From positions 1 through 32,000 of the forward strand of contig NJBF01000012.1 in assembly GCA_003144275.1 (NCBI GenBank): a DNA stretch of 32,000 nucleotides, read 5' to 3'. A program made the translations under genes and the position numbers. The number at the start of each line of letters is the position of its first letter. Positions within the stretch are counted from its first letter, which is position 1. This stretch comes from Candidatus Heimdallarchaeota archaeon B3_Heim. GTDB lineage: Archaea > Asgardarchaeota > Heimdallarchaeia > Hodarchaeales > Hodarchaeaceae. The notes below the pieces were generated by a model, which searched no databases, was not told the DNA's origin, and saw only the letters and a list, made by a program, of their open reading frames with translations. Below, in pieces: positions 1 to 32,000 of the stretch.

Positions 1-147
1 TCTTTCCCTCATTTTTACCTTCTTTTATCTTTCCCTCCAGTGTCATTCACTTTCTTTTAACGATTATAATGCTTTTTTAGCAATTTTCCTCCCCATAGCT
101 TAGTTACAACAATTTAGACGAAATCTCAAAAAGTACATTGAGGAAAA

Positions 148-813
148 TTACTTCCTCAAAATCTCTTTGATTTCCTGTAATTCATTCAACAATTGCTGTT
201 CAAAAGGTTTCTCTGATATTGAGGTTTCATATTCTCCAGGGACTTCTGTTGTGGTAGCATATTGATGTCGAAACTGACGAAGTACTTCCAAGATTTGATC
301 CCGTACTTCAAAGTAGTTATCTATCCCTTCTATTTTCTCTTCTGGTCCCATTTTAGTACCACTCTTCCCAGCAGTTTCAATTTGAACTGTACCAATTCCA
401 AATATGCGATCATATAGTCCATACCGCGAGCTAATGTTAGTTATTGTTCTAAATGGTACATGCTTTTCCATCTTGTTGATAATCCCTTTTTTCACAACCA
501 CTTCCCGATCACCAATGTAATATTCGATTCCTCGGACATAATAGATTGCAATAATCGCAACAACAATCATGATTATTCCACAAATCACTAAATACCATGT
601 GGTTAGAGCTGCAGAATTCGTCGTAATCCACCTTGTGAATTGATCTGCCTCTGGATCGACATCCATTGAGGAAAAAAATGTAATTAATCCAGCAAAGCCG
701 TAGATCGAGACAGTAACTGCTACAAAAACCGATATTATATACAAAAACTGCTTGTATAAAAAATTCGTTCTGGGTTTAAACACCCTCTCTAATTCATATC
801 CTTTTTCATTCAT
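148..813 (-). CDS. bPH_2 (bacterial PH domain, YdbS-like) membrane protein
   Basis: Two N-terminal TM segments, then the bPH_2-type pattern YYIGDREVVVKKGII...VPFRTITNIS...LYDRIFGIGTVQIETAG; overlaps the upstream paralog by 8 bp. Confidence 0.85.
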   Translation of the reverse strand: MNEKGYELERVFKPRTNFLYKQFLYIISVFVAVTVSIYGFAGLITFFSSMDVDPEADQFTRWITTNSAALTTWYLVICGIIMIVVAIIAIYYVRGIEYYIGDREVVVKKGIINKMEKHVPFRTITNISSRYGLYDRIFGIGTVQIETAGKSGTKMGPEEKIEGIDNYFEVRDQILEVLRQFRHQYATTTEVPGEYETSISEKPFEQQLLNELQEIKEILRK

Positions 814-1507
814 TTAAATCACTTTTTTTTATTCTTGTAAATTCTTTCTTTATTTCTTTTAATTCTTCCAATATATTCCTTTGAAACAAGTCCGTGGATC
901 CATCAAAATTATGTTCAGTTGAAATCGTGGGAGAATGGCTGAAATGACGTAATTGAAGAACGATAAATTCTCTTATTTCACCATAAACCTTTAATCCTTC
1001 TAGTTTCTCTTCAGGCGTTCCAGTCATTCCGCCAGCTCCTGCTGTTTGAATATTTATACAACCAACTTTGAAAAGTCGATCAAATACTCCCACATTAGTA
1101 GAAACATTAGTTATTGTTCTAAAGGGACAATATTTTACAGTCTTGTTGATTAAACCTTTTTTTACAATAATTTCATCTCCATGGACAATGAATTCCATAT
1201 TTCGGATATAAAGAGTTAAAGATACTAAAACAATGGGCACTAGGATCAAGGAGCAAGCAAAAGCTAAGAAGAGTACTAAAAACTGAAATTCAGGGTCACT
1301 AAATATCACAAATTCATTATCAAACGAAGCAACGAAATCAAAGAATAAGACCATTAGGATAATCGCTCCCAAAGCTATAAACCAAACTAGGAAAGTCTTT
1401 AGATAGTACTTCCAATATAGTGCTCTAGTAGGAAAGATTCTACGTGTTTTGGGACGGGGATATGTTCCATCTCCTTTGATTAATGTTATTTGACTCTGAA
1501 TTGTCAT
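806..1507 (-). CDS. bPH_2 (YdbS-like) membrane protein, paralog of 148..813
   Basis: Two TM segments plus EIIVKKGLINKTVKYCPFRTITNVS...FDRLFKVGCINIQTAG, clearly similar to the neighbouring gene. Confidence 0.85.
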   Translation of the reverse strand: MTIQSQITLIKGDGTYPRPKTRRIFPTRALYWKYYLKTFLVWFIALGAIILMVLFFDFVASFDNEFVIFSDPEFQFLVLFLAFACSLILVPIVLVSLTLYIRNMEFIVHGDEIIVKKGLINKTVKYCPFRTITNVSTNVGVFDRLFKVGCINIQTAGAGGMTGTPEEKLEGLKVYGEIREFIVLQLRHFSHSPTISTEHNFDGSTDLFQRNILEELKEIKKEFTRIKKSDLNE

Positions 1508-1510
1508 TTT

Positions 1511-1978
1511 TCAACCCTTTTGCTTGCGTATCCCTTCAAATGCATGTTCGTATTGAATTTTGTTTGGCAACGATCGAATCTTGTCATCAACTCGAACTCC
1601 TCGCTCTGTACGAATAAGATCAAGTGTTTCTTTACAGGCCTTCTCACAATTATTAGAGCAGTCGTGAGTGTAGTAAATAAGAATACCCGTTTCGGGGGTA
1701 AATACCAGAAAAACATAGGTATTAATCACCCAATCAAAACATTTGAGAATTCCTTGATCTCTCATAATATCATTGTCAGTAAATTGTAAACGATGCATAT
1801 TTGCCGCTTTCTTGAGTTCTTTGTCAATTTTTTTACGGATACGTGACTGTGTTTTGCGAATATAACCTTCTTCTTTAGACAATTTCACGCTGATTTCCTT
1901 CGGACTTAATCCAGCATCCATTGCACTAAAAACTGCTGTTTCATCCGTTGAAAGGATCGTTCGTGTTCTTTCAGTCAC
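1511..1978 (-). CDS. Putative HTH transcriptional regulator with C-terminal Cys cluster
   Basis: GTG start. N-terminal HTH-like segment (AMDAGLSPKEISVKLSKEEGYIRK); C-terminal HDC-x3-C-x3-C motif. Ends 3 bp before the bPH_2 genes. Confidence 0.65.
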   Translation of the reverse strand: MTERTRTILSTDETAVFSAMDAGLSPKEISVKLSKEEGYIRKTQSRIRKKIDKELKKAANMHRLQFTDNDIMRDQGILKCFDWVINTYVFLVFTPETGILIYYTHDCSNNCEKACKETLDLIRTERGVRVDDKIRSLPNKIQYEHAFEGIRKQKG

Positions 1979-2004
1979 TATATTCGTAACCTTCTAGAGT
2001 CGAT

Positions 2005-2035
2005 GTTCCCAAACTCTGGGTATATAGTTCCCAAA
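2005..2035 (-). promoter_or_regulatory. Candidate TATA box (TATATA, 2021-2026) flanked by 9-bp direct repeats GTTCCCAAA (2005-2013, 2027-2035)
   Basis: Exact 9-mer repeated at 22-bp spacing, 27-57 bp upstream of the HTH gene start, in a divergent intergenic region. Function is inferred. Confidence 0.4.
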
Positions 2036-2195
2036 ATACTATATAAATTCATCGAATGTGGAAGTACTCCTAGAAAGCGAATTCCCCTTTGCATTTTGAA
2101 AAAAGTACTAAGGAGCAATGGGATAAATTATTTATTCTCAAGAATAAGAGCTGTTTTCTGACTCTTTTATAAGATAAATGAGGTGTTTAAATAAA

Positions 2196-2504
2196 ATGGC
2201 AGGAGATTTACCCTTAGTTGATTTTATACCATTGCTTATAATAATATTAACCGTTGTTATAGCAGTTTTTGCACTCTATAAATACATGAGAATGGAAAAA
2301 ATAAGAAGTGATTTGGTTATTGGGATTGCGTTCTTGCTTCTGACCTTAGCAATGCTCGTAGTTTTTATGAATTCGATAACTGACCCATCATTCTTCCCCG
2401 ATAATGGCCTTGGTGGATTAGATCTTTGGCTTCAACTTATTGCTTATTTGGTCTTTCTAATTACCATTGAACCAATGAAAGTCATTGATCATTTCAGGAA
2501 ATAA
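2196..2504 (+). CDS. Small hypothetical membrane protein (about 3 TM)
   Basis: The ORF track starts at 2178, but ATG 2196 follows a GAGGTG RBS (2180-2185). Three hydrophobic segments. Confidence 0.65.
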   Translation: MAGDLPLVDFIPLLIIILTVVIAVFALYKYMRMEKIRSDLVIGIAFLLLTLAMLVVFMNSITDPSFFPDNGLGGLDLWLQLIAYLVFLITIEPMKVIDHFRK

Positions 2505-2530
2505 TTTCATTTCCCCCTTTTTCTTTTTAT
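2505..2530 (+). terminator. Possible archaeal-type T-rich terminator
   Basis: Pyrimidine/T tract (tttcatttccccctttttcttttt) directly after the stop codon, between convergent genes. Confidence 0.3.
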
Positions 2531-2538
2531 CGTAACTT

Positions 2539-3126
2539 TTACCGATTTCGGTTCATATACCGATCGAAAAAGAAACCTCCAAAAAGAAAGACAGCTAATT
2601 CAAAGAAGAAGGATCCATGTTCGGGAGGAATACCTTCTAATCTGCTAAAGAAAGCAGATACCGAATTTCCCAGTAAATTACCAATGGTAATCATTTCACA
2701 AAATACTATGATATCTCGTCCTGTTTCTAAACCGTATTCTCCCAGTAACGCACGAATAGATTGTTTAGAGGGTTGGCCAGCCGATTCAGCATAATGTTGG
2801 GCAAAAACCAAAGCCAATTTTTCTTCAGGTGGGAATTCACCATATTCCTGAACGAGTAAGGCGTGTATCTCATCCAACGTGCTGCCTGCTTGAAGAGCGA
2901 AGGTAGTATGTCCCCATTCACAATAAATACACCCGTTAATCCCGGTAACCACTAGCATAAGATGTTCACTGAAATTCTTTGAAACCCGATCTGATTGATG
3001 GGCATTACGGAGGTACTTTCGGTGTCTAATTATTCTTAGTACATCCGTAAAAAAAGTTCTAAAAGTATAGGAGCGTTTCTTAAAGAACTTAGAAGGATGG
3101 TTATACGATCGAGAGTGCTTGTGCAT
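2539..3126 (-). CDS. Carboxymuconolactone decarboxylase / AhpD-like family protein
   Basis: INGCIYCEWGH motif (CxxC...H of AhpD/CMD); EKLALVFAQHYAE helix pattern. Confidence 0.85.
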   Translation of the reverse strand: MHKHSRSYNHPSKFFKKRSYTFRTFFTDVLRIIRHRKYLRNAHQSDRVSKNFSEHLMLVVTGINGCIYCEWGHTTFALQAGSTLDEIHALLVQEYGEFPPEEKLALVFAQHYAESAGQPSKQSIRALLGEYGLETGRDIIVFCEMITIGNLLGNSVSAFFSRLEGIPPEHGSFFFELAVFLFGGFFFDRYMNRNR

Positions 3127-3217
3127 AATGATACCTACAAGTAAATTCCAATAATGATTGACCCTTTCAATATTATTCTTTCATTCACACTTGAGTTTCA
3201 AATGTGCATTTCGGAAA

Positions 3218-3694
3218 TTATCTGGGGGGATAGTTCCCCAATGCGAGTACGAATATTGGTGGTTCTTTACGAATACCCAAAAACCATTTCCATCTTTCAC
3301 GATCGAGAAAAAATGAAAGAATGGATATCATTGCCTGTAAAATAGCACCAAAGAGGCCAAAAATCACCCATGCCGCAAAAATTCCCAGAGTTGCAGAAAA
3401 GATTTCTACAAGTATACGTTGCCACCCTTGAACCATTTTTCCATGAGGTTTTTTGTCACCGGGAAAATTAAACTGACTCAGAAGGAAGAGACTAAGTCCT
3501 AATAAAATTAAATATACCCATGAAGGAAAAATCTTGCGATCATGGGAACTAAGTAACGAAATCCCAATTGATTCTATTCCTAGAAGCAGTAACCAGATCC
3601 AAGTAGAGAATTCCACTACAAATCGCATAATTGGAGCTATATGAAGGGTATCACGAATTTCAGCCATAAATGGTCTCTCCTGAAGAGCATTCAA
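3218..3694 (-). CDS. Hypothetical membrane protein (about 4 TM)
   Basis: 158-aa ORF filling the gap, with several hydrophobic segments; no family recognised. Confidence 0.65.
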   Translation of the reverse strand: MNALQERPFMAEIRDTLHIAPIMRFVVEFSTWIWLLLLGIESIGISLLSSHDRKIFPSWVYLILLGLSLFLLSQFNFPGDKKPHGKMVQGWQRILVEIFSATLGIFAAWVIFGLFGAILQAMISILSFFLDRERWKWFLGIRKEPPIFVLALGNYPPR

Positions 3695-3809
3695 TTATAT
3701 GAAAGTTCTTTTACTTCTGTTTTTGTGTAATTCACTTAGATTTACGTAGAATACCTCTGGTTAGAAAGGTAAATGATAATTTAAACTTCCACTTCATTTT
3801 GGATACCTC

Positions 3810-4721
3810 ATGAAAAATAGCCCTCTTGGAATGGATGGAAAAAACTGCATTATTACAGGAGGAAATAGAGGGATTGGTAAGCAGGTTGCTACAGAAATTG
3901 CAAAAATGGGTGCTAATATCGGAATAATTACCAGAAATCGAATAAAAGGAGAGAAAGCAGTTAATGAGATTATTTCCGACTCGAAAAACAATCAAATAAC
4001 ACTTTTTGTGACGGATATTGCTTCTCAAGAGCAACTAAAGCAATTGTCAAAGGAAATTCAACAGAAATTCTCCCACATAGATGTCTTGGTTAATAACGCA
4101 GCAGTGCTATTAAGGAAAAGAGAGGAGACAGAAGATGGCATTGAGAGAACTCTAGCTACCAATCATCTTGGGCCATTCTTATTAGTAAACTTATTATTCA
4201 AGACATTGGAAAAATCTAAATCTGCAAGAGTAATCAATATCAGTTCTGATGGACACAGAAAAGCGGAAATTGATATAGAAGATCTAAATTATACAAAAAG
4301 GAAATATAGCGGTTTTAAAGCATATTATCAATCTAAGCTACTCAATTTACTATTCACCTATGAATTAACTAGTAGAATTGAATCATTATCGTCCAGTATT
4401 ATTTTAGTAAATGCTCTAGATCCTGGAAGAGTCAATACAGACATAGGGAAGAATTATGATACTGTTTCTTATCGTATCTTCTCCAAATTAATCCGGCCCG
4501 TTATTTCAATTTCAGTGCATCAAGGAGCCGAGACACCAATTTATCTTGCCACTTCTCGAGAAGTTAATGGAGTCAGTGGAAAATATTTCATTAATAGAAA
4601 AATTAGTAAATCTTCCAGGCTCTCTTATGATAGGCCCTTGCAAAAGAGCGTTTGGAAGCTTAGTGAAAATTATGTAGGAATTAATTCAGAGGATTATGGA
4701 GTAGGAGATTCTATTGAGTAA
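3810..4721 (+). CDS. SDR family NAD(P)-dependent oxidoreductase (retinol dehydrogenase/WWOX-like)
   Basis: TGGNRGIG Rossmann motif, VLVNNAA, NHLGPFLL, catalytic YYQSK. Confidence 0.95.
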   Translation: MKNSPLGMDGKNCIITGGNRGIGKQVATEIAKMGANIGIITRNRIKGEKAVNEIISDSKNNQITLFVTDIASQEQLKQLSKEIQQKFSHIDVLVNNAAVLLRKREETEDGIERTLATNHLGPFLLVNLLFKTLEKSKSARVINISSDGHRKAEIDIEDLNYTKRKYSGFKAYYQSKLLNLLFTYELTSRIESLSSSIILVNALDPGRVNTDIGKNYDTVSYRIFSKLIRPVISISVHQGAETPIYLATSREVNGVSGKYFINRKISKSSRLSYDRPLQKSVWKLSENYVGINSEDYGVGDSIE

Positions 4722-6297
4722 AAAACCAATTTATTCGTTATTACTTGGAGGAGTAGTTCTTTTTGGTAGTTTAACTTTAATATTCAGTGTTTTTTATTTA
4801 ATGAATGCTATTTTTCTCATTATTAAAGCCTACCGATCTTCAAACATAATCACTATTCTTTTTAACATAAATCATTTTGTAATTGAAGTAATTTTAGGCT
4901 TCTATACTTTATATATTGTCTTTATTTTATTTCATGCATTAAAATTTAGAAAAGAGGAAAATCTGACTGATATTTATCCAATAGTAAATGATGCTTTTCC
5001 TACTGTTTCAATCATAATGCCTATCCGAGGGATTAGTCCTTCATTTGTGGAAAATAGCATTAAACAACTTCAAAACCAGTCTTACCCTTCAAAAAAGTAT
5101 GAAATTCTTTTAGCTACAAATAATCCAGAAAATGAAGTCCTAAATTCCTATCGTGAGCTTGCAGAAACATATAGCTTAAGAATAATTGAAAGAGATCCAA
5201 TAGCAATCGGGTTCAAAGCAGGAGTGATGAATCAAGCACTACATTCAATTGAAAGTAAATATACAATTATATACAACGCTGATCATATAGCAAGGTCTTA
5301 TTTAATTGAAAAACTAGTAAATGCGTTTGAATCTTTATCTCCGGATGAATTCAAGCAAACAGCATTTATTCAAGCTAAGTCAACGTTTACTTCTGGTAAC
5401 GAACCATATCAACGATCAATCAGCCTTCTAAGAGCCCAAGTTTTTGAAGTATATTATCGTGCCAAACATAGGTGGAAGGGTTCATTATTTAATGGTTTTA
5501 CTTGTTGTTTTCAAACAACAATTCTAAATAAGATAGGTGGTTTCCCTCTTGAAACTTTGACAGAGAACAATGGAGTCTCGATTAAACTCCTACTTGAGGG
5601 ATATCATGGTATATACATTCCAACACTTCTTTCTATTGGAGACACCCCTCAAGGTTTTAATTCTCAATTAGCACAATTGTGGCGATGGAATAACGGAACA
5701 GCATCACATCTGAGAAGTAATTTTTGGCCGATAATTTCTAATAACAATTTATCTTTTACACAAAAGTATGATTTAATTTGTTATTTGTCATCACCCCTGA
5801 TCCTGTTAGTAATTGGAATATTATTTCCTTGCTCACTTTTTCTATCTTTATTCACTGAATTACCGATTTTAAGAGCTGAAATACCTGGAATAGGATCATT
5901 ATTTTTGATTATACCTGGATTATTTGTAATAGCTGAAATGAGTATAACTCTTATGAGTATTGCATTTGAAGAATCGAATCATACAAAGATTGAGCGAATG
6001 AAACACATTGCTGTTTCATATTTCCTATCTTTGACAATAGCAATATTCATTATCACAGCCTCTATCAGAGGAATTGCAAAACCGAAAAACGCGTTGAATC
6101 CGAACATAAAATGGAATATAAGTTATAATAGGAAACTATTTTTTGGTTATCAAAGTTCTTTACTGCTTATTACTGGGATTGCATTTAGTAAGCTTCTCTC
6201 TATCAATAATGATATGATTTTTCTATATCTTACATTCATATTGAGTTATGTAATTGGATTATCTCTCTCAATCTATTCAAATCTAAAATCATGGTAA
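4714..6297 (+). CDS. GT2 cellulose-synthase-like membrane glycosyltransferase-fold protein with degenerate catalytic motifs
   Basis: TTG start overlapping the SDR stop by 8 bp. PTVSIIMP, GFKAG, FNG...IGGF and QLWRW match the GT2 layout; about 2 N-terminal and about 5 C-terminal TM helices. The Asp motifs read NN, NAD and TEN. Confidence 0.85.
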   Translation: MSKKPIYSLLLGGVVLFGSLTLIFSVFYLMNAIFLIIKAYRSSNIITILFNINHFVIEVILGFYTLYIVFILFHALKFRKEENLTDIYPIVNDAFPTVSIIMPIRGISPSFVENSIKQLQNQSYPSKKYEILLATNNPENEVLNSYRELAETYSLRIIERDPIAIGFKAGVMNQALHSIESKYTIIYNADHIARSYLIEKLVNAFESLSPDEFKQTAFIQAKSTFTSGNEPYQRSISLLRAQVFEVYYRAKHRWKGSLFNGFTCCFQTTILNKIGGFPLETLTENNGVSIKLLLEGYHGIYIPTLLSIGDTPQGFNSQLAQLWRWNNGTASHLRSNFWPIISNNNLSFTQKYDLICYLSSPLILLVIGILFPCSLFLSLFTELPILRAEIPGIGSLFLIIPGLFVIAEMSITLMSIAFEESNHTKIERMKHIAVSYFLSLTIAIFIITASIRGIAKPKNALNPNIKWNISYNRKLFFGYQSSLLLITGIAFSKLLSINNDMIFLYLTFILSYVIGLSLSIYSNLKSW

Positions 6298-6375
6298 ATC
6301 TTGTAACAAGGTGTAATTAATCAAGCATAAGAATTTACTTGACTAATCAATCTATAAATCCTTATTTTTATTGGC

Positions 6376-6864
6376 TCAAGTCCCATCTTGCCAAATTACA
6401 TCTTTCCAGGTCATATCAAAAACATCATCTTCAGTTAAAGTCAAATCCTTAATTATTAGATCATACAGCCATTTTAATAAAGCATGATGTCGAAGTTCAT
6501 CTTTTAGAATAGTTTTTACCAACATCTTCTCCCGAACATCAACAATCTGACTTAACATCTGACGGTATGTATCTATGGCTGTTTTTTCCAGTCGTATATG
6601 TGTTTCGATACTTTGTTTCAGTTCTTCCCGCTCTTCCTCCGAGATCAAGCGAATTCCTTTCGTGCTTTTTTCCTGAAGAGCAGTTAACCCTCTCAAAATT
6701 GATTCATGTTTTTTATTATCTTGGCTTATACCAAGAATTAATTCTTTGATGAGAATATTTTTAACCCTGCTCACTGAAGCTTCCGCAGCTTTAATAATTT
6801 CTTTTTCGAGCTTAATTTGTTGACTGTAAAATTCAGTATTGCTTAATGCTTTTCTTTTCAACAT
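6376..6864 (-). CDS. Ferritin-like (rubrerythrin-fold) di-iron protein
   Basis: Four-helix pattern with E, D-x2-KH, E and DELRHH ligand-like motifs. Confidence 0.75.
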   Translation of the reverse strand: MLKRKALSNTEFYSQQIKLEKEIIKAAEASVSRVKNILIKELILGISQDNKKHESILRGLTALQEKSTKGIRLISEEEREELKQSIETHIRLEKTAIDTYRQMLSQIVDVREKMLVKTILKDELRHHALLKWLYDLIIKDLTLTEDDVFDMTWKDVIWQDGT

Positions 6865-6889
6865 TACAACTTCCTGTTACATCCAAGTT

Positions 6890-7357
6890 CTATTCATAAC
6901 CTAAAAAATTACTCAACAGGATTCCCACTAAATCATACACCCAGTCCAATGGAACATCAAAAACCTCTGCCCAAAATTGTTCTGATTTTGATTCTTGTAT
7001 CATGAAAGTCAAGAGCTCAAATGGTTCCCACAAAAATCCGTAAATAACCATAGTAAGAATGGAAGCGACCAGCCGTGGGTGATCATTGGCATAAGAATGG
7101 TTAATGCGCAAGATTAGGGAATAGCATATTCTGAGAATAATCATCGAAGAAAGTAAATGGAGAATTTTGTCATAAGAGAAGAGAGAGTACTGTAATGGTT
7201 CAAATTCGAGAAATTCTTTATTGAAGAAATTCCCTAGTGTAAGAATGCTAACTATAACAATCGCGAACAACAATATGCGATCATTTCGTAAAACACGATA
7301 GAGCTCCATTACGGAAGTTGTTACTTTCTGTCGATTAATTTCCATACTGAGTGACAA
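6890..7357 (-). CDS. VanZ/DUF2238-like small membrane protein
   Basis: YDKILH, LWEPFE and DWVYDLVG motifs within TM helices. Confidence 0.6.
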   Translation of the reverse strand: MSLSMEINRQKVTTSVMELYRVLRNDRILLFAIVIVSILTLGNFFNKEFLEFEPLQYSLFSYDKILHLLSSMIILRICYSLILRINHSYANDHPRLVASILTMVIYGFLWEPFELLTFMIQESKSEQFWAEVFDVPLDWVYDLVGILLSNFLGYE

Positions 7358-7470
7358 TTAATTTGGAATTAATTAAATATTGTGTTTCTGAATAACCAAT
7401 TAACTGTGTAAATTTGTAAAAAAAAATAACTTAGTTCGTTTTCACATCGGATTATTGGTTTTATTTTTGG

Positions 7471-8658
7471 TTATTTGCTCTTATTTAACGTTTCAAGCTG
7501 ATTTATCCTATAAAATAGGAACATGGCAATAATTGTTCCAAGGAATGCTATCAAAAGAAGCGGACCATAACCAATAATTGAGAAAAGAAATCCTCCTATC
7601 GCTGCGGTAGGAACCCACCCAAGTCGCTGGAAAAATGACAAAATCCCAAAATTTGTGGAAGGAATAGAGGGATCAACCGCGATAAGGCTGATTGTAACAG
7701 CAGGCCTCCAAAAAGCTATACTTACACCTAAGATTGCATGACCAATAAGGAGAAGAAGTTCAGAATCTACAGGGTTCATAATTGCGAGTTGTACACAGGC
7801 AATGAACATAATCCCTGTGATCTCACCTAAAACTAACCCGACTATTCTACCAGCTCTATCCACAATATATCCCGCTGGATATTGCAGGATTACTAGAAAA
7901 ATGGATTCATAGAGAACAAGAGTCGCAATAAAACCTACATCGACTTCAAAAAGCAAGATGAAAATTCCATTAGCTATTGAGAGGGGTAAACCCCAAGCAA
8001 AGGAGTCTATAACGAAAGCAAATACAGTAAGACGAGAAATAGGCTCACTAAAAAGATTCTTTAATGAAAAATTTACCCTAGATATATTGGGCTTAATATC
8101 TGATAACAGGAAAAAATTCATTACTAGAATTACTAATAAAGAAATACTCCCAAATTGAAAAAAAGTAATGTAGCTGTTATTTGTCTCAAGCAGAACTGCG
8201 GCGATTATTCCCGCAATCGACCCTGAATTGTAAATAACTGCATAAACTAACCCACGATTTTTCTCTGCTGTTGATTCATATATAAGCGTGTTTAGTGGGG
8301 AATCTTGAACACCTAGTCCAATATTAAACAAAATAATACTAAAAATCATTAGTAATAAATGTGTTTTATCCAGAGATAATCCCACCAACCCAATAAAACT
8401 CAAAAATTCCCCCAAAAGTATGATCTTCTTCCTCCCGTGGGTATCAGCATAGAAGCTAAATAACAAAGGGATTATTGCAAAAAAACTACCAATAGAAAGA
8501 ATAGCTCCAAGAATTTGAGCAATTTGATCACTTTCTCCATACACCTCAATAATATATGGCTGGATCTGAATTGAAAAAATAATATTGGCAAAACCCCAAA
8601 GAAAATAAGTAGCAATTAGCGTGAGTATGTTTAATGTTGCAGGTCTCGTAGATTTCAT
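7471..8658 (-). CDS. MFS transporter
   Basis: About 12 TM helices; motif A variants ADTHGRKK and GYIVDRAGR. Confidence 0.92.
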   Translation of the reverse strand: MKSTRPATLNILTLIATYFLWGFANIIFSIQIQPYIIEVYGESDQIAQILGAILSIGSFFAIIPLLFSFYADTHGRKKIILLGEFLSFIGLVGLSLDKTHLLLMIFSIILFNIGLGVQDSPLNTLIYESTAEKNRGLVYAVIYNSGSIAGIIAAVLLETNNSYITFFQFGSISLLVILVMNFFLLSDIKPNISRVNFSLKNLFSEPISRLTVFAFVIDSFAWGLPLSIANGIFILLFEVDVGFIATLVLYESIFLVILQYPAGYIVDRAGRIVGLVLGEITGIMFIACVQLAIMNPVDSELLLLIGHAILGVSIAFWRPAVTISLIAVDPSIPSTNFGILSFFQRLGWVPTAAIGGFLFSIIGYGPLLLIAFLGTIIAMFLFYRINQLETLNKSK

Positions 8659-8728
8659 CCTGAATCAACAGCTTGAGTATTATGAGTCGCTCAGGGTAAT
8701 ATCTGAGCTTTTTTTCCAATAAGTGTTG

Positions 8729-9856
8729 TCAGGACGCTGTTTCTGGTTTTGCTTTTTCAAGATACATATCGATTACAGCCAAACACGCCCCAAGAACAGC
8801 TCCGATGGCATCCCAAACCAAATCTTTAGGGGCGTCGAGTATTTCATCAATGAAATGACCAAGGTTTAGAAGGGCATTTGTGATCCACTCGAAAATTTCC
8901 CATGCAAGTCCTAAACTAATCATAAAGGCAATCGCTACAACAATACCAAACAATTTTGCTGATGTACTTTCGGCTCCATAATTTGCAAACTGATCAGTTA
9001 CGATGTAGACAATTAGCATGGTGATAGCTGCACTCGTTAAACCATGTGCTATTTTATCAAAAGCAATCCAAGAGTTAATATCAGTAAAACCTGTTCCCCA
9101 TTGACCTTTGCCATAGAGCTCGTAGGGCAAGTGTCCGACTGCATGGAAAATACTTACGCCGATTAAAAGTACCAGGAAAGCAGTTCGGTCTAATGCGAAT
9201 GAAACAAAATCCTCAGCAAATTGTTTTCCAGGCCTTAGGCGAACATAAATCACATAGATGAACAATATTAGGATTGCAGTATCTTGAATAACGGCAAATC
9301 CTCCATAAGTTGATAACGCTGGAAGATCTTCAACAGGGACAGTAGGATAATAGGCTTGCAAATTTGGCTCTCTCAAAAAATACAGGGGACCATCATCGGG
9401 GTACGTCAAGAGGTTGAAAAACCAAATAATACCAAAAATCACTGATCCTACGAACAAGATAAAGAAGTTTCTATCTGTAACAAGGTTGGTTTTTATTGCT
9501 TCAGTAATAGTCTGTTCAAATCGTCGAGGTACACGTAAATGAGGATCCAAGAGAGTATTGATGAAACCATATACCACCAGTACCAAACCCACTAAAAAAA
9601 TAACCCATCCAATGACTATACCTACATCTCCTACGAATTGCATTGTTTTAACACGATTTACATCACTCGTCCAATCTGGACGTAAATCTATGGGAAGTTT
9701 CAACTCTGGAGGATAGCGCATTTGAACGAAAAATTGTAACATTAATAATGAAATGAATATAAGAATCAATCCCATCCCTAGTATTCGTAATTTCAATCGT
9801 CTCTTCTTTACTTCGACTTCACTTAGTTCATCCAAGTTTTCTGTAATCCTCTTCAC
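8729..9856 (-). CDS. Multi-TM protein with C-terminal VanZ/DUF2238-like domain
   Basis: GTG start, about 9 TM helices; FDKIAH, LAWEIFEW and DLVWDAIG motifs shared with 6890..7357. Confidence 0.7.
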   Translation of the reverse strand: MKRITENLDELSEVEVKKRRLKLRILGMGLILIFISLLMLQFFVQMRYPPELKLPIDLRPDWTSDVNRVKTMQFVGDVGIVIGWVIFLVGLVLVVYGFINTLLDPHLRVPRRFEQTITEAIKTNLVTDRNFFILFVGSVIFGIIWFFNLLTYPDDGPLYFLREPNLQAYYPTVPVEDLPALSTYGGFAVIQDTAILILFIYVIYVRLRPGKQFAEDFVSFALDRTAFLVLLIGVSIFHAVGHLPYELYGKGQWGTGFTDINSWIAFDKIAHGLTSAAITMLIVYIVTDQFANYGAESTSAKLFGIVVAIAFMISLGLAWEIFEWITNALLNLGHFIDEILDAPKDLVWDAIGAVLGACLAVIDMYLEKAKPETAS

Positions 9857-10182
9857 GTCCTAATGAAAATATTGCTTCATGCGATAGTATTTTACCTGTA
9901 TTAAAGTTTTAGCATAATTCAAATTTCCTCTAATTTGTGAAAATTAAAATTCTAGACCTGCAAATGTGAAATGGTCTCAATATAGACTTCTTTGCATATC
10001 TTTGCTATGATACGTATCTCTCTAGAAATTTACGTCGGATACACAAAAAGAAGCAGAAAATTCCTTCATGGAACATCTTCTCTGTAAATACATTGTAATA
10101 ACAGATTTTCACTTTTACGGATTCCGAATCATGTATTTAAAGAAGTACTAGTGAATCATCTTCATTGAGGTTAAAATGGTGA

Positions 10183-11148
10183 ATGGTGACTATTTTTGTT
10201 GAGAATTATTCTCCTCCACATTATACTTTAGAGAAGCATAAACATCCGCCTGCATTTCATTATGTTGGGAATACCCCTCTTATTGAACTGGTTAATCTAC
10301 CAGAATTAGCAGTATTTCCAGATGTGCGAGTCTTTGCCAAGCTGGAAATGTTCAATTTTGGGGGAAGTGTTAAGGATCGTATTGCACTTTATATGCTTGA
10401 AGAGCTAAAATCTTCAGGGAAACTGAATGGGAGATGTGTAATTGAACCGACTTCCGGTAATACTGGAATTGGACTAGCTTGGGTGGGCAGACTTTTGGGT
10501 ATTGATATTACTCTTGTCATCCCTGACTCTATGAGCCAAGAACGCTTGGATATTTTACGTTCCTATCGTGCACGGATTATCTCGACTCCAGGAGAAGAAG
10601 GTATGGATGGTGCTATTCGAAAAGCTCGTGAAATGGCCCAAAAATTTTCTAAGGAGTATGTAATGCTAGATCAATTCAATAATGACACGAATTGGAAAAC
10701 CCATTATTGTACAACTGGTCCCGAGATATGGGCACAATCTCATGGCAATGTAGATTATTTGTTTGCTGGTTTAGGAACAGGTGGTACCATCATTGGAATT
10801 AGCAGATTCTTAAAAGAACAGAATCCAAATCTTAAAGTCTATGGAGTAGAACCTACCTTAACTGGTAGTATTCCTGGGTTGAAAAACACGAATGCTGTTA
10901 AGGAAGTACCTGGGATTCTTCGTCGTGAGGAGTTAGATGGTATTTTTCAAATAATGGAAAAGGACGCAAATAATATGACTCGTCGGCTCGCATCAGAATC
11001 TTCCTTATTAGTAGGTCCGAGTTCAGGCGCTGTTTTACATGGTATTCTTACATGGTTAAAGACAGAGCAGAATATCAAGGGAACCATAGTTACTGTGTTT
11101 CCCGATTCTGGCCAGAAATATTTGAGTAAAGGAGTATTTGGGCATTAA
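10183..11148 (+). CDS. cysK: Cysteine synthase family PLP enzyme (CysK/CysM)
   Basis: NFGGSVKDRIA (PLP Lys), EPTSGNTGIG, LDQFNN, GLGTGGT, PDSGQKYLS. CysK versus CysM cannot be resolved by eye. Confidence 0.9.
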   Translation: MVTIFVENYSPPHYTLEKHKHPPAFHYVGNTPLIELVNLPELAVFPDVRVFAKLEMFNFGGSVKDRIALYMLEELKSSGKLNGRCVIEPTSGNTGIGLAWVGRLLGIDITLVIPDSMSQERLDILRSYRARIISTPGEEGMDGAIRKAREMAQKFSKEYVMLDQFNNDTNWKTHYCTTGPEIWAQSHGNVDYLFAGLGTGGTIIGISRFLKEQNPNLKVYGVEPTLTGSIPGLKNTNAVKEVPGILRREELDGIFQIMEKDANNMTRRLASESSLLVGPSSGAVLHGILTWLKTEQNIKGTIVTVFPDSGQKYLSKGVFGH

Positions 11149-11696
11149 ATTACTCTCATGAATGAGATAATATCCGTTGTTAAAGTAATTCTTGAGTTAA
11201 TTTCAATTGTGGAATACACGGTGTAAAAGAGAGCTGGTGCACTCAGTTTTAACTTACCAGTTATGTTCACTGATATCTCTCCATCGTATACTAGATCTGT
11301 CCCAAAAAGGAAATATGTAACCCAATTTACACCGACTAGATAAAAAGTTGAATTAAAAACCATCGATTCAATCTTCTTTTCCAAAATGATTTTAGGTATA
11401 CATACAAATCCCATCTTAGTTGTACCATACAGAATAGAAAAATTAGTTTCTGCAGTAGTTATTTCTATATTATGTGGGTTAGAAACCGAAGCGTTGACGG
11501 TAATATTCGCACCTTTTACGCTATAGTCTAGAATTTCTATTGAATTGATATTAGTTTCAGTTGCATTGAGTTGCCTTTTGACTTCGTAATCAAACCAGGC
11601 CTGAATGAAAATCATACTAAAAATTAAGCTACTTATCAGGAGGAAACTCGCTGTGATAAGGATCCGTTTCTGGCTTGAATAAAGAAATTTTAACAA
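11145..11696 (-). CDS. Membrane-anchored LEA_2-like beta-sandwich protein
   Basis: TTG start; N-terminal TM helix, then a beta-rich region with ITVNASVSNPHN, resembling LEA type 2. Confidence 0.55.
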   Translation of the reverse strand: MLKFLYSSQKRILITASFLLISSLIFSMIFIQAWFDYEVKRQLNATETNINSIEILDYSVKGANITVNASVSNPHNIEITTAETNFSILYGTTKMGFVCIPKIILEKKIESMVFNSTFYLVGVNWVTYFLFGTDLVYDGEISVNITGKLKLSAPALFYTVYSTIEINSRITLTTDIISFMRVI

Positions 11697-11869
11697 ACTG
11701 ATTCACATATCCAATTTCACACAATAATATTCATTATAATCTCGATACAAAAAAAGGTTTACTTACTCAAAATCTAACATTTCATCTTTTTACGTCAAAA
11801 TCATCGTAATTCTTATAGAAATAATTTTCTAAACTCCTCTTAAATGTACTAGATAAGAAGTGGATACGT

Positions 11870-12304
11870 TTGAGTGAAAAATTAACCGTAGAGAAAACTA
11901 TCATGATAGAAGCAACAACTTCGACTGTTTGGGATGCATTAACTAATCCTGAAATTACCAAACAGTATTTCCTGAACTGTGAAGCAATTTCTGATTGGAA
12001 CACAGGTGATCCTATCATATACAAAATGATCTCAGATGGTAAAGAAGTTATTCCCGTTAAAGGAGTAATCTTAAGACAAAAAAGTGAAAAGTTATTGGAA
12101 TATACTTGCTTTGCTCCTGAATTTGAGAAAGATATCTCTAAACATACAAAAGTGACCTAATTGCTGAGTAAAACGAATACTGGTACAAAACTAGTTGTTT
12201 CACAAGGGGAGTTCAACACCAAGGAACAATTTAGGCATACTGACGAAAATTGGGATGTTGTTCTAAATGGATTGAAAATTCTTCTAGAAAAAAAGAATGA
12301 TTAG
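11870..12304 (+). pseudogene. SRPBCC (AHSA1-like) domain protein interrupted by one in-frame TAA at 12158-12160
   Basis: N-half VWDALTNPEITKQYF. The same frame continues after the TAA as LLSKTNTGTKLVVSQGEF...ENWDVVLNGLKILLEKKND to TAG at 12302-12304, completing a 144-codon SRPBCC fold. Confidence 0.85.
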
Positions 12305-12325
12305 AAACTAACCTTGGTGAGAGAT

Positions 12326-13729
12326 TCATTTCCTTGGTGATATCATCTGAGAAGGGTCAAGTGCTGCATCGATCTCTTCTTCGGATAAAACCTTTCGTGC
12401 GAGTAATACTTCTTTCAATGTTTTATTGGTATTATAAGCTTCATGAGCGACTGCTGCAGCCTTTTCATATCCAATTAAGGGAGTAAGCCCTGTAATGAGC
12501 ATGAGATTTTGTTCTAAATCTTCTTTAATCCTTGTTTCATTTACAGCTAAACCTGAAATGCAATTCTTTGCAAAGTTTCGTGACACATTAGATAACAATT
12601 GAATTGACTGCAATAAATTGTAGATCATTATTGGCTTAAACACGTTAAGTTCGAAATTGCCCTGAGAACCAGCAAATCCGATAGCGACATCATTTCCAAT
12701 AACTTGAGCGACAACTTGAGTAACAGATTCGGACTGAGTGGGATTAACTTTTCCTGGCATAATGGAAGATCCAGGTTCATTAATTGGTAATATTAGTTCT
12801 CCTAAACCATTCATTGGTCCAGAACCTAACCAACGTATATCATTCGCAATCTTCATTAAACTAACGGCAACTACACGTAATAAACCACTCGTTTCAACAA
12901 TAGCATCGTGTGCGGCCAATCCTTCAAACTTATTGTCCCCCGTAATAAAATGTATTTCTGTAAATTTAGCTATTTCACTCGCAACACGTTTAGCAAACTC
13001 TGGATGTGTATTTAACCCTGTTCCCACAGCAGTTCCTCCGAGAGCAAGTTCATAGAGATGGGGTAGGGCATTCTCCACTCGTTTTATCCCCTTCTCGATC
13101 TGAGTGACATAACCAGAGAATACCTGGCCAAACGTAATTGGGGTTGCATCTTGGAGATGTGTTCGTCCAGTCTTTACTATATCTCGGAATTCTTCTTGTT
13201 TCCTTTTTAAGGCATCTTTCAGCATCTTAAGCGACGGAATAAGAGAAAAAAGTATGAGATTAACTGCAGATATATGCATAGCTGTAGGAATAACATCATT
13301 AGATGATTGAGATCGATTTACATGGTCATTAGGATGAACTGGTCTATTTGATCCAACAACACCTCCCATAATCTCATTGGCGCGATTAGCGATTACTTCA
13401 TTGATGTTCATGTTGGTTTGGGTTCCAGATCCTGTTTGAAAAATCATCAATGGAAATTGATCTGAAAAATTACCATCTATTACCTCTTGTGCTGCTTTAA
13501 TAATAGATTGAGCAATTTCTGAGGTTATTAACCCAAGATCTTTATTTACTTCAGCACATGCTCTTTTTACAATTCCTAACGCTCGAATAAATTCTTGGGG
13601 GAACGGAATGTGAGCTGATGATTCAAATGGGAAATTCTCAATGGAGCGCTGGGTTTGAGCTCCCCAATAACTTCCCTTAGGTACTCTGACCTCTCCTAAA
13701 CTATCTTTCTCAATACGAAATTCGGTCAT
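12326..13729 (-). CDS. fumC: Class II fumarate hydratase
   Basis: FRIEKDSLGEV, FQTGSGTQTNMN, HPNDHVNRSQSSND, GRTHLQDATP, GSSIMPGKVNP signature. Confidence 0.96.
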   Translation of the reverse strand: MTEFRIEKDSLGEVRVPKGSYWGAQTQRSIENFPFESSAHIPFPQEFIRALGIVKRACAEVNKDLGLITSEIAQSIIKAAQEVIDGNFSDQFPLMIFQTGSGTQTNMNINEVIANRANEIMGGVVGSNRPVHPNDHVNRSQSSNDVIPTAMHISAVNLILFSLIPSLKMLKDALKRKQEEFRDIVKTGRTHLQDATPITFGQVFSGYVTQIEKGIKRVENALPHLYELALGGTAVGTGLNTHPEFAKRVASEIAKFTEIHFITGDNKFEGLAAHDAIVETSGLLRVVAVSLMKIANDIRWLGSGPMNGLGELILPINEPGSSIMPGKVNPTQSESVTQVVAQVIGNDVAIGFAGSQGNFELNVFKPIMIYNLLQSIQLLSNVSRNFAKNCISGLAVNETRIKEDLEQNLMLITGLTPLIGYEKAAAVAHEAYNTNKTLKEVLLARKVLSEEEIDAALDPSQMISPRK

Positions 13730-13782
13730 TTATAACCCTCATTAATTGTTCATAGGAAGAAATCGACTCCTTGTTGAGATAT

Positions 13783-14547
13783 TTACGGAGTCAAATGCTG
13801 TTTCCGAATATTACCAATAGCTGTTCCAGGTTTTACTCCTTTGGGACATACTCTATTACATACGAAATGTTTTTCACATGCTGGTACTGCATTGCTTTTG
13901 GACACACGTTCCACAATACTACGTCGATGTTTTTCATCTACACGAGTATCAGCTATGAAACGATACGCTTTTGCCAAAGCTGTTGGACCAAGATAATGTG
14001 GATCAGTGGCGTTCACTGGGCAAGTCCAGCAGATCCCACATAAGATGCAGTAGACAAGATGTTCTATGGATCGAGCATCTTCAGGTGCTTGTAATGATTC
14101 AGGTTGAACATCGTTATACTCCCGTGCAAAGTAAGGTTGAACCTCCTCATAAAACTTCCAGAAAGGTTCCATTTCTACAACCAAATCCTTAATTACATTC
14201 ATATTTGGTAAAGGTTCAATAAGAATTTCTGTTTCTTCATTCCAATCGGATGGAACTTCTCCAAAGGTTAGTTCAGGAAGTTTGGGAGGTTTCTTTGTAG
14301 ATTTCACTGCAGCTACTTGTGTTCTACATGCTAGTTGGGGAAATTTATCAATAGTGATACCGCAAGATCCGCAAATAGCCCCTCTGCAAGCATAACGAAA
14401 TGCAAAACTTGAATCCAAGTAATCTTGAATATAAAATAATGCATCTAAAATACTCATTCCAGGTTTCAGAGGAATTTCATATCGTTCGTAGCGGGGGGTT
14501 TCTTCTGGATTTTTTCTAAATACCAAAAACTTCTGATTGATTACCAT
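13783..14547 (-). CDS. sdhB: Succinate dehydrogenase/fumarate reductase iron-sulfur subunit
   Basis: CRGAICGSC...C (2Fe-2S), CILCGICWTCP and C-x5-C-x3-CP clusters. Start moved from 14583 to ATG 14547, which follows a GGTGA RBS just after the sdhA stop. Confidence 0.93.
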   Translation of the reverse strand: MVINQKFLVFRKNPEETPRYERYEIPLKPGMSILDALFYIQDYLDSSFAFRYACRGAICGSCGITIDKFPQLACRTQVAAVKSTKKPPKLPELTFGEVPSDWNEETEILIEPLPNMNVIKDLVVEMEPFWKFYEEVQPYFAREYNDVQPESLQAPEDARSIEHLVYCILCGICWTCPVNATDPHYLGPTALAKAYRFIADTRVDEKHRRSIVERVSKSNAVPACEKHFVCNRVCPKGVKPGTAIGNIRKQHLTP

Positions 14548-14557
14548 TTTCTTCACC

Positions 14558-16306
14558 TTAATATTCCCTCGGTTTAGGCTCAAAAATACCCAGTTTTACT
14601 GGTTTTGTGAGCATTTCAAGATCCCCAGTATCATTTCGGATCACCATTGAGTGGACTAGATACTCCTCATCGTTTCGAGTAGGATAATCGGTACGAAAAT
14701 GTGCTCCACGGCTTTCTTTTCTCCACAGAGAGGCGAAAGCAGTTACTTCCGCTATATCAATCATATTCCGAAGTTCCAATGTACGGATCAATCCATAGTT
14801 AAACTTCCTATCCGCTGACGAAGTTATCTTAGAAAGCTGGACATTCTCAAATTCTTTCTGAAGACTCTTTAAATCATCAACAGCAAGTTGTAGTTCAGAT
14901 TCAGTCCGAAAAACAAAAGCATTCCGACTTAAAGTTTCACCCATAGCTTCTCGAATTTCCACTGGTTTTTTACCAGAATTTGCTTCCCATTTCTTAAACA
15001 AAGATTGAATTTTATCCAACATAGACTTTTCTGCAGCAATTATCTTTTCTTGCGAAGGACGCGAAGGTAGTCCACGCTCTAACATCTTTCGACCGACATA
15101 TCTTCCAAAAACAGCTGTCTCTAGTAAACTATTCCCCCCCAAACGATTTGCGCCATGAACAGAGACACAGGCATTTTCTCCTACCGCCCATAAGCCATTA
15201 AGAGAAGTTTCACAAAAATCACCCTCATATTTTGTACCAATGCCGCCCATACTATAATGGTGTCCTGCATGAACTGGTACTGGTTTTTCTATAGAATCTA
15301 CACCTGCAAAATCTATCGCAATATCTCTTATCCCTGGTAAACGCTCTTTTATCCGCTCAGCCCCTAAATGAGTTAAATCTAAATGAACATACGCGTTTTC
15401 AAATCCTCTACCTTCATTTATTTCCGTAGTAATTGCTCGTGCTACGATATCTCGAGGCGCGAGTTCTTTCGCTTCAGGAGCGATTTTCAACATAAAACGT
15501 TCCTTTTGGTTATTAAAGAGAAGTCCACCTTCACCTCGCGCACCTTCACTCATTAAAATACCTGATCCATATAGACAGGTGGGATGAAATTGGACAAATT
15601 CACAATCCTGCATAGGAACATTCGCACGAAACGCTGCACCAACACCATCACCAGTACAGATAATTGCATTAGTACTAGCCTCAAAAATACGCCCAAAACC
15701 ACCTGTGGCTAAAATAACGTAAGGAGCACGGAATATAACTAATTCTCCTGTGGTCATGTCAAGTGTAAGCGCACCTGTAACTTGTTTATCAACAGAAATC
15801 AAATCGATTAGGAAAAATTCATCACAAAAGGTCACTCCTTGTCTCACACACTGTTCATACAGAGTATGGAGAAGAGCATGACCAGTACGATCCGCAGCAT
15901 AGCAAGTTCTCGGAGAACCTGCACCTCCAAACGGCCTTTGAGCGATTTTTCCATCCTCAAACCGTGAAAATGGAGCACCCATACTTTCGAATTCGACCAC
16001 AATTTTGGGGGCTTCTTTTGTCATGAACATTACAACATCTTGATCTGCAAGGTAATCACTACCTTTTACTGTATCAAATGCGTGTTTTACAGGGTTATCT
16101 TCCTCTCCATCAGGATGATTTCCTAAAGCAGCATTAATTCCACCTTGTGCGGCCCCTGAGTGGCTTCTTACTGGTACAACTTTACTCACCAATGCAACTT
16201 TCCACTTTTTAGAAAGTTCTAAGCCAGCCCGTAACCCACTAAGTCCTCCTCCGACTATCAACGCGTCAAATTCTTTTACACTCAAAGAATATCCTTCCAA
16301 ATTCAA
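14558..16306 (-). CDS. sdhA: Succinate dehydrogenase/fumarate reductase flavoprotein subunit
   Basis: GGGLSG, RSHSGAAQGG (covalent FAD His), QFHPT, ELAPRDIVAR, HYSMGG, GANRLGGNSL, RKESRGAH. Exact TTG start uncertain. Confidence 0.96.
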   Translation of the reverse strand: MNLEGYSLSVKEFDALIVGGGLSGLRAGLELSKKWKVALVSKVVPVRSHSGAAQGGINAALGNHPDGEEDNPVKHAFDTVKGSDYLADQDVVMFMTKEAPKIVVEFESMGAPFSRFEDGKIAQRPFGGAGSPRTCYAADRTGHALLHTLYEQCVRQGVTFCDEFFLIDLISVDKQVTGALTLDMTTGELVIFRAPYVILATGGFGRIFEASTNAIICTGDGVGAAFRANVPMQDCEFVQFHPTCLYGSGILMSEGARGEGGLLFNNQKERFMLKIAPEAKELAPRDIVARAITTEINEGRGFENAYVHLDLTHLGAERIKERLPGIRDIAIDFAGVDSIEKPVPVHAGHHYSMGGIGTKYEGDFCETSLNGLWAVGENACVSVHGANRLGGNSLLETAVFGRYVGRKMLERGLPSRPSQEKIIAAEKSMLDKIQSLFKKWEANSGKKPVEIREAMGETLSRNAFVFRTESELQLAVDDLKSLQKEFENVQLSKITSSADRKFNYGLIRTLELRNMIDIAEVTAFASLWRKESRGAHFRTDYPTRNDEEYLVHSMVIRNDTGDLEMLTKPVKLGIFEPKPREY

Positions 16307-16545
16307 CTAATACTTAATAGACACTTCTATCATTCACAGCTATAATATATTTTTTCATTGAGAAGAAGGTAGAATTACTTTTTCTGTTAAGATTTCAAAA
16401 AACTTCTACGAAAATCGGTTTCTTCCGTATTTAAAGCATCTCCATATCTAGAATTAACAATAATTAGGTCTAGGTTGACTTACGAACCATAAGATAAATA
16501 AATAACATATAAGCTAATTCCATTTACTAATAGGAGTTGATACTT

Positions 16546-17049
16546 ATGGGTAATAGTGAAAAAAACCTTATGGCGGCTTTCGCGGGTGAGAGTCAAGCCA
16601 ATCGTAAATATTTAGCTTATGCTAAACAAGCGGATAAAGATGGACTTCCCCAAATAGGACGAGTTTTTCGAGCAGCAGCTGCGGCTGAAACCGTGCATGC
16701 ACATGCCCATTTTCGGACTGTCGGTGGTGTAAAATCTACTATTGAAAATGTTAAAGATGCTATAGCTGGTGAACATTATGAATTCACAACTATGTATCCA
16801 GAATTTCTCGCAGAAGCTCAGAAAGAAGGCAATAAACGTGCTGAACGAAGCTTTGATCTAGCTAATCAGGTCGAAAAAATTCATCACGAGTTGTATTCCA
16901 AAGCTTTGGAAGCAGCTGAAGCAGGCAAAGATTTAACTGCAGTTAAAATGTTTGTCTGCAATGTATGTGGATACACCGTTGAAGGTGAGGCTCCAGAAGT
17001 CTGTCCCATTTGCGGCGCTGTTCACGACAAATTCTTTGAGGTAGAGTGA
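16546..17049 (+). CDS. rbr: Rubrerythrin
   Basis: AFAGESQANRKY, ETVHA, GEHYEFTTMYPEF, EKIHH, plus rubredoxin-like CNVCGY...CPICG. ATG 16546 follows AGGAG (16532-16536). Confidence 0.95.
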   Translation: MGNSEKNLMAAFAGESQANRKYLAYAKQADKDGLPQIGRVFRAAAAAETVHAHAHFRTVGGVKSTIENVKDAIAGEHYEFTTMYPEFLAEAQKEGNKRAERSFDLANQVEKIHHELYSKALEAAEAGKDLTAVKMFVCNVCGYTVEGEAPEVCPICGAVHDKFFEVE

Positions 17050-17087
17050 ATTAGTATCTTTCTCTACTCTCTTTTTATTTCCTTTTA
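17050..17087 (+). terminator. Possible T-rich terminator after rbr
   Basis: Pyrimidine tract (ctttctctactctctttttatttcctttt) directly downstream of the stop codon. Confidence 0.3.
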
Positions 17088-17414
17088 CCGATATTCTGTT
17101 CCTAGATTTGGTAAATTTCGACAATTTTTTCTATTTTAGCAATTTGGCAAATGTAACACATACGCAATTTAATTATTGAGATAGCTCATTCGTGAGTATC
17201 TATCTCTGTTTAAAGAAAAGCTCAGGGCTAGTTGCAGTTCTCAATTCTAGACGTGTGAAAAATAACTAAAGTTTTTTTAAACCATGGAAAATTTATAAAT
17301 GAGAAATAGAATAGATATGAAAGCTAATAGGAAGAGAGCCCGATTAAAAGCAAATGTGTTCAATACCTACAACATCATACCTTCAATAATTTTGTTTGGT
17401 TAGTCGTTTTAGGT

Positions 17415-20400
17415 ATGATTTTTAGTATTTCGATATTTAGCTTAGGTAATCTTCCGTCTAGCCATCACACTGCTCCTAAAAATTCCGTGAATATTCTAAT
17501 TCTTTTAAAAAATGATGACTATGATAATAAGAGAAATAGGATGGAATTTAAACCAGTTTCTACCGAACTCAAAAATCTCCGACTTCAGCAACAATCGATC
17601 CCATCTTTTGGAGAAGAGCTGTATTCGATAAATGATACATACGGAATCACAACCTCAATGCAGTTTTTCCCAATTGCATTCTCTCCAAATGGATCTATTC
17701 TTGCCTCTATTAATGATAATCTATCCATCAGCTTATGGAATATCTCCTCTAATACAAAAATTAAAGATATTGGATTTCATTCTGCTCCTTTTGATTTTAT
17801 TGTATTTTCACCTGATGGTTCATTAATCGCTTCAGGGGGCGAATCTCCTGATTATTCTATAAAGTTATGGAATGTCTCTTCAGGAAATTTAGTAACAACA
17901 CTAACTGGTCATTCTAAGCCGGTAAAATCGGTAGATTTCTCTTCAAACGGTCTACTTCTTGCCTCAGGTGGAAGAGATAATAATCTAAAACTATGGAATA
18001 TAATGACAGGAGAAGTAAAAACAATTTCAGATGAGGGAAATTGGATTAATTCGATAGCTTTTTCTCCTACTGAACCAATTTTAGCAGCAGCTAATTCGAA
18101 CTCCGATATTACTGTATGGGAATTTACAAGTGGTACCCTACCGTTAAATGGAACAAAAATTGCTACCTTGAGTAACCACACACAAGCTGTCTATTCTCTG
18201 GATTTCTCTCCCAACGGACAAGTATTAGTTTCGGGTAGTAAAGATAAAACAATAAGACTTTGGGATATAACCTTATTAAAAGAATCTAGAACGTATACAC
18301 AAGAAATTATGTATACTTCATCAGAAATTAAATCAGTAGCTATGTCGGTAGATGGAACAACGTTTGCCTCAAGTTTCGAGGATCCATTAGAAGGACAATC
18401 CATCGTGAAATTATGGAATCGAACCTTTAGTCCTTTCCAACCTATAAATGCTAATTTATCAAGTCATCTGGATCAGATTCGATCTATAGTTTTCTCCCCT
18501 GATGCCTCGATTTTGGCCTCTAGTAGCTGGGATCGCTCTATCAAGATTTGGAATGTGATTCAAATTTCTAATGACCTTGATAATGATGGAATGGACGATA
18601 ATTGGGAGTCACTACATGGTCTCAATTCTACAGATTATTGGGACAAATTTGCGGATCTTGATCAAGATGGATTAACAAACAGAATGGAATTTTATTATAA
18701 TTTAAATGTAAGTAACAGGGATTCAGATGGCGATTCTCTCCCCGATGGCTGGGAATTTCTTTATACCCTTAATAATTCCAAGAATGATGCGAATTCTGAT
18801 TTTGATGAGGATGGCTTAACCAATTTTCAAGAGTATGAGAATGGAACTAATCCCATGAATCCGTTTGATGTATTTCTAGATCATGATGGTGACAACATGT
18901 CCACTGGTTGGGAAGCTTATTACGGTTTAGATCCCTTTAATCCTCAAGATGCTCAAATAGACCATGATTTGGATGGAATTCCAGATCTCTGGGAAGCTTA
19001 TTACAGATTAAATCCTATTGACTCTGAAGATGCACTCTTAGACAAGGACAAGGATGGAATGGATAATTTATGGGAACACCAGATGGGATTAGATCCTAGA
19101 AATAATAGTGATGCCTCTCTTGATAAGGATGGAGATAACCTCTTAAATCTGGAAGAATTTGATTTCAATTCATCTGCAATCTTATTGGATACTGATGGAG
19201 ACGGTATGAATGATTTTTATGAATATTCAAATGGATTTGATCCTCGGGATAAGTTTGACATTTATCAAGACTTTGATGGGGATGAGATGACGAATGGATG
19301 GGAAGCTTCTTATGGACTAGATCCCTTAAATTCCTCTGATGCTGAAGAAGATAATGATGGAGATGGAATACCCAATTTATATGAAGCCAATTATGGTTTG
19401 AATCCTATAGATCCTAAAGATGGAGTCATGGATCATGATGATGATGGAATGACGAATATTTGGGAACATCTTATGGGATTAGATCCTAGAAATAATAGTG
19501 ATGCCTCTCTTGATATGGATGGAGATAACCTCTCAAATTTGGAAGAATTTAATTTCACTTCATCTGCAATTCTTTTTGATTCTGATTTTGATGGCATGGA
19601 TGACTATTACGAGTCTCAAATGGGATTAGATCCAAATGAGGATGATTCCAATTTAGACAAAGACAATGATAGCATGCCAAATATTTGGGAATACAAAAAT
19701 TCTCTTAATGCAAATTTCTATAATGACAGTAAAATCGATTCTGATGGGGATGGAATTATTAATGTTGATGAATTCAACGAAGGGACCGATCCTAATAATT
19801 TTTGGAGTTTTCCATTGATTAGTTTTAGCCGAGTTCATTTACTAACAACATTATTTCTTGTTGTAGCTGGAGTGACTTTTTTTTCATTTTATATGTTCTT
19901 CCAAACTCAAAGACGTAATTTAATCGAAAAATCAATGGCTCCAGACTATCCTACTGCCCAATTGATCCTATCTTCAGGCTACAAGATATATCCTGAGTTG
20001 GTCCAATCGAAAAATGAGGCCATAGAAAAACTCCGTAAAGGACAGATACAATATCATCGAGGAAAGTTCCTTCAAGCAATTCAGTCATATGAACAAGGAT
20101 TGGCAGAGTTTGAACGCATTAAAAATGATCGATTCATTGCGGAATCGGTTTACCTAATTGCATGTAGTCAAAAGGAAATTTCACTTTTAGCTAAGGAAAG
20201 CTCTTTCTTAAAGCGATTTCCATCAACGATCCCTATTGGATCGAAAATTCATGGATTTGACCTTATGAATAAAGCGTTAGTAGCTGAACAGTCTCATAAT
20301 TGGGGAGCTGCAAGAAATTACTGGATAGCGGCGCAAAATACTTTTGATTTAAACCTGGAGTATCATACACAATGTCAAGGTGCGGTACTGGAATTAGATT

Positions 20401-20789
20401 TTCATTCTATACTAACAAATTCAGAGGATATAGATGAGAATCTATTCCTACAGAAGTTAGTTGAATGGATAGATCATTGTAAAGAAAAAAACTTATTTAC
20501 ACAACTTGCTCAAGGATATCTGTTACATGCAAGGTATACTTTTTCAAAATATGAGGTTGGTGAGGTTGAACAGTGGTATGACATGTGTATCTTGGTTTCA
20601 CGTGAAAATGGTTTGGTTAAGTATCTTAATTTGGCTCAAAATGGGAAAAAAAATCTGGAAAAATACAGAAAAAGAATTTCAGACTTACTGCAGGTAAAGC
20701 AAAGTTTAACTCCTGAACAACAAAAGGATCTATTCCGTGAATACATGCAAAAAGCACTAGAGACTATGGAAAATGATCAAATGGATTGA
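17415..20789 (+). CDS. Receptor-like membrane protein: WD40 propeller + DxDxDG (TSP3-like Ca-binding) stalk + TM + TPR-like domain
   Basis: Seven WD repeats (about 17660-18560), 16 DxDxD(G/N/S/E) repeats (about 18570-19806), TM HLLTTLFLVVAGVTFFSFYMFF (about 19835-19900), TPR-like LRKGQIQYHRGKFLQAIQSYEQG. The true start is uncertain. Confidence 0.85.
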   Translation: MIFSISIFSLGNLPSSHHTAPKNSVNILILLKNDDYDNKRNRMEFKPVSTELKNLRLQQQSIPSFGEELYSINDTYGITTSMQFFPIAFSPNGSILASINDNLSISLWNISSNTKIKDIGFHSAPFDFIVFSPDGSLIASGGESPDYSIKLWNVSSGNLVTTLTGHSKPVKSVDFSSNGLLLASGGRDNNLKLWNIMTGEVKTISDEGNWINSIAFSPTEPILAAANSNSDITVWEFTSGTLPLNGTKIATLSNHTQAVYSLDFSPNGQVLVSGSKDKTIRLWDITLLKESRTYTQEIMYTSSEIKSVAMSVDGTTFASSFEDPLEGQSIVKLWNRTFSPFQPINANLSSHLDQIRSIVFSPDASILASSSWDRSIKIWNVIQISNDLDNDGMDDNWESLHGLNSTDYWDKFADLDQDGLTNRMEFYYNLNVSNRDSDGDSLPDGWEFLYTLNNSKNDANSDFDEDGLTNFQEYENGTNPMNPFDVFLDHDGDNMSTGWEAYYGLDPFNPQDAQIDHDLDGIPDLWEAYYRLNPIDSEDALLDKDKDGMDNLWEHQMGLDPRNNSDASLDKDGDNLLNLEEFDFNSSAILLDTDGDGMNDFYEYSNGFDPRDKFDIYQDFDGDEMTNGWEASYGLDPLNSSDAEEDNDGDGIPNLYEANYGLNPIDPKDGVMDHDDDGMTNIWEHLMGLDPRNNSDASLDMDGDNLSNLEEFNFTSSAILFDSDFDGMDDYYESQMGLDPNEDDSNLDKDNDSMPNIWEYKNSLNANFYNDSKIDSDGDGIINVDEFNEGTDPNNFWSFPLISFSRVHLLTTLFLVVAGVTFFSFYMFFQTQRRNLIEKSMAPDYPTAQLILSSGYKIYPELVQSKNEAIEKLRKGQIQYHRGKFLQAIQSYEQGLAEFERIKNDRFIAESVYLIACSQKEISLLAKESSFLKRFPSTIPIGSKIHGFDLMNKALVAEQSHNWGAARNYWIAAQNTFDLNLEYHTQCQGAVLELDFHSILTNSEDIDENLFLQKLVEWIDHCKEKNLFTQLAQGYLLHARYTFSKYEVGEVEQWYDMCILVSRENGLVKYLNLAQNGKKNLEKYRKRISDLLQVKQSLTPEQQKDLFREYMQKALETMENDQMD
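18879..19658 (+). repeat. Intragenic tandem duplication, two 390-bp (130-aa) units
   Basis: Units 18879-19268 and 19269-19658; 43 identical nt at 19083-19125 and 19473-19515, with high similarity around them. Confidence 0.85.
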
Positions 20790-20900
20790 TTGGTTCCATT
20801 ATTTTTCTGGTATGTATTATCCTCTAAGAGTATGAATATCGGAAATATATCTATAAATGCTGTTCAGTTAAAAAAAGGGGGAAATGAGGATAATCCTCAC

Positions 20901-22643
20901 TTATGTTATTTTCCGTCTTTTTACATAAAAAGCTAAGGATACCATCGTGAACATAATGAGTTCCAATGGAATAAAAGACGCCTGGTTTGAATCTGTGTCA
21001 GTAGTAGAAGGTTCTGAAGTGGTTGTAGTAGAAGATTCAGGAGTAAAATCGATGGTAGAATTACTGAATTTTGTTACAAACAGTGATTTTACTGTCCCAT
21101 ATTCTGAAACTAATGTATGATTACTTGTTGGTAAACCTCCATTTGTATATCCCGTTATTATGATATCATTATCATCTAAAGTGATTTCGAATGCTCCATC
21201 ATAGCCAGGTCCACCAAAAAATGATGAATATAACAGGTCAGAACCATCAGCAGCTAAAACACTTACGAATGCATCATCATAATAATTATCTGGAGGGGTA
21301 TTATCTAGTGTATACATTGGTTTCACAGGAAAATCACTGGAATACGTGTGTCCAGTTATGTAAATATTATCATTTTCATCTAATACTATGTCCCGACAGA
21401 ATTCATAGCTAATACTTCCACCAACGTAAGTTGAGAATAGAATACTTGATCCATCTGCAGAAATTTTAGTAACGAAAATATCAGCGAGAATATTTTCCCA
21501 AAATCCACCTTGAAAATTTGGATTATATGAATTCGCGGTAACAGGGAAATCACTTGACCCAGTATGGCCTGCAATTATGACATTATCTGCACTGTCTATA
21601 GCAAGTGCATTAATATATTCTCCTCCAGTTCCTCCAAGATAAGTCGAATATAATAAATCAGAACCATCAGCAGAGAGTTTGCTCAAAGTTAATTCGGCAC
21701 CTTTTAAATCTTCTCCGGGTAGAGATCCTATTCCGCCATTAGATGTTGTATTCAAGGCATCAGGCGTAACTGGATAGTTATTTGAGCTAGTAGTTCCACC
21801 AATATAGATATTTCCAGCACTATCGAGATCAATCTTGGGATTCATATCCCACTGACTTCCACCAATGAATGTTGAAAATTCTAATGTTGATCCATCAGAA
21901 GACAAACAGGCAACAAAGAGGTCTTCATGTCCTCCATGTGTTCTGTTATATGCGCCAAGCGTTGTTGGAAAATCACTCGATTCAGTATTCCCTGCTAAGT
22001 AAATTCTGTCAGAACTATCAACTCGAATATTTATGATAGAGTCTTGGCCACTTCCACCAATCAAAGTGGAAAAGAGAAGTTCCGATCCATCGGCAGAAAG
22101 TTTCGTGATGACGGCATCAAAATCCCCACCATTATATATTCGGTCATAAGCCCCAACGGTTGTTGGAAATTCGATAGAGGAGGTATAACTACCAAGAATA
22201 ACATTGTCATTGCTATCAAGGGCTATACGGACAATGCCATCACCAAAATTTCCTTGTGTTCCTCCTATAAATGTGGAAAAGATCAGTTCGGATCCATCAG
22301 GAGAAAATCTTGCAACAAAGATGTCGCTATCACTATCGCTTTTTGTCCGATTAAAGGCATTAGCTGTGGTCGGAAAATAAGAAGTAGACGTCCAACCTGC
22401 GATAAAGATGCTATTATCACTTCCGATAGCAGTCGAAAAGCTCTCATCACCAAAGATACGAGCTCCAATATACGCGGTAAAATTTACTGCTAGGTTAAGA
22501 CTTTCTATAGATTGTGTTTTTTGAACTTTTCCAAGACTTAACTCACTATGTGAATTATTCATTATTCCAACTTCGAGATCACTGATTAATGTCATATTAA
22601 AAATCAATAATGCCGAAGCGAGTAAAAAATATTTACTTTTCAT
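20901..22643 (-). CDS. SBBP-repeat beta-propeller surface protein with Ser/Thr linker and C-terminal TM anchor
   Basis: Signal peptide MKSKYFLLASALLIF; repeats (F/Y)ST(F/Y/L)(I/L/V)GG...D...DSxxNIYIxGxTxSxDFP; STTTTSEPSTT linker; TM followed by KRRK. Confidence 0.85.
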   Translation of the reverse strand: MKSKYFLLASALLIFNMTLISDLEVGIMNNSHSELSLGKVQKTQSIESLNLAVNFTAYIGARIFGDESFSTAIGSDNSIFIAGWTSTSYFPTTANAFNRTKSDSDSDIFVARFSPDGSELIFSTFIGGTQGNFGDGIVRIALDSNDNVILGSYTSSIEFPTTVGAYDRIYNGGDFDAVITKLSADGSELLFSTLIGGSGQDSIINIRVDSSDRIYLAGNTESSDFPTTLGAYNRTHGGHEDLFVACLSSDGSTLEFSTFIGGSQWDMNPKIDLDSAGNIYIGGTTSSNNYPVTPDALNTTSNGGIGSLPGEDLKGAELTLSKLSADGSDLLYSTYLGGTGGEYINALAIDSADNVIIAGHTGSSDFPVTANSYNPNFQGGFWENILADIFVTKISADGSSILFSTYVGGSISYEFCRDIVLDENDNIYITGHTYSSDFPVKPMYTLDNTPPDNYYDDAFVSVLAADGSDLLYSSFFGGPGYDGAFEITLDDNDIIITGYTNGGLPTSNHTLVSEYGTVKSLFVTKFSNSTIDFTPESSTTTTSEPSTTDTDSNQASFIPLELIMFTMVSLAFYVKRRKIT

Positions 22644-23149
22644 TCTGTATTACCTCTTTTATGTGTGATACATTAAATTGATCACATGAGGATGAATTTC
22701 TTCATAATTTAACTATAATTGCTCAATATCTGTTGAGTTAAATATAATTGATATACTTAGGGAAGTAGCTTATATCAATAGTAATAGCAATTATACGAGT
22801 ATCCAAACTTATTATAGATTTCACTTCTATTTCGTAAATTACCAATTTCCATAGTAATATTTGGTATTGATCCTTTAGAACAATGAATAATTCGTCTAAT
22901 TCATTGATATTAACCTCTAGTTACTCTCATTATATAGAGAAGTATCCAGCTGGTCAATTTTTATTGAGTAAAACATTAAATTCATATTAGCTTTCAATTT
23001 TTTATGAAAGATCAATGTGTACTAAATAATAATTAACGTTTTTCTATCAAGAAAGACGGTTTATCCAAAATAGATCGAAATTCAGGACAAAGATTTTTTA
23101 GTTACGATTCATGAATTCAAATTTATAATGAATATTTGGAGGATTTAGA

Positions 23150-23992
23150 TTGAAATCACTGGCAATATTATCACACAAAGGTGGAGTTGGTAAAACAATT
23201 TTAGCAGTAAATTTAGCCATTCATTTAGCAGCAGAGGGTAAAAATATTTGCCTAATCGATAGTGATTTTCACGGACCTTCAATCTTAACGTTCTTTACTC
23301 CCAAATCGGAGATCCATTGGATTAACAGTTTTCTAACAGGTGAATCTTCTCTCGAGGAATGTTTACAGGATTTAAGTAACGATTTAGCCTTATCAGGAAA
23401 ATTGCTAGTTGCATTTGCTGATCCCACACCAGAATCAATCCAGAATGTAATCCGTCTTGATCAAAACACTTCAATGAAAATGCTCCATTATCTCATGAAA
23501 ATGAAGAGTATGTTACGAGAGGAGCCATATTCCATCGATTACCTAATTCTTGATTGTTCACCTGGGACAGGGTTTTCAACCATCAATGTAATGGTCATTA
23601 CAGAAATTATACTCTTTATGGTTAAAGTAACAAATGCCGATATTATTGGAACCTCGCACATGATTGAAGGATTACATAAACAACTTAAAAGTAGAACAAA
23701 AATTATTGCTAATCAAATTCCTTCAGACTTTTTAAATGACCAAACTAAAAAAGAACATTTTCAAAAATTGATTGAGAATCTGCTTAAAAAAGATCTTGGT
23801 GACAAAACTGTAGATTTCATGGGATGGATACCGAATGATCTGGACTTATACAAAACCGAATTCGAAACAGCAATAAAAACTCTAGAAGGAAACCCTACAA
23901 GAAGAATGATTCACACACTAGACAAACCAGACCATATCATTTCTAAGATTATCAAAGAATTAGCTAATAACCTATTCGGAGACAACAACTGA
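23150..23992 (+). CDS. MinD/ParA-family (SIMIBI) ATPase
   Basis: TTG start after GGAGG; deviant Walker A SHKGGVGKT; CLIDSDFHGPS; YLILDCSPG. Confidence 0.9.
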   Translation: MKSLAILSHKGGVGKTILAVNLAIHLAAEGKNICLIDSDFHGPSILTFFTPKSEIHWINSFLTGESSLEECLQDLSNDLALSGKLLVAFADPTPESIQNVIRLDQNTSMKMLHYLMKMKSMLREEPYSIDYLILDCSPGTGFSTINVMVITEIILFMVKVTNADIIGTSHMIEGLHKQLKSRTKIIANQIPSDFLNDQTKKEHFQKLIENLLKKDLGDKTVDFMGWIPNDLDLYKTEFETAIKTLEGNPTRRMIHTLDKPDHIISKIIKELANNLFGDNN

Positions 23993-24628
23993 ATGATTGC
24001 TTATGCAGTTTATGTCATTTCAATGGATGGAAGACCACTTGTTTCGGAAACTTTTCAGTCCGCTGAGACTATTCCCAATGAAATGTTGTTAGCAGGATTA
24101 ATGACTGCTCTTCAAGGGGTCGCTACTGAATTAAGTCAAGGTAAATCTGGGTTAAAAAGTATTAAAATTGATAATTTATCCTATCATTTCAAATCATTTG
24201 GCCAATACCAAATTGTTTTAGTAACAGATTTACCGGAGACTCCAGAAAATGTGCTCCACCGATTGGGTATACAATTCATGAAAGATTTTGGAGAACAGCT
24301 GATCAAAGATTCACTCGATCTTAACACTTTCCAACCATTTAGTGATACAATTAATGAAATCGTGAGAGAAGAGCTAACTATTGATAATTCTAAGATGATT
24401 ATCCCTACCAAAAAATTTAGTTCTGGCGAATTGTATCAGCTACCATCTCACTTACAACCCACTGCACTAGCAATGATAGCTTTAAAGGAGGGGAATGTCG
24501 AAGAAATAGCCTCTGAAAGTGAAAAGAGCATCGAAGATACAGTTGACAATTTAGAATCTCTTCAAGATATGGGATTAATTGGTAAAAAAGTCACTAACGA
24601 TCACGTGAGTTATTTTTGCTCATTTTAA
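23993..24628 (+). CDS. Longin/roadblock-like domain + C-terminal winged-HTH protein
   Basis: ATG directly abuts the MinD TGA. N-terminal VYVISMDGRPL...MLLAGLMTAL...YQIVLVTD pattern resembles longin domains; C-terminal EEIASESEKSIEDTVDNLESLQDMGLI resembles a wHTH. Confidence 0.6.
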   Translation: MIAYAVYVISMDGRPLVSETFQSAETIPNEMLLAGLMTALQGVATELSQGKSGLKSIKIDNLSYHFKSFGQYQIVLVTDLPETPENVLHRLGIQFMKDFGEQLIKDSLDLNTFQPFSDTINEIVREELTIDNSKMIIPTKKFSSGELYQLPSHLQPTALAMIALKEGNVEEIASESEKSIEDTVDNLESLQDMGLIGKKVTNDHVSYFCSF

Positions 24629-24633
24629 AAACC

Positions 24634-26577
24634 TCAGAATGAATCCTGCCCATATTGCTTGTAATTTGCTACTACATTCTTGATAAAAGTCCAATTCAAC
24701 AATTGGATGTTATCTAGATTCTTTGACCCAATTTTTAGTTCAAAATTTTCCCCTAAATTCTTGACATCGTCAGGTTCAAGTTTTAAATGTATCAATACTA
24801 ATTTACCCTCATTATTCAATTCGAAGCGTGTATTAAGGCAAAGCCAATGAAAAAAATCTATTGATTTGTCAATATTTACTTGATTTATCGATTCCCAAAT
24901 CGTGTATACAGATGGAACAAGGGTCTCGAATTTTCGTTTAAGAAAAGAATAGATATCTGACGATCTTGGATCAAGAATGATCTTGCATACTTCTGTAGCC
25001 CATTCTTGGTGATAAAAGGAAATTATTTCAAGTTTTTTAAGGCTACTAGATGAACTCTCATACTTTATAGGGGGTAATAATCTAACGAAAGGATTTGTCC
25101 AATGAGCTACTGTGGATTTAACTTTATTTTTCCAATCTCCTTCAGGATATAATTCAGATAATTCTTGTTTAAACGAATTTTCAAGAAATAAGATGAGTTT
25201 GAGTTGTAAGATGTTTTTTTCACCGCGTAATGAATACAATAGTGAAATTAATGAATAAAGTACAAGCGGGAATGTATTATCAATGACAGATTTTTGTAAA
25301 TTTGCCAAGGCGACTTTCAGAAAACCCAAAGAAACAACCATTGCCCAAGGTGACTCGAATGTTTTGTAGGGTTCAGAAGGGCGATTAGTCCATGGAATAA
25401 TGGTAACAAGAACATCGAGTCCTACCCATTTTACCCATTCAGAAAAATATGGGCGCCAATCATCCCAAATGCTGTTTAAATCGAATTGAAGAGCAACTTC
25501 AAAAGGTTGTATTTCCAGTTGTAATTTTTCTACTAATGCGAGAAATTCTTGCTTTCCTGGTGCGGATTGTGGGGAACTCTGTATCACTGACTGTGTGAAT
25601 GCAATGAGAACTGACCATGATTGTGTCCCTGCATCAGTGACCATTTTCTGGATTTTTTCAAGAATTTCGAATGGGACCAAGTGCACATCTTCAATTATAA
25701 CAAGCCATCTAGGGGTTTCTCTCTCTTTTGACATATTACTTGATAAAATAGAAAATAGGGAATCCCACTCTACCTCACCCATATCTTTGGGATTCTCAAT
25801 AAATAAAACTGGTGTCTGGAATAAACGCACCCACCAACTCGCAATATATAATAATAACCGACTCTTCCCCATCCCTGTTGTAGCAAATAGTCCTGCTTTT
25901 CCGCGAGTCTTTAGAACTTCTTGCATCGGTTGAATCAAAGATTTGAGAGGGGGTACGGACAACGATGCATCCATTAAGCAAAAATCTTGTAATCCCCGTG
26001 TTCCGTATGCTAATTTTAATAGACGATCTTCTAACCATTTTCTAGAGTAATCTTCCTCCAATAATGCATCTAATGGTTTAATAAATTGTTTGATCCATTC
26101 ACGAGGTGAAATTGACTGTTCTATTGGTTCTGGTAAAGGAAGAAATATGTTTTCTTCCATCATTGGTGTATTTTTTCCTACAAAAAAATTGAATGATCGT
26201 ATACTAGGTGGTAATTCATCTGGTCTTTTAGGAAGAGAAATTGGTTCAGACAATAGGCCACTGGGAATGCGTACTTCTGAACCGACAACTGATCCTGCTC
26301 CAGAAAGTTGAATATAATTTATTTGATCCATTTCATAGGCTTCTATGAACTTTAGGGTAGTAATTCCGAATTCAGTAAGTTCGTAATATGATTCCTTCTT
26401 CTGTATTAAGTTTGATTCAACTAGTTTTTTAATATGAAAACTAAATTTATTACTTCTAATACCCTCAAAGCATGCTAATAATTCCGAAAAGGACTTTCTA
26501 CTGAAATTAAGCTGCTTTACAACTTCAAAGCGAATTTCTTGACTAAGAATATCAAAAACTTTGAGAGTTTCTTTCAT
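24634..26577 (-). CDS. N-terminal winged-HTH + P-loop (STAND/AAA-like) ATPase protein
   Basis: ArsR-like FDILSQEIRFEVV...SFSELL...SNKFSFHIKKLVESNLI; Walker A ATTGMGKS; Walker B LVIIED; long helical C-terminus. Confidence 0.7.
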   Translation of the reverse strand: MKETLKVFDILSQEIRFEVVKQLNFSRKSFSELLACFEGIRSNKFSFHIKKLVESNLIQKKESYYELTEFGITTLKFIEAYEMDQINYIQLSGAGSVVGSEVRIPSGLLSEPISLPKRPDELPPSIRSFNFFVGKNTPMMEENIFLPLPEPIEQSISPREWIKQFIKPLDALLEEDYSRKWLEDRLLKLAYGTRGLQDFCLMDASLSVPPLKSLIQPMQEVLKTRGKAGLFATTGMGKSRLLLYIASWWVRLFQTPVLFIENPKDMGEVEWDSLFSILSSNMSKERETPRWLVIIEDVHLVPFEILEKIQKMVTDAGTQSWSVLIAFTQSVIQSSPQSAPGKQEFLALVEKLQLEIQPFEVALQFDLNSIWDDWRPYFSEWVKWVGLDVLVTIIPWTNRPSEPYKTFESPWAMVVSLGFLKVALANLQKSVIDNTFPLVLYSLISLLYSLRGEKNILQLKLILFLENSFKQELSELYPEGDWKNKVKSTVAHWTNPFVRLLPPIKYESSSSSLKKLEIISFYHQEWATEVCKIILDPRSSDIYSFLKRKFETLVPSVYTIWESINQVNIDKSIDFFHWLCLNTRFELNNEGKLVLIHLKLEPDDVKNLGENFELKIGSKNLDNIQLLNWTFIKNVVANYKQYGQDSF

Positions 26578-26774
26578 ATCAGGCCGAACCCTAAAGTTGA
26601 AATGGAAAACTGTATTTTAATATTCTTACCTGCAACAATATTGGTGTTAAATGCTTTTTCATTGCTATCTTATTTTCGTGTAGAAGTCTCAAAGAAAGTG
26701 ACCCAGCTTCAAATCAAAGGAAAAGATTTTATTGAAAATTTTAGAAAAAGGAAGAATTAGAAGAAGGATTTAAC

Positions 26775-27752
26775 GTGAATTCAAGTGAAAAATTGGTGAC
26801 CTTCCAAGATATCATTAACGCTCAAGAAGTGATCACTGGCCATGTCCATAAAACGCCTTTAATTTCATCCACGAAGTTAGAAGAACTTCTGGATGTGAAC
26901 TTATATCTCAAAGCGGAAATATTTCAAAAAATGGGTTCATTTAAGATGAGAGGTGTATTGAATAAGCTTCAAACTCTTACGGAGAAGGAAAAAAATTGTG
27001 GAGTAATTACTGTTTCGGCTGGAAATCATGCTCAGAGTCTTGCATATGTTTGTAAGAATAGAGGCATTCAGGCTGTCATTATCATGCCCTCTTATGCAGC
27101 TACGAATAAGGTTGCGACCACCAAAAAACTCGGAGCTGAAGTCATTCTTCACAAAGATAGCCATACATTATTAGAAAAACTGAATAAGACGCAAGCAGAA
27201 AGAAATCTGACGTTAGTACACCCCTTTGACGATCCGTTAATTATCGCAGGTCAAGGTACCCTAGGACTAGAAATACTTAATGATTTTTCAACCATTCCCG
27301 ATGTAGTAATTGTTCCTGTCGGAGGAGGGGGATTGATTTCTGGAGTAGCTGCTGCAATTAAGTTACAACATCCTAAAGTGCGGATTATAGGGGTGGAACC
27401 TACTGGTGCGGCGGCGATGTATGAAAGTCTTCGTACAAACTCCGTAGTATCTCTAAAAGAAATTAATACCATAGCGGATGGTTTGGCGGCCCCATTCGCA
27501 GGAAAACATACTTTGGCACATGTTAAAGAATTTGTTGATGACATCGTTCTGGTTTCCGATGAAGAAATTATACAAGGAATTCGTGTACTTCTTCTCCAAG
27601 GCAAACTAGTTACTGAACCTGCCGGTGCTGCGGGATTTGCAGCGCTATTGGCCAAAAAAATTCCTATTTCACAGGATATGAATATCGTATGCGTGCTTAG
27701 TGGAGGAAATATTGATGAAGGGTTGTTAAAGAGGATTATTAGTGAAGAATGA
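26775..27752 (+). CDS. Threonine/serine dehydratase (fold-type II PLP, no ACT domain)
   Basis: GTG start; LKAEIFQKMGSFKMRG, SAGNHAQ, HPFDDP, PVGGGGLISG, EPAGA, SGGNID. Ala in SAGNH argues for a dehydratase rather than a serine racemase (which has SSGNH). Confidence 0.9.
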   Translation: MNSSEKLVTFQDIINAQEVITGHVHKTPLISSTKLEELLDVNLYLKAEIFQKMGSFKMRGVLNKLQTLTEKEKNCGVITVSAGNHAQSLAYVCKNRGIQAVIIMPSYAATNKVATTKKLGAEVILHKDSHTLLEKLNKTQAERNLTLVHPFDDPLIIAGQGTLGLEILNDFSTIPDVVIVPVGGGGLISGVAAAIKLQHPKVRIIGVEPTGAAAMYESLRTNSVVSLKEINTIADGLAAPFAGKHTLAHVKEFVDDIVLVSDEEIIQGIRVLLLQGKLVTEPAGAAGFAALLAKKIPISQDMNIVCVLSGGNIDEGLLKRIISEE

Positions 27753-27773
27753 GTCCTTTGATAGCGTGTTGGT

Positions 27774-28589
27774 ATGAAAGTTAATTTTCGTGAAGCTAAG
27801 AGTATCATAACGAAAAGCAATATTCCATCTATAGATTACGTGATTAATCCTTATACTGGATGTCAGCATGGGTGTATTTACTGCTATGCTGAATTCATGA
27901 TTCGATTCACTAATCATAAAGGTGAGAAATGGGGAGACTTCTTGGATATAAAAACTTTCGATTTTAATAAAATAAAACCCCAGAAATATACTGGAAAAAG
28001 GCTATTGTTAAGTTCAGTAACGGATCCGTATTTACCGCTTGAAAAAAAATACCAAAACACTCGCAGAATTTTGGAGAAACTTGTGGATACTGAAGCTGAG
28101 GTGTCAATTCTTACTAAATCGAAATTGGTGACCCGGGATATCGATCTATTCAAAAAATTCAGAAATATCAAAGTAGGTATATCGATTAGTACATTAAATG
28201 ATGATTTCGCTAAAAAAATTGAACGTGGTGCATCTAAACCATCAGATCGAATTTTAGCGCTTAAAGAAATTGCAGATGCAGGAATAGAAACTTATACGTT
28301 TGTTTCTCCCTATTTTCCAGAGATCACTGATTTTAAAGCAATTATAAGAAAAGCCCAAACCTTTACTGATACTTTTAGTTTTGAGAATTTGAACTTTCGA
28401 CCCCACAATGTCTCAAGAATTAAGGCGATTATCGAAACCAATTTCCCTGAATATCTAGCTGTTTATGAAGAGTTAAGAAAGGATCGAAGTTACTGGAATT
28501 TGGTGGAATCAGAAATTAGAAACTACTGTGAAAATGAAGGAATATCCTTTAAAATCGAATTTCACCATGGAGGCTTCTCAAAAAGTTAA
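27774..28589 (+). CDS. Radical SAM protein, spore photoproduct lyase-like family
   Basis: INPYTGCQHGCIYCYA (CxxxCxxC), SSVTDPY, ILTKS, RDIDL. Confidence 0.88.
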   Translation: MKVNFREAKSIITKSNIPSIDYVINPYTGCQHGCIYCYAEFMIRFTNHKGEKWGDFLDIKTFDFNKIKPQKYTGKRLLLSSVTDPYLPLEKKYQNTRRILEKLVDTEAEVSILTKSKLVTRDIDLFKKFRNIKVGISISTLNDDFAKKIERGASKPSDRILALKEIADAGIETYTFVSPYFPEITDFKAIIRKAQTFTDTFSFENLNFRPHNVSRIKAIIETNFPEYLAVYEELRKDRSYWNLVESEIRNYCENEGISFKIEFHHGGFSKS

Positions 28590-28767
28590 TTTTTTAATAC
28601 ATTTCCTCATTCATATCGATAATTATAGTTAAGAGGTTGAATTACCCAAATAAAGATGCTTAACATTTCTAAAACAGCAATGAATCTTGGCTTCATTATT
28701 TATCGTAGATCCGTTTATCTTTGAATAATTATTTTAATTGTACAACCAATTGATCTTCTGAGTGCAC

Positions 28768-30096
28768 ATGACTGATTTAGAATTTCATATTCAGGTTGAT
28801 CCAAACGTAGAATCAATTGTAATGCCAGAAAACGTTAAGATAGGCTTAATGGTTACGGAACACCGTAAAAACTGTTCTAAGCTAAGCTGTTCATTTGATT
28901 ACCATGCTTTTGCTATAGGACAATCTCCTTTTCATGTTCCAGAGCCACTAGAAGCTTCTCTCCGAGAAAATACTCATCAAAGTCACTATAGTGCCTCTAT
29001 TGGTATTTCTGAACTTCGTGAGGCAATTGCAGAGTTCAATAATAGGTACTTTAACTTCAACATTGATCCTAGTCTGGTCGTTATTGGACATGGTACCAAA
29101 GGGATGATTTTTACCATCTTCTCTCTGATTAAAGGTGATGTAATCATCCCTGCTCCTTCTTGGATTTCTTATGTTCCCCAAATTAAATTACTGGGGAAAA
29201 ATTTTCACATTATTGATTTGAAACCTGAAGACGAGTATAAGCTTACTGCAGAGAACTTAGACAACTTTTTATCAAATTTACATCAAGATCAACATCTCTT
29301 AGTTCTTAACAGTCCCCATAATCCGTCTGGGGCAGTCTATCGAAGAGATGAACTTGAAAAACTAGCAGATATTTGTCGTAAACATGGAATTTTGGTCTTA
29401 TCTGATGAAATCTATGCCCTAGCTACTTACGATCAAGAGAGTTTTGCTAGCATGCGTTCTGATTATCCAGAAGGCACTTTTGTAACAAACGGTTTATCTA
29501 AAGATCGTGGCGCTGCAGGTTATCGTTTAGGTCATTGTTTGCTACCAGAAAACTGTTCCGAGGAACTCCAACTTAATTTCAAGAAAATAGCTGCCACTAT
29601 TTATACAAATGTCTCTACACCGACACAGTACGCTGCAATCACCGCTTATAAGCAGAATGATGTCATTGATGAATATATAAAAATTACACGAGAGATTCAC
29701 AGAATAATGGGGACAAATCTTAGTAGAGAAGTTGGTAAAATCGAAGGATTGGAGGTAACAACTCCTACAGGTGGATTCTACTTCCTGGTGAGTTTTAATA
29801 AATTAAAAAATGGGTTGCTTAAACACAACGTAAAAATGGCGAATGAATTGTCGAATGCACTACTTAAACATCCGTTTCATATTGCTGCATTAACTGGAGA
29901 CGCCTGTTTATTTAATCCTGATGATTTTACTGCACGGGTTGCATTTGTCGATTATGACGGACGACAAGCATTCAACAATTATAAGATAAGAACACCAAGA
30001 ACGGAAGAAGAAGAATCTGAATTCTTTAAAACCAACGCGCCTCGGATGTTTCAAGCAATCACCACATTTAAGGAATTTGTCACATCACTCAAATGA
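28768..30096 (+). CDS. PLP-dependent aminotransferase class I/II
   Basis: PSWISY, LNSPHNPSG, SDEIY, NGLSKDRGAAGYRLG (PLP Lys), GGFY. Start is ATG 28768 or GTG 28762. Confidence 0.92.
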   Translation: MTDLEFHIQVDPNVESIVMPENVKIGLMVTEHRKNCSKLSCSFDYHAFAIGQSPFHVPEPLEASLRENTHQSHYSASIGISELREAIAEFNNRYFNFNIDPSLVVIGHGTKGMIFTIFSLIKGDVIIPAPSWISYVPQIKLLGKNFHIIDLKPEDEYKLTAENLDNFLSNLHQDQHLLVLNSPHNPSGAVYRRDELEKLADICRKHGILVLSDEIYALATYDQESFASMRSDYPEGTFVTNGLSKDRGAAGYRLGHCLLPENCSEELQLNFKKIAATIYTNVSTPTQYAAITAYKQNDVIDEYIKITREIHRIMGTNLSREVGKIEGLEVTTPTGGFYFLVSFNKLKNGLLKHNVKMANELSNALLKHPFHIAALTGDACLFNPDDFTARVAFVDYDGRQAFNNYKIRTPRTEEEESEFFKTNAPRMFQAITTFKEFVTSLK

Positions 30097-30116
30097 GTAG
30101 AAAATCTCCATTATTG

Positions 30117-30133
30117 TCTACAATAGTTGTAGA
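30117..30133. other. Perfect 7-bp inverted repeat TCTACAA-tag-TTGTAGA between convergent genes
   Basis: Read directly, 21 bp after the aminotransferase stop; could be a terminator hairpin or binding site. Confidence 0.3.
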
Positions 30134-30267
30134 AAAGCAATGTTTCTTCAAATCTCATGGGAATTATAATGCACGTGGAAAACCTATAACAATTGAGAGG
30201 GAGAGTCGTAGTTGATTCAGAAGATGCTATTTTGAACGATTCATAGCCAATCAACTATAAGAAGTAA

Positions 30268-31149
30268 TTAGATGTCAATTTTAAATACTATTTTGACTAT
30301 CATTCCAATTAAGAGACTTAGAACAGCAACACTTATGGTAACTGTTGTGATTTTAGCAAATCTTTGCTTAAAAGGAATAGATTTCGCAATGGAGATGTAG
30401 AATGTAAAAATAAATATTATTACAATAGCAGCAAATATACTCACAACTAATGATAGATTTGGGTTTTTTTCGATGAGGAAAAAAGGAGTAATCAGAATAA
30501 TAACTGTAAAGATATAAGCTGATCCTGTGTATAATGAAGCTTTGAATGGAGATTTCGTTTCCAGACCTTCCTCAGATGTAGCTAGATATTCTGAGGCCCC
30601 CATGGATAAGGAAGCACTTATTCCTGTTATCAAGCCAATAACCGCTATAAGAACTGTATCTTGGAATGCGAGAGTAAAACCTGCTAATGCTCCTGTTAAC
30701 TCTACTAATGCATCACTTAAACCAAGCACGATGGATCCTACGTAATTTAACATTTCTTCATCCAGCATTTCGATAAGTTGGTTCTCATGTTTTTCCTCGT
30801 CCTTCAACATAGATCCAATTTCTGGAAATTTTTCCATGATTTCTGAATATAATATCTGTGCTTCCCCTTCTCCTCTCTCCATTAACCTAATTCCAAATGT
30901 TAATCCAAAAACCCTTAATATAAATGTATAGAGAATAATTTTGAATCTACTAGCTTTAACTTCTTTCTTTGTAATCTTTTTCAATATATGATAATGCTTT
31001 TTCTCCTCTTATGCAATTTCAGATAGAATCTTTGCGTTGTGTTCATTCTTATTTCTCTTTACGAGGTTTCTTTATATAATGTAACCATTAATTTCGTCCT
31101 TTTGTGCACGAAGTAGTATCTTCAATGTTATTATATCGATATGAGACAT
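30268..31149 (-). pseudogene. Ferritin-like N-terminal domain + VIT1/CCC1 iron transporter, interrupted by two in-frame TAA codons (31074-31072, 31011-31009)
   Basis: ATG 31149 after an AGGAGG RBS reads MSHIDIITLKILLRAQKDEINGYII*RNLVKRNKNEHNAKILSEIA*EEKKHYHILKKIT, in frame with the ORF-track segment 30984..30268 (DEEKHE, VLGLSDALVE, GASEYLA). Full length 293 codons. Confidence 0.88.
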
Positions 31150-31276
31150 ATTTACCCCTCCTGTGTATTTTAGAGCTCATATTTTAGCTTTTCGATATTT
31201 TTAGAACCTAAGCTAAAAAATTTAACGATTTCAAAAATGTTGTTGGTTAGTGTTTGATAAGAGGAGGTCATTTATT

Positions 31277-32000
31277 TTGTCTTCGATCGAGCATGAAATT
31301 CTTGCTATAGGAAAAGAACTTAATGTAGCATATACGAAACGAACTACTAGTGAAGGAAACAGACCTTACATTGTTTTCATTCACGGATTCGGATCTTCCA
31401 AAGAATTTTTTAGATTTGCTTTCCATGATCCATCACTCAAAGACTTTTCTTTAATATCTTTAGATCTCATCGGTTTTGGTAATAGTACCAAACATGAGAA
31501 ATTCAGTTACGAAATGTCTAATCAATCGGCAATAATGATTCAAGTGTTAAATCAACTAGATGTAGGTTCTTTTCATTTATGTGCCCATTCCATGGGGGGA
31601 TTGGTAGCGATGGAGATGATTGACCAATCACCCCCTCAAGTCCTTTCTTTCACCAATTTAGAAGGTAATCTCACTCTTGATGATTGTTTTGTTACGGGAA
31701 AAATACTTGATTATCCTTTTGATGTTTTTTTAGCTTCAGGGAGAACTGAATTTGAACAAAGTCTGAAGGATTTCCCTTCCTATTTACGAGAATTTCAAAA
31801 AGCTTCATCAATAGCTCTTCACAGAAGTGCTGCCGACACAGTTAAGTTATCAAGTAATTCTCGCCTATTAGAAGATTTTAGTAATATATCAATAAAAAAG
31901 TGTTATATTTATGGAGAAATAAATAAAGGTAAGTTCCCTGTTGAACAAACTCTTATTGACAATGGAGTACCCGTATTTTATATATCTGAAAGTGATCATG
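31277..32000 (+). CDS. Alpha/beta hydrolase, 3' end truncated by the window edge
   Basis: Not in the ORF track. TTG 31277 after GAGGAGG; open frame to the window end with FIHGFGSS, LDLIGFGNS and nucleophile elbow AHSMGG. Confidence 0.9.
   Translation, partial: MSSIEHEILAIGKELNVAYTKRTTSEGNRPYIVFIHGFGSSKEFFRFAFHDPSLKDFSLISLDLIGFGNSTKHEKFSYEMSNQSAIMIQVLNQLDVGSFHLCAHSMGGLVAMEMIDQSPPQVLSFTNLEGNLTLDDCFVTGKILDYPFDVFLASGRTEFEQSLKDFPSYLREFQKASSIALHRSAADTVKLSSNSRLLEDFSNISIKKCYIYGEINKGKFPVEQTLIDNGVPVFYISESDH

Follow-up and report, generated by a model that had tools for sequence, protein, structure and literature searches.

The gene at 4714-6297 of the window (the whole 32,000-nucleotide stretch that was analysed) raises the question of what a full-length relative of the membrane polysaccharide synthases might do when Asp residues of its signature motifs have been replaced. 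Membrane GT2 synthases of cellulose, chitin and hyaluronan are D,D,D,QxxRW enzymes. A preliminary description of the locus proposed that the Asp motifs of the encoded protein all read Asn, that these parallel D-to-N changes in an intact gene suggested selection for a non-catalytic role or altered chemistry, and that the gene appeared to be coupled to an overlapping SDR gene. The features of the segment are as follows.

3751-6362, plus strand: 2.6-kb accessory cassette of the SDR and GT2-like genes, between two minus-strand genes, delimited by comparison with congener G013
3810-4721, plus strand: classical SDR oxidoreductase, 303 aa, RDH14/PRK06197-like, with a Pfam adh_short match (2e-32) and intact motifs
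4698-4721, plus strand: coupling junction with an 8-bp overlap, read from the sequence
4714-6297, plus strand: GT2 synthase-like membrane protein, 527 aa, assigned by Pfam, an AF2 model and a BcsA fold match

Re-reading of the sequence reproduced the coordinates, codons and open frame reported previously for the GT2-like gene, which comprises 527 codons with a TTG start and zero internal stops. The product has two N-terminal TM helices, a GT-A domain at approximately residues 95-345 and a C-terminal TM bundle. Scores above the Pfam gathering cut-offs place it in the GT2 superfamily (PF13641 Glyco_tranf_2_3, 39.1 bits with a cut-off of 27; PF13632, 32.0 with a cut-off of 27; PF00535 Glycos_transf_2, 26.8 with a cut-off of 23.3). 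The AF2 model (pLDDT 85, pTM 0.87) superposes on E. coli BcsA (9fnn_A, residues 191-693) with a Z score of 29.1 and an rmsd of 3.2 Å over 468 aligned residues, on R. sphaeroides BcsA with a Z score of 27.6 over 475 residues, and on HAS with a Z score of about 24; a Foldseek search returned 2e-20. The model displays the BcsA/CesA/HAS-type architecture in which a GT-A domain is fused to a channel-forming TM bundle, and the description of the protein as a full-length GT2/BcsA-type homolog is borne out by both the profiles and the fold. Scores for BcsA proper were not reached, with 81.3 bits against the 699 required by NCBIfam TIGR03030 CelA and 65.9 against 992 for PRK11498. A PilZ domain is absent, the chain stopping after the TM bundle, and alignment A1 shows no FxVTxK/RTPK gating-loop motif in the protein, where bacterial-type relatives read F.RTPK.

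The register of the motifs was established by three concordant approaches: phmmer comparison with R. sphaeroides BcsA, an HMM profile comparison with E. coli BcsA, and MAFFT/HMM alignments that took in 182 relatives. The state of each position in intact proteins was counted in 33 intact Asgard relatives. The sites concerned are listed below.

5116-5124, plus strand: T135 N136 N137 at the DDG motif site, where a profile alignment pairs ILDDGG of E. coli BcsA with LATNNP
5215-5223, plus strand: K168 A169 G170 (KAG), kept, invariant in alignment A1
5275-5286, plus strand: N188 A189 D190 H191 at the DxDH site, aligned by phmmer with FDADH of BcsA
5512-5514, plus strand: Q267, in register with the leading Arg of LRRR in BcsA, a position that is Arg in 32 of the 33 intact relatives
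5560-5574, plus strand: T283 E284 N285 N286 G287 at the TED-x-D site, from the phmmer alignment to BcsA and the alignment of relatives
5674-5688, plus strand: Q321 L W R324 W325 (QxxRW), kept, with Q, R and W invariant in alignment A1

The first conserved Asp, which binds the nucleotide base, is replaced by Thr135 (5116-5118) and is followed by Asn136. Thus, the first motif is devoid of Asp as had been noted, but the equation of an Asn pair with DD was one position out of register and the change is D-to-T. Position 135 is Asp in 31 of the 33 intact relatives. The DxD motif reads NAD (5275-5283) in register with DAD of BcsA; only the first Asp is altered, to N188, and the metal-binding D190 is kept along with H191. 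The reading of TED as TEN (5560-5568) was confirmed against TED of BcsA: the catalytic-base Asp, present at position 285 in all 33 intact relatives, is gone, as is the Asp two residues on, now G287. The assertion that every Asp motif reads Asn therefore holds for TEN and N188, but not for the Thr-Asn first motif or for the second Asp of NAD. Four sites conserved in intact relatives (D135, R267, D285 and D287) have been lost together. The alignments also confirmed that KAG (K168), FNG (F259-G261) and QLWRW are retained, as originally proposed, and that none of the residues that bind diphosphate and metal (K168, D190, H191 and R324) is missing. Glu284 of TEN is kept and might serve as a weak base, a point against a dead enzyme. 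Asp310, which the three closest members share, was considered as a compensating acidic gain; it was rejected as a clade-specific gain because bacterial relatives carry Glu at this position beside an intact TED.

Among the 182 proteins, TEN occurs only in P0001, P0003, P0004, P0045 and P0056/P0183. Five proteins, all from MAGs of Heimdall-group Asgard archaea, share TEN and the loss of the first Asp and form a monophyletic clade (UFBoot 94). Tree support is 94/90 for this TEN clade, which has long branches, and 100/99 for the clade with its sister pair, in which the first Asp alone is lost. Position 135 is T, G or A within the clade and S in the sister pair. KAG, FNG and QxxRW, the last in the form QL[WY]RW, are invariant across the clade, whereas the metal and nucleotide site is unevenly constrained: N188 is found in this genome only, the orthologs at 70% and 48% identity (P0003 and P0004) reading DADH, and D190 is replaced by Tyr (DSY/DGY) in the second subclade, P0045/P0183. 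The losses have been stepwise along a lineage, and parallel D-to-N replacement is not quite an accurate description. Judged from these alignments, the motif changes exceed chance, Asp being near-universal in intact relatives and TEN confined to one small clade. An error of sequencing or assembly could be invoked for the Asn residues, at least for N188, as the genome is a 103-contig MAG and the metagenome contigs over the region do not span 5275 or 5566. These contigs, from three DNA datasets that share only 5-10% of words, are 95-99% identical and two bridge the SDR/GT2 junction. However, the N188 codon is AAC and differs by two bases from GAT in both orthologs, and TEN and Thr135 recur in orthologs assembled independently from other samples. 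Such an error is scarcely credible as the explanation.

The GT2-like gene and its neighbor form a discrete unit. In the closest congener searched (G013, contig C14), a match to window positions 3225-3748 (69% identity) is followed after ~8 bp by a match to positions 6363-9665 (97% identity), so that both genes are missing there as a clean two-gene indel. The GT2-like gene was not found in the genomes of 21 congeneric species; it is therefore accessory, and any role that it plays is dispensable. The SDR possesses the TGGNRGIG cofactor motif, NNAA, NISS and YYQSK with the catalytic Ser-Tyr-Lys, as in classical SDRs, and matches NCBIfam PRK06197 with an E value of 6e-62 that lies under the cut-off of that model. 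No close ortholog of it was found, the best match having 47% identity, the top-scoring match 46% and congeners 43-44%. At the junction, a GGAG/AGGAG Shine-Dalgarno-like motif (4698-4707) precedes the TTG start of the GT2-like gene (4714-4716), which falls at the aligned position of the ATG start in ortholog P0003, and the TAA stop of the SDR gene lies at 4719-4721. The two genes are probably co-translated in this genome. A search of sequencing runs found no RNA dataset with the region. The proposed coupling stands locally, by virtue of the overlap, the Shine-Dalgarno-like motif and the indel, but the pairing does not extend to the clade as a whole: no common neighborhood was detected at five clade loci (L001, L002, L033, L034 and L035). 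An extended-SDR epimerase gene that overlaps the gene for P0004 was examined as a counterpart and proved to be unrelated (BLASTP E value of 14). Prediction of a complex between the GT2-like protein and the SDR, in which control pairs were not included, gave a score of 0.00, which counts neither for nor against an interaction.

Early decay, in which a recent pseudogene has yet to acquire stops and its altered motifs reflect neutral damage, might be suspected from the lack of the gene in 21 congeners, the clean indel with respect to the closest of these, and the private N188. Rates of substitution were compared in this context. Measured against the ortholog with 70% identity, dN/dS is 0.22 for the whole gene (dS of 0.8), with the GT domain most constrained (0.157) and the TM parts at 0.27-0.31; YN00 values with the 48% ortholog were unusable as dS was saturated. 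The genome also encodes an intact GT2 synthase paralog (C8:70253-71722; motifs SDNG, DSD, IED and QLWRW) adjoining a sugar-phosphate nucleotidyltransferase gene. This paralog is matched in 19 of the 21 congeners searched, with the motifs kept in each of the 15 congener copies that were read, and its dN/dS is 0.08-0.10, about half that of the GT2-like gene. Although the elevated ratio might be cited for decay, the GT2-like gene is under purifying selection. Furthermore, frames of 469-539 aa remain open in five genomes at identities ranging from under 30% to 70%, N285 persists through a synonymous change (AAC here, AAT in both orthologs), and the invariant KAG, FNG and QxxRW are accompanied by a Shine-Dalgarno-like motif and a conserved start. 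As the 70% and 48% orthologs and the second subclade likewise have TEN and lack the first Asp, plain decay, the outcome that was set to overturn the original proposal, is refuted and early decay is very improbable; of the Asn residues whose retention in orthologs was to be checked, N285 is kept and N188 is not. Since a small set of related archaea keeps this copy under purifying selection, the protein has probably been repurposed or strongly weakened and is not decaying. The particular constraint on the GT domain and the presence of K168, D190, H191 and R324 would also be in keeping with an enzyme that works on altered substrates, another point against a dead enzyme.

The protein might accordingly be an active glycosyltransferase with altered chemistry, a reading that is possible but rather doubtful. 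Glu284 or water would act as a slow base, or a phosphate or carboxylate acceptor, such as polyprenyl or dolichyl phosphate, would need no general base; the Thr-Asn first motif would denote a different donor nucleotide, and the task of the SDR inherited alongside would be to modify the substrate, whether lipid or sugar. The retention of K168, D190-H191, Q321/R324/W325 and FNG, the strong constraint on the GT domain, and the translational coupling to an SDR with intact catalytic motifs are compatible with this scheme. Moreover, Glu284 might act as a weak base because Arabidopsis CSLD3 with TEA kept some function in vivo whereas the TAA mutant had none (bioRxiv 10.1101/2023.04.25.538313). In contrast, D135, R267, D285 and D287 have all been lost together, and no single donor or metal site is conserved across the clade as D190 is lost in the other TEN subclade and the first DxD Asp here. 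The dN/dS, roughly double the value for the intact paralog, the long branches and the unconserved SDR pairing also weigh against altered chemistry.

With a little better than even confidence, the GT2-like protein is instead viewed as a synthase paralog whose catalysis is dead or strongly attenuated and which is kept for binding or as a scaffold or channel. A non-catalytic or altered role, as first suggested, is the best reading of an intact gene with a degenerate active site under purifying selection; the D-to-N pattern as written is not part of it. The gene, which has translation signals, encodes a full-length paralog of the BcsA/HAS-type membrane synthase that almost every member of this Hodarchaeales genus has; on the lineage leading to it, the carboxylates for inverting glycosyl transfer would have been lost in steps. 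Loss of the nucleotide-base-binding Asp of DDG (now Thr135) may have come first, followed by loss of the TED Asp (now Asn285), the Asp two residues on (now Gly287) and the conserved Arg (now Gln267), and finally, in this genome alone, of the first DxD Asp (now Asn188). The GT-A fold, TM bundle, KAG, Asp190-His191, FNG and QxxRW are retained, and the gene stays under purifying selection. Beyond the fold, motif states, clade conservation, selection and cassette structure that were observed directly, we infer that sugar polymerization at a useful rate has been lost and that the protein is retained for a task requiring a folded GT domain and a membrane part. Most plausibly, the protein would act as a subunit for regulation, scaffolding or channel formation that binds a nucleotide-sugar, a sugar linked to lipid or a glycan chain, possibly next to the intact synthase that another locus of the genome encodes. 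In this genome the gene travels alongside the intact RDH14-like SDR gene in a probably co-translated 2.6-kb accessory cassette.

A more specific and improbable version of the non-catalytic reading is that TEN proteins are membrane-embedded readers, evolved naturally from a polysaccharide synthase, whose retained KAG, QxxRW and FNG pocket holds a ligand (nucleotide-sugar, dolichyl-phosphate-sugar or nascent glycan) without transferring it. In this genome, the reader would pass the ligand to the co-translated RDH14/DHRSX-like SDR, or anchor that SDR at the membrane, as a mobile two-gene module. If so, the module would oxidize or reduce a lipid-linked or polymeric sugar in an Asgard archaeon and would be a pseudo-synthase/oxidoreductase system without a described counterpart. 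More generally, the TEN clade offers a natural experiment in what the synthase fold does without catalysis, whether substrate sensing, channel function or scaffolding, and in whether the Glu of TED can replace Asp as base. The hosts are Heimdall-group Asgard archaea, of interest because no other archaea are closer to eukaryotes, and very little is known about their envelopes and glycans. Current annotations call these genes simply 'glycosyltransferase' or 'cellulose synthase-like', names under which they would be wrongly scored as active synthases.

Compared with BcsA, the GT2-like protein shares the fold of the whole chain, GT-A domain and TM channel bundle alike (Z of 27-29, 468-476 residues aligned), and has KAG, the second Asp and His of DxDH, the FxG loop and QxxRW in the same register. 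It differs in the replacement of the DDG Asp by Thr, of the first DxD Asp by Asn and of TED by TEN, in the absence of the PilZ domain and the FxVTxK/RTPK gating loop, and in an identity of only about 17%. Residue D683 of CesA8, altered in irx1-1, is presumably the Asp of TED. Plant synthases of the same superfamily provide experimental precedent that the TED-to-TEN change, which affects the proposed catalytic base, impairs a synthase: AtCESA6 D785N slowed CSC movement and gave only partial rescue (PMC10291031), and irx1-1 is CesA8 D683N (PMC4897727). However, the plant alleles are laboratory or mutant forms with loss-of-function phenotypes, whereas TEN is the wild-type state of a natural archaeal clade. 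The literature searched on Asgard cellulose-synthase-like proteins and GT2 pseudoenzymes contained no description of the TEN clade, or of any lineage in nature that conserves the whole synthase but has another residue in place of the catalytic-base Asp. Non-catalytic GT-like subunits are familiar from EXT1/EXT2 and GtfB-type partners. In these and in the GLT25D1 domain, the GT fold is kept, catalytic residues are lost, and binding or scaffolding is provided beside an active GT; however, they belong to other GT families and architectures, none is a membrane-integrated BcsA-type protein, and a partner of the GT2-like protein is only hypothetical. The GT domain in GLT25D1 is inactive (PMC12987934). 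A further comparison is with the intact Asgard paralog, represented by the copy in this genome, P0005-P0009 and the 'Candidatus Hodarchaeum mangrovi' glycosyltransferase P0037, which resembles the GT2-like protein in length, topology and family. The two share 28% identity (E value of 2e-47), are identical in QLWRW, GFKAG and FNG, and are both confined to Asgard archaea, but the paralog keeps SDNG, DSD and IEDID.

The gene under study and the segment that carries it have the following coordinates in the window:
~3751–6362, plus strand: 2.6-kb cassette with only the SDR and GT2-like genes, between two minus-strand genes
4714–6297, plus strand: GT2-like open reading frame of 527 codons, TTG start, no interruption

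The coordinates and codons assigned to the GT2-like gene in the preliminary description were correct. An AGGAG/GGAG motif lies 6 nt ahead of the TTG start, the reading frame shares 8 bp with the end of the upstream SDR gene, its TAA stop included, and the N-terminus of the protein lines up with the ATG start of its closest ortholog, P0003. Pfam placed the protein in the GT2 family with weak scores that were above gathering values (Glyco_tranf_2_3, 39 bits; Glyco_trans_2_3, 32; Glycos_transf_2, 27), and NCBIfam matches to CelA/BcsA and PgaC all were sub-threshold. An AlphaFold2 model built from a 15-sequence alignment was confident (pLDDT 85, pTM 0.87) and fitted bacterial BcsA across almost its full length (Foldseek 2e-20): VIA-align gave Z 29.1 and rmsd 3.2 Å over 468 residues with E. 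coli BcsA (9fnn_A 191–693) and Z 27.6 over 475 residues with R. sphaeroides BcsA (4p00_A). Hyaluronan synthases, plant CesAs and archaeal PcManGT ranked next. By this extensive match the modeled protein is a membrane-integrated synthase-type GT2, predicted to have a GT-A domain set between two TM helices at the N-terminus and a TM bundle at the C-terminus; a PilZ domain is absent.

In BcsA structures the DDG Asp binds uracil, DxD and the following His hold metal and diphosphate, and QxxRW binds the acceptor sugar as well as the diphosphate; for BcsA-type synthases the general base is proposed to be the TED Asp. The register of these motifs was checked in three independent ways: R. sphaeroides BcsA was aligned with phmmer, E. 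coli BcsA through an HMM profile, and the relatives with MAFFT/HMM. All three alignments concurred and upheld the TEN, NAD and QLWRW positions noted earlier. The query IYNADH lies opposite VFDADH of BcsA, giving N188-A-D190 with the second Asp and His191 retained, ETLTEN lies opposite ETITED, which puts Asn285 at the position of the proposed base, and QLWRW lies opposite QRGRW. Loss of Asp from the first motif also was borne out, but the register had been placed one residue off: LATNNP aligns with ILDDGG of E. coli, the conserved Asp is Thr135 followed by Asn136, and the change is D-to-T rather than D-to-N.

Among 5.8 billion proteins searched by word index, only two close relatives turned up, P0003 (70% identity; Hodarchaeales MAG) and P0004 (48%; Promethearchaeota MAG). 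An exhaustive HMM search with a profile of these proteins and the query (P0001) against 1.84 billion representatives added a 196-aa fragment (P0036), a second TEN-bearing pair from a Heimdallarchaeota MAG (P0045) and a Kariarchaeaceae MAG (P0056/P0183), the sister pair P0034/P0184, and many intact Asgard GT2 synthases. Among 182 collected proteins whose motifs were tabulated, TEN was restricted to P0001/P0003/P0004 and P0045/P0056/P0183. In the latter group DxD reads DSY/DGY, with the metal-binding Asp gone, and the first motif reads G-K/A-K. The sister pair has lost the first Asp alone (SSNS) and retains DSD and TED; QL[WY]RW, KA[GR] and FNG persist in the TEN proteins and in P0034/P0184. In a careful ML tree (24 sequences, LG+C20+F+G4) the five TEN proteins were monophyletic (UFBoot 94, SH-aLRT 90), and the node joining them to the sister pair had support of 100/99. 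The simplest history of this seven-protein clade would be stepwise: the first Asp may have been lost at its root, followed by a single TED-to-TEN change, with DxD damaged later on two independent occasions (N188 in this genome, D190Y in the other subclade). Compared with 33 intact Asgard relatives, the TEN clade also has Asp287 replaced (TEDxD to TENNG/TENSA), Q or K for Arg267 (R in 32 of the 33), R for Tyr240, and several other replacements.

This genome, 3.95 Mb in 103 contigs and 94% complete, has two more GT2 synthase genes. One encodes a bacterial-type TED enzyme on contig C57, and the other an intact paralog of 509 aa with 28% identity to the query that keeps SDNG/DSD/IEDID/QLWRW (G000:C8:70253–71722). 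The latter is directly downstream of a sugar-phosphate nucleotidyltransferase gene and a polyprenyl synthetase fragment, with an endonuclease dU gene adjoining (locus L004:39–3651), plausibly an operon for the real envelope glycan synthase of the genus. Matches to the query at 27–31% identity occurred in 19 of 21 congeneric species genomes; the copies whose motifs were read were of the intact type (15/15), and the TEN copy was found in none of the 21 searched. The GT2-like gene is dispensable within the genus. The P0034 type is present in one genome from another family of the same order. The P0034 gene lies beside EAP30 (ESCRT-II-like), Band_7, PCI-like, Arf/Ras small GTPase and Roadblock/LC7 genes in a cluster of eukaryote-signature proteins (L035:1–4854).

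Selection was assessed in codon alignments. The query and P0003 genes (L001) gave dN 0.176 and dS 0.80 (dN/dS 0.22 by NG86, 0.19 by YN00), with regional ratios of 0.157 in the GT domain and 0.31 and 0.27 in the N- and C-terminal TM parts; the ratio with the P0004 gene was ~0.24, with dS saturated. The intact paralog compared with congeners gave 0.08–0.10 across dS 0.13–1.2. Thus, purifying selection clearly acts on the TEN copy, at about a two-fold relaxation compared with the intact enzyme. The Asn285 codon is AAC in the query and AAT in both P0003 and P0004, a synonymous difference that preserves Asn. On the dN/dS of 0.22 and this synonymous change plain decay was rejected, and is very improbable. 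Sequencing error behind the motif changes is less credible still: the Asn188 codon (AAC) differs by two bases from GAT in both orthologs and therefore reflects no single-base error.

In the closest congener (G013), with an intact paralog at 97% protein identity (dS 0.135), contig C14 matches window 3225–3748 (69% identity) and, after ~8 bp, window 6363–9665 (97%). The interval ~3751–6362 therefore is a clean 2.6-kb indel. Synteny is gone left of 3225, with 128–1225 mapping to a different G013 contig at 86%; this loss and the disparity between the flanks place the cassette at a recombination or plasticity boundary. Pieces 95–99% identical were present on low-depth contigs of three runs, two from marine metagenomes and one from marine sediment. 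Two metagenome contigs bridge the SDR/GT2 junction, and the pair therefore is present in related strains elsewhere. Minus-strand genes at 6376–6864, 6890–7357 and 8729–9856 flank an MFS transporter gene (7471–8658) and encode a rubrerythrin/ferritin-like protein and a pair of membrane proteins whose DUF2238 matches are weak and sub-threshold.

The SDR (3810–4721, plus strand; 303 aa) is RDH14/PRK06197-like with intact TGxxxGxG, NNAA and Ser-Tyr-Lys motifs; no relatives beyond ~47% identity were found. Its proposed coupling to the GT2-like gene holds in this genome, given the overlap and the two-gene indel, but the TEN clade as a whole does not conserve this pairing: the P0003 gene is flanked by aldehyde:ferredoxin oxidoreductase and cysS genes, the P0045 gene is followed by a methyltransferase gene, and the P0183 gene adjoins one for an NDH-2-like flavoprotein. 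The stop of the P0004 gene is overlapped downstream by the start of an extended-SDR gene (NAD-dependent epimerase/3-beta-HSD family; L002:2747–3760) unrelated to the window SDR; it is the second Rossmann oxidoreductase, not homologous to the first, that is coupled to a clade member. Two homologs of the window SDR in congeneric genomes (L029, G003:C64:14114–14977; L031, G005:C162:18253–19122) have one in-frame TAA each, which may be recurrent in this Hodarchaeales genus via read-through, recoding or decay.

The joint loss of D135, D285, D287 and R267, a DxD site no longer uniform within the clade, and the coexisting intact paralog argue that efficient glycosyl transfer would have been given up by the TEN proteins. 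D683 of CesA8 presumably is the TED Asp. D-to-N substitution at the TED Asp of AtCESA6 (D785N) is impairing, as the complexes move more slowly and rescue is no more than partial (PMC10291031), and irx1-1, which is CesA8 D683N, has collapsed xylem (PMC4897727). The fold, TM bundle, KAG, FNG and QxxRW, kept under purifying selection, argue for a protein that continues to bind some ligand and has a job. Somewhat more probably than not, the TEN copy is a synthase paralog whose catalysis is dead or strongly attenuated and which has been retained to bind a ligand or to serve as a scaffold or channel; it may act together with the intact paralog. The chief alternative, a transferase that is slow or has altered chemistry, is possible though less likely: Glu284 of TEN is retained, as are K168, D190, H191 and R324, an acceptor such as lipid phosphate would need no base, and CSLD3-TEA keeps part of its in vivo function whereas TAA does not (bioRxiv 10.1101/2023.04.25.538313).

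A literature search found no paper that describes Asgard pseudo-synthases or a TEN clade occurring naturally among BcsA-type synthases. Pseudo-glycosyltransferases are known from other families; the present case, in which stepwise loss, purifying selection and an accessory cassette come together, is real, and a function with catalysis lost or strongly reduced is what the sequences suggest.

Follow-up and report, generated by a model that had tools for sequence, protein, structure and literature searches.

WD40 propellers are classic intracellular hubs. Within the 32,000-nt stretch of a Candidatus Heimdallarchaeota contig that we analyzed (the window), one long ORF joins such a propeller to an acidic repeat stalk, a single hydrophobic segment and a large helical tail. 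This raises the question of which side of the membrane the propeller occupies, and what a protein built in this way might do. Our analysis makes it likely that the product, P0001, is a type I (N-out, C-in) single-pass receptor-like protein, with the WD40 domain and a calcium-type stalk outside the cell and a TPR platform inside (Table 1).

Table 1. Features of the P0001 locus, in window coordinates
Feature	Residues	Position	Strand	Remark
TATA-box-like motif		17292..17299	+	TTTATAAA; candidate archaeal promoter element, read directly
34-codon ORF		17299..17403	+	reads MRNRIDMKANRKRARLKANVFNTYNIIPSIILFG, then stop; frame one base right of that of the main ORF
In-frame upstream extension from ATT 17343		17343..17414	+	reads (M)KSKCVQYLQHHTFNNFVWLVVLG
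Hydrophobic h-region of presumed signal peptide or anchor		17391..17453	+	FVWLVVLGMIFSISIFSLGNL; spans the called start
Main ORF as called from first canonical start (P0001)	1124 aa	17415..20789	+	
Linker with N-P-x-F-G-x-x-L-Y motif	43–81	17541..17657	+	
Seven-bladed WD40 beta-propeller	82–384	17658..18566	+	
Stalk of 16 TSP3/EF-hand-like calcium-type repeats	387–786	18573..19772	+	D-x-D-x-D-x6-E
Juxtamembrane motif	796–805	19800..19829	+	FWSFPLISFS
Transmembrane helix	807–829	19833..19901	+	followed by QTQRRN
Cytoplasmic TPR-like alpha-solenoid tail	830–1124	19902..20786	+	295 aa
Single TPR unit of canonical sequence in the tail	tail positions ~33–72	19998..20117	+	family profile versus consensus TPR proteins

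The Pfam WD40 model (PF00400) matched five stretches of P0001 between residues ~82 and 382, scoring 161.5 bits where the cutoff is 27, and seven FSPxG-type blades are readable in the sequence. An AF2 model of the propeller (pLDDT 82, pTM 0.81) contained ~27 strands over residues 68–380, which fits seven blades; motifs and model together describe a closed propeller of seven four-stranded blades. The N-P-x-F-G-x-x-L-Y motif of the preceding linker is conserved across WD40 members. In the model, an N-terminal strand (E26–31 of the model) lies at the conserved FGEELY motif and may be the blade-closing (velcro) strand. Downstream of the propeller, the pattern D.D.D.{6}E occurred exactly 16 times, at a spacing of 22–27 residues, compared with 0.19 matches in the shuffled stalk. 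This corresponds to the acidic loop of TSP3-type repeats, D-x-D-x-D-G-x-x-D-x-x-E. The stalk consists of 26% D+E, scored barely above the cutoff of Pfam TSP3_bac (PF18884; 25.9 bits versus 25), and may, judging from its repeats, bind calcium. Tandem Repeats Finder returned nothing in the ORF because the repeats are too diverged at the DNA level. A separate repeat search revealed them, along with a diverged internal duplication of 300 nt (18798–19097 versus 19188–19487, 68% identical).

For the tail, the AF2 model (pLDDT 91, pTM 0.86) was all-helical, with 14 helices predicted to stack as helix-turn-helix pairs in the right-handed superhelix of a TPR domain. The best fold matches were all TPR solenoids (VIA Z 15.0, 14.9 and 14.8 over 238–245 residues), a result on which Foldseek and the atlas search agreed. 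The single tail sequence matched TPR_2 weakly (16 bits versus a cutoff of 27); no Pfam TPR model scored above cutoff, and the tail has no Pfam family of its own. The family profile matched consensus TPR proteins (E 5e-39), via one unit only, as well as LGN/Pins, and the distant sequence relatives returned by phmmer were TPR_12 proteins. An MIT-domain reading (PF04212) was rejected: the score of 19.9 bits fell below the threshold of 30 and reflects a generic cross-hit of TPR-like hairpins. The tail carries conserved APDYPTA, RFP and NWG motifs, and it contains no enzymatic, known signaling output or DNA-binding domain. It is most likely a docking platform, with presumed binding partners in the cytoplasm. 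The initial annotation had counted seven WD40 blades, 16 DxDxDG-type acidic repeats, one transmembrane (TM) helix followed by a basic patch, and about 295 aa of helical, TPR-like sequence. All of these held up, and the domain-wise structure prediction and Foldseek search that it had proposed returned a TPR solenoid for the tail.

Does this architecture recur? A search of 1.84 billion representatives with the tail gave 107 matches at E ≤ 1e-3 and 35 at E ≤ 1e-30. The matched tail was almost always C-terminal, in proteins of 500–1400 aa, and it forms the C-terminus of ~60 membrane-protein clusters. WD40 is carried by ~40 tail-bearing clusters, with SBP_bac_5, NosD beta-helix or unknown ectodomains in the others. 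A paralog in the same genome, P0003, has a clear signal peptide, two TSP3 repeats and, in the position of the WD40 domain, SBP_bac_5 (203.9 bits), described in Pfam as 'bacterial extracellular solute-binding proteins'. Its juxtamembrane motif, TM helix and tail are the same as in P0001 (tail 35% identity, E 1e-55). Swapped ectodomains on one tail indicate that a modular receptor family exists, as the initial annotation had suggested might be found in Asgard genomes.

The family is limited to one Hodarchaeales genus, where 15 of 22 genomes have one to five copies each; ~180 other genomes of the phylum gave no strong tail match. The named genomes closest to that of the window are those of Candidatus Hodarchaeota. 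A word-indexed homolog search with residues 800–1124 (TM + tail) recovered the sister-strain protein only, and the single tail as query found no relative in the genome contigs. Among five loci compared, there was no conserved neighboring gene. A neighboring 647-aa DUF7347 protein was considered as a relative of the tail and rejected (hhalign probability 0.1); the convergent gene downstream of P0001 encodes another anchored propeller surface protein. Neither the papers searched on Asgard/Hodarchaeales WD40 proteins, TSP3 repeats and surface propellers nor the public protein names describe the architecture, so the possibility, raised at the outset, that it belongs to a known family found no support there. 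Going by sequence, P0001 belongs to an undescribed family of modular receptor-like proteins that is restricted to a single genus of Hodarchaeales. Judging from the SBP and beta-helix paralogs, peptide or glycan binding is at least as likely as a role in cell-cell or partner contact.

From homology and statistics, the most likely arrangement is WD40 outside and tail inside, based on the signal peptides of relatives, a K+R bias around the TM helix, the distribution of sequons and the solute-binding ectodomain of one paralog. Many WD40 relatives are already called with N-terminal signal peptides, and most full-length relatives have them. For three WD40 members called without one, we found an in-frame upstream ATG and a classical signal peptide; the IMG call for one of the three is 48 aa longer. 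P0001 has a single hydrophobic TM segment. Across 41 members, the flanks of the TM helix contain 61 K+R on the N side but 187 on the tail side (D+E: 90 and 35, respectively), a positive-inside bias on the C-terminal side. This signal is weak in the present copy alone (R806 outside versus R833, R834 and K839 inside). Sequons are enriched in family ectodomains (360 versus 236 expected) and depleted in tails (24 versus 34 expected). P0001 itself has eight N-X-S/T sequons in the WD40 domain, which contains zero cysteine, 13 in the stalk and none in the tail; propeller and stalk are probably N-glycosylated. The juxtamembrane motif occurs family-wide as FWS(V/F)P(L)xS(F/L)S. FWSFP, TM helix and RR together have the look of an archaeosortase-type sorting signal (PGF-CTERM and related types), but we rejected this reading, as such a signal sits at the extreme C-terminus and here 295 conserved residues follow. 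The family evidence thus supports the external display of the WD40 domain that had been proposed from the sequence of this copy.

How this copy begins is a separate matter. The ORF first annotated at 17415–20789 was confirmed, on the forward strand and with 1124 aa, whereas its start needs correction. ATG 17415 falls midway through a hydrophobic, signal-peptide-like stretch that is open in frame upstream to a stop at 17328–17330, so the coding region probably begins before 17415. L001, the sister strain, has ACG at this codon. With the table-11 start set, the ORF runs from 17343 to 20789 (1148 aa). The extension thus gained contributes the n-region plus the initial half of the h-region, and relatives' signal peptides align with it. 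No ATG, GTG or TTG occurs in frame before the h-region in either the window copy or L001. The signal peptide might start at ATT 17343, or else at an ATG of the -1 frame. The 34-codon ORF has canonical ATGs at 17299 and 17317, resembles a basic signal-peptide n-region, and could be fused to the main frame through a -1 slip at A_AAA_G (17346–17350); L001 shows the same arrangement. If only canonical starts are used, the protein of the sister strain would begin at M43, lacking a signal peptide, and would then not be exported.

The TATA-box-like motif, which may act as a promoter element, borders a 56-nt block (17295–17350) that is invariant between the window and L001 and covers ATG 17299, ATG 17317, ATT 17343 and the A_AAA_G site. 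In the intergenic DNA upstream of this block, ~14% of positions differ. A DNA search with the start region across 21 genomes of the genus gave no DNA-level ortholog, leaving L001 as the sole close relative for the start-codon question. Contigs from two marine-sediment sequencing runs of one study, which may not be independent of L001, carried an L001-like allele with no insertion or deletion across 17299–17420. We infer that this copy is exported, by means of a signal peptide that lacks a canonical start.

Comparison with the 90%-identical sister-strain gene indicated purifying selection over the whole gene (dN/dS 0.27), including the WD40 domain (0.15) and the tail (0.20). Residues 1–42 are fast-evolving, with six non-synonymous versus three synonymous changes (dN/dS 0.5). 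Across 17331–17414, L001 differs by three synonymous changes and one non-synonymous change. Internal stops are absent from the gene in both the window copy and the sister strain.

In the type I reading, a signal peptide would carry the N-terminus across the membrane, and the seven-bladed WD40 domain would be displayed outside on the acidic 16-repeat TSP3/EF-hand-type stalk, presumably stiffened by calcium. The conserved juxtamembrane motif and the single TM helix follow the stalk, and would lead to a 295-aa, non-enzymatic TPR solenoid in the cytoplasm, most likely serving as a docking platform. The propeller would bind an external ligand or partner. The tail could link this binding to proteins in the cytoplasm and so act in signaling, or else in anchoring or positioning. 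The function would then be sensing of a ligand or partner, or anchoring through the TPR tail, with the ligand presumably external.

The opposite orientation, with WD40 and stalk cytoplasmic and the helical tail extracellular, would suit the usual intracellular location of WD40 domains, and this copy and several relatives are indeed called without a signal peptide. Yet most full-length relatives have signal peptides and the missing ones were located upstream; basic residues prevail on the tail side, sequons are over-represented in ectodomains and under-represented in tails, and one paralog has SBP_bac_5 in the WD40 position. An inverted topology, already disfavored on these grounds, is very improbable. 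A further reading is that this particular copy is not exported: having lost the start of its signal peptide, it would be decaying or re-purposed, initiating at ATG 17415 or M43 and giving a cytoplasmic WD40 domain or a non-functional protein. Purifying selection over the whole gene in both lineages, with zero internal stops, argues against this, as do the mainly synonymous changes in the upstream in-frame stretch, the invariance of the 56-nt start block beside intergenic DNA that has diverged by ~14%, and the alignment of the extension with relatives' signal peptides. On the other side are the missing canonical in-frame start before the h-region in both strains, the ACG that replaces ATG 17415 in the sister, and the rapid evolution of residues 1–42. 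On balance, loss of export is unlikely.

Other alternatives keep the type I topology and change what the tail does. P0001 could be a passive surface component, a 'lollipop' envelope or adhesion protein whose TPR tail only anchors or positions it (e.g. at the cytoskeleton or protrusions), with no signal crossing the membrane. The tail indeed has no enzymatic or known signaling output domain; MtsD and CglD, the best NCBIfam matches, are adhesion/motility surface proteins with TSP3 repeats; the convergent downstream gene encodes another anchored propeller surface protein; and a cultured Lokiarchaeon, from a different Asgard lineage, has complex surface proteins without an ordered S-layer (PMC9834061). 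We nonetheless find this reading rather doubtful. A 295-aa tail that is under purifying selection and kept across swapped ectodomains exceeds the needs of an anchor, its fold and sequence relatives are mostly sensor or regulator TPRs, and the SBP_bac_5 paralogs look like ligand sensors or capture devices, not adhesins. Alternatively, FWSVPLxSFS might be a cleavage site, such that ligand frees the ectodomain or the TPR tail in a proteolytic switch like the regulated intramembrane proteolysis of anti-sigma factors. The strong conservation of the motif, with P, S and H residues that break helices at the edge of the membrane and a basic cluster beyond, would fit, as would the TPR + winged-helix regulators among the tail's soluble relatives and a fold match to the TM anti-sigma factor DdvA (Z 11.7). 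However, the loci examined contain no linked protease gene, the tail has no DNA-binding domain and the motif may be merely structural, making such a switch improbable.

Returning to the type I receptor-like reading, a broader proposal can be offered tentatively: type I receptors that are non-enzymatic and form a self-contained family, with swappable heads (WD40, solute-binding or beta-helix) on calcium stalks and one TPR platform, might be the archaeal counterpart of adaptor-based eukaryotic adhesion/signaling receptors and serve in surface sensing or in contacts with syntrophic partners. In addition, the signal peptide of the present copy would be supplied via ATT or a -1 frameshift. Hodarchaeales are placed beside eukaryotes in some phylogenies. 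By all indirect signs, the family as a whole would put WD40 outside an Asgard cell and a TPR platform inside, with exchangeable heads. Public annotation names its members only 'WD40 repeat protein' or 'hypothetical protein', and gene callers often trim these signal peptides, which hides their extracellular nature. Cultured Asgard archaea have no ordered S-layer but many unidentified surface proteins, which are thought to mediate the contacts between cells on which models of eukaryogenesis center (PMC9834061). The family offers concrete candidates from Hodarchaeales, with a defined ectodomain for ligands and a defined tail for partners.

Parts of this design are familiar from other systems. TSP3_bac (PF18884) and the Myxococcus proteins MtsD (NF047639) and CglD (NF033765) share with P0001 arrays of D-x-D-x-D-G-type acidic calcium loops. 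MtsD was the best NCBIfam match of P0001, with eight matched stretches and a score of 92.2 versus a cutoff of 800; CglD scored 21.1 versus 400. Scores so far below cutoff led us to reject P0001 as an equivalog of either, and imply that the repeat alone is common to these proteins. MtsD and CglD are secreted or lie on the cell surface and have been linked to cohesion and motility; unlike P0001, they are bacterial and have neither a WD40 head nor a TM helix with a TPR tail. The highly repetitive WD40 propellers of prokaryotes and PorE of the type IX secretion system, a periplasmic WD40 + TPR protein, resemble P0001 in the very regular blades of their WD40-type propeller (PMC5053529, PMC12773672). 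With PorE, there is a prokaryotic precedent for WD40 and TPR modules working outside the cytoplasm. PorE differs in having no TSP3 stalk, TM helix or cytoplasmic tail, whereas the TPR domain of P0001 would lie across the membrane from its WD40 domain.

The tail shares its fold with TPR_12/MalT-type sensors, including the RRNPP proteins PlcR and Rap and the soluble Asgard TPR + MarR/winged-helix proteins P0059 and P0067 (VIA Z 12–15, atlas TM 0.6–0.68); homology to the soluble Asgard TPR proteins is also evident in sequence (E 1e-9 to 1e-15). Those sensors are soluble, with DNA-binding or kinase outputs, whereas the tail is membrane-tethered, has no output domain and carries motifs of its own (APDYPTA, RFP and NWG).

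In its proposed layout, P0001 matches integrin alpha and the thrombospondin type 3 calcium wire: an extracellular propeller forms the head, a spacer dependent on calcium and one TM helix come next, and the cytoplasmic tail is non-enzymatic; in eukaryotic adhesion receptors, this tail recruits adaptors. Integrin alpha has a calcium-binding FG-GAP propeller and a short-peptide tail, in contrast to the WD40 domain and 295-aa TPR tail of P0001. No homology to eukaryotic adhesion receptors was detected, nor any FG-GAP or integrin-tail Pfam match, and an integrin-type identity was rejected on the basis of the WD40 propeller and the lack of integrin Pfam matches. A single-genus family built of known domain types is best seen as a lineage-specific invention, not a precursor of eukaryotic receptors. 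The resemblance to eukaryotic adhesion receptors drawn in the initial annotation therefore stands for layout and not for descent: with the family confined to one archaeal genus among the genomes searched, the likeness is one of analogy, not ancestry.

The longest ORF of its neighbourhood in the window (G+C 33–42%) encodes P0001, a 1124-aa protein in which every part read from the sequence at the outset is confirmed. Seven WD40 blades had been counted, and WD40 indeed covers residues ∼82–382 (Pfam, 161.5 bits versus a cutoff of 27), with seven FSPxG-type blades readable by eye and ∼27 strands in an AF2 model of residues 43–412 (pLDDT 82, pTM 0.81). An extra N-terminal strand in this model, at a conserved FGEELY motif, is read as the strand that would close the ring of the propeller. 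The 16 DxDxDG-type acidic repeats were recovered, with precisely 16 occurrences of D.D.D.{6}E in residues 387–786, spaced 22–27 residues apart (0.19 matches in the shuffled stalk); TSP3_bac barely exceeds its Pfam cutoff here (25.9 versus 25 bits). A 300-nt block of ∼four stalk repeats recurs 390 nt downstream at 68% identity, indicating that the long stalk was extended by block duplication. The predicted TM and basic patch correspond to a single hydrophobic helix (807–829) and the QTQRRN that follows. The last 295 residues, for which Pfam gave zero matches over threshold, form the expected helical tail, all helices (14 of them) in an AF2 model from a 46-sequence family alignment (pLDDT 91, pTM 0.86). 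No cysteine occurs in the ∼720 residues of the ectodomain (82–800); the tail (830–1124) has four, and C158 of the tail is nearly invariant in the family.

The description of this tail as TPR-like is correct as regards fold and distant homology, based on three types of evidence. Fold matches (Foldseek, exhaustive VIA search, ESM-atlas search) are exclusively TPR solenoids, including APPBP2, APC subunits, TSK, PlcR, LGN/Pins and Rap (Z ≤15 over ∼240 residues). One canonical unit (tail positions 33–72) accounts for the match of the family profile to consensus TPR proteins, and the weakest phmmer hits of the tail are soluble TPR_12 proteins, many of which end in a MarR-type winged helix. P0059, P0067, P0080 and the matches outside the genus are soluble 600–750-aa proteins of this TPR_12 plus winged-helix type, which is widespread in related Asgard families and represents the closest kin that the tail has beyond the membrane family. 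Though TPR-like, the tail is a distinct family with motifs of its own: APDYPTA (after the TM), RFP and NWG.

The initial annotation proposed looking for the same TM and tail with swapped ectodomains, and these exist. An exhaustive tail search gave 107 representatives (35 at E ≤ 1e-30), with the tail nearly always at the C-terminus of proteins of 500–1400 aa. WD40 is present in 40 matches; the remaining ectodomains are SBP_bac_5, NosD/beta-helix or unrecognised. Most WD40 members have ∼650 aa of WD40, suggestive of two propellers, and just 4–8 stalk repeats, whereas P0001 is of the rarer kind that combines a single propeller with a long stalk. P0003, a 1044-aa paralog encoded on another contig of the same genome, has a clear signal peptide, SBP_bac_5 (203.9 bits), two TSP3 repeats, a TM and a tail 35% identical to that of P0001 (E 1e-55), and shares the juxtamembrane motif FWSFP(I/L)ISFS. 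On the midpoint-rooted tail tree, P0001 groups with P0006, a single-propeller member, and non-WD40 types are scattered among WD40 types, implying at least three ectodomain swaps. Of 22 genomes in the genus, 15 contain the family (1–5 copies each), with no strong match in ∼180 other sampled genomes of the phylum. Its members carry the labels Hodarchaeales, Heimdallarchaeota or Promethearchaeota, and their public names are only 'WD40 repeat protein' or 'hypothetical'. The window's SdhA is 88–89% identical to that of the closest named MAGs, Candidatus Hodarchaeota.

Placement of the WD40 outside and the tail in the cytoplasm, as first proposed, is borne out for the family. At the N-terminus of most full-length relatives is a basic stretch and then ∼20 hydrophobic residues. 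In three WD40 members the called protein does not start in this way, yet an ATG with a classical signal peptide lies in frame upstream (Table), and the IMG call for one is 48 aa longer; because gene callers began at internal ATGs, public annotation conceals export of these WD40 proteins. In the 15-residue TM flanks of 41 members, the ectodomain side has 61 K+R and 90 D+E, the tail side 187 and 35, respectively. N-X-S/T sequons exceed expectation in ectodomains (360 versus 236) and fall short of it in tails (24 versus 34); P0001 carries 8 within the WD40, 13 along the stalk and none in its tail. Moreover, P0003 carries a solute-binding domain in the position held by WD40 in P0001, and such domains function outside the cytoplasm. 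Taken together, these four independent signs leave N-out, C-in as the only reasonable topology for the family.

For P0001 itself, the start is unusual. ATG 17415 lies within a hydrophobic stretch, FVWLVVLG-MIFSISIFSLGNL, which is open in frame upstream until a stop at 17328–17330 and aligns there with signal peptides of relatives, yet it lacks an ATG, GTG or TTG ahead of it in frame. The basic sequence MKANRKRARLK, which has canonical ATGs at 17299 and 17317, is in another frame, one that a −1 shift would connect to the main frame. L001, a sister-strain ENA contig and the sole close relative (protein 90% identical), has the same arrangement, with ACG in place of ATG 17415, and contigs of two further runs carry the L001 allele with zero insertions or deletions; sequencing error is therefore unlikely. 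Alternatively, export of this copy may have been lost, which we consider improbable. Purifying selection acts on the gene (dN/dS versus L001 0.27 overall, 0.15 in WD40, 0.20 in the tail), and the in-frame stretch upstream of 17415 has three synonymous changes and one non-synonymous. A 56-nt block (17295–17350), containing a TATA-like box, both ATGs, ATT 17343 and an A_AAA_G site, is invariant, while the preceding intergenic DNA differs at ∼14% of positions. Most likely the signal peptide is translated, by initiation at ATT 17343 (a 1148-aa ORF) or, less likely, by −1 slippage out of the frame that holds the ATGs. Separately, dS versus L001 is uneven across 17658–20786 (0.076 in WD40; 0.24–0.43 in stalk, TM and tail), a pattern suggestive of recombination or gene conversion, whether inside this gene or between paralogs.

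We found no operon partner for P0001, and no gene neighbourhood is conserved across five tail-family loci. The upstream fumarase, SdhB, SdhA and rubrerythrin genes are ordinary metabolism. The convergent neighbour encodes a second anchored surface propeller, as judged from its signal peptide, Ser/Thr-rich linker and C-terminal TM followed by KRRK. Upstream of P0003, a 1089-aa protein has a signal peptide, ∼nine repeats of ∼110 aa, each with a DEDGD-type acidic loop, and a Thr-rich linker before a C-terminal PGW, TM and RRLKRR, an end resembling the PGF-CTERM archaeosortase signal.

Table. Features at the P0001 locus and at related loci
Feature	Location	Strand	Remark
Fumarase (class II), SdhB-like Fe-S protein, SdhA-like flavoprotein	12326-16306	-	Upstream of P0001
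Rubrerythrin	16537-17049	+	Between Sdh/fumarase cluster and P0001
P0001	17415-20789	+	1124 aa
Stalk block	18798-19097		Recurs at 19188-19487
SBBP beta-propeller-repeat protein	20901-22643	-	580 aa; convergent, downstream of P0001
DUF7347 protein	24634-26577	-	647 aa; N-terminal DUF7347 the sole match; no kinship to tail (hhalign)
Signal-peptide regions of WD40 members	L008:2878-3000; L010:2762-2905; L011:2857-3000		Upstream, in frame
Acidic-repeat protein	L007:147-3416	+	Contig C51, own genome

We rate P0001 as a modular single-pass receptor made of known domains except for the tail family, which is new; the extracellular use of WD40 is unusual. Its architecture was not found described in the literature searched or in public protein names. 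Its most plausible role is that of a non-enzymatic, type I receptor or anchor at the cell surface: the head, on its calcium-type stalk, would bind ligand outside, and the conserved TPR platform is predicted to recruit cytoplasmic proteins. The outcome may be signalling, mere anchoring or cleavage. Since SBP and beta-helix paralogs exist, peptides or glycans may be as likely a ligand as a partner cell. MtsD and CglD, the top NCBIfam matches, have only the stalk repeat in common with P0001, and the likeness to integrin-type receptors is one of analogy only.

Follow-up and report, generated by a model that had tools for sequence, protein, structure and literature searches.

What does a longin domain do beside an ATPase of the ParA/MinD family? 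The question is posed by two adjoining genes in a 32,000-nucleotide stretch of DNA (the window), which is contig C19 of a 3.9-Mb MAG; proteins closely related to its own are labelled Candidatus Hodarchaeales/Hodarchaeota (Asgard). In eukaryotes, longin domains are hallmark regulators of membrane traffic, and models of eukaryogenesis cite the expansion of these domains in Asgard archaea as evidence; to our knowledge, they have so far been linked to small Ras/Arf-like GTPases. The reading that we favour, giving it slightly better than even credence, is that the two genes encode a co-transcribed, Asgard-specific two-component switch in which a ParA/MinD-family ATPase and a longin-linker-wHTH adaptor organise or sequester a cellular target.

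Both genes are intact and lie on the forward strand (Table 1), downstream of an intergenic region at 22644-23149. The ATPase opens with MKSLAILSHKGGVGKT and ends in ...IIKELANNLFGDNN. Its open frame extends only 6 codons 5' of the TTG start, and orthologous ATPases beginning MKS, LKS or MES match this choice of start codon. Sequence inspection found neither a TATA-like nor a Shine-Dalgarno-like signal between the two genes, and it is therefore likely that they are co-transcribed and translationally coupled. An earlier note, made from the letters of this DNA, had pointed to the abutting TGA-ATG junction and proposed a coupled gene pair; the two open reading frames do abut, and the operon is borne out by an ATPase-first order that recurs in most of ~30 loci.

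Table 1. Coordinates of the ATPase-partner locus and its flanks within the window.
Feature	Coordinates	Strand	Detail or basis
TATA-box-like TTTATAAT, candidate archaeal promoter element	23122..23129	+	Sequence only; about 20 nt before the TTG
GGAGG, Shine-Dalgarno-like motif	23138..23142	+	Sequence; 7 nt 5' of the TTG start
ATPase gene	23150..23992	+	TTG start, 280 aa, KGGVGKT
ATPase product: ParA/MinD-family deviant Walker A ATPase, FlhG/FleN/MinD-like fold, Asgard-specific clade	23150..23992	+	Pfam, AF2, Foldseek
Deviant Walker A motif KGGVGKT	23177..23197	+	Sequence; signature Lys10, P-loop Lys15/Thr16
Abutting TGA-ATG junction	23990..23995	+	Stop 23990-23992, start 23993-23995
Partner gene	23993..24628	+	ATG start, 211 aa, longin + wHTH
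Longin domain of partner (aa 1-129)	23993..24379	+	AF2 fold, structural matches
Inter-domain linker (aa 130-143), conserved I-x-P-T-K-K-F	24380..24421	+	Alignment A1, AF2
C-terminal wHTH (aa 144-211) and stop codon	24422..24628	+	AF2 model, weak sequence matches
Convergent neighbour, DUF7347 wHTH + nSTAND-like P-loop NTPase, 647 aa	24634..26577	-	PF24038, 3.5e-8

An exhaustive representative search with the partner returned 110 clusters, most of about 200-215 aa. Among 400 genomes of the phylum, full-length partners occur in the window's own genus and, beyond it, in a second family of its class and several additional families; matches confined to the N-domain in this search belong to other architectures. 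In most of the ~30 loci, which represent several Asgard genera and families, the ATPase gene lies directly upstream of the longin-wHTH gene on the same strand, an adjacency that is kept down to 22-29% partner identity. Loci that deviate from this order involve contig ends, tandem or orphan partner copies, or a rearrangement (L029). Tandem copies follow a single ATPase gene in L014, L015 and L017, the complete genome G066 carries an ATPase gene flanked by two partner genes plus two further partner copies, and orphan longin-wHTH genes were found in L041 and at 3.57 Mb in G066. Searching five genomes with both profiles, we found an adjacent partner for 7/7 close-clade ATPases. Genomes hold 2-5 modules; the second pair in the window's genome, on contig C35, is 50% (ATPase) and 47% (partner) identical to the first, its genes overlapping by ATGA. 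Maximum-likelihood trees built for 17 ATPases and for the 17 partners that go with them do not conflict in any well-supported clade, and both separate the two paralogue groups; the module has thus been passed on and duplicated as one unit. Such an arrangement exceeds chance. The co-occurrence across Asgard genomes that the earlier note had put forward as a check is confirmed, and the Asgard origin that this check presupposed is right.

Two unusual gene structures were rejected in the course of this survey. Internal TAA codons that flagged possible recoding in L025-L027 reflect alignments overrunning the true stop, and three longer matches of ~400-500 aa (P0079, P0105 and P0102), considered as possible ATPase-partner fusions, are multi-wHTH or LRR-wHTH proteins according to Pfam.

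The first protein matches three Pfam families above cut-off, ParA/NUBPL (PF10609, 2.3e-18), AAA_31 (PF13614, 4.6e-18) and CbiA (PF01656, 1.3e-12), and bears the marks of the ParA/MinD superfamily (KGGxGK[ST], DxD sensor, DhhhhD Walker B and a degenerate N-x-x-D). Every catalytic motif is preserved: S-H-K10-GGVG-K15-T16, D37-S-D39-FHGPS, Walker B D130..D135 (DYLILD) followed by SPG, and N162-A-D164. Across 22 orthologues (alignment A2) these motifs show little or no variation, G11, G12, G14 and K15 being invariant. KGGxGK is present in 97/97 homologues in which the motif was found, each with a Ser (Ser8) two residues ahead. Using Foldseek with the AF2 model (pLDDT 90.1), we retrieved FlhG (4rz3) as the top match (TMq 0.75), FleN and MinD next and then Soj/ParA, with TMq 0.73-0.75 for the FleN/FlhG structures and 0.68-0.75 over FlhG, FleN and MinD. 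Family assignment to the MinD-like SIMIBI ATPases, as originally suggested from KGGVGKT, is therefore upheld by Pfam, motifs and fold. All source-named homologues above 42% identity are labelled Asgard (Hodarchaeales, Heimdallarchaeota, Kariarchaeaceae and one Odinarchaeota), annotated merely as generic ParA/MinD proteins.

Within this superfamily, ParA proper (PriB1) is described as having an Asn before Walker A and a Gln two residues past DxD (Li, Burroughs & Aravind, bioRxiv 10.64898/2026.10.19.760177). Neither PriB1 (Soj/ParA/McdA) mark was found in the 97 homologues, which have Ser8 rather than Asn and a DxDFHGPS lacking the Gln; by these criteria, the sequence places the ATPase with the PriB2-like proteins, on the MinD/FlhG side. 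The membrane role that the label 'MinD-like' carried in the earlier note was not borne out. No C-terminal amphipathic membrane-targeting helix was found in the alignment or the AF2 model, in which helix 263-276 is the counterpart of the helix that closes the core in solved structures and is followed by only 4 residues; we rejected a MinD-type membrane switch on this ground. Scores against the MinD models are likewise below cut-off (minD_arch, 38.5 vs 201.75 bits; minD_bact, 38.8 vs 212.9 bits).

The ATPase might instead be an iron-sulfur or metal-cluster carrier of the Mrp/NBP35/ApbC type, standing beside an unrelated gene, since its best PDB and NCBIfam sequence matches over aa 4-50 are ApbC, Mrp and NBP35 and its DxDxxGPS and PGTG motifs resemble that family. 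However, these matches are confined to the N-terminal 50 residues and the equivalog models score far under cut-off (NF041136, 65.5 vs 450 bits; NF008669, 47.4 vs 348 bits), the neighbours of the whole fold are FlhG, FleN and MinD, and the coupling to a longin-wHTH gene would be left unexplained. CxxC is missing in the window's protein and in the 97 homologues, and we rejected this identity, which we consider to have next to no chance of being correct.

An AF2 model of the partner, built on 23 homologues (pLDDT 81.6), predicts that aa 1-127 fold as b-b-a-b-b-b-a-a, a five-stranded antiparallel sheet sandwiched by helices (DSSP: E3-10, E15-20, H30-47, E56-59, E62-69, E72-78, H85-104, H110-127). 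Roadblock/LC7 domains such as MglB have a helix before the first strand (a-b-b-a-b-b-b); because this N-terminal helix is missing, the modelled topology is that of a longin rather than a roadblock domain. Every top structural match to aa 1-129 is a longin domain, and the model superposes closely on solved longin domains. The match list comprises Trs23 (14.2; rmsd 2.4 A over 121 residues), VAMP7 (13.8), Sec22b (13.6), Fuzzy (12.8), the SRX domain of SR-alpha (11.4), the longin domain of the Lokiarchaeal Roadblock-Longin protein (8yqg; 11.2) and MglB (10.5). Sequence matches to longin families are fainter: the partner falls below the gathering threshold of Pfam Fuz_longin_1 (PF19036; 17.4 vs 26.1 bits, E 0.0054), and its relatives reach E 2.7e-5 against Pfam longin families, still sub-threshold.

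The linker that follows (pLDDT 65-73) has an invariant P138 and K141 and F142 conserved at >=90% (A1). It leads into a predicted wHTH composed of helices 144-149, 155-164, 169-176 and 180-192 and a beta-hairpin at 196-210. This domain weakly matches ArsR, CzrA and TrmB (Pfam TrmB, E 0.04, sub-threshold); the wHTH of the partner's relatives matches better (HTH_20, 2e-8; TrmB, 9e-6). An N-terminal longin domain joined to a C-terminal wHTH, as first read from the sequence with a proposal for structural comparison, thus agrees with the AF2 topology and the longin domains at the head of the match list. No sequence match to ParB, MinE or RHH adaptors was found in Pfam, NCBIfam or PDB, and the partner, which opens with strand b1, has no free basic peptide at its N-terminus like those of ParB, MinE and McdB.

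The window's wHTH is acidic, with a net charge of -8 and a pI of 4.3, as is its recognition helix EKSIEDTVDNLESLQDM (net charge -5). Across the partner family the charge of the wHTH ranges from -11 to +6, the second copy in L015 being a basic one, and only the G-x-I-G-K-K wing is both conserved and basic. Mean pairwise identity is highest in the longin core (0.66) and lowest in the recognition helix H3 (0.36) and in helix a3 (0.39). DNA binding by the partner is thus unproven, given an acidic wHTH with a hypervariable recognition helix. Such variability fits diversified target specificity, and the target could be a protein.

These properties bear on the possibility of a FleN-FleQ-like transcriptional switch, in which the ATPase would control a wHTH transcription factor in an ATP-dependent manner and have no positioning function. 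No regulators are commoner in archaea than wHTH proteins of the ArsR/TrmB/MarR type, the closest solved structures of the ATPase are FleN/FlhG, the wHTH has its faint ArsR/TrmB resemblance, and a variable recognition helix could give each paralogue its own regulon. Against this, the recognition helix is acidic, conserved target genes were not found beside the pairs and the surrounding genes vary from one paralogue group to another. Moreover, FleQ is an AAA+ protein, and the structural match to FleN therefore reflects a shared fold and does not imply a shared partner. We regard this possibility as quite improbable.

Which domain of the partner couples to the ATPase can be approached through its relatives. 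In L038, a gene for a 397-aa LRR protein precedes that of an ATPase 53% identical to the window's; the C-terminus of the LRR protein carries the partner's linker-wHTH module, at 41% identity over residues 138-210 and including P-x-[KR]-K. The module also turns up repeatedly in database proteins of LRR-wHTH or multi-wHTH architecture (P0102, P0105 and P0079). In addition, three more distant ATPase paralogues of the window's genome (C70, C69 and C36) adjoin small helix-wHTH or RHH-wHTH proteins that have no longin domain, their apparent C-terminal wHTH being weak or absent in Pfam and, for two of them, read by eye. As LRR (L038) or helix/RHH segments replace the longin domain beside these ATPases, the wHTH module is the common denominator of the ATPase partners and the N-terminal domain is exchangeable, which suggests that coupling to the ATPase lies in the wHTH module rather than in the longin domain. 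Other evidence points the opposite way: the longin core is the best conserved part of the partner, and divergence of the ATPase is suggestive of a closer tie to the longin domain (r 0.94, partial 0.81) than to the wHTH (r 0.86, partial 0.44), the sequences being related and non-independent and the lower wHTH value being partly expected of a short, fast-evolving domain. A prediction of the ATPase (A2) and partner (A3) complex scored 0.23/0.18, the mark being 0.32, and counts neither for nor against binding. It seems doubtful to us that a MinD/FlhG-type SIMIBI ATPase has a bona fide Asgard longin domain as its cognate regulator or platform.

The earlier note had gone further, proposing a partition or positioning system akin to ParABS or MinDE in which the DNA-bound longin-wHTH protein takes the place of ParB/MinE and stimulates the ATPase through its longin domain. 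In such a model the partner would be a centromere-binding adaptor. Longin and roadblock domains do regulate NTPases elsewhere, as in MglB, TRAPP and Mon1-Ccz1. The conserved two-gene operon, led by the ATPase gene like many par loci, and the tightly correlated divergence of ATPase and longin domain would also be in keeping with this model, as would a report that ParA displaces MglA beside MglB in some bacteria (bioRxiv 10.64898/2026.10.19.760177). Domain swapping and charge weaken it, both for the longin domain as the ATPase regulator and for DNA partition: an orthologous ATPase stands beside the LRR-wHTH partner of L038, which has no longin domain, and the window's wHTH is acidic, its recognition helix included. 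There is, further, neither the free basic N-terminal peptide nor a membrane-targeting helix, and a pattern scan of viral contigs (IMG/VR) with the partner alignment A1 found no relatives. Several modules with surplus or orphan adaptors, instead of one per replicon, likewise do not support a chromosome-partition role, these 2-5 modules and extra partner copies lying in varied metabolic contexts. A Min system at the membrane and chromosome partition of the classical kind seem less likely roles, and we give the model as a whole a low probability, above that of the transcriptional switch.

The genomic surroundings speak to another possible function. Immediately downstream, and convergent with the pair, lies a gene whose product has atlas feature matches to nSTAND3/nSTAND5 (0.90-0.91). 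nSTAND NTPases are typical of conflict systems. This neighbour is kept beside the pair in the orthologous loci L040 (58% identity) and L044/L012 (50% identity), also where the genes of the upstream flank are not the same, and is absent from the other paralogue groups. It is thus possible that the nSTAND-like gene supplies a third component in the window's orthologue group only. Elsewhere, the C35 pair is surrounded by corrinoid methyltransferase, saccharopine dehydrogenase and glycosidase genes, L004 by radical SAM and CoA-ligase genes, and the G066 array adjoins a DEAD/MZB helicase. In an orthologous locus at 72% identity, the whole neighbourhood is kept.

Full-text literature searches yielded one directly relevant source for ParA-longin-wHTH modules, that of Li, Burroughs & Aravind (October 2026), which describes mostly archaeal ParA-wHTH systems comprising ParA and >=1 fast-evolving wHTH genes (bioRxiv 10.64898/2026.10.19.760177). 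The wHTH is sometimes fused to a V4R or a 'Profilin-like' (profilin-longin superfamily) domain, and the systems are hypothesised to coat invading DNA and are candidates for anti-mobile-element functions; no Asgard example is named in the text of the preprint. Applied to the window, this would mean that the wHTH senses invading DNA, ParA forms multimers on it and coats it, and the longin-like domain extends the assembly by further multimerisation. Several partner copies per ATPase, a hypervariable recognition helix, 2-5 modules per genome and the resemblance to the preprint's archaeal modules, some with a profilin-longin-superfamily domain, are consistent with such an immune role, as are the conserved nSTAND-like neighbour and the helicase at the G066 array. 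Furthermore, the five module ATPases are the best matches in the window's genome to NF047398 (KGGVGR). However, NF047398 scores 54 bits against a cut-off of 90 bits, and the KGGxGR hallmark, in which Arg replaces the P-loop Lys, is missing in 97/97 homologues. PADLOC gave a meaningful match for neither protein, that of the ATPase being at the level of the P-loop (candidate models PDC-M28B and PDC-S73). The pair also lacks an effector domain, its wHTH is acidic, the neighbours on C35 are metabolic and the orthologous locus is syntenic. An immune module is therefore improbable in our estimation, if less so than partition; overall, the evidence does not decide whether the module serves immunity or acts as an organiser in housekeeping.

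Under the two-component switch that we favour, the ATPase would alternate between an ATP-bound dimer and an ADP-bound monomer. The adaptor, with its short basic linker between longin domain and wHTH, would bind the ATPase and tie its cycle to a target, the choice of which would lie with variable surfaces of the adaptor, namely helix a3 of the longin domain and the recognition helix of the wHTH. The longin domain may provide dimerisation and a platform facing the NTPase, as such domains do elsewhere. Because several adaptor paralogues can share one ATPase, a single motor may serve several targets. The most likely role, guessed from this anatomy, would be to organise or sequester a specific cellular target, be it an assembly of proteins or a locus on DNA.

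If the longin domain does regulate a SIMIBI ATPase, the partnership between longin domains and NTPases would not be restricted to Ras-like GTPases. A longin-SIMIBI pairing would then already exist in the archaeal lineage closest to eukaryotes, as a prokaryotic counterpart of the association seen in the SRP receptor. If the longin domain merely adds oligomerisation to a wHTH adaptor, the module would be one more variant of the ParA-adaptor theme. The longin-wHTH protein and its ATPase offer a simple two-protein system in which to ask what an archaeal longin domain does biochemically, and one on which the recently proposed immune function of ParA-wHTH modules can be put to the test.

Compared with known longin and roadblock proteins, the pair differs in the client. 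MglA-MglB, TRAPP, Mon1-Ccz1, Fuzzy-Inturned and the SRX domain of SR-alpha serve Ras-like (TRAFAC) GTPases, whereas the neighbour here is a SIMIBI ATPase; MglB is a roadblock protein, while the partner has a predicted longin topology and is known here as a gene neighbour of the ATPase. The analogy drawn in the earlier note with eukaryotic SR-alpha is a loose one, since the binding partner of SRX is the Arf-like SR-beta and not the SIMIBI NG domain. Other Asgard longin proteins are found with small GTPases (longin-Arf/Ras fusions), with roadblock domains (Lokiarchaeota Roadblock-Longin, 8yqg) or with a histone fold, and among those compared only the window's family combines a longin domain with a linker-wHTH beside a ParA-like ATPase.

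With ParABS, SegAB and AspA-ParBA, the locus shares a two-gene operon of ATPase and adaptor, the adaptor having a nucleic-acid-binding-type domain. Unlike in these systems, the ATPase has neither an Asn before Walker A nor DxDxQ, and unlike in ParABS and SegAB, the adaptor is neither ParB/HTH nor a ribbon-helix-helix SegB, its wHTH is acidic and there are several modules with surplus adaptors. MinD/MinE and FlhG(FleN) provide the closest fold, a PriB2-type Walker A with a Ser before the signature Lys and the precedent of a partner-dependent ATP-dimer switch ATPase. The window's ATPase nevertheless has no membrane helix and is far below cut-off for TIGR01969/TIGR01968, and MinE, MinC, FlhF and FleQ are unrelated to its partner.

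The nearest described architecture is that of the ParA-wHTH modules designated ConB2 (bioRxiv 10.64898/2026.10.19.760177), which also join an archaeal ParA ATPase to one or more fast-evolving wHTH genes, may include a profilin-longin domain and consist of two core components with no classical effector. In contrast to their description in the preprint, the window's family has KGGVGK[TS] rather than KGGxGR, with NF047398 (AAA_KGGVGR) sub-threshold, the partner carries a longin domain instead of an 'elongated N-terminal helix', the ATPase gene comes first and the modules lie in syntenic surroundings of metabolic genes, not in island-like ones. Judged by its sequence, the locus fits the ParA-wHTH architecture but without the ConB2 hallmark, and the module is best described as a lineage-specific, longin-bearing form of the archaeal two-gene modules that pair ParA with a wHTH partner.

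The gene for an nSTAND-like protein converges with the ATPase–longin-wHTH pair, the two stop codons lying 5 nt apart. Orthologous loci with 58% and 50% identity still carry it next to the pair, whereas the other paralogue groups lack it. On the other side, the genes for the WD40 and SBBP proteins are both also upstream of the pair in the orthologous locus L040. The WD40 protein has a transmembrane segment, a helical C-terminal region and, read by eye, many aspartate-rich, putatively calcium-binding repeats.

Features discussed, with their coordinates
Feature	Location	Strand	Organization or basis
wHTH + P-loop NTPase protein, 647 aa	window 24634-26577	-	DUF7347/ArsR-like wHTH, nSTAND3/nSTAND5-like NTPase
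WD40-repeat protein, 1124 aa	window 17415-20789	+	domain content
SBBP beta-propeller-repeat surface protein, 580 aa	window 20901-22643	-	adjoins 1124-aa WD40 protein
Partner array	L057 (G066:C1:926000-945000)		partner, ATPase, partner, 2438-aa surface protein, TPR protein, partner
LRR-wHTH protein, 397 aa	L038 (G071:C19:29337-32567)		C-terminal linker-wHTH module as in window partner
Histone-fold-longin protein, 366 aa	L003:1228-2328 (G000 contig C61, about 26.7-27.8 kb)		domain matches
Distant ParA-like paralogue	L010 / L062:7387-8703 (G000 contig C36)		in-frame TGA between P-loop region and remainder

A surface protein is also part of the partner array of the complete Hodarchaeales genome G066: the 2438-aa protein there is of SBBP/NosD type, and the TPR protein is likewise inside the array, which lies directly after the gene for a DEAD/Helicase_C/MZB (MrfA-type) helicase. 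This genome encodes 4 full-length partners for 1 close-clade ATPase, a near relative of the window ATPase. At locus L038, the LRR-wHTH protein is without a longin domain, and its gene is upstream of the orthologous ATPase gene, a gene order reversed relative to that of the window pair.

Elsewhere in the window's own genome, the in-frame TGA suggests that one of the distant ParA-like genes, that on contig C36, is a pseudogene. The gene preceding it encodes a helical protein of 171 aa whose C-terminus looks wHTH-like, as judged by eye only.

In the histone-fold-longin protein of the same genome, the N-terminal region matches the histone-fold model CBFD_NFYB_HMF at 33.4 bits, which exceeds the cut-off. 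It is followed by a domain homologous to the partner's longin domain (E = 7.9e-6) and then by a long charged tail, lysine-rich at its end. Many genomes of the genus contain frames of ~365-390 aa that match this longin domain in the same way.

Finally, Asgard proteins of ~300 aa combine, in one chain, a longin domain related to that of the partner with an Arf/Roc/Ras-like small GTPase. These fusions were seen in genomes of family f20 (from the search of 400 genomes of the phylum), in an Atlas cluster of 376 members and in the database protein P0134; the longin lineage of the partner thus occurs in covalent fusion with TRAFAC GTPases as well.
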